A stretch of DNA of 32,000 nt from Nitrosopumilus ureiphilus (GCF_013407185.1 NZ_CP026995.1:340841-372840), one strand, 5' to 3'. Positions 1-32,000 are shown, numbered from the stretch's first letter. The notes: generated by a model from the letters alone, not told the origin. Program-made: numbers and translations.

Positions 1-27
1 AATGGTCTTTTGGTTTAAAAATAAATA

Positions 28-546
28 TTGATGCTCATAATCTATAGTATGCAAGTAATTCTTAGACAACTAGGAGATTGCAATATTAGAAGAGCAGAAC
101 CAAGCGATCTTATTTCTGTGATGGAAATTAATCTGAAAACCCTTCCAGAACATTACTCTGATTATTTCTATGAAAGCCTGCTGGCAGAGCTTCCTGAGGC
201 GTTCATTGTTGCAGAAATTGGAGGAAAACACGTTGGTTATATTATGTGTAAAACTGAATACGGGTTTTCAAATTTTAAAAAATTAGGGTTTGTTAAAAAA
301 GGTCATGTGGTTTCTATTGCAGTTCTTGATGAATTTAGAAAAAAAGGTATTGGGAGAGCACTTGTAGAAGAATCCGTTAATGGCGTAAAATTAAGAAAGT
401 GTGATGAATTCTATTTGGAAGTTAGATGTAGTAATAACGAAGCTGTTAGACTGTATGAAAAACTAGGATTTGTTATTAGACAACAACTAAACGCCTATTA
501 TCGAGATGGCGAAGATGCATATCTTATGGCAATTGAATTAGATTAG
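28..546 (+). CDS. GNAT-family N-acetyltransferase (RimI/Ard1-like)
   Basis: 172-aa ORF with the acetyl-CoA binding motif 'RKKGIGRAL' (Q/RxxGxG/A) and a GNAT-like layout. The start is ambiguous: TTG at 28, ATG at 31 or 49. Confidence 0.8.
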   Translation: MMLIIYSMQVILRQLGDCNIRRAEPSDLISVMEINLKTLPEHYSDYFYESLLAELPEAFIVAEIGGKHVGYIMCKTEYGFSNFKKLGFVKKGHVVSIAVLDEFRKKGIGRALVEESVNGVKLRKCDEFYLEVRCSNNEAVRLYEKLGFVIRQQLNAYYRDGEDAYLMAIELD

Positions 547-583
547 TTCAAACCAATAAATAACTCTCAAAAAATTCTCCGCC

Positions 584-802
584 ATGGATAAGCGTAAAGG
601 GATGGGCATTACAATTTTTGTGCTTTGCATTGGTAGCTTTTTTCTTTATGCATATTTGTTAATGCTCTCTGAATGGAGTCCAATTGTATTGCAATTATCT
701 GTGTTAATGATTGCAGGGGGAATTCTTGGAGTAATTGCATGGATTGGATATGTTATGGCAACAACAAAACTTTCGTCAGCATCAATTACCTCTGAAGATT
801 AG
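584..802 (+). CDS. Small membrane protein, two predicted TM helices, unknown function
   Basis: 72-aa ORF with two long hydrophobic stretches, tightly packed between flanking genes. Confidence 0.45.
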   Translation: MDKRKGMGITIFVLCIGSFFLYAYLLMLSEWSPIVLQLSVLMIAGGILGVIAWIGYVMATTKLSSASITSED

Positions 803-1639
803 CTATTTGGAAATTTTTACATCAACTACTGTTTGATAATATCTTGGACCTACTGCCCTTACAATTTTTGAACTTAGAATTTCTGATTTGACTGGTGTGA
901 CTTGAAGGTAGTGTGCTTCTGATAGTTTTCCAGCTTCTGATTTTTTATCAGCGTGAATATGTGAATAATAATGAATTGTTCCGCCATTTTTAGTTGTACT
1001 GATTGCAGATTCTAAAAATTCATCAGATCTTTCTGGTAATAACATCAATGTTCTATCTGATTTGTTCTCTAACTGTTCTTTGATAATTTTTGATGCATCT
1101 CCATTAATTGATATTACTTTTCCTGCTAGTTTGTTTAATTCTATGTTTTTTTCACACAGTTTTGAGGCAACTGGATTGATATCCAAACTATATACAGTAC
1201 ATTTTTTCTTTTTTGCAGCCATTATTGAAAACATTCCAACTCCTGCAAACATGTTGGTCACAATTTCTCCCTCCTGAATCAAATTTGCAATTCTTTCCCT
1301 TTCTGTTGAAAGTCTAGGTGAAAAAAATGCCTTTTCAACGTCAACTATGAATTTACATCCAAATTCTTTGTATTCTGTCTCAGTATTGTCTTCTCCTGCT
1401 AGGATCTCCAAATTTCTTGTACGAAAATCTCCTTCCACATCTGATGCTTGATAGTATACACTTCGGGCAATTTTTACTTCATTTAGCAAAGTTTCACCAA
1501 TGATTTTCTTCTTTGGTAACAAGGTGTCTGGAATTCTTACAATAATTATGTCTCCAATTTGATCAAATGCTGAGATCAAATCCTCACTTTCTTTTTCAGA
1601 AAGCACACTTGCAAGTGCTTTTTTTAGCATCCGAGTCAA
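803..1639 (-). CDS. SAM-dependent tRNA methyltransferase of the Trm5/Taw2 (Met-10+) family
   Basis: 278 aa. Has the family-typical 'FFSPRLSTERERI' motif, the SAM-binding 'NMFAGVGMFSI', and 'SLDINP'. Confidence 0.75.
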   Translation of the reverse strand: MTRMLKKALASVLSEKESEDLISAFDQIGDIIIVRIPDTLLPKKKIIGETLLNEVKIARSVYYQASDVEGDFRTRNLEILAGEDNTETEYKEFGCKFIVDVEKAFFSPRLSTERERIANLIQEGEIVTNMFAGVGMFSIMAAKKKKCTVYSLDINPVASKLCEKNIELNKLAGKVISINGDASKIIKEQLENKSDRTLMLLPERSDEFLESAISTTKNGGTIHYYSHIHADKKSEAGKLSEAHYLQVTPVKSEILSSKIVRAVGPRYYQTVVDVKISK

Positions 1640-1743
1640 TGCTTGTAATAAAAATTAAGGCGAATAAATATTCTAGATAACCTCATTTTTGGCACTTTTT
1701 TGAAAAATTCCAAATGATTTTGAATATGTAATGTTGATTTACT

Positions 1744-2166
1744 TTAACTTTTATTTCTTACAATAATGTAAAAACTGGAAAGAGACATCCCTGACAGAAT
1801 AACAATTGCCAAAATTAGTGGCATTGGGTTTGTTCTTTCAGTTGTGATTAATTGTTTGTTTTCTGCTTCATCTAATTCAATGAATTTGCATATGTTACTG
1901 TCAATGAAATGTGTATCATTTTGCCATGATGATAATAAATCAAGGCAGAGTTGATCGGGTTCGGGATATTTGTTAATTTTATTTACACATGCACAATCAG
2001 AAAACACTCTTTCAAGTTGACTTTGTGTATTTTGTGATTCATATAATTGCTCCAAAGAATGATGATGAAATAAAACTATCCCAACTGCAATAACGGTCAA
2101 AATTATACCAATAATAATAACTAGATTTGTTTTATTCACCTTTGTGATATTCATTAATGCATACAT
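1744..2166 (-). CDS. Hypothetical membrane protein (N- and C-terminal TM helices, Cys-containing middle)
   Basis: 140-aa ORF with a hydrophobic helix at each end. No recognisable catalytic motif. Confidence 0.45.
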   Translation of the reverse strand: MYALMNITKVNKTNLVIIIGIILTVIAVGIVLFHHHSLEQLYESQNTQSQLERVFSDCACVNKINKYPEPDQLCLDLLSSWQNDTHFIDSNICKFIELDEAENKQLITTERTNPMPLILAIVILSGMSLSSFYIIVRNKS

Positions 2167-2294
2167 TATACTTTAGGCCAGACTTTAGGATGCTGTTTCG
2201 CTGATGGGACATGGTCAGATGAGTTGACAACCCTTGTACAGTCTCAATATATCACACAGGCAATACTGCAATCAGAATTTATCTGGAGATTTGA

Positions 2295-2477
2295 TCATTT
2301 TTTCTTAGGTAGAAATGAGGTTGGATCCAATTTAAAAAAATCTTTTATCAATTTTAGATAAATTTCCTGTGTTTCATATCGAATCAATTTTTCTTCAGTA
2401 TTGGAATCCGCTAATTTTTTATCTACTAACATCTTAATTACTTGCAAATACTGTTCATGTTCTTCTTTGTTGATCAT
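2295..2477 (-). CDS. Hypothetical small protein
   Basis: 60-aa charged, helical-looking ORF. ORF evidence only. Confidence 0.3.
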   Translation of the reverse strand: MINKEEHEQYLQVIKMLVDKKLADSNTEEKLIRYETQEIYLKLIKDFFKLDPTSFLPKKK

Positions 2478-2497
2478 GATAAAAAAAAGAAATGGTG

Positions 2498-2950
2498 CTA
2501 TATTACAGCTACCAAGGTGTAACCACCCATATCTTGATTTGCCTCATAGTCAGCATTAACATACACAACATACAATCCAGCCTTTATTGTGCCACAAAGT
2601 ATGGTATATGATGTTGTTGGATTTGTGATTAGATTACCAACACATCCAGATCCATCTCCTGTGTGTTGAATATTCAGAAACACATTGTTTTGCCAATGAA
2701 ACGTGTTACAGTTTGGGGAAGTACCGCTTGTTACTATTGATGGAAAACTCTGTTGGATTGGTATTGTACTAAATCCATTAGTCAAAGTTCCTTTGTAGTT
2801 TGCGGTTTCAGCACCACCATCACATCCAGATCTAACAATATTGATGTTAAACTGAGATCCTGACTGTCTCGTCGCTGTGAGACCTGACATAGACCGAGTC
2901 CAAAAAGTCCTGCACTGGTTTGTCCATGTCATATATGACGTATATGTCAT
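2498..2950 (-). CDS. Hypothetical protein, Cys/Thr/Gly-rich
   Basis: 150-aa ORF whose composition is unlike the antisense shadow ORFs. No motif recognised. Confidence 0.4.
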   Translation of the reverse strand: MTYTSYMTWTNQCRTFWTRSMSGLTATRQSGSQFNINIVRSGCDGGAETANYKGTLTNGFSTIPIQQSFPSIVTSGTSPNCNTFHWQNNVFLNIQHTGDGSGCVGNLITNPTTSYTILCGTIKAGLYVVYVNADYEANQDMGGYTLVAVI

Positions 2951-2971
2951 ACATATGGTTACCAGTAGTTT

Positions 2972-4759
2972 TTAGTGTTTGTAATAGAAATTTCCAGATG
3001 TTTTCTGATCTTTATCTAATCTACTCTCTAGTTTGTTCACACGAGGTCTGAGACTCCTTTCATCTCTTCTAAATGAGATGTCAAGGGATTTTAGAAATCT
3101 GTTCATTGCTTCGGCCTTTCGCATTGGAGTCGTAGCTCTTCCTGCAACTCCTGATTCTCCCTCAAAAATTACTATTGAATCTGAAATTAAATCCATCAAC
3201 TGCAAATCATGATCAATAATTATTGCTGATTTTCCAAAAGAACGAACAAATTTCTGAATGAATTTTGCAACTGCAATTCTGTCTTCGACATCTAAAAATG
3301 CTGATGGTTCATCTAAGGCATACAAATCTACTTTTTGTAATAAACAAGACGCAACTGCAACCTTTTGCAATTCTCCTCCTGAAAGATTTTTGATAGATTT
3401 ATTGTATAGTTTTTTGATTTTTAGTGGTTCTAGTATTTGTTCTTCTTCCATACTTCCTTCTACTGGATTGCCATTTGCTTTATCTAATACTGATATGACT
3501 TCTACATCAATGTCATTTTGAAGATATTGAGGTTTGTATGCAATCTTGATTTTTTTATTAATGCTTCCTGAATCTGGACTTTCAACTCCTGCAATCATCT
3601 TCATCATGGTTGTTTTACCTAGAGCATTTGCTCCCATTATGCCTAGAACTTCGCCTTTTCTTACTTCCCCTGCTTCAATTGTCACTGAAAATGTCGGATA
3701 TTTTTTTACTAATTTTGGATATGTGACAATTGTGCTTCCTTCTTCAAAAATATCTGTAGTAGATGATGATACATCAAAAGAAAATTTCTTGTCTCTAAAT
3801 CTTACATTTTCATTTGGCAGATAACCATCAAGAAAGACATTGATTCCAATTTTTGTAGATAGTATAGTTGAAACAATTCCATACGCCCCAGGTTCACCAT
3901 ATAGAACTTCGATATAGTCACTAAGAAAATCAAGCAATGTAAGATCATGTTCTACAACCATCACACTCTTTCCAATTTTTGCCAAGTTCTGAATTACGCG
4001 AGCAACACCTGTTCTTTGAAAAACGTCATTGTATGATGATGGTTCATCAAAGAAATAAAATTCTGCATCTTTTGATGCAGCAGCAGCTACTGCAATTCTT
4101 TGTAACTCCCCTCCGCTTAATTCCTTTAGATTCTGTTCCATGGAATTTTCCAATCCTAATTCTTTGATTAACTCTCTTGAAACTCCTCTTTCATCATACT
4201 TGTCGAGAAGTTCCTTTCCTGTTCCATCAAATGCCTGTGCAATATGATGAACCTGTTGTGGTTTTATTGATGCACGAATTTGCTTTTGCTCAATTTTTTC
4301 AAAATGCTGTTTAAGTTCAGTTCCACTATAATGCTTTAAGATTTCATTCCACTCTGGTGGATTTTCATATCTTCCAAGGTTTGGTTTTAAATTCCCTGAT
4401 AGAATATTGACTACAGTACTTTTCCCCATGCCATTTCTTCCTAATAGTCCTACCACTTCGCCTTTTTTTGGAGTAGGTAATTTGAATAATCTAAATGAAT
4501 TTGCTCCATATTGGTGTATTTTATCTGTAGCCAACTCACTTGCTAGATTTACAATAGTTATTGCATCAAAGGGGCATACTTTGACACATATTCCACATCC
4601 ATTACAGATGTCTTCATCTATCTGGGCTTTCTTTGATTCCTCATTTAGAACAATACATTCTGCTCCTGATTTGTTAACTGGGCAGTATTTGATGCACTCC
4701 AAACCACATTTTTTTGGTTGGCATAGGTCTTGATCTAAAACGGCTACCCTGTGAGTCAT
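2972..4759 (-). CDS. abce1: ABCE1 / RNase L inhibitor-type ribosome recycling ATPase
   Basis: N-terminal double 4Fe-4S Cys clusters ('CGLECIKYCP', 'CNGCGICVKVCP'). Two ABC domains with Walker A 'GRNGMGKST' and 'GANALGKTT' and signatures 'LSGGELQR' and 'LSGGELQK'. Start is placed at the ATG at 4757-4759 ('MTHRVAVLDQDLC'). The track's 35-codon extension to 4864 runs into the 5S rRNA. Confidence 0.9.
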   Translation of the reverse strand: MTHRVAVLDQDLCQPKKCGLECIKYCPVNKSGAECIVLNEESKKAQIDEDICNGCGICVKVCPFDAITIVNLASELATDKIHQYGANSFRLFKLPTPKKGEVVGLLGRNGMGKSTVVNILSGNLKPNLGRYENPPEWNEILKHYSGTELKQHFEKIEQKQIRASIKPQQVHHIAQAFDGTGKELLDKYDERGVSRELIKELGLENSMEQNLKELSGGELQRIAVAAAASKDAEFYFFDEPSSYNDVFQRTGVARVIQNLAKIGKSVMVVEHDLTLLDFLSDYIEVLYGEPGAYGIVSTILSTKIGINVFLDGYLPNENVRFRDKKFSFDVSSSTTDIFEEGSTIVTYPKLVKKYPTFSVTIEAGEVRKGEVLGIMGANALGKTTMMKMIAGVESPDSGSINKKIKIAYKPQYLQNDIDVEVISVLDKANGNPVEGSMEEEQILEPLKIKKLYNKSIKNLSGGELQKVAVASCLLQKVDLYALDEPSAFLDVEDRIAVAKFIQKFVRSFGKSAIIIDHDLQLMDLISDSIVIFEGESGVAGRATTPMRKAEAMNRFLKSLDISFRRDERSLRPRVNKLESRLDKDQKTSGNFYYKH

Positions 4760-4855
4760 GTTGTAATCCCGTATTTTCTTTGCTTTATACCTATTTTGAG
4801 CGTATTTGAAATCCGGCGTTACGTTAATAGATGAGAATTCAGCATCATTTTTCAA

Positions 4856-4968
4856 GCCGGCCATAGCGTTAGGGTGCGACCCAATCCCATTCCGAACTTG
4901 GAAGTCAAACCTGACGTCGCTGTTGTGCTACTAAAATGCGAGAGCCTTTGGGAAGCAACAGTGCTGGC
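4856..4968 (+). rRNA. 5S ribosomal RNA (ends +/- ~5 nt)
   Basis: 'GCCGGCCATAGCG...CCCATTCCGAACTTGGAAGTCAAAC...GTGCTGGC'. The terminal helix I pairs GCCGGC with GCTGGC (one G-U). The helix III/loop C consensus is present, and a T-run follows. Confidence 0.8.
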
Positions 4969-5026
4969 ATTTTCTAATTTACAATCAATCTTTTAATATC
5001 CAATTATCTGAAATGACGTGATTTCT

Positions 5027-5155
5027 ATGACAAATTGTACCGTATGCGGTGAATTCTTTTCAGATGATATTCGATTTTTAAATCATATGATGGAAAAACA
5101 TGGTTTTAGAAATCCAAATGTGGGAACACCTGATAGAAATAGTAGAGGCTACTAA
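5027..5155 (+). CDS. Small C2H2 zinc-finger protein (42 aa, below ORF-track cutoff)
   Basis: My translation is 'MTNCTVCGEFFSDDIRFLNHMMEKHGFRNPNVGTPDRNSRGY'. It has classic C-x2-C-x12-H-x4-H spacing. Confidence 0.5.
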   Translation: MTNCTVCGEFFSDDIRFLNHMMEKHGFRNPNVGTPDRNSRGY

Positions 5156-5157
5156 TT

Positions 5158-6630
5158 CTACAATTTTTGTAAATAATCTAAAATTAATCTTACACCAAAA
5201 CCTGTTGCCCCTTTTGGATTGTATGATTTTTCCTTAGTAGCTGTCTGAGTCCATGCCACTCCTGCAATATCAAAGTGTATCCATGGTGTATCAGTAATTG
5301 CATTTCTCAAAAATGCTGCAGCCGTGATAGTTCCCGCAGCTCTGCCTATTCCTACATTTTTCATATCTGCAACATCTGATTTTATCATGTCCATATAATC
5401 TTGATTGAGTGGAAGTTCCCAAACTTCCTCGCTTGTATTCTTTGAGGCATCATTGATCTTCTTTGTTAACTTTTTATTGTTTGATATTATTGCTGCAACA
5501 TTTGTTCCTAATGCTACAATGCATGCACCTGTCAGAGTTGCAAAATCAATCATTGCCTTTGGTGAATATTGCTTTTCTCCATATGATAACGCATCAGCTA
5601 AAATCAATCTACCTTCTGCATCTGTATTTAGAATTTCTGCAGTTTTTCCACCATACAATTTTATGATGTCTCCAGGTCTGTATGATTCCCCACCAGGCAT
5701 GTTTTCAACTGAAGGAATAATTCCTACAACATTGATTGGTAATTTTAATTCTGAAACTGCTTTCATTATACCTAGAACTGTACACCCACCACATTTGTCA
5801 AATTTCATTTCATCCATTTTATCTCCAGGTTTCAATGAAATTCCTCCTGTGTCAAATGTCACAGCTTTGCCAACTAGAACAATGGGTTTTTCATTTCTTG
5901 GTCCATTACTGTGTTCTAAAACAATTAGTTTAGGTTCATTTTTACTTCCCTGTCCTACTGCTGAAATTCCGCCAAAACCTTTCTTTTTTAATTCAAGTTT
6001 CGAAATGATATGGCATTTCATTTTATTCTTTTTTGAAACCATTTTTGCAAAATTTGCTAAAGTAGTTGGAGTACATTCGTTTGGAGGTAAATTTGCAATA
6101 CTTTTAGTAAATATTGTGCCATCTGCAACAATTTCAGAAGTTCTGATGGTCTTTGAAATGTTGTTTGATTTAGAAACGATGATTGTAAGATCTGGTGTCT
6201 TCTCTGCTTTTTCTGACTTGAATTTATCGAATTTGTATAGGGCCATTTTGGAGCCTTCCACAATCTGAGAAATCGATGAAATTGATTCACTTACAAAACT
6301 TGGAGGGAAAATTATTGAAAATTCTTTCAACTTTAACTCTCGTGCTTTTTGTGCGATTTTCCCTGAAACATATCTTATAGTGTCATTTGTCAGATCTTCT
6401 TTTTTTCCTAATCCTGCAAGAAGAATTCTGTGGGCATATTTGTCTCCTGGAGATGGGATTATGTTCAGTTTTCCCAACTTTCCATCCATATCTTTTAGAG
6501 ATTGATTAATTGATGATGCTGTTTTTCCATCGATTTTTGTTAATCCTAAGACTTTGTTTGAATTTTCTAAGACGAATCCACAAAGAAGTTCTGTTTTCTT
6601 TTTTATAGAACTTTCAGTTTTTATTTTCAT
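5158..6630 (-). CDS. pepA: Leucyl aminopeptidase (M17 family)
   Basis: 490 aa with M17 signature 'NTDAEGRLILADAL' and 'VGKAVTFDTGGISLKP'. Confidence 0.9.
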   Translation of the reverse strand: MKIKTESSIKKKTELLCGFVLENSNKVLGLTKIDGKTASSINQSLKDMDGKLGKLNIIPSPGDKYAHRILLAGLGKKEDLTNDTIRYVSGKIAQKARELKLKEFSIIFPPSFVSESISSISQIVEGSKMALYKFDKFKSEKAEKTPDLTIIVSKSNNISKTIRTSEIVADGTIFTKSIANLPPNECTPTTLANFAKMVSKKNKMKCHIISKLELKKKGFGGISAVGQGSKNEPKLIVLEHSNGPRNEKPIVLVGKAVTFDTGGISLKPGDKMDEMKFDKCGGCTVLGIMKAVSELKLPINVVGIIPSVENMPGGESYRPGDIIKLYGGKTAEILNTDAEGRLILADALSYGEKQYSPKAMIDFATLTGACIVALGTNVAAIISNNKKLTKKINDASKNTSEEVWELPLNQDYMDMIKSDVADMKNVGIGRAAGTITAAAFLRNAITDTPWIHFDIAGVAWTQTATKEKSYNPKGATGFGVRLILDYLQKL

Positions 6631-6666
6631 TGTAATTGATAGTTTTTAAAGTGTTATTTAGATTTA

Positions 6667-7044
6667 CTAGAAATCAATTTTTTTGCTATTAGTTAGCAAA
6701 CTAGATGATCTGAGAAAAACTGCTTTGACAGTTTTGCAGTCTTGTCCACAATTATCGTCAATTTTACTTGAAATAAATTTTTTTGTTCTTTTAGAAAAAA
6801 ATGATTTGAATAAAGGAACTAATGCTGCCCTTCCTCCATATGCTCTTTTTTCATCAATGAACCAGAACATATCCAACGCAGACTCATCTAGAATGTCGTC
6901 TCTTATCTTTTTTCCAAAATCTGAATAATGACCTATCATTGTAATTTTACCTCTTGCAAAAAATTCAACAACTTTTGCAAATTTCACACACAAGTAACAT
7001 TGATTATCAAAAACTACAATTGGTGTGTTTTCTTTAATTTCCAT
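6667..7044 (-). CDS. DCC-type thiol-disulfide oxidoreductase-like protein (DUF393-like)
   Basis: 125 aa with N-terminal 'VVFDNQCYLC' (DxxCxxC-type redox motif) typical of that family. Confidence 0.5.
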   Translation of the reverse strand: MEIKENTPIVVFDNQCYLCVKFAKVVEFFARGKITMIGHYSDFGKKIRDDILDESALDMFWFIDEKRAYGGRAALVPLFKSFFSKRTKKFISSKIDDNCGQDCKTVKAVFLRSSSLLTNSKKIDF

Positions 7045-7120
7045 ATAATTACATAATCCCGATCAAATTAAAATATTGCAGAAGTAGATTTTTATTCAAT
7101 TTACAAAGATAACGTTCGAG

Positions 7121-8788
7121 ATGGGACTTAATTATTATCAAATAAAGAAAAACATTCTAAGAGCCAGAAAATTGGTGATTAAGGCAACCAACGCTGCAGG
7201 TTCTGGCCATCCTGGTGGTTCCTTCTCAATGGCAGAAATCATGGGATGCTTATTTAACAAATATTTGAAATTTGATCCTCAAAACCCTCAATGGGAAGAC
7301 CGGGATCGTCTGGTTCTTTCTAAAGGTCATGCAGCTCCCGGCTTATTTTCAAACATGGCAGTAGCCGGTTATTTTCCAGAATCTGAACTTGAAACTCTAA
7401 GAAAATTTGGCAGTAAATTGCAGGGACATCCTGATCTCAAATGTCCTGGTGTAGAATTTTGTGGAGGTTCATTGGGAACTGGATTATCATACTCTATTGG
7501 AATTGCACTTGCAGCAAAAATTGATTCTAAAGATTACCATGTTTACACGATAATTGGGGATGGAGAATCAGATGAAGGTCAAGTTTGGGAGGCTGCGATG
7601 ACTGCTGCAAAATACAAAGTTGATAATCTCACTGCTTTTCTTGATCGAAATTTCATTCAACAAGATTCTTACACTGAAAAAATTATGCCGCTTGATGAAA
7701 AATTAGAAGGTGACGATCTTTCTGAAATGTGGAAAGATGCATCACGTTGGAAGATAGGTGATAAATGGAGATCTTTTGGTTGGAATGTAATTGAAATTGA
7801 TGGTCATAGAGTTGAACAAATCAACGCTGCAATAGCTAAGGCTAATGCAACAAAAGGAGTCCCTACAATGATAATTTCTAGAACAATAAAGGGCAAGTCT
7901 GTTGAACATATGGAAGATAATCCACAATGGCATGGTAAAGCTCCTGACTCTGACGTCGTTCCAATCATTAATCTTGAATTGGATTCTCAATTCATGATTG
8001 CACCATCAATTATTGCAGGAGATATGACAAATTTGGAAAATGAAATTAAAAGATGCGTGTCTGGTAGAGCAGACTATATTCATCTTGATGTAATGGATGG
8101 CCGATTTGTACCGACCAAAACTTTTGATCATAATAAAATCAAAGAACTAAGATCTCTGACTGTAATTCCATTTGATTCTCACTTGATGATTAATGAACCT
8201 GTAAAACATGTTAAGGATTACATTGATGCAGGTAGTGACATTATAACAGTACATGCTGAAGTAACAGATGAATCTAGTTTCGGGGAAATTCATGATTTAC
8301 TAAAACAAAATCAAGTTGGTGTGGGGTTTGCAATAAACCCTGACACTGAATTACCTGAATGGTCTTACAAATTCCTATCCTCACTTGATCAACTAATTGT
8401 GATGTCAGTTGTACCCGGAAAATCCGGCCAAAAATACATTGAAGAAACACACACAAAGATGACTAGATTGAACTCTGTTCTCAAAGAACACAATTTCTCA
8501 GGTTACATTGAGGCTGATGGTGGAGTAAGTCTTGAAAATATTGGTTCAGTATTTGCAGATGGTGCACGTGTATTTGTTGGAGGTGGGGCAATTATAGGAC
8601 AACAAGATGTGCGAACGGCTATAAGAGATTTTAGAACTGAGATTTTAAAATCTAGAAGACGTATTTTGCTTGATAAAGCAAATGAGTTGGGTGGTGGTGA
8701 TTTGGTGAGAAAATGGATTGGTTTGCATGTCGTAGGAGAAAAACAAGATCAAATTCAAAAAATTGCACAGGAGGCCGGATATCTTTGA
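7121..8788 (+). CDS. Fusion protein: transketolase N-terminal (TPP-binding) subunit + ribulose-phosphate 3-epimerase
   Basis: Residues 1-~285 carry transketolase-N motifs 'HPGGSFS', 'SKGHAAP' and 'GDGESDEGQVWEA'. From M292 (nt 7994) there is a complete Rpe-like TIM barrel with 'HLDVMDGRFVP', 'MSVVPGKSGQ' and 'EADGGV'. No stop lies between the two parts. Confidence 0.85.
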   Translation: MGLNYYQIKKNILRARKLVIKATNAAGSGHPGGSFSMAEIMGCLFNKYLKFDPQNPQWEDRDRLVLSKGHAAPGLFSNMAVAGYFPESELETLRKFGSKLQGHPDLKCPGVEFCGGSLGTGLSYSIGIALAAKIDSKDYHVYTIIGDGESDEGQVWEAAMTAAKYKVDNLTAFLDRNFIQQDSYTEKIMPLDEKLEGDDLSEMWKDASRWKIGDKWRSFGWNVIEIDGHRVEQINAAIAKANATKGVPTMIISRTIKGKSVEHMEDNPQWHGKAPDSDVVPIINLELDSQFMIAPSIIAGDMTNLENEIKRCVSGRADYIHLDVMDGRFVPTKTFDHNKIKELRSLTVIPFDSHLMINEPVKHVKDYIDAGSDIITVHAEVTDESSFGEIHDLLKQNQVGVGFAINPDTELPEWSYKFLSSLDQLIVMSVVPGKSGQKYIEETHTKMTRLNSVLKEHNFSGYIEADGGVSLENIGSVFADGARVFVGGGAIIGQQDVRTAIRDFRTEILKSRRRILLDKANELGGGDLVRKWIGLHVVGEKQDQIQKIAQEAGYL

Positions 8789-8799
8789 ATGATCCAGTA

Positions 8800-9759
8800 A
8801 TGACTGACATGCGTTCAGAATATTCAAAATCACTAGTGCATCTTGGAAAAGAAAATCCAAACGTTGTAGTTTTAGGCGCTGATACGACTGATTCTCTGAA
8901 AACTTCTGCTTTTGGAAAGGAGTTTCCTGATAGATTTTTCAATGTGGGGATTGCTGAAGCAAATCTAGTTACAATTTCTGCCGGATTGGCAGCTTCCGGA
9001 AAGATCTCTTTTGCAAGTACATATGCTATTTTTTTACCAGGAAGGGCAGTTGATCAAATTCGAAATAACATTGCATATCCCTCTCCGCCTGGTAAAAAGG
9101 GTCTAAATGTAAAATTAGTTTCATCACATGGTGGTTTATCTGTTGGACCTGATGGGGGCTCTCATCAGCAAATAGAAGATATTGCAATTATGAGAGCAAT
9201 TCCAAATTTCAGAGTTTTAATTCCTGCTGACACTGTTGCAGTTTCTAAATTAACTCAATTGATGGCAAAAGAATATGGTCCATTTTACATGAGAATGGCA
9301 AGATCTAAAACTCCATTAGTTCATTCAGAATCTCAAGATTTCCAAATTGGAAAAGGTATAACACTACGAGATGGCTCTGACTGTACTATTGCATCTTGTG
9401 GAATTACAGTCCGAATGGCTTTAGAGGCCGCTGATTCATTGCAACAGGAAGGTATCTCTTGTAGAGTTTTGGATATGTTTTCAATAAAACCAATTGATAA
9501 TGAGCTATTAGAAAAAGCCGCACGAGAAACAGGCTGCATTGTAACTACTGAAGAGCATAATGTCTTCGCTGGAATGGGCTCTGCAGTTGCAGAATCTGTT
9601 TCTGAATCTTATCCTGTTCGTATAAAGAGAATTGGTGCTCAAGATATGTTTGGGGAATCTGCTAGGGATAACGAGGTTCCTTTGCTCTTGGAAAAACACG
9701 GAATAACATCTTTTAATATAGCAAAACAAGTCAAAGAAATTAGGAGCAAAAAATTATGA
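8800..9759 (+). CDS. Transketolase C-terminal (pyrimidine-binding) subunit
   Basis: Motifs 'FNVGIAEANLV' and 'SHGGLSVGPDGGSHQ'. Start is placed at ATG 8800 ('MTDMRSEYSK'). An in-frame TTG at 8785 overlapping the upstream stop is an alternative start. Confidence 0.85.
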   Translation: MTDMRSEYSKSLVHLGKENPNVVVLGADTTDSLKTSAFGKEFPDRFFNVGIAEANLVTISAGLAASGKISFASTYAIFLPGRAVDQIRNNIAYPSPPGKKGLNVKLVSSHGGLSVGPDGGSHQQIEDIAIMRAIPNFRVLIPADTVAVSKLTQLMAKEYGPFYMRMARSKTPLVHSESQDFQIGKGITLRDGSDCTIASCGITVRMALEAADSLQQEGISCRVLDMFSIKPIDNELLEKAARETGCIVTTEEHNVFAGMGSAVAESVSESYPVRIKRIGAQDMFGESARDNEVPLLLEKHGITSFNIAKQVKEIRSKKL

Positions 9760-10424
9760 AAATTTTTCTTGATACTGCTAATTTAGATTCAATTAAAAAA
9801 TTCAATGACATGGGATTACTCGATGGAATCACCACCAATCCTTCTTTAATGTCAAAGGAGGGTGGAAATCCAAAGGATGCAATGGAGGAAATTACAAAAA
9901 TTATCAAAGGTGATGTGAGTTTAGAAGTTGTAAGTACTGAATATTCAGGAATGATTGAAGAGGGTAAACGACTTCGTGAATACGGAGACAATGTTGTAGT
10001 TAAAGTTCCCATGACTCCTGATGGACTAAAAGCATGTAAGTCACTTTCATCTGAAGGAATTCCTGTTAATGTTACATTGATCTTTTCTGCAAATCAGGCT
10101 TTACTTGCAGCAAAATCTGGTGCAAAATATGTTAGTCCGTTCATTGGAAGATTGGATGATGTTGGTCAAGATGGAATGAATCTAATTAAAGAAATTAAAG
10201 AAATTTTTAAGAATTATCCTAATCTTAAAACTCAGATACTTGTTGCAAGTGTTCGTCATCCAGTACATGTAATCGATGCTGCAAAAATTGGAGCAGATGT
10301 AGTAACTTTACCTCCAGCAGTACTGGATAAGATGTTGCAACATCCATTGACAAAAATTGGTTTGGAAAACTTTCTTGCAGATTGGGAAAAACTCAAAGCT
10401 GGAAATCCTGACATTGAAATCTAA
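9756..10424 (+). CDS. tal: Transaldolase / fructose-6-phosphate aldolase (short type)
   Basis: 222 aa, 'MKIFLDTAN...GITTNPSL...VVVKVP'. The start overlaps the tkt-C stop (ATGA), consistent with an operon. Confidence 0.9.
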   Translation: MKIFLDTANLDSIKKFNDMGLLDGITTNPSLMSKEGGNPKDAMEEITKIIKGDVSLEVVSTEYSGMIEEGKRLREYGDNVVVKVPMTPDGLKACKSLSSEGIPVNVTLIFSANQALLAAKSGAKYVSPFIGRLDDVGQDGMNLIKEIKEIFKNYPNLKTQILVASVRHPVHVIDAAKIGADVVTLPPAVLDKMLQHPLTKIGLENFLADWEKLKAGNPDIEI

Positions 10425-10480
10425 TAAAATTAGATAAAAGCATCTGAGGAAAAATCTAAAAATGAAAAATTGAGGCTTTG

Positions 10481-10753
10481 TTATTCTGAACCTTTGTTTC
10501 TACTCTTTCTTGAACTAGTTCCTCTACCTGTGACTCTAGTTCTTCCTTCTGTTGAAGGTCTTGCTTTTGGATCAGGCATATCTCCTAACTTTCTTGAACC
10601 CGTTCCTCTACCTGTATGAACCATTCTGTTTGCTGCTGCTTTTTTTCTTGCTTCTTGGATTTTCCTGTATTGATCTCCTGACCATTTAGTAGGATCGTCG
10701 TCAACTTCAATGGTTCCTGTGCCTCGCCCAGTTCGTATTCTGATTTTCCCCAT
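10481..10753 (-). CDS. Small basic protein with three 'TGRGTG/S' motifs, unknown function
   Basis: 90-aa Lys/Arg-rich ORF containing 'RTGRGTGT', 'HTGRGTGS' and 'VTGRGTSS'. Confidence 0.5.
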   Translation of the reverse strand: MGKIRIRTGRGTGTIEVDDDPTKWSGDQYRKIQEARKKAAANRMVHTGRGTGSRKLGDMPDPKARPSTEGRTRVTGRGTSSRKSRNKGSE

Positions 10754-10890
10754 AATTTAGTTTAAAACATCTCATATTTATCTAAGCTTCTTTTTTCAGA
10801 CCTGTGCATATTTTTCATTATTGGTTGATATTTTTCTAACAAGTTTCATATATTTTCGAATAAAATATTATGATGCATAGAACATAATTT

Positions 10891-11685
10891 TTGTTGATTA
10901 CGAAAAGAATACTATATTTTATAATTCCGGTATTTGCATTTGTAGTAATTTTGTCTAATGCTTTTTTTGGGCATTTGATCTATAACTCTCCTTATGATCA
11001 GGATATTAACAAATATTCCATCTATGTTCATCTGCAAGACGAATGGAATAGTTATCCTGGAAATATTCTCTTTGATATTACTAATGTTTGGTCCAATTCA
11101 AATCCTCCTCAAAAAAACTATTCTGCAGATCCTTCAGATGTCTCTTCCCTTATACAATACAATTCCAATGAATTACAATCCCAACATGAAAAATCCTATG
11201 TTGAACTAAAACATGAATTTAGTAATTGTGAATCAAGTTGGAAACCTATGCTCTATAGATACGCTATTGACATTCTTCGTAATAAAATTCAATTTGCTCA
11301 AGGAAATCAACTAAATGATGATCCATATATCTCAATTTTACCAAATACGCCACTTGAAAATCAAATAGAAACTGCATCATATGCTCAATTTATCCCTCTT
11401 TGTACTAGTCAAGAATACACATCTTACGAATATTCTGTATCGACTAATGACCAAAATCTTTGGTTTCATGTTTACTTTGTACCTTCTAAAGAACAACTTG
11501 ATAGTTATCTGAATTCTGAAAATTTTGATTATTATCTTGATGAAGGATGCTCTGCAAATTTTTATCAAAGTTTTAGCGGAGTTTGTGAAAATGTTGGAAA
11601 GGATTCTGGTCTTTTAGTAATAATTCCTGATATTTTGAATCAATCTTTGACTAAGGTTAAAGTAAATCTACATGAAAAAATCTGA
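10891..11685 (+). CDS. Hypothetical membrane-anchored or secreted protein
   Basis: 264-aa ORF (TTG start) with an N-terminal hydrophobic helix 'ILYFIIPVFAFVVILSNAFF'. No motif recognised. Confidence 0.45.
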   Translation: MLITKRILYFIIPVFAFVVILSNAFFGHLIYNSPYDQDINKYSIYVHLQDEWNSYPGNILFDITNVWSNSNPPQKNYSADPSDVSSLIQYNSNELQSQHEKSYVELKHEFSNCESSWKPMLYRYAIDILRNKIQFAQGNQLNDDPYISILPNTPLENQIETASYAQFIPLCTSQEYTSYEYSVSTNDQNLWFHVYFVPSKEQLDSYLNSENFDYYLDEGCSANFYQSFSGVCENVGKDSGLLVIIPDILNQSLTKVKVNLHEKI

Positions 11686-11697
11686 AATGATTTAATT

Positions 11698-12735
11698 TTA
11701 GCTACTTATCCAGCCTAACTTTCTAAAATATGCAAACATCAGAATTGCTGGAATTGCTGATGCGAGTATGACTATTATGAATGTTGTAAAAGGACCTAGA
11801 AACATAGGGTTGTCTCCAATTCCACCTGGCAAGTTTACGTTCATTCCATAAAATGTACCAATTACTGTAGCTGGAATCGCTAATGTGAAAATAATCGTTA
11901 ATACTCCTAACACTTTGTTTGTTTTTTCAGTGCTTAAAACAAAGTCTGTATCTTTGTAAATTTCCATAGTTTCTCTTGATTCTTCTAATGTTTCAATTAC
12001 CTTGTCTATGTGATCAATTACATCATCAAAATACAATGTAAGTTCCTCGATCTCTCTGTCTGAATATCTGTCAATATTCTTTGCAATTTCTAATACAAAT
12101 TTCTTTAACGGGTTGGCTATTCTTCTCAATCTGTTGATTTCTCTTCTTAATAATGAAATACTTCTTGCTACGGATTTTCTTTCATCAAATACTCTGTCTT
12201 CCATCTCATCTAGATTTGCAATAATTTTTCTAGATGTATGTAAAAGATCATCTACTAACACATCTATTATTTCATGAAGTAAATGTCCTGGGGACTTTCC
12301 TAAAAGTCTCCTTTTTCTTTCTAGATCTGAATCACTAATACATAACTCCACTAATTCAACTAGTGGATTTAGATCTCCCTGATGTACAGTGATTAGAAAG
12401 TCTTTGCCTACAAAAATGGATAATTGACTGTTTTTAGATATTCCTACTTTTTGTGAAAGTGGTGGAAAATGTAAAATTACAAAGAAATGATTATCATAAC
12501 TGTCTAGTTTTGGAAGTTCAAATTTTGTCAAACAGTCTTCCACATTAAGTGTATTTAGATTGTGATCTTTTGCAATTTGTTCCATATGTCCTCTATCTGG
12601 ATTCTGAAGATCTAGCCAAGTAAATTTTCCTCCTTGGATTTTCTCCATTTTTCTTGCATTGACATCCTCTTCTTGGGGTCTTTTTCCTGTTCGCAATTTT
12701 TTGGTGATGAATCCTTTTTTCAAGTTGAAAAACAC
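11698..12735 (-). CDS. corA: CorA-family magnesium/cobalt transporter
   Basis: 345 aa with the 'YGMNV' (GMN) signature between two C-terminal TM helices and a large soluble N-terminal domain. Confidence 0.9.
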   Translation of the reverse strand: MFFNLKKGFITKKLRTGKRPQEEDVNARKMEKIQGGKFTWLDLQNPDRGHMEQIAKDHNLNTLNVEDCLTKFELPKLDSYDNHFFVILHFPPLSQKVGISKNSQLSIFVGKDFLITVHQGDLNPLVELVELCISDSDLERKRRLLGKSPGHLLHEIIDVLVDDLLHTSRKIIANLDEMEDRVFDERKSVARSISLLRREINRLRRIANPLKKFVLEIAKNIDRYSDREIEELTLYFDDVIDHIDKVIETLEESRETMEIYKDTDFVLSTEKTNKVLGVLTIIFTLAIPATVIGTFYGMNVNLPGGIGDNPMFLGPFTTFIIVILASAIPAILMFAYFRKLGWISS

Positions 12736-12993
12736 CCTAATACAACAAATTTAAAGCGATCGGCTTTATTTTGTTGAAAAACTAACACTTGGCTGCAAAC
12801 AAGAAATGTTTTAAAATTGAGCCTCTACTTGAATGGAAGTAAATAGTTCATTCCAACCCATGTTAATCCAATTGCTATTGCCATTGCGACCCACCATAAT
12901 CTCATACTACAAATTTTACCTAGTCAATAATAAATCTACAGTCTAATTACCAGCTAAAAGATTATTACAGGATAAACAAAGTTTCTTCCTTGT

Positions 12994-13066
12994 GGCCTTC
13001 GTAGTACAGTGGTTAGTATAGAGGATTGTGGATCCTCGGACAGGAGTTCGATTCCCCTCGAGGGCC
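12994..13066 (+). tRNA. tRNA-His (anticodon GTG) with encoded G-1
   Basis: Hand-folded cloverleaf. Acceptor GCCTTCG/CGAGGGC, D-arm GTAC-AGTGGTTA-GTAT, anticodon arm GAGGA-TTGTGGA-TCCTC, T-arm AGGAG-TTCGATT-CCCCT with one A-C mismatch. An extra 5' G pairs with discriminator C, which is the His identity feature. Confidence 0.85.
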
Positions 13067-13103
13067 TACATCATTAACCTTAATTCCCCCAAGAGGTTAT
13101 GAT

Positions 13104-14468
13104 ATGGCCAGATTGAAACAAAACGCCGGCCCATCTATGGATCTTTACAAGCTTGACAGGCAGTTGGATCGGATCTGGGGCCAGATAAGATCAGAACTAT
13201 CAAAACAAGACACCAAGCTGTTAGATGATTATGATACTGAGATGGTAAATGTCGGATTGGGCAAGGCAACAAGGCTCAAGCATTTGAAGGTACTTCTCTC
13301 ATTATCAAGACGAACCATCAAAAACTGGAACAAGATGACCGTAAATGACATCTCAAGTCTTGTCAAGAAAATAATGGATACGTACGGCGATGCAAACGGA
13401 GCTGAAACTGAATCATCACGAGACTTTAAGAAAGTTCTAAAGATATTTTTTAGGTGGCACAAGCTTGGCTCACGCGAATACAAAGAAGTTGGCGACCCTC
13501 CAGAGACTGCACGGATTCGATTAAAAAAACCAAAAGACAAGATTGCAAGAGAAAACCTGCTAGATGAAGATGACAGGACAAGACTTCTTCATGCATGCGG
13601 CGAGAACCTGCGAGACAAGGCATTTATCGATGTCCACTCTGAAGCCGGTACAAGGCCTGGCGAGATTCTTTCATTACGTCTTGGACATGTAAAGTTTGAT
13701 GAGTATGGAGCAATAATTCATGTGGATGGCAAGACCGGAGCAAGACCCATACGACTGGTAACGTCAACGCCAAATCTTTCTGCTTGGATAAATTCTCATC
13801 CACTAAGAGATGATCCTGAAGCTCCCTTGTGGATTTTATTGGACAAGGATAACTATGGTAATCCCATGACATATCCTGCAGCTACTGAAATGATCTCAAG
13901 ACGATGCAAAATAGCTCACATTACAAAAAGGGTCAACCTCAAACTGTTTCGACATTCTGAGGCCACTGCCACTGCAAAGTTTTTGACAGAATCAGAGATG
14001 AGAAAAAGACACGGATGGACAAACAGCTCCAACATGACCTCAAAGTATGTTCATTTAGTAGACTCTGATGTAGAGGAGAAGATCCTGTCACATTACGGTA
14101 TAATTAAAAAAGATGATGACCAAAACGACCTGCCAAAAACCTGTCATATTTGTGAGACCCGCAACTCTTCTCACTCTGTGACATGCTCAAAATGTGGAAG
14201 GCCATTGAACCTCAAAACCGCACTAGAACTTGATGTACGGGAACAAAAGATTGATGAAAAACTTGAATCATTGTCAAAGACAGTTGAGGAAAACAAACTA
14301 GTGATGATGCATTTTTCCAAGTTATTTGCATCTTCTCCTCCCAAGTTTCCAAACAATGATGAAGGCTATCTTATATCCCAGGTTTTAAAATTCATGGGTT
14401 ACGAAGAGATACACAAAAAAGCTGAAGAAAAACTGGCAACACTATACCCATACCCATACCCATCATAA
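13104..14468 (+). CDS. Tyrosine recombinase / integrase with C-terminal zinc ribbon
   Basis: Catalytic-region motifs 'AGTRPGEILSLRL' (Arg I), 'LFRHSEATATA' (H-x-x-R region) and 'SKYVHL' (Tyr). C-terminal 'CHICETRNSSHSVTCSKCG' forms a CxxC...CxxC ribbon. Start is placed at ATG 13104. The track ORF from 13026 reads through the tRNA. Confidence 0.85.
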   Translation: MARLKQNAGPSMDLYKLDRQLDRIWGQIRSELSKQDTKLLDDYDTEMVNVGLGKATRLKHLKVLLSLSRRTIKNWNKMTVNDISSLVKKIMDTYGDANGAETESSRDFKKVLKIFFRWHKLGSREYKEVGDPPETARIRLKKPKDKIARENLLDEDDRTRLLHACGENLRDKAFIDVHSEAGTRPGEILSLRLGHVKFDEYGAIIHVDGKTGARPIRLVTSTPNLSAWINSHPLRDDPEAPLWILLDKDNYGNPMTYPAATEMISRRCKIAHITKRVNLKLFRHSEATATAKFLTESEMRKRHGWTNSSNMTSKYVHLVDSDVEEKILSHYGIIKKDDDQNDLPKTCHICETRNSSHSVTCSKCGRPLNLKTALELDVREQKIDEKLESLSKTVEENKLVMMHFSKLFASSPPKFPNNDEGYLISQVLKFMGYEEIHKKAEEKLATLYPYPYPS

Positions 14469-14550
14469 AGTTATTTCCATAAACTACATGCAAAATCCAA
14501 ACAGATGAATCAAAAATTACCTTTAATGGATCTTTTTTGCGGATTGGGAG

Positions 14551-14634
14551 CAAAAGACTTTATCGATAATCAGTAAAAACAGTATCCCCCCGTTTTATTC
14601 GTAAATTTATGACGCTTTGTCGTAATGCTTAAGA
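14551..14634 (+). repeat. Left copy of ~84-nt direct repeat (palindrome TTATCGATAA at 14560-14569; hairpin TTATGAC-GCTTT-GTCGTAA at 14607-14625)
   Basis: Aligns by eye with 30082-30164 at roughly 85% identity. Two blocks are perfectly conserved: 'TTATCGATAATCAGTAAAAA' and 'TTTATGACGCTTTGTCGTAATG'. Confidence 0.8.
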
Positions 14635-14657
14635 AAATAAGATCATGAGAAAACAGT

Positions 14658-15002
14658 ATGACTAAATCAATCTTTGATTATATCTCTACAATCTCATTAA
14701 TCTTTTTACTATCAGGAGTGGGTATTTTAATGACTTTTTATGTTATACATGTTTTTTTTGAATGGCAATTTACTGATGGCAAAGATATTTTCAATTGGGT
14801 GGGATTAGTAGTTGAAATTGGCATAGCATTAGGAATTATTATTGCAGTGTGGTATTATACAAGAAATGAACAAACAAAAACCAAAAATTTAATTTCAAAT
14901 ATTCATGAAATTACAGAAAAACTAGACCGTGTGATTGCAGAACAAAACAAATTACAAAGTTCACGGAAACAATTCCTTCATGAATCATGTTTGGTAATTT
15001 AA
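14658..15002 (+). CDS. Hypothetical two-TM membrane protein with coiled-coil tail
   Basis: 114-aa ORF with two hydrophobic helices. It overlaps the next ORF by 16 nt. Confidence 0.45.
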   Translation: MTKSIFDYISTISLIFLLSGVGILMTFYVIHVFFEWQFTDGKDIFNWVGLVVEIGIALGIIIAVWYYTRNEQTKTKNLISNIHEITEKLDRVIAEQNKLQSSRKQFLHESCLVI

Positions 15003-15340
15003 TTAGTATTTTAAATTCGGCATATAATATTAGTCAAAATAAACCGATTCGTACTATTACTTGGCCTAATGGTAAGAAAGCAATCGAGTTAGATGAGTAT
15101 CAATCCCTTCATAACATGGCAGATGTTTTGAATGAAAGAATTTCACAATTTGGAAAATTAATGGAACCTGAACTATATGCTTCTGTAAGTACTGTACGTA
15201 ATTTACTCAAAGAAAGGAATATGGGTAAAGAAAATATGGATTTCATTATTCAGCAATCAAAAAGAAGTATTAATGCCATAGACACATCATTGTTTTCAAA
15301 AGATCACATTATTGGAACTGAGATTTTAGAAAAAGTTTGA
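14987..15340 (+). CDS. Hypothetical protein
   Basis: 117-aa ORF. Its stop overlaps the Cas1 TTG start (TTGA), suggesting co-transcription with cas1. Confidence 0.4.
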   Translation: MFGNLISILNSAYNISQNKPIRTITWPNGKKAIELDEYQSLHNMADVLNERISQFGKLMEPELYASVSTVRNLLKERNMGKENMDFIIQQSKRSINAIDTSLFSKDHIIGTEILEKV

Positions 15341-16376
15341 CAATCCAAGGAAAAAATAATCATTACAACATAAAACTACGAGGTTATGGTCATTCTATTT
15401 CTGTAAAAAATTCAAAATTAATTCTAAAGAATGGCAGACAGGACATTACTGGTGAACAAGAATCCGAATCATGGTTTGTCAAAAACATGCCATATGAAAA
15501 AATAATTCTATCAGGTAAAGGGTATGTATCCACAGAAGCATTATCACTACTTTCTCAAAATAATCGAAATGTAATTCTAGTTGACACTTATGGTAAACCT
15601 GTGACTTATTGCAACTCTATGATGGATTCTCTAACTGGAACAAAATATAGAATTGCACAATACGATACGTTTAGAGACCCTGAAAAATGTGAGTATCTGA
15701 CGAAGCAAATTCTAACAGCAAAAAAAGAATCACAACTAAAGTTATTACGATTAATTGGTAGTGACATTACCTCTCTACCTGAAAAAGAAAACTCTGCAGG
15801 ACGAGTCTATTTCAAAGAATTTGGTAAATTCATTCCTGAAAGGTACGGGTTTAATTCCAGAAATAATCATTCATACGTAATTCCAAGAACAATGCAACTG
15901 ATATCATCAATGCTTTGTTAAATTATGGGTATTCCGTTCTAGCAGGGGAAATTTCAAAATTTGTTTGTGGGTTTGGATTAGACCCTTACTTTGGATTCAT
16001 GCATAAATCTCATACGGGATTTCAACCACTAGTTTATGATATAATAGAACCATTTAGATGGATGGTGGATTATACGGTATTCCAAATAGCAAATAATTCA
16101 AGCAAAAGACACAGAATCAAACTCAAAGAATTTGTCCATACAAGAGAAGGAAATGTTGTGATGGATGGTTCTTTGATAAGACGATTTTTAGAAATATTGG
16201 ATAGGCAGATTCGGCAAGAAAGAAAGTATGATTTTAGGCACGGAAAGAAAACTGAAGATGGATTGAAATCGGTTCAAGAGATTACAATTGTGAAGATTAT
16301 GATTCAGAGATTGGCTGAATTTTGTTTAAACAATTCCACTCACTCACAAATTTACACTAGTGTGTTCTCCTCTTGA
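15337..16376 (+). pseudogene. cas1: Cas1-family integrase (casposase-like, Cas1-solo), interrupted by a frameshift near 15867-15921
   Basis: The N-terminal ORF (15337-15921) has a Cas1-like beta-rich N-domain and 'ENSAGRVYFKEF'. The Cas1 hallmark 'NATDIINALLNYGYSVL' and 'GFMHKSHTGFQPLVYDIIEPFR' lie in the -1 frame, continuing as ORF 15915-16376. Confidence 0.85.
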
Positions 16377-17837
16377 TTTCATCATATGATGTAATAAATC
16401 GCCACTAGACCACTGGAGTAATTTTTCATCATGTTCATATTTTTTTAATGTAGATAATTTTTCATTTTTATATTCTTCTTTATCTACTTTGAAAATTTTG
16501 ATATCGTCTGTATCTGATGACCTATATTCTGTGAATAAATGTCCACTTCTCCTCCAATTAGGTTTCGGATCATCTAATGAATATCTCACTAAAACAGATA
16601 CTGGAGATAACCATTTTTGTACATACTTATCTTCAATGTTAAATTTTTTGATCAGATATCGTTTAGACTCAATTTCTTCTTTAACCCACGTTCTAATTTC
16701 TTCATCGGTAAGATTACTTGCGTCAAACATTGGACAATGTGCTTTTTTATTAAATTCATTTATTATCCTTTCAACATTTTGTAATGCAGAATAAAATGGA
16801 TGTTTTAATGTTGACAAAATATTTTTACTCCAACTAAAAGATGTTCGTAAAAGGTTGTATCGTTCTGGAAGATTCTTTATTTCGTTATACAAGTTTTCAA
16901 TCATTGGAATTTTATCCATAATTCTAATCTCAACTTTATCTTTATCTTCTGACAAATACTGTGCTGTTAATATCATATCTAATTTACGGTTGATTAAAAT
17001 CAGATAATGTTTAGGTTTATTCCAAGTTGAATCAGCTAACTCTATTCTTGGAATTTGTTTTAAAATTTCATGATTAGCATCAATATAATCTTCATACCAT
17101 TTTTGTAACAATTGTTTAGAATCGTCAACGGATTGTGTAGACTCAGGTATTGTTTTCTTTTTTATAGATTCTTTCAGATTACTGGCTTCAGTAAAAAGTG
17201 GGAAAAGTGGTATCGGTGCTATTGGAATACGTTCTAAAACACTTATGCAAATCCCAATGTTTTGTAACTCTTTTTGAATATTTTTTAAATAATCATAAAT
17301 TTTATCAGAATTATCAGTTACTTCCATAATGCATGAATATACATTATCTTCAATCCATGTTTTGATGAAGAATCCTTTTGGTGTATACATTCCTTTGGAG
17401 AGGGAGGTGAAAGAATCATCATAATTTGTGTATGTGCCTCTAGGCGATCCACTTTGTGGAATCAAGATATCATAGAAAAATATGGATTCTAATGGCAAAT
17501 GTATGTTAAGATACACATGATTTATCAAATATGATGACAGATTATCATGTTCAGAAGGAATTGTAAATTCTACATCTCCCTCAATTAAATTATTTTGTAT
17601 TAGAATGTCTAGATGGTTTGTTATTGTGTCATTATGTATTTTAATTTCTTCAACGGTTAATGGTTGGGGTTGTTTACCAAAACTATTTTTAGAATCCAAC
17701 AATAAGATCGACGTTAAGAATTTTTGAGACACTTTGGTTTTATTGAAAGATTTTTGAATGCTATTAATAGCTGAAAGAGTTTTCCAAACATCTCTCTCAA
17801 AATCCAGATGATCGTATTTTGGTATGCCTATTTTCAT
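16344..17837 (-). CDS. Hypothetical 497-aa protein, possible N-terminal winged-helix domain, otherwise unrecognised
   Basis: Uninterrupted ORF. Its start overlaps the HD gene stop (ATGA at 17834-17837). Its 3' end overlaps the convergent cas1 3' end by 33 nt. 'LTVEEIKIHNDTITNHLDILIQNNLIEGD' looks wHTH-like. Confidence 0.55.
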   Translation of the reverse strand: MKIGIPKYDHLDFERDVWKTLSAINSIQKSFNKTKVSQKFLTSILLLDSKNSFGKQPQPLTVEEIKIHNDTITNHLDILIQNNLIEGDVEFTIPSEHDNLSSYLINHVYLNIHLPLESIFFYDILIPQSGSPRGTYTNYDDSFTSLSKGMYTPKGFFIKTWIEDNVYSCIMEVTDNSDKIYDYLKNIQKELQNIGICISVLERIPIAPIPLFPLFTEASNLKESIKKKTIPESTQSVDDSKQLLQKWYEDYIDANHEILKQIPRIELADSTWNKPKHYLILINRKLDMILTAQYLSEDKDKVEIRIMDKIPMIENLYNEIKNLPERYNLLRTSFSWSKNILSTLKHPFYSALQNVERIINEFNKKAHCPMFDASNLTDEEIRTWVKEEIESKRYLIKKFNIEDKYVQKWLSPVSVLVRYSLDDPKPNWRRSGHLFTEYRSSDTDDIKIFKVDKEEYKNEKLSTLKKYEHDEKLLQWSSGDLLHHMMKSRGEHTSVNL

Positions 17838-19102
17838 TTTTTTATCACCCTCACACTTGTAGGATCAACCTTAACATCTATCAGTAGAGGATTACAAATT
17901 TTCTTGATAGATTCTTCCAATGTTTCTGAACTAGTAACATTATATTGTATTGGAAGTGGGATTGTAATTCTACCTCCTTTGTTTAGAATAATTTCAATAT
18001 ACACTTTCAATTCCCCAGTATGTACTTTAAATAATTCCGATAGTTCTAGTAATGTTTTTGAATCTAGATGATCTTCATCACATTCTATTCTTACTATTCC
18101 TGATGGTTCTATATCTGATTTAATGTACATTCCAGATGCATAGTCTTTTAGTTGTACGTGTGAAAATGGCATTCTATAATCATCAAAAATGGATTTTACT
18201 GACTGTAATTCATTTTTTATTTCCTCTTGTACCCAATGAACAAGTTTGTATTGTTCTATCAATTCTTCCAATCTCTGTCCAAACGTTGTAACAATATCAA
18301 TAGAAGCGTATGTACGATTAAATTCTACTGCATTAACGAATGTATGTTTTTCCCAATGCTCTCGTGATTTTTCAGGAATAACATCATCAAATAATTCAAA
18401 TATTGTTTCTGGTGCTCGTCTATGATCAATATCTAATGAATCTGCTATTCTCAATATCGCAGATAATAAACGAGATTTTATACCTTCTCCATTTAATGAA
18501 CTCTCTTTTGCAATACTTTCTAAATCAATTTTCCTACTATGTCCTGCACAAATACTGACCAGAAGGGTTTCTTCAGAATTATCCATTTTACTAATTTGAC
18601 CTTTTTCTACTAGTTTTTCAATTACGTCTTTAACTCGTGCATGGTGATGGTTTCTGGCATCTTCTGGAGATTCATCTTCTTTTCTTCCCAACCACAATCC
18701 AATGTCATGAAACCAAATGGATAAAAGTGCAAGATAAATTTCACAACAGGATAGTTCTATTCCAGATTCTTCAATCATTTTTGAATAATTATTTTCAATT
18801 CTTTCAAAATGTTCTTTACCATGATCATTATAATATGCCCCCTGTACATTTAGAACGCTTTTTTCAAATGGTATTTGACTTGTCACAACTTTTTCAAGTA
18901 CTTCTTTTATCACTTCGAATTTAGAGTATTTGCAAACAGAACTGTCTCCGCAATCTTTTAGTTTTTTTTCTAATGGATGTGCCATACCCAACAAACAAAA
19001 TCCTATTTTGATACTATAAGACTTTTCATAACTTACTTTCATGAAAATGTTCATTTTCGTCATATCTATTCCAAATAACATTATTTTTTGAGATAATATC
19101 AC
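17834..19102 (-). CDS. HD-domain metal-dependent phosphohydrolase/nuclease-like protein with unknown C-terminal domain
   Basis: HD-superfamily residues in order: 'HGKEHFERI', 'WFHDIGLW', 'AGHSRK', 'RIADSLDIDH'. The start is uncertain: several in-frame Met codons lie between 19102 and 18985, and the longest form overlaps the PolB 3' end by 77 nt. Confidence 0.75.
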   Translation of the reverse strand: MILSQKIMLFGIDMTKMNIFMKVSYEKSYSIKIGFCLLGMAHPLEKKLKDCGDSSVCKYSKFEVIKEVLEKVVTSQIPFEKSVLNVQGAYYNDHGKEHFERIENNYSKMIEESGIELSCCEIYLALLSIWFHDIGLWLGRKEDESPEDARNHHHARVKDVIEKLVEKGQISKMDNSEETLLVSICAGHSRKIDLESIAKESSLNGEGIKSRLLSAILRIADSLDIDHRRAPETIFELFDDVIPEKSREHWEKHTFVNAVEFNRTYASIDIVTTFGQRLEELIEQYKLVHWVQEEIKNELQSVKSIFDDYRMPFSHVQLKDYASGMYIKSDIEPSGIVRIECDEDHLDSKTLLELSELFKVHTGELKVYIEIILNKGGRITIPLPIQYNVTSSETLEESIKKICNPLLIDVKVDPTSVRVIKK

Positions 19103-20528
19103 CTACCAAATCAATAGGAATAGGCACGGAATCACAGAATTTCTTCTCATTTAGTGATTCTAATTCAGAAAACCACATTCTCTTTCTGTCGGAATTTAAC
19201 CCAATTTTTTTATCATAAATTTCAATTTTCCCAACATCAGTAATTTTGTCATATCTAATACCACCTTTGATGTGAGTTGTTTTGGTAGTCTGTACTGTAA
19301 TGTAGAGTTGTCCTTTTTTGTTAATTTTAACCCCCAAATGCTCAATCTCTATTTTTCTTTCAGTATCATATCCAATTCCACGATTTTTCCAAACTCCATT
19401 GATAAAATAAAATCCATTTGATAGAAAAAATGTGTCATTGCCATATTTGTCTAGTTTCATTTCTCCTAATTTCTTGCTGTTCAAATTTTGAATCTTTTTT
19501 CTACATGCAACTGAATCAGTTGCAAAGGCCACAACATCTTTTTCTAAATCATTATCTCTGACAAACTTGTATAGTTGTGCTCTTGCAAAACCAGTAATAT
19601 AAGATGACATTATTGGATTAAACAAATTTCCCATGACGCCGTTTGTTCTCTGAGCCATCTTGCCATATACAGAGTTTAGAATTATTTTGATTGCCCTCTC
19701 TAATACATTTTGTTCTTTTTGTAATTGTAGTCTTTTTTGATATTGTGAATTGATAAAGTCTTTAAATGGATATGTAGTATTTTGATTTGCAATGAATTGT
19801 TGTGACTCTATAATTTTGTATTTAATTCTAGGATCATCTACTACTGCTTTGAGTTCTTCTAGTGTTACAAATGTTTCAAACTCTCCTGATGGATAAATGA
19901 TTCTGTTATTTTTTGTTCTAAATGGAAATGGAGATATCTTGACTTGATCAGATACAAATGCTCTGATGTGAAAGAATCCTATGGATGCCTTTGGGTTAAT
20001 TCTAGTAGAATGAATCCATTTACCATTAGTGATATCTGGAAGAAATGTCAATGCATAGGGATATGCTGAATTGATATCATAGATATAGCACTCTCCAATG
20101 AATCCGCGCTGAATTAGCTCAAATCGGCCTCCATAGAACGATTTCCAAGCCAAATCCTGAATTTCATAGGCAGAATCCACAAATCTTGGAATGTCCACAT
20201 CGTTGTATATGAGAACTTTTTCTGCCAAATATCCTGAGCTTACCCAGTTTGCAGTGTAAAACTTGTATGCATTGAAAAATGTATCAAGCCAATAGTCTGC
20301 CAATTCCCTGGTCATAATACAATCCATTAGGCAGTAATCTCTGATCTTTTTCTTGTTTCTCAAAAAATACCTCAAAGAGAAATTCTTTCGTTGGTTTTTT
20401 GTATCAATGTATCTCTGATCAAGAGGTTTTTTGATGTGTTCTGAATATGCAACTTTTAGAGGTTTGTTATCATAGTATTGTGCAATATCATAACATGAAA
20501 TAGAATGATTGCCTTTTCTAATTGTCAA
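19026..20528 (-). pseudogene. polB: Family-B DNA polymerase, 5'-truncated (ExoI/ExoII missing)
   Basis: Contains ExoIII-like 'YCLMDCIMT', 'YGGRFE', motif A 'YDINSAYPYA', motif B 'KIILNSVYGKMAQ' and motif C 'AFATDSV'. The ORF begins only at a TTG, with an in-frame stop ~15 codons upstream and no Exo I/II sequence. Confidence 0.8.
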
Positions 20529-20640
20529 CTGTTTTTTTGAGATTGTAGCGTTTGTAGTTGGAATTAGTTAATTCACACAATTAAAATCAAGAAATACTTA
20601 AAAGAATTTTTCTAAGAGATTATTTTTGGAATTATAATAA

Positions 20641-22446
20641 TTAGTCAAGTGTATAGGATGCATATATTCCACTGTTAAAATCATTTGATGCTGCATCTCT
20701 GGAATAATATCCATCGTTATAGTACACAAAAACACCACCTTTAGGAGGTGTTCCAATTCCTACAATGTCACTTGGTTGGTACGGTTGTCCTGTTACCTTA
20801 TTTACATAATCTGTGGTAAGTGTATAGGATGCATATATTCCACTGTTAAAATCATTTGATGCTGCATCTCTGGAATAATATCCATCGTTATAGTACACAA
20901 AAACACCACCTTTAGGAGGTGTTCCAATTCCTACAATGTCACTTGGTTGGTACGGTTGTCCTGTTACCTTATTTACATAATCTGTGGTAAGTGTATAGGA
21001 TGCATATATTCCACTGTTAAAATCATTTGATGCTGCATCTCTGGAATAATATCCATCGTTATAGTACACAAAAACACCACCTTTAGGAGGTGTTCCAATT
21101 CCTACAATGTCACTTGGTTGGTACGGTTGTCCTGTTACCTTATTATTAGAACTTGTGGTAAGTGTGTATCGTGATAATATTCCACTGTTAAAATCATTTG
21201 ATGCTGCATCTCTAACATAAGATTCATTATCATAGTACACAAAAACACCACCTTTAGGAGGTGTTCCAATTCCTACAATGCTGTTTGGCTCTGGTTTACA
21301 ATTAGAATCAGATGGTGAAGCATTTTGTGGAACAGGATTTGTTAAAAGATCTTGCCAACAAATTGCCATGTTCTTATATGGTCTTAATGATGTTTCGACG
21401 TCTTGTTTAACACCTTCAATGTATCTCGAATGATGTTCATTTACATTTGATTCAGCATCACAATTTATCGTACATTTTGGTGCTGAGTGTTCAGGATAAT
21501 CCCACCCCATAATATCTTCATAATGAAAATTAGTTGCTGTATCATCAAAATAATATTTTGTACATACATCAGCATTACAATTGTTAACTGGTTCACTTTT
21601 AACATCACTTATTGTAGTAAGCCTAATTGGAGATACCTTGGGAAAAACTTCCCATACATGTTTTATCCGGTTTGGAACATAAGGATTTTTCAAATCCAAC
21701 GCATCCATTGTTTTATTGGGAGAAACAGTGGAATTAGACGAAAGTAGAGCTAATTCTTGCTCTATTCCAAAAAACATATTTGCTGACAAAAAGTAATTAA
21801 ATAAACTTTTGACATCCAGATTATTTGTGCTATCTTCTAGAGATATTATTGCATCAGGGAAAAGCCTACTATCGTCAAGGTATCCAGAAAGTATACCGTG
21901 CAGGCTACTATTGGTATAAGTGCCAGAATTTTTTCGGTTTTCGTACCTTTGTTGATCCTCATTCATTGTCCCAACAGCTACAAAGTATGGGTGTTTGATG
22001 TAAAATTCCTCTAATGTTATAACAACTTCATGTAATTGTTTAGCAAGATCGTCAGCAGTAAGAGTGGCACAATCTCCTCCTGATGGCCAAGCAGCTTCAA
22101 GTAATGCTACACCAATTACATCATAGGGGGGTGGTGCCCCAGCACCTACTAGACCTGTTGTTACTTGTCTTAGGATTTCTTCGGCAGAATTGCTCTTACA
22201 CTTATCAGACTCCCCACCCTCTGCTTGTTTTGGTTCTGGTTCACTACATAATCTATCTCCACAAACTAAGTTCTTTGTTGCCTGACCGTATTTTGTGTTT
22301 GATACACCATTACCTTTTACGGCATCAGCTGATTGTAAGAATGCAGATACTGACGAGGATATCAATACACTAATCAGCACTAATGTGATTATTGCCTTTG
22401 CATCTTTTCCCAACTTCATAAATATGATACAATGTGATTTATGCAT
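20641..22446 (-). CDS. Secreted or surface protein with four C-terminal 57-aa tandem repeats
   Basis: N-terminal signal/anchor 'AIITLVLISVLISSSVSAFLQSADA', a Cys-containing central domain, and a C-terminus of repeated 'VTGQPYQPSDIVGIGTPPKGGVFVYYNDGYYSRDAASNDFNSGIYASYTLTTDYVNK'. Confidence 0.7.
   Translation of the reverse strand: MHKSHCIIFMKLGKDAKAIITLVLISVLISSSVSAFLQSADAVKGNGVSNTKYGQATKNLVCGDRLCSEPEPKQAEGGESDKCKSNSAEEILRQVTTGLVGAGAPPPYDVIGVALLEAAWPSGGDCATLTADDLAKQLHEVVITLEEFYIKHPYFVAVGTMNEDQQRYENRKNSGTYTNSSLHGILSGYLDDSRLFPDAIISLEDSTNNLDVKSLFNYFLSANMFFGIEQELALLSSNSTVSPNKTMDALDLKNPYVPNRIKHVWEVFPKVSPIRLTTISDVKSEPVNNCNADVCTKYYFDDTATNFHYEDIMGWDYPEHSAPKCTINCDAESNVNEHHSRYIEGVKQDVETSLRPYKNMAICWQDLLTNPVPQNASPSDSNCKPEPNSIVGIGTPPKGGVFVYYDNESYVRDAASNDFNSGILSRYTLTTSSNNKVTGQPYQPSDIVGIGTPPKGGVFVYYNDGYYSRDAASNDFNSGIYASYTLTTDYVNKVTGQPYQPSDIVGIGTPPKGGVFVYYNDGYYSRDAASNDFNSGIYASYTLTTDYVNKVTGQPYQPSDIVGIGTPPKGGVFVYYNDGYYSRDAASNDFNSGIYASYTLD
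20647..21279. repeat. 171-nt tandem repeat, ~3.7 units, first three units essentially identical at DNA level
   Basis: The unit start 'AAGTGTATAGGATGC' recurs at 20647, 20818 and 20989. A diverged copy starts at 21160. Period 171 nt = 57 codons. Confidence 0.9.
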
Positions 22447-22470
22447 TTTGTTTCTTGATTAAAGTCTTTA

Positions 22471-22492
22471 TCAACATTTTGTCAGATGTTGA
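22471..22492. promoter_or_regulatory. Inverted repeat TCAACAT-N8-ATGTTGA in the gap between the PolB relic and the secreted-protein gene
   Basis: Perfect 7-bp arms seen directly. Function (terminator or operator) is unknown. Confidence 0.3.
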
Positions 22493-22500
22493 TTAGACCA

Positions 22501-22840
22501 TTACAGGATAAAATTCAGAGAAATAGACATTGAATCAATCATTACTCTATCATTAACATATACTAATTCTTCAAACCACAATCGCTTTCTATCTACATTC
22601 AAATTACCCATCTCTCAACAGTTTTGAATTTCCCCTCTGATCAATTGAATTATTCCGTATGGCAGTCCTTAACCGATTAACCCTGACACTTTCATCACTT
22701 GGTATGGAGAACCATCTTTTTCTATAGTATCAAGATGTTCAATTTGATGATTCCCTAAATTCCCAGTGCCTCTCTTTTTCCATTTCCAATTGAATCCATA
22801 AATGCCATTTTGTAAAACACGTTATCATCTGATCCTTCTA
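22501..22840 (-). pseudogene. Relic of a second family-B polymerase C-terminus
   Basis: The reverse-strand translation is 'NGIYGFNWKWKKRGTGNLGNHQIEHLDTIEKDG...*...*EMGNLNVDRKRLWFEELV'. It parallels 'NGFYFINGVWKNRGIGYDTERKIEIEHLGV...LNSDRKRMWFSELE' at the C-terminus of the 19026-20528 PolB. It has two in-frame stops and a frameshift near 22812. Confidence 0.6.
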
Positions 22841-22930
22841 AAAAAATTTGCTACAAGTTAGGTTATGATATAGAGCCAAAAGGCTGGAAATTCTTTTGAT
22901 TTAGTGATCACATTAATCAAGAAAGTTTTC

Positions 22931-23101
22931 TTACACTTCTGTGCTTGAGCTCAGGTAAATTCTTTCATCTTCCTTGACAAAAACAATTCTGTCTCCTTCC
23001 TTCCAGTTTTTACTGTCTCTGACTTCTTTTGGTACTGTTATCTGATACTTGTGACTAATCGGACTTATTCCAAGTATTTCTTTCTTTGATTTTATACTCA
23101 A
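22931..23101 (-). CDS. AbrB/SpoVT-type DNA-binding protein (56 aa, TTG start, below ORF-track cutoff)
   Basis: My translation is 'LSIKSKKEILGISPISHKYQITVPKEVRDSKNWKEGDRIVFVKEDERIYLSSSTEV'. This matches the swapped-hairpin AbrB pattern (x-I-T-V/I-P-K-E-V/I-R...G-D). Confidence 0.5.
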   Translation of the reverse strand: MSIKSKKEILGISPISHKYQITVPKEVRDSKNWKEGDRIVFVKEDERIYLSSSTEV

Positions 23102-23169
23102 TTCAAACTCTCCTTACTTGTAAAGAAGTAGTAATATTCATTAATTAGACCAAAGGAAGTAAAGAAACC

Positions 23170-24807
23170 TTGGAAAATAAAGACATATCATACGTATTTC
23201 TACTGTACTTATTTCTATTCTCAGTATCTATCATTGAAGTTTCTGCCCTTGAAGATAAGGCAAAAGAGATTACCATTGCAGTTTCAACGGATAGATTGTC
23301 CTACCGTGAAGGCGATACAATAAGAATCTCTGGCACTCTCAGCGAGATGGCAGAAAACGAAGTCATCTCAATAGTGGTTAAAAATCCAGCTGGAAACATT
23401 GCAAGTATTGAGCAACTAAGACCTCAAGCGGACAAGACATTTCAGACAGAATTTGTGGCAGGTGGTGGAGCATGGCAAGATGGAAGATATACCGTTACAG
23501 TACAGTATGGTCTAGACGCTGCTGCAACTATAACATTTGACTTTGCAAATGAACCCGTGACCAAAATTATCGTAACTGCTGACAAGGCATCGTATAGCCC
23601 AAGCGATATAGTCTCTATCACAGTTGAATCTTTACAGCATAATCTTAATTCCGACCTTTTGGATCTTATTGGTGATCAGAAAGACGACAAGATTACAATT
23701 TCCTCAGATTTGGGTACAATAGATGGTTATTTGCTTGTTGAGACTGGAACAGATACAGGGATTTTTGTAGGAAAGATAATGCTTACTGGTTCAAATGGTA
23801 AAACTGGAGGAGATGGACCAAATGATGGCAGGCTGGCAGTCTCTGACAAAATAGTCATAACGTTTTCAGACAAACATGGTACATTTTCAACTAGTGCTGT
23901 AGTGGAAGAGCCACAAATTGAGATTAATGTTGAAACAACAAAGCCCGTCTATGACTCATCTGAACTGGTTCAAGTTCTTGGCTCTGTCTTTCCATATTTT
24001 GAGGATGAGCAAATTTTTGTATCCCTAATTGATCCAACTGGAATGATTTTGGGGACAAGTTTTGGATCATTGCTTCCAGATGGAAGTTTTTCGGATGGGT
24101 TTTGGAGTGCACGCTACAATGACATTCAGGGATCATACAAAATAAAAGTAAAATACAAAGATGTTACAGAGACTATCTCCTTTCAGATAATAAAAGATAC
24201 AAATGGAGATGTACCATTGCATGATAAATCATTAACAGAGCCATCCCTAGTGCCAAGTGGGATTGATCTTGTGTTAGGCAAGCATGTTTACAAAAAGGGT
24301 GACTCTGTTATTCTAGATGGAACAGTTGAGAATCCTACGATCAAATCAGAGATTGCAATCAGTATAATCAATCCCCAAGACAATACCGTCTTTGTATCCC
24401 AGCTAAAACCATCTGACAGTGGGGATTTTTCTTATACAGTTATGGCTCAAGGGCCACTATGGGAATATGAGGGGGCGTACACAGTAATTGTAACCTTTGG
24501 TGATGATGTTTCTCAATCTAGATTTGTACTTCAAGAACCTGTTTCCATACCAGATTGGATAAGAACCAATGCAAAATGGTGGTCTGAAGACCAAATCAGC
24601 GATGATGAATTTACAAAGGGAATGGAGTTTCTGATAAAAGAAGACATTGTCAGAATCAAAGAGATTCCAGAAATCCAGTCAAACGATAAAAACATCCCAG
24701 AGTGGGTAAAAACTAACGCAGATTGGTGGTCTCAAGGATTGATCTCCGATGAAGATTTTGCAAAAGGAATAGAATTTTTAGTAGAGCAGGGAATAATTCA
24801 AATTTGA
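23170..24807 (+). CDS. Secreted multi-domain protein: about four beta-sandwich-like modules plus two C-terminal 'WW...ISD.DF..G..FL' repeats
   Basis: N-terminal hydrophobic leader. Internally similar modules include '...YREGDTIRISGT...VKNPAGN...GRYTVTVQYG' and '...YKKGDSVILDGT...IINPQDN...GAYTVIVTFG'. The C-terminal duplication is 'IPDWIRTNAKWWSEDQISDDEFTKGMEFLI' / 'IPEWVKTNADWWSQGLISDEDFAKGIEFLV' (nt 24544-24804). Confidence 0.7.
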   Translation: MENKDISYVFLLYLFLFSVSIIEVSALEDKAKEITIAVSTDRLSYREGDTIRISGTLSEMAENEVISIVVKNPAGNIASIEQLRPQADKTFQTEFVAGGGAWQDGRYTVTVQYGLDAAATITFDFANEPVTKIIVTADKASYSPSDIVSITVESLQHNLNSDLLDLIGDQKDDKITISSDLGTIDGYLLVETGTDTGIFVGKIMLTGSNGKTGGDGPNDGRLAVSDKIVITFSDKHGTFSTSAVVEEPQIEINVETTKPVYDSSELVQVLGSVFPYFEDEQIFVSLIDPTGMILGTSFGSLLPDGSFSDGFWSARYNDIQGSYKIKVKYKDVTETISFQIIKDTNGDVPLHDKSLTEPSLVPSGIDLVLGKHVYKKGDSVILDGTVENPTIKSEIAISIINPQDNTVFVSQLKPSDSGDFSYTVMAQGPLWEYEGAYTVIVTFGDDVSQSRFVLQEPVSIPDWIRTNAKWWSEDQISDDEFTKGMEFLIKEDIVRIKEIPEIQSNDKNIPEWVKTNADWWSQGLISDEDFAKGIEFLVEQGIIQI

Positions 24808-24995
24808 ATCTAGATTGCCACCATTTTTAATAAAACGATTACAAATTAGAGTATTGAGCCAATTCATAAAATCTCTATGAGAGAATCAACCAATTTGACA
24901 TGTTGTCAAAAAATAACATCAAACCAACAAAGATGGTTTTTGAAATTCTTGATGGAATGTATTAATCCATTCTAATGGATCTTTGCTCATAAACA

Positions 24996-25250
24996 TTACA
25001 TGTAATACATGTACTTATTTTTTGGTGTTGATTCAGATGGCATTTCTCGTAGAATTCTTCCTACTTGTCTTGAGAATTGTAATGTAATAGGTTGATTGCT
25101 TGCGAAATCTGCATTATTCCAATTTAATTTTGTTAGAGTTAGAATTTCTTCACTAATTTTTTCATTTTCTAAATATTCTCCAATTTCCCCCCCAATCTCT
25201 TCATCCGCCTGATTATATGAAATAAAAACATCTTTTTTACTCAAATTCAT
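24996..25250 (-). CDS. Hypothetical 84-aa protein
   Basis: ORF only. The N-terminus 'KKDVFISYNQADEE' is reminiscent of a TIR beta-A strand, but the protein is too short for a full domain. Confidence 0.3.
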   Translation of the reverse strand: MNLSKKDVFISYNQADEEIGGEIGEYLENEKISEEILTLTKLNWNNADFASNQPITLQFSRQVGRILREMPSESTPKNKYMYYM

Positions 25251-25670
25251 AATATAATACCTTCTAGATGTTTTTTATCTGATCTGCTTCTATTTGATGT
25301 TGTTTTATTCATAAGACCCATTCTTTTCTTTTGGCTCCTCAAGTATCGGATCGATCAATTCTCTTAACCTTTTTGTGAGATCAATTGATCCAAAGTTTAT
25401 CACACTATTACGAAAAAACTTGTAGGGCATCATATACAGGTAATTAGATAATAACCTTGTTGATGTCTTATTGTTAATTAAAAGTACACAAAAGAAATCA
25501 ATCTTCAAAAATTATTTCTCTATACAGTTTAATCGATTTATGAAAAATATCATCAAAAAATTCTCGTAAAACAAGAAAAGAACCATCGATTAAACACAGG
25601 GTGTAAGAATATCTTAGGAGGTTAAACTGATTTTATACCTCTCGCTCGAGGATGAATTAATTCTAACTTA

Positions 25671-26456
25671 TCATTTTAATTTTTTTACCAATTCTTTTAA
25701 TGAAATAATTTCTTGCTCATCTAACATTTTCTTTATTTGTTCTTTGAGATCATCGGACATTGAAAAACAAAGACCTTCAGTACATAATTTTGTGTCAAAA
25801 GCACCTTCCATAGATTCGCTTCGTAATTCAGTAAGTTGGTGTAAATCTCCTTCACTTCGTTTTAGAATTTCAAGTTAAATGCTTTGCTTAAATCATCCTA
25901 TTTCCTCGTAATCTTTTTTCTATTCATCAGGTGAAAATGTTTCTGCAAGTTTTGATAAAGCCCCAATCCTGTTGGCCCATCTGATGTTGTTAGTTTATCT
26001 TGTAATGTGGAAGAAAGATTCAGAAGAGTCAAATATTTTTTTATCGTAGAAATAGAAACTTCAGTTTCTTGTGCAACTTTTGTATAATCATTATATTCTT
26101 CATAAATTGTTTTATAGGCTTTATCTTTATCAAGTGGATTCATATCTGCACGTTGAACATTTTCAATAAGAGAAATTATTGTCGCATCTGTATCATTTAG
26201 ATCAGATCTTATGATTGCAGGAATTGTGTTTAAACCAATTTTTTTACTAGCAAGAAATATTCTTTGCCCCGCAATTAAATCATATTTTCCATATTTGTTT
26301 TTTCTCACCATGATTGGATTTAGAAGTCCTTTTTCCCGAATACTGTTTTTGCTAAATCATCCAAACTTGCTTCTTAGGTACCTACACCTAAATCCTTTCT
26401 AGTGTTAAATTTACATATGTCAATTTCATCAAGACTTAACTCTTTGATATCCACAT
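25671..26456 (-). pseudogene. ParB/Srx-like nuclease-domain protein, degraded by a stop and multiple frameshifts
   Basis: The intact core (25898-26311) carries 'GLLNPIMVRKN..YDLIAGQR' and 'ENVQRADMNPLD'. The upstream N-terminus 'MWISKELSLDEIDICKFNTRKDLGVGT*EASLDDLAK' is in another frame with a TAA. The junction falls in an A5 run. The C-terminal continuation is spread over other frames down to ~25671. Confidence 0.65.
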
Positions 26457-26504
26457 ACGAAATTAAGATATAGTGATTTAAATGATTTAATTAATTTCTG
26501 AAGT

Positions 26505-27632
26505 ATGAGAATAGTACATTTTTCAGATACTCATTTAGGACATGGAGATTATTCTTCGATTGATCAAGAAACAGGATTAAATCAAAGAGAGGTAGATATC
26601 TACACAGTTTTTCGAGAAATAATTGACTACATACTAGAATCTAAACCAGATTTGGTTGTTCATGCAGGAGATCTTTTTGATATGGTACGTCCATCCAATA
26701 AAGCAATTTCTGAGGCACTACAACAATTTCATAGATTATCTGAAGCAAAAATTCCATCAGTGATTATTGCAGGAAATCATTCTACTCCACGACAAAAAAC
26801 CAAAGAAACAATTTTTAGAATTTTTGATTTTATTCCATATGTTTTTCCTATATATGGTGGAAAATATAGCAAAAACATTATTGGTGATTGTGCGGTTCAT
26901 GCAATTCCTCACACATACTCACAATTAGAATTACAAGAGAATTTATTTCAACTGGAAATGGATACTAAATGCAAATACAACATTTTTGTGACTCATGGTA
27001 CGGTTCAAGATATTAGTGATAATTCTTGGATAGAATTTAAAGAACAAATTATTCCAAATTCTGTATTCGAATATGGTTTTGATTATATTGCATTGGGACA
27101 TTTCCACTCTTTACAAAAAATTAGAGATAATGCATATTATTGTGGGTCTCCTGAACGATTAAGTTTTAATGAAGTAAAACAAGAAAAATATTTTCTCGAA
27201 ATAGATCTAGATACTAAATCAATAAAGAAAGTCCCTACACAAACACGTATGATGATTGATTATCAAAGTATTGATTGTGAAAAATTAACTCCAGATCAAA
27301 TTATTAAATCTGTACAAACTTTGGTTGATGACAAAACAAAAGACAGCATTATTCGATTAAAATTTGACAATATTTCTAGAGAGACATATTCAAATCTTGA
27401 TCGACAAAAAATTGCTGAATTAACTAAAGATGCAATTCATGTTGATCACAATTTCAATTTTATAAATGAAATTTCAAATGGGCAAACCATCACTTCCTCA
27501 ATGGGTAGCTTAAGTGAAGAATTTGAAACCTTTCTAAAAAAACAAGATTTGTCTGATGAAAGATTTGATTTGATGAAAAATATGGGTTTGGACTATCTTA
27601 GTAAAGTTGAGGATAAGGGAATAATAGAATAA
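26505..27632 (+). CDS. mre11: Mre11/SbcD-family nuclease
   Basis: Calcineurin-like phosphoesterase motifs in order: 'HFSDTHLG', 'HAGDLFD', 'IAGNHS', 'VTHG', 'GHFH'. 375 aa. Confidence 0.85.
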   Translation: MRIVHFSDTHLGHGDYSSIDQETGLNQREVDIYTVFREIIDYILESKPDLVVHAGDLFDMVRPSNKAISEALQQFHRLSEAKIPSVIIAGNHSTPRQKTKETIFRIFDFIPYVFPIYGGKYSKNIIGDCAVHAIPHTYSQLELQENLFQLEMDTKCKYNIFVTHGTVQDISDNSWIEFKEQIIPNSVFEYGFDYIALGHFHSLQKIRDNAYYCGSPERLSFNEVKQEKYFLEIDLDTKSIKKVPTQTRMMIDYQSIDCEKLTPDQIIKSVQTLVDDKTKDSIIRLKFDNISRETYSNLDRQKIAELTKDAIHVDHNFNFINEISNGQTITSSMGSLSEEFETFLKKQDLSDERFDLMKNMGLDYLSKVEDKGIIE

Positions 27633-30058
27633 TGCAAATTAATAGCATAGAACTAGAAAATTTTAGGCGTTACAAAGAGGAAATTATTGAGTTTCCTACG
27701 GGATTGATAGGAATTGTTGGGCGAAATGGTGTTGGAAAATCGACTTTGGTGGAGGCTCTAGCATGGTGTCTTTATGGTTCTGATGCTGCACGAACCAAGC
27801 AAGATGAAATCAAACGTAGTCAAGCAAAGGAGCGGGAAAAATGCAGAGTCATTATTGAATTGACTTTTGAGTCGGATGCTTTAAAGATAGAACGAATTCT
27901 GAGCGGAAAAAATTTCACTCCATCTGCAAATTTGTATCTTAATGGCAATCCAAATCCTCATGTAAGTGGTACAAAAGCTGTTACCGATTACATCACACAT
28001 AGAACTAAAATGGATTATGTTGCATTTATCACATCAATTTTTGCACGACAAAAAGACTTAGATGGATTAACTGGAATGACTGGAGCTACAAGAAGAAAAA
28101 CAATTCTAAGATTATTACGAATTGATCAAATTGAAGATGCAATCAAAATGATAAAGGAAGACAGTAAACAAAATGAACTACAAATTCAACAAATAGAAAA
28201 ATATGTCAAAGATGTATCTATATTGGAAAAAGAATTACAAAATATGCAAACACAAGTACAAATTAGACAAAAATCAATTACAATTAACCAAAAGAAAGTA
28301 AATATTCTTAAAAAATCATTAGAAGAACACGAACATAGATTTTCAATATTAGAAGAAAAATATGTCAAACATCAAGAGATTAATACAAAAATAGAAGGTC
28401 TCAAAGGACTAATACAAGGACATAACCAAGAAAAGATCACATTAACAAAAAAGCTTGACGAATCACTTGAAGCAAAAAAAGTATTAAATAAATTAAAACC
28501 AAAACTTGATAAATTTGAAAAAATTAAAAAAATAAAAGTAGAATTAGATTCTTTAGAATTAAAATTTACAGAAAAATCTTCTTTAGAGGATCAACTTAAA
28601 AATTGTAAGAATAAGATATCAGACATGCAAACAAAAATATCTAGTTTTCATGAATCAATAAAATCCTATGGAAATTTAGATTCCAAAATTAATCTTATGA
28701 ATGAAGAATTAAGAAAATTAGAAGATGATTTGAATAATCAAAAACAACAGCAAAATCAAATTGACAGCAAAATCTTTGAAAAAGCTAGTCGTAAAAATGA
28801 ACTAAATGCAGAATTAATTGAAATTCAAGAACTTGGAGATAAAAGCGAATGCCCAAAATGCAAAAGACCCCTTGAAGATACAGTAGAAAAATTAGTTGGA
28901 ATTATAACACAAAATATTCAATCGATCACAAAAGAAATTGATTCTTTTACAAAAGAACAAGAAATTATACTAAAACATACTGACAATGTTGGAAAACAAA
29001 TTACTCTAAAAAAACAAGAAAGAGAAGAAATTGAGAATCAAATCCAGATTAAAAATAATTTGTTGACAAAAATAGGAGAAAATACAAAGATATTAGAATC
29101 ATATCAAGATGAAGAAAAAACTATTCAAAACAATTTATTTAATTTTAAGGGGATAAATTACGATAAAGCCAAACATGAAGAAATCAAATCTGAATTTCAA
29201 AAACTAGAAAAAATATATCAAAATTCAATTGCTTTAAATGAACATGTAAAACAAATCGACATATTAAATTCTCAAGTTGATTTAGTCGGTAAAGATATTG
29301 ACACATCTACTAAACAACTACATTCCAAAAATACAGAATTAACTACAATAAATTTTAATGAAACAGAATATCAAAAAGTCAAAGGAAAAAAATATGAGGC
29401 CAATATAGAACATCAAACTAATCGTGAGAATTTAATTAAAGAAGAACAAGAATTACTTCAAGTTAAGGATCAAATTCAACAACAAGAAAATACGATTAAA
29501 GAAGAAAAACAAAAGCAAGATGAAATCAAAAAAATACAATCAACATTACAAGAATTATCTACACTCAAAAAATTAATGATTGATTTTAAATCAGATTTAA
29601 TGGTTAGAATAAAACCACAACTAGCTGCAAAAACTTCCTCTCTTCTCAAACAAATTACCAATGGCAGATATACTTCTGTTGATTTTGATGATGACTTTAC
29701 GTTGAAGATTAATGATGAAGGAATAAATCATAATATTAAACGATTTTCAGGTGGAGAAACGGATCTTGTAAATTTGTGTCTTCGAATTGCAATTTCTGAA
29801 GAATTATCTCAAAGATCTGGAGGTTCAGGTACTCAAATTATAATACTAGATGAAATTTTTGGTAGTCAGGATGAAAGAAGGAAAGCAAGCATCCTTCAAG
29901 CATTGCATGAATTAACTAGTAAATTTAGACAAATATTGCTCATCACCCATGTTGAAGATGTTAAGGATGCTTTACCTTATGTGCTCAATATAACGGAGAA
30001 TCCAGATAATACTGTAAGTATTGAAGAAGAAGGTACTTTACCGATACCAATTGAATGA
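27632..30058 (+). CDS. rad50: Rad50/SbcC-family SMC-like ATPase
   Basis: Walker A 'GRNGVGKST', a very long Lys/Glu/Gln-rich coiled coil with central 'CPKC' zinc hook, signature 'FSGGETD', Walker B 'IIILDE', and 'ITHVED'. The start overlaps the mre11 stop (TAATG). Confidence 0.85.
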   Translation: MQINSIELENFRRYKEEIIEFPTGLIGIVGRNGVGKSTLVEALAWCLYGSDAARTKQDEIKRSQAKEREKCRVIIELTFESDALKIERILSGKNFTPSANLYLNGNPNPHVSGTKAVTDYITHRTKMDYVAFITSIFARQKDLDGLTGMTGATRRKTILRLLRIDQIEDAIKMIKEDSKQNELQIQQIEKYVKDVSILEKELQNMQTQVQIRQKSITINQKKVNILKKSLEEHEHRFSILEEKYVKHQEINTKIEGLKGLIQGHNQEKITLTKKLDESLEAKKVLNKLKPKLDKFEKIKKIKVELDSLELKFTEKSSLEDQLKNCKNKISDMQTKISSFHESIKSYGNLDSKINLMNEELRKLEDDLNNQKQQQNQIDSKIFEKASRKNELNAELIEIQELGDKSECPKCKRPLEDTVEKLVGIITQNIQSITKEIDSFTKEQEIILKHTDNVGKQITLKKQEREEIENQIQIKNNLLTKIGENTKILESYQDEEKTIQNNLFNFKGINYDKAKHEEIKSEFQKLEKIYQNSIALNEHVKQIDILNSQVDLVGKDIDTSTKQLHSKNTELTTINFNETEYQKVKGKKYEANIEHQTNRENLIKEEQELLQVKDQIQQQENTIKEEKQKQDEIKKIQSTLQELSTLKKLMIDFKSDLMVRIKPQLAAKTSSLLKQITNGRYTSVDFDDDFTLKINDEGINHNIKRFSGGETDLVNLCLRIAISEELSQRSGGSGTQIIILDEIFGSQDERRKASILQALHELTSKFRQILLITHVEDVKDALPYVLNITENPDNTVSIEEEGTLPIPIE

Positions 30059-30081
30059 AATCGCTATGAGAGTTTTTTTTA

Positions 30082-30164
30082 CAAAAGAAATTATCGATAA
30101 TCAGTAAAAATGGTATCCCCTGTTTTGTGAGTGATTTTATGACGCTTTGTCGTAATGTTTAAGA
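30082..30164 (+). repeat. Right copy of ~84-nt direct repeat (palindrome TTATCGATAA at 30091-30100; hairpin at 30137-30155)
   Basis: See the left copy at 14551-14634. Same orientation, and the same two perfectly conserved blocks. Confidence 0.8.
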
Positions 30165-30321
30165 TCTAAAATATGTTGGTTCAAATTCTCTTGGGAGCAC
30201 AGCATGTAAGGGGATATAGTTAGGGGCAAAGATTTTGCACTAACTCCATCCCAATCAATCTATTTGACATATCCATGAGGAAATTTACAAGATATGGTAG
30301 TTAATCACACGCTGATGCAAA

Positions 30322-30843
30322 ATGAACAACAAAATTTCAAGAATAAGGATGTTGAGGGAATGTTTTGCAAAAGAATGGCTTACCAAAAGAGATTGGGCAT
30401 ATGCATTATCTGAGCAAATTTTTAGAGGCAAAAATTATGACAAAATAGAATTCAAGCTGAATACTAAGAGAATTCTAATCTCAATACCCGAAGAATTTCA
30501 ATTGGAGATAGAGCAAATTTGTAAACCTCATGGTAGTATTTTTACACCATACTTTGATTATGATTTTCTTGCTTGCAAAGTTGCATCCAACCAATCAAGA
30601 TTTCTAGATGATCCTAGAGAAGATGATTTTTTATGGATAGAAGTTAAAGCAGGAAACAGTATTCCAAGCAAAGCACAACTCAAAGCAAAATCAAAGACAC
30701 CCATTCCCGTAAAGATGTGCCGTGTAAAAGGGATTTCAAACATGTCGAATGATATTTTTACTGAATTTTCAGAATTAAAAGAAATGCCTGATCCAAAAGA
30801 AGATTTTCCAAATTTTGATGATATGAAATGGAGGGATTTTTAG
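30322..30843 (+). CDS. Hypothetical protein with possible PD-(D/E)xK (VRR-NUC-like) nuclease core
   Basis: 173 aa. 'DYDFLACK...DDFLWIEVKAGNSIPSKAQ' fits the D...(D/E)-x-K pattern followed by a conserved Q. This is a motif-level match only. Confidence 0.4.
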   Translation: MNNKISRIRMLRECFAKEWLTKRDWAYALSEQIFRGKNYDKIEFKLNTKRILISIPEEFQLEIEQICKPHGSIFTPYFDYDFLACKVASNQSRFLDDPREDDFLWIEVKAGNSIPSKAQLKAKSKTPIPVKMCRVKGISNMSNDIFTEFSELKEMPDPKEDFPNFDDMKWRDF

Positions 30844-30996
30844 ATCTATGTGATTTTAAAATAATTTGGAAAAAATAGAATGAATTTTAGATAGACAGAG
30901 TCCTAGAAATGTCACAAATTATCAAGTTTTAGATTTTACACTAAAAAATGAAACAATCCTACAGAACTGCTTATAAAAAATGAAATAAAATCAACT

Positions 30997-31224
30997 ATGG
31001 AAATGTTTTCTACTCTATCCAATTTCATTGCAGGTCAGGAATGGATGATGATTATAATTCCAATAATTATCTTAGCTGTGATTGGATTCATTGCAGTGAT
31101 TAAATCCATTTCTAAACGAGTACCTATAGGAGATAAAAAAAGGCTAGATTTATTGAAGGACAGATTAGCAAAAGGAGAAATCACTAAAGAAGAATATGAC
31201 AAACTCAAAGGGGAATTTGAGTAA
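30997..31224 (+). CDS. Small membrane protein with C-terminal SHOCT domain
   Basis: 75 aa. One TM helix, then 'LKDRLAKGEITKEEYDKLKGEF', which is the typical SHOCT motif. Confidence 0.6.
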   Translation: MEMFSTLSNFIAGQEWMMIIIPIIILAVIGFIAVIKSISKRVPIGDKKRLDLLKDRLAKGEITKEEYDKLKGEFE

Positions 31225-31450
31225 AAGGTTATGATTTTGTTTCTTATAATGTATCATTAAAAAATTAGAAGAGCAAACAATAATTTTTTATAGAATAAGT
31301 ACGTAGTTGAAACATGTTTGGGTATTATTTAGATTCCTTTGAATTAACAATTAGTATGTCTCCTTCTCTAAAACTAGTTTTTAAAAATTAAATAACTCGG
31401 ACAGATGTTGTCCACAAAATTTGTCATATGATGGATTTTTTTCAAAAAAA

Positions 31451-31720
31451 TCAACCCAGAAGGAATTTCTTTAAATAATTTTTCCCTTTTTGTGTAATTC
31501 CTACAAAACTTGTCCAGTCTTGTGGTTCCCCAATCCAATCCACGTATCCATAATATCGTAATCTTCCTAAAACTTCGTAAAAGGATGATTTTGAAATCTT
31601 GGTATGAATTCTAATTGTAACTGCGGTAACGTCATCTTCTTGTTTAATTAGAAATTCTAAAATTATTTTTTCATAGTTTAAATATTTGCCCTTACGTGGA
31701 TGTTTAGATCTTTCGTACAC
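31451..31720 (-). CDS. Winged-helix DNA-binding protein (putative element regulator)
   Basis: 89 aa. 'VTAVTIRIHTKISKSSFYEVLGRLRYYGYVDW' looks like the wHTH recognition helix plus wing. It is divergent from the downstream integrase. Confidence 0.45.
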   Translation of the reverse strand: MYERSKHPRKGKYLNYEKIILEFLIKQEDDVTAVTIRIHTKISKSSFYEVLGRLRYYGYVDWIGEPQDWTSFVGITQKGKNYLKKFLLG

Positions 31721-31787
31721 TCTTTTTTTTAGTTAGATTAGATTATAACATTAACATAATCTGCACCCCTCATTAGTTTATTCCATA

Positions 31788-32000
31788 ATGACTAACAAAA
31801 CAGGTGAGAAAGATATGTCCTACATGACCTCAACTACTTTTTACAATAAATTTCTATTCTGGTTAATTCGATTACAACCGTTCATTAATGAAACTGGCAG
31901 ACCCCCAATAAGCGCAGATGATTTTGTTAGATTTTATAGAATTCTATATGGCTGTGGGCTAAGAATTTCAGAAGGATTAGAATTAGAAATACGAGATTTT
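31788..32000 (+). CDS. Second tyrosine recombinase/integrase, 5' part only (runs off window)
   Basis: An open frame runs from ATG 31788 to the window end. My translation ends '...FVRFYRILYGCGLRISEGLELEIRDF', which is the box I region with the catalytic Arg. Confidence 0.7.
   Translation, partial: MTNKTGEKDMSYMTSTTFYNKFLFWLIRLQPFINETGRPPISADDFVRFYRILYGCGLRISEGLELEIRDF

Follow-up and report, generated by a model that had tools for sequence, protein, structure and literature searches.

The window analysed here is a 32,000-nt stretch of the genome of Nitrosopumilus ureiphilus, an ammonia-oxidising archaeon (GCF_013407185.1, NZ_CP026995.1:340841-372840). As an earlier note on this DNA had described, two intact open reading frames lie on its minus strand between a broken cas1 and a broken polB; the upstream frame encodes an HD-domain protein and the downstream frame its partner. 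The cas1 gene (15337-16376, plus strand) encodes a casposase and carries one frameshift. Pfam Cas_Cas1 matched both halves, and tblastn with the intact 355-aa Cas1 of lineage L002 as reference placed the frame switch near 15865-15880. The gene is convergent with the partner gene and overlaps its 3' end by 33 nt. On the other side of the pair, a remnant of a protein-primed polB (19026-20528, minus strand; Pfam DNA_pol_B_2, 2.8e-24) lacks the N-terminal 127 codons and aligns at 65% identity with residues 128-613 of the PolB (625 aa) encoded by an intact element that adjoins aEF-2 in L002. An unrelated 601-aa repeat protein replaces the region upstream of polB. No convincing inverted repeats flanking the region and no casposon TIRs were detected in the window. 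What the window carries is a casposon remnant, not a complete family-1 casposon: the core of Cas1 casposase and protein-primed PolB is present, and both components are damaged.

A tRNA-His gene followed by a tyrosine integrase gene is located at 12994-14468 (plus strand; ARAGORN and Pfam Phage_integrase). By blastn the integrase is 67% identical to the one near the pair in L001, and a search for the island boundary did not find the tRNA-His 3' end repeated. In L001, a relative at 82% DNA identity, the casposon is reduced to the pair and 3' stubs of cas1 and polB. The order polB-HD-partner-cas1 is kept in three family-1 casposon lineages (window/L001, L002 and L008), with the HD gene following polB by 37-50 nt. 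Described family-1 casposons share cas1, polB and 3-4 small genes (PMC4046053; PMC6563490).

The HD gene had been thought to reach 19102. The 422-aa GTG frame extending to this position would overlap the polB stop (19026), and 13 of 13 homologues begin at the equivalent of its M40, with the pattern M.HPLE (alignment of 14 sequences). Thus, the gene most likely occupies 17834-18985 on the minus strand (WP_179372050.1; 383 aa; ATG at 18985, stop TGA at 17834-17836), with a 40-nt spacer separating polB from the ATG. The product, part of a candidate undescribed pair in the earlier note, belongs to a family that already has a name. The open reading frame matched Pfam PF24391 (HD-CE) with an E-value of 1.5e-29 and 103.9 bits (cut-off 27), covering model positions 3-263 of 263, and its UniRef name is HD-CE domain-containing protein. 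Judged by sequence, it is a clear member of the HD-CE ("conflict effector" HD phosphohydrolase) family. The catalytic domain, defined by the Pfam stretch and the invariant columns, spans residues 51-258 (18212-18835, minus strand). Scoring of 14 sequences, down to 25% identity, identified D54, H55, H59, R62, E82, H93, D94, E105, R111, H114, R117, H149, R151, R179, D182, D185, R190, W211 and H214 as invariant. The HD motif set was correctly called complete: the metal-binding residues H59, H93-D94, H149 and D182 (H...HD...H...D) are intact and invariant in all 14 sequences. Seven arginines are invariant over the same range, which is compatible with a polyphosphate substrate.

The C-terminal region without assignment, put at ~190 aa in the earlier note, does exist, but its length is ~100-125 aa (Pfam match at 51-258; hhalign homology to other HD-CE proteins ending at ~residue 280). 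It forms a subfamily-specific domain of approximately residues 283-383 (17837-18139, minus strand), outside the HD-CE homology detected by hhalign, whose pattern we read from the sequence as probably beta-alpha-beta-beta-alpha-beta. We propose it as a candidate docking or regulatory domain. Other HD-CE proteins adjoin TPR proteins or are fused to sensor or adaptor modules, among them a GHKL ATPase, a MarR/TrmB wHTH and EAD7+REC. According to PMC12871103, which cites Nicastro et al. 2023, the HD-CE family has been proposed as a nucleotide-degrading immune effector.

The partner gene (16344-17837, minus strand; WP_179372049.1) is an open reading frame for a 497-aa protein of a new family. No match to it was found in Pfam, PADLOC, NCBIfam, PHROGs or PDB sequence searches. 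Against PADLOC-DB 2.0 the partner gave nothing at E <= 1 and the HD protein only a weak domain-level match to RT_UG24 (2.1e-5, 120 residues); PADLOC thus offered no system-level match for the candidate defence pair of the earlier note. A housekeeping family for the partner, considered at that time, was not matched either. Mkg_C KA1, RaiA and DUF4367 were rejected as family assignments, each being a single weak match not common to family members. The partner family comprises 30 clusters among 1.84 billion representative proteins, 4 of them close; a word-indexed profile search with the 30-sequence partner alignment returned only four close homologues.

AF2 modelling of the partner gave a pLDDT of 90.7 and a pTM of 0.86. 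Foldseek found no significant structural match to this model, and the fold yields no functional clue. The N-terminal winged helix suspected previously was recovered as a winged-helix-like domain at residues 1-112 (17502-17837, minus strand), based on AF2 secondary structure and local Foldseek matches to E2F/DP (1cf7_B; prob 0.87, TM 0.56) and MarR-type HpaR. About half of the family has this wHTH; the family alignment also contains short forms that do not. Domain A (residues 128-232; 17142-17456, minus strand; AF2 and alignment) has a beta3-alpha-beta arrangement followed by a conserved LPxxxIxLFPxF motif. Module B (residues 236-345; 16803-17132, minus strand; AF2 and hhalign) consists of a long helix and beta3-alpha-beta, and is duplicated in module B' (residues 378-490; 16368-16706, minus strand; alignment, AF2 and hhalign). 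In an hhalign self-comparison, residues 241-335 resembled residues 378-479 with a probability of 91-93%. Within B', R393 is invariant and W384 and G432 are near-invariant. No catalytic-looking motif was recognised in the partner, and we propose that it is non-enzymatic. Note that its wHTH would suit a plain transcriptional regulator just as well. A Bacillus mycoides plasmid encodes an HD-CE-GHKL fusion, which suggested that the partner might be a split-off GHKL/HSP90 module. This idea was rejected: HATPase_c is absent from 30 of 30 family members, hhalign of the partner against the fusion gave a probability of 0.2%, and Foldseek matches to HSP90-N had a TM <= 0.2 and an rmsd of ~20 Å.

The two genes are joined by an ATGA start/stop overlap at 17834-17837 (minus strand), also seen in the first inspection of the sequence, in which the partner ATG (17837-17835) overlaps the TGA of the HD gene (17836-17834). 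An NTGA overlap is kept in 8 of the 11 lineages examined; in the others the two genes are separated by 9-10 nt or overlap by 17 nt. In all of the ~14 lineages with enough DNA (window, L001-3, L006, L008, L010-12, L014, L016-17 and L027-28; the L016 arrangement recurs in L030), the gene of this HD subfamily is followed immediately by the partner gene, which is found at none of ~40 loci encoding an HD-CE protein that lacks the C-terminal domain. Correspondingly, the partner accompanied every full-length match to the HD profile and no core-only match. The pairwise identities of HD protein and partner correlate (r = 0.94), the partner always being the faster-diverging of the two. Both are under purifying selection, with dN/dS values of 0.11 (HD) and 0.28 (partner) at an unsaturated dS of 0.5-0.7. 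Because homologues exist and dN/dS is this low, both open reading frames are real genes and not chance. By the same measure, the pair is under selection in N. ureiphilus although its casposon has decayed. The computational evidence supports a conserved, tightly coupled two-gene unit that is rare and accessory. The gene-neighbourhood comparison proposed earlier thus shows co-occurrence elsewhere and no ubiquitous syntenic core. A scan of genome contigs, which missed N. ureiphilus itself, returned one member of the HD subfamily, on a Patescibacteria contig too short to reach the partner position. The viral contigs scanned contained no relative; the pair was also absent from the plasmids scanned, where only other HD-CE architectures occurred. 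A TATA-like box, TTATAGTAT (19011-19019, minus strand), is located 26-34 nt upstream of the HD ATG. It is conserved in L001 and L002, with TATA-like sequences in L003 and L006, and is a candidate for the pair's own promoter.

The pair occurs in casposons of two types, in integrase islands and in neighbourhoods of conflict genes, moving between mobile elements and conflict islands as expected of the mobile accessory pair first suspected. It is also found far from any Cas1, without Cas1 or PolB in both bacterial-like and archaeal contexts, and in chromosomal islands where no mobile-element core can be recognised (L003, L027 and L030). Its neighbours include TIR/ThsB-like, SIR2_2, type IIG and ISP restriction-modification, RHS toxin and Cas4-like genes, as well as DpdA/QueC genes, with QueC and TGT accompanied by a second HD-CE. 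This evidence is anecdotal, coming from ~8 informative contexts, and does not amount to statistical enrichment. The products of TIR and SIR2 genes make or consume signalling nucleotides.

We lean towards the interpretation that the pair is a self-contained mobile conflict module, of a defence or abortive-infection type, combining a sensor with a nucleotide-degrading effector. The analysis shows that both genes are intact, that the HD protein is an HD-CE member with conserved catalytic residues, that the pairing is strict, and that the pair is mobile, under purifying selection and situated among conflict genes; the substrate, the contact between HD protein and partner, the trigger and the defence phenotype are what we infer. 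The effector would be the active HD-CE protein, a metal-dependent phosphohydrolase that, by analogy with its family, may destroy free nucleotides, (d)NTPs or a related phosphoester and so stall replication of the invader, and of the cell. The partner would dock on the C-terminal domain of the HD protein and keep it inactive until the trigger is sensed, with sensing assigned to the tandem alpha/beta modules and, in archaeal forms, the wHTH as DNA-binding domain. The module would travel as cargo of casposons and integrase islands; the casposon of N. ureiphilus has decayed, and selection would keep the module in place. A fuller version of this proposal is more tentative and falls somewhat short of an even chance: an uncharacterised immune system in which a new-fold sensor (wHTH plus tandem-duplicated alpha/beta module) controls HD-CE through a docking domain, with casposons as its vehicles in ammonia-oxidising archaea and hosts keeping the module after transposon death.

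Several features of the pair would also fit an addiction module, in which the HD-CE protein is a nucleotide-depleting toxin and the partner neutralises it and autoregulates through its wHTH, stabilising the carrier and not protecting the host. The two genes are always together, tightly coupled and on mobile elements; they outlast the decay of the carrier as addictive modules do; and the wHTH is borne by the putative neutraliser, with the TATA-like box just upstream as a possible autoregulator site. However, with 383 and 497 aa the two proteins greatly exceed classical type II toxin-antitoxin components in size, the DNA-binding protein is encoded downstream whereas a type II antitoxin is usually encoded upstream, and half of the partner family has no wHTH. 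The faster evolution of the partner and the TIR, SIR2 and restriction-modification neighbours suit an immune sensor at least equally. We regard an addiction module as unlikely, noting that the addiction and defence readings are not mutually exclusive. The neighbouring TIR and SIR2 genes could also be read in the opposite direction, with the pair serving as counter-defence cargo. The HD superfamily contains cyclic-nucleotide phosphodiesterases, and casposons of two types carry the pair, so that the HD protein might degrade nucleotides used in host immune signalling (cyclic oligonucleotides and others) or modified nucleotides, with the partner regulating it or giving it specificity. The purifying selection on a pair whose casposon is dead, the islands without a mobile-element core and the viral contigs without the pair argue against this role, which we consider very unlikely.

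The remaining two readings concern the neighbouring cas1 and polB. The earlier note saw a possible link to Cas3 in the HD domain and in the adjacent Cas1. In such an arrangement the HD protein would cut nucleic acid, guided by the wHTH partner and perhaps cooperating with Cas1; some HD domains, those of Cas3 and Cas10, are indeed nucleases. The search results do not bear this out. HD-CE is the sole strong family, no Cas3-type HD model matched at E <= 0.01, no helicase adjoins the pair and no CRISPR array was found in the 32 kb. The Cas1 is a casposase that is frameshifted here and missing from many loci, and the wHTH is dispensable in half of the partner family. A DNA-targeting nuclease pair is therefore highly improbable. 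Least probable of all is a role in the casposon life cycle, with HD protein and DNA-binding partner aiding replication or transposition through end processing, priming or local dNTP control. The fixed gene order close behind polB in three family-1 lineages would agree with such a role; against it, the described family-1 casposons do without the pair (PMC4046053; PMC6563490), which elsewhere occurs without any Cas1 or PolB and outlives the casposon core.

Ammonia-oxidising archaea are globally abundant, and to our knowledge few defence systems are known in them. If the conflict-module interpretation is true, the conserved HD-CE pair would be a further nucleotide-targeting system, one with a sensor from a new family, and would provide a concrete case for the predicted effector role of HD-CE. 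Purifying selection on the pair while cas1 and polB decay is a clear natural example of cargo retention. Casposons are Cas1 transposons from which CRISPR adaptation is believed to have originated, and such retention bears on ideas linking Cas1 elements with host immunity. The bacterial short-form homologues, of the L014 or L016 type, should be tractable in E. coli.

The closest known relatives of the pair are the HD-CE systems described by Nicastro, Burroughs, Iyer and Aravind (2023, NAR 51:11479), with which it shares a bona fide HD-CE domain, a coupled non-catalytic module and, on anecdotal evidence, conflict-gene neighbourhoods. Here, in contrast, the module is a protein in its own right, from a family that neither Pfam nor PDB contains, the HD protein has an extra C-terminal domain of ~100 aa confined to this subfamily, and casposons of ammonia-oxidising archaea are among the carriers. 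The PUA-Calcineurin-CE-HAD system, as presented in PMC12871103, embodies the same "CE" concept: a sensor-controlled phosphoesterase collapses nucleotide pools and aborts infection, as is predicted here. It differs in using a calcineurin/HAD fold instead of HD and in its PUA sensor, which has no counterpart in our pair. The predicted logic of nucleotide-pool collapse is also that of dNTPase defences of the SAMHD1/bacterial dGTPase type. UG24 (class 3 UG/Abi) reverse transcriptases, likewise predicted to act in defence, have a related C-terminal HD phosphohydrolase as presumed effector (PMC9226505); the match to our HD protein is weak (2e-5, 120 residues), and here there is no reverse transcriptase and the partner is a different one. 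Type II toxin-antitoxin systems have a small-protein, usually antitoxin-first layout that fits neither the protein sizes nor the gene order of the pair. The OLD, NERD, HNH, Cas4 and HEPN nucleases carried by family-1 casposons of Thaumarchaeota (PMC6563490) are likewise conflict-type enzymes, and they sit where the pair does in pPolB casposons, in the variable slot flanked by polB and cas1. That list of cargo includes no HD-CE pair, and in the present case the cargo outlives its casposon.

The earlier note's two long minus-strand ORFs with an ATGA overlap were borne out by the sequence, which is that of Nitrosopumilus ureiphilus. The downstream gene (16344..17837; WP_179372049.1) encodes the 497-aa partner, whose ATG start (17837-17835) shares bases with the TGA stop (17836-17834) of the upstream HD gene (WP_179372050.1). 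The latter was first listed as a 422-aa ORF with a GTG start (17834..19102). Because this ORF extends across the polB stop (19026), and because all HD homologues begin with the motif M.HPLE, level with codon 40 in the alignment, the true start is most likely the ATG at 18985, giving a protein of 383 aa and placing the gene 40 nt past polB. A TATA-like element, TTATAGTAT, lies 26-34 nt upstream of this ATG and is kept in the closest relatives, fitting a candidate archaeal promoter of the pair's own.

The flanking casposon genes are damaged, as the earlier note had claimed: cas1 (15337-16376) requires one frame switch near 15865-15880 to match an intact 355-aa casposase, and polB (19026-20528) is N-terminally short. 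In a 625-aa protein-primed PolB (pPolB) the matching stretch is residues 128-613 (65% identity), so that the first 127 residues are missing here. The exact place of the missing 5' casposon genes is filled by an unrelated 601-aa minus-strand ORF (20641-22446). Its N-terminus resembles a signal sequence, it carries 3.7 near-identical tandem repeats of 171 nt (57 aa; 20647-21280), and it had no match in Pfam or PADLOC. In L001, a related locus 82% identical to window positions 16139-19308, all that is left of the casposon is the pair plus short pieces from the 3' ends of cas1 and polB, beside a homologous tyrosine integrase. Between the two loci, dN/dS was 0.11 for the HD gene and 0.28 for the partner gene (dS 0.5-0.7). 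Purifying selection on the pair has persisted through the decay of the casposon core.

Other island features were also seen. In the window, tRNA-His is followed immediately by a tyrosine integrase gene (12994-14468); no second copy of the tRNA-His 3' end, which would mark the far end of the island, was found in the window. An 84-nt direct repeat (86% identical; 14551-14634 and 30082-30164) flanks the casposon remnant and ~11 kb more, and recurs in L001 (15111-15186) near the homologous integrase; such a repeat might serve an integrase island as attachment or regulatory site. A truncated ParB-like ORF, a Metallophos protein and an 808-aa SMC/ABC-type ATPase follow one another at 25898-30058. 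The ATPase gave generic matches to AriA, LmuB, PbeC and mad3, and with the Metallophos protein could form a Mre11-Rad50 or defence ATPase pair.

The HD protein matched the whole Pfam model HD-CE (PF24391; CE, conflict effector) over residues 51-258 (1.5e-29), and is thus a member of an already named family with a computationally predicted function. When 14 subfamily members with identities as low as 25% were aligned, no variation was seen at the metal ligands H59, H93-D94, H149 and D182, nor at R62, R111, H114, R117, R151, R179, R190 and H214. On the strength of these residues the protein is expected to be catalytically active, and its arginine-rich pocket appears compatible with a polyphosphate substrate. 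Resemblance to other HD-CE proteins stops near residue 280 (hhalign), and the final ~100 residues are subfamily-specific. PADLOC returned only a weak domain match to the C-terminal phosphohydrolase of UG24 reverse transcriptases, a group with a predicted defence role (PMC9226505). Among HD-CE proteins elsewhere, one of 833 aa from Bacillus mycoides plasmid p507 (L022, 5851-8352) joins the domain to a GHKL (HATPase_c_3) ATPase, and on Clostridium botulinum plasmids HD-CE adjoins a TPR protein.

Searches of Pfam, PADLOC, NCBIfam, PHROGs and PDB sequences returned nothing for the partner. Its family is very rare: a word-indexed search of 5.8 billion proteins found four clusters, and an exhaustive profile search of 1.84 billion representatives found 30. 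The 30 members share no Pfam family, and their profile found nothing in the PDB. AlphaFold2 gave a confident model from the 30-sequence alignment (pLDDT 90.7, pTM 0.86; pLDDT 64.9 from four sequences), without a significant Foldseek match in PDB or BFVD. The single convincing local match places the N-terminal ~100 residues with winged-helix DNA-binding domains (E2F/DP, prob 0.87, TM 0.56) and supports the earlier guess of a wHTH; the ~400-aa forms, which make up about half of the family, do not have this domain. Profile self-comparison showed residues 241-335 to be homologous to 378-479 (probability 91-93%). Each duplicated unit begins with a long helix and continues as beta3-alpha-beta, and a third, more divergent unit of this type lies N-terminal to them. 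R393, W384, G432, P205, P213, P347 and motifs including WYxDY and HP[YF] are conserved. Since none of these resembles a known catalytic signature, the partner is probably a binding or regulatory protein.

Across about 14 lineages, each partner homologue on a readable contig was immediately preceded, on its own strand, by an HD-CE gene coding for 381-398 aa; conversely, wherever DNA continued past a full-length member of the HD subfamily, the partner was present. The genes overlapped by NTGA at 8/11 junctions. Pairwise identities of the two proteins were correlated (r = 0.94), the partner always being the more divergent. The partner was found at none of ~40 loci whose HD-CE protein lacks the C-terminal domain. 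Thus, this domain and the partner travel together, and we therefore propose that they are in contact.

We lean towards the pair being a two-component conflict module, in which the HD-CE phosphohydrolase would act as effector and the partner, docked on its C-terminal domain, as dedicated sensor or regulator; mobile elements would spread the module and hosts retain it. Its substrate, protein contact, trigger and phenotype we infer. As cited in PMC12871103, CE families were defined by Nicastro, Burroughs, Iyer and Aravind (2023) as predicted nucleotide-targeting immune effectors. A role as casposon life-cycle accessory remains a competing reading. At loci L002 and L008 the pair is flanked by intact pPolB and Cas1. 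The L002 element adjoins aEF-2, where family-1 casposons usually insert; published lists of family-1 cargo name OLD, NERD, HNH, Cas4 and HEPN nucleases, but no HD protein (PMC6563490). In L006 (a Nitrosotalea MAG; 12630-18293) the pair adjoins a casposon of different type, with a 411-aa Cas1 (27% identical) and a 907-aa PolB unrelated to pPolB. L006 shares its neighbourhood (Peptidase_M24, DUF1512, FAD oxidase, tRNA_bind) with L003, where a TIR protein takes the casposon's place beside the pair. Away from these casposons the pair's neighbours are a TIR/ThsB-like protein, a SIR2_2 protein, an RHS toxin, Cas4-like nucleases, type IIG and ISP restriction enzymes with transposases, and a cluster of QueC, TGT (DpdA-like) and a second HD-CE. 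In L010 (1148-2633), near type IIG/ISP restriction genes and transposases, the partner is split into two ORFs, owing either to a frameshift or to an error in an assembly of low coverage (2.7x).

Two further readings also remain: an addiction (toxin-antitoxin-like) module, and a counter-defence enzyme degrading nucleotides that the host uses for signalling. A Cas3-like nuclease is the least supported; no other HD family in Pfam, Cas3-type HD models included, matched the protein at E <= 0.01. Neither the partner family nor the HD C-terminal domain appeared in the databases and literature searched, and nor did the strict pairing or the carriage by casposons; the paper defining HD-CE falls outside that scope. 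The pair is a good candidate for experiments, though no categorical surprise. For the conflict module, the logic of an effector plus a variable sensor is supported by the varied fused or adjacent modules of other HD-CE proteins, which are fused to a GHKL ATPase, to MarR/TrmB wHTH domains or to EAD7 and REC, or have a TPR neighbour.
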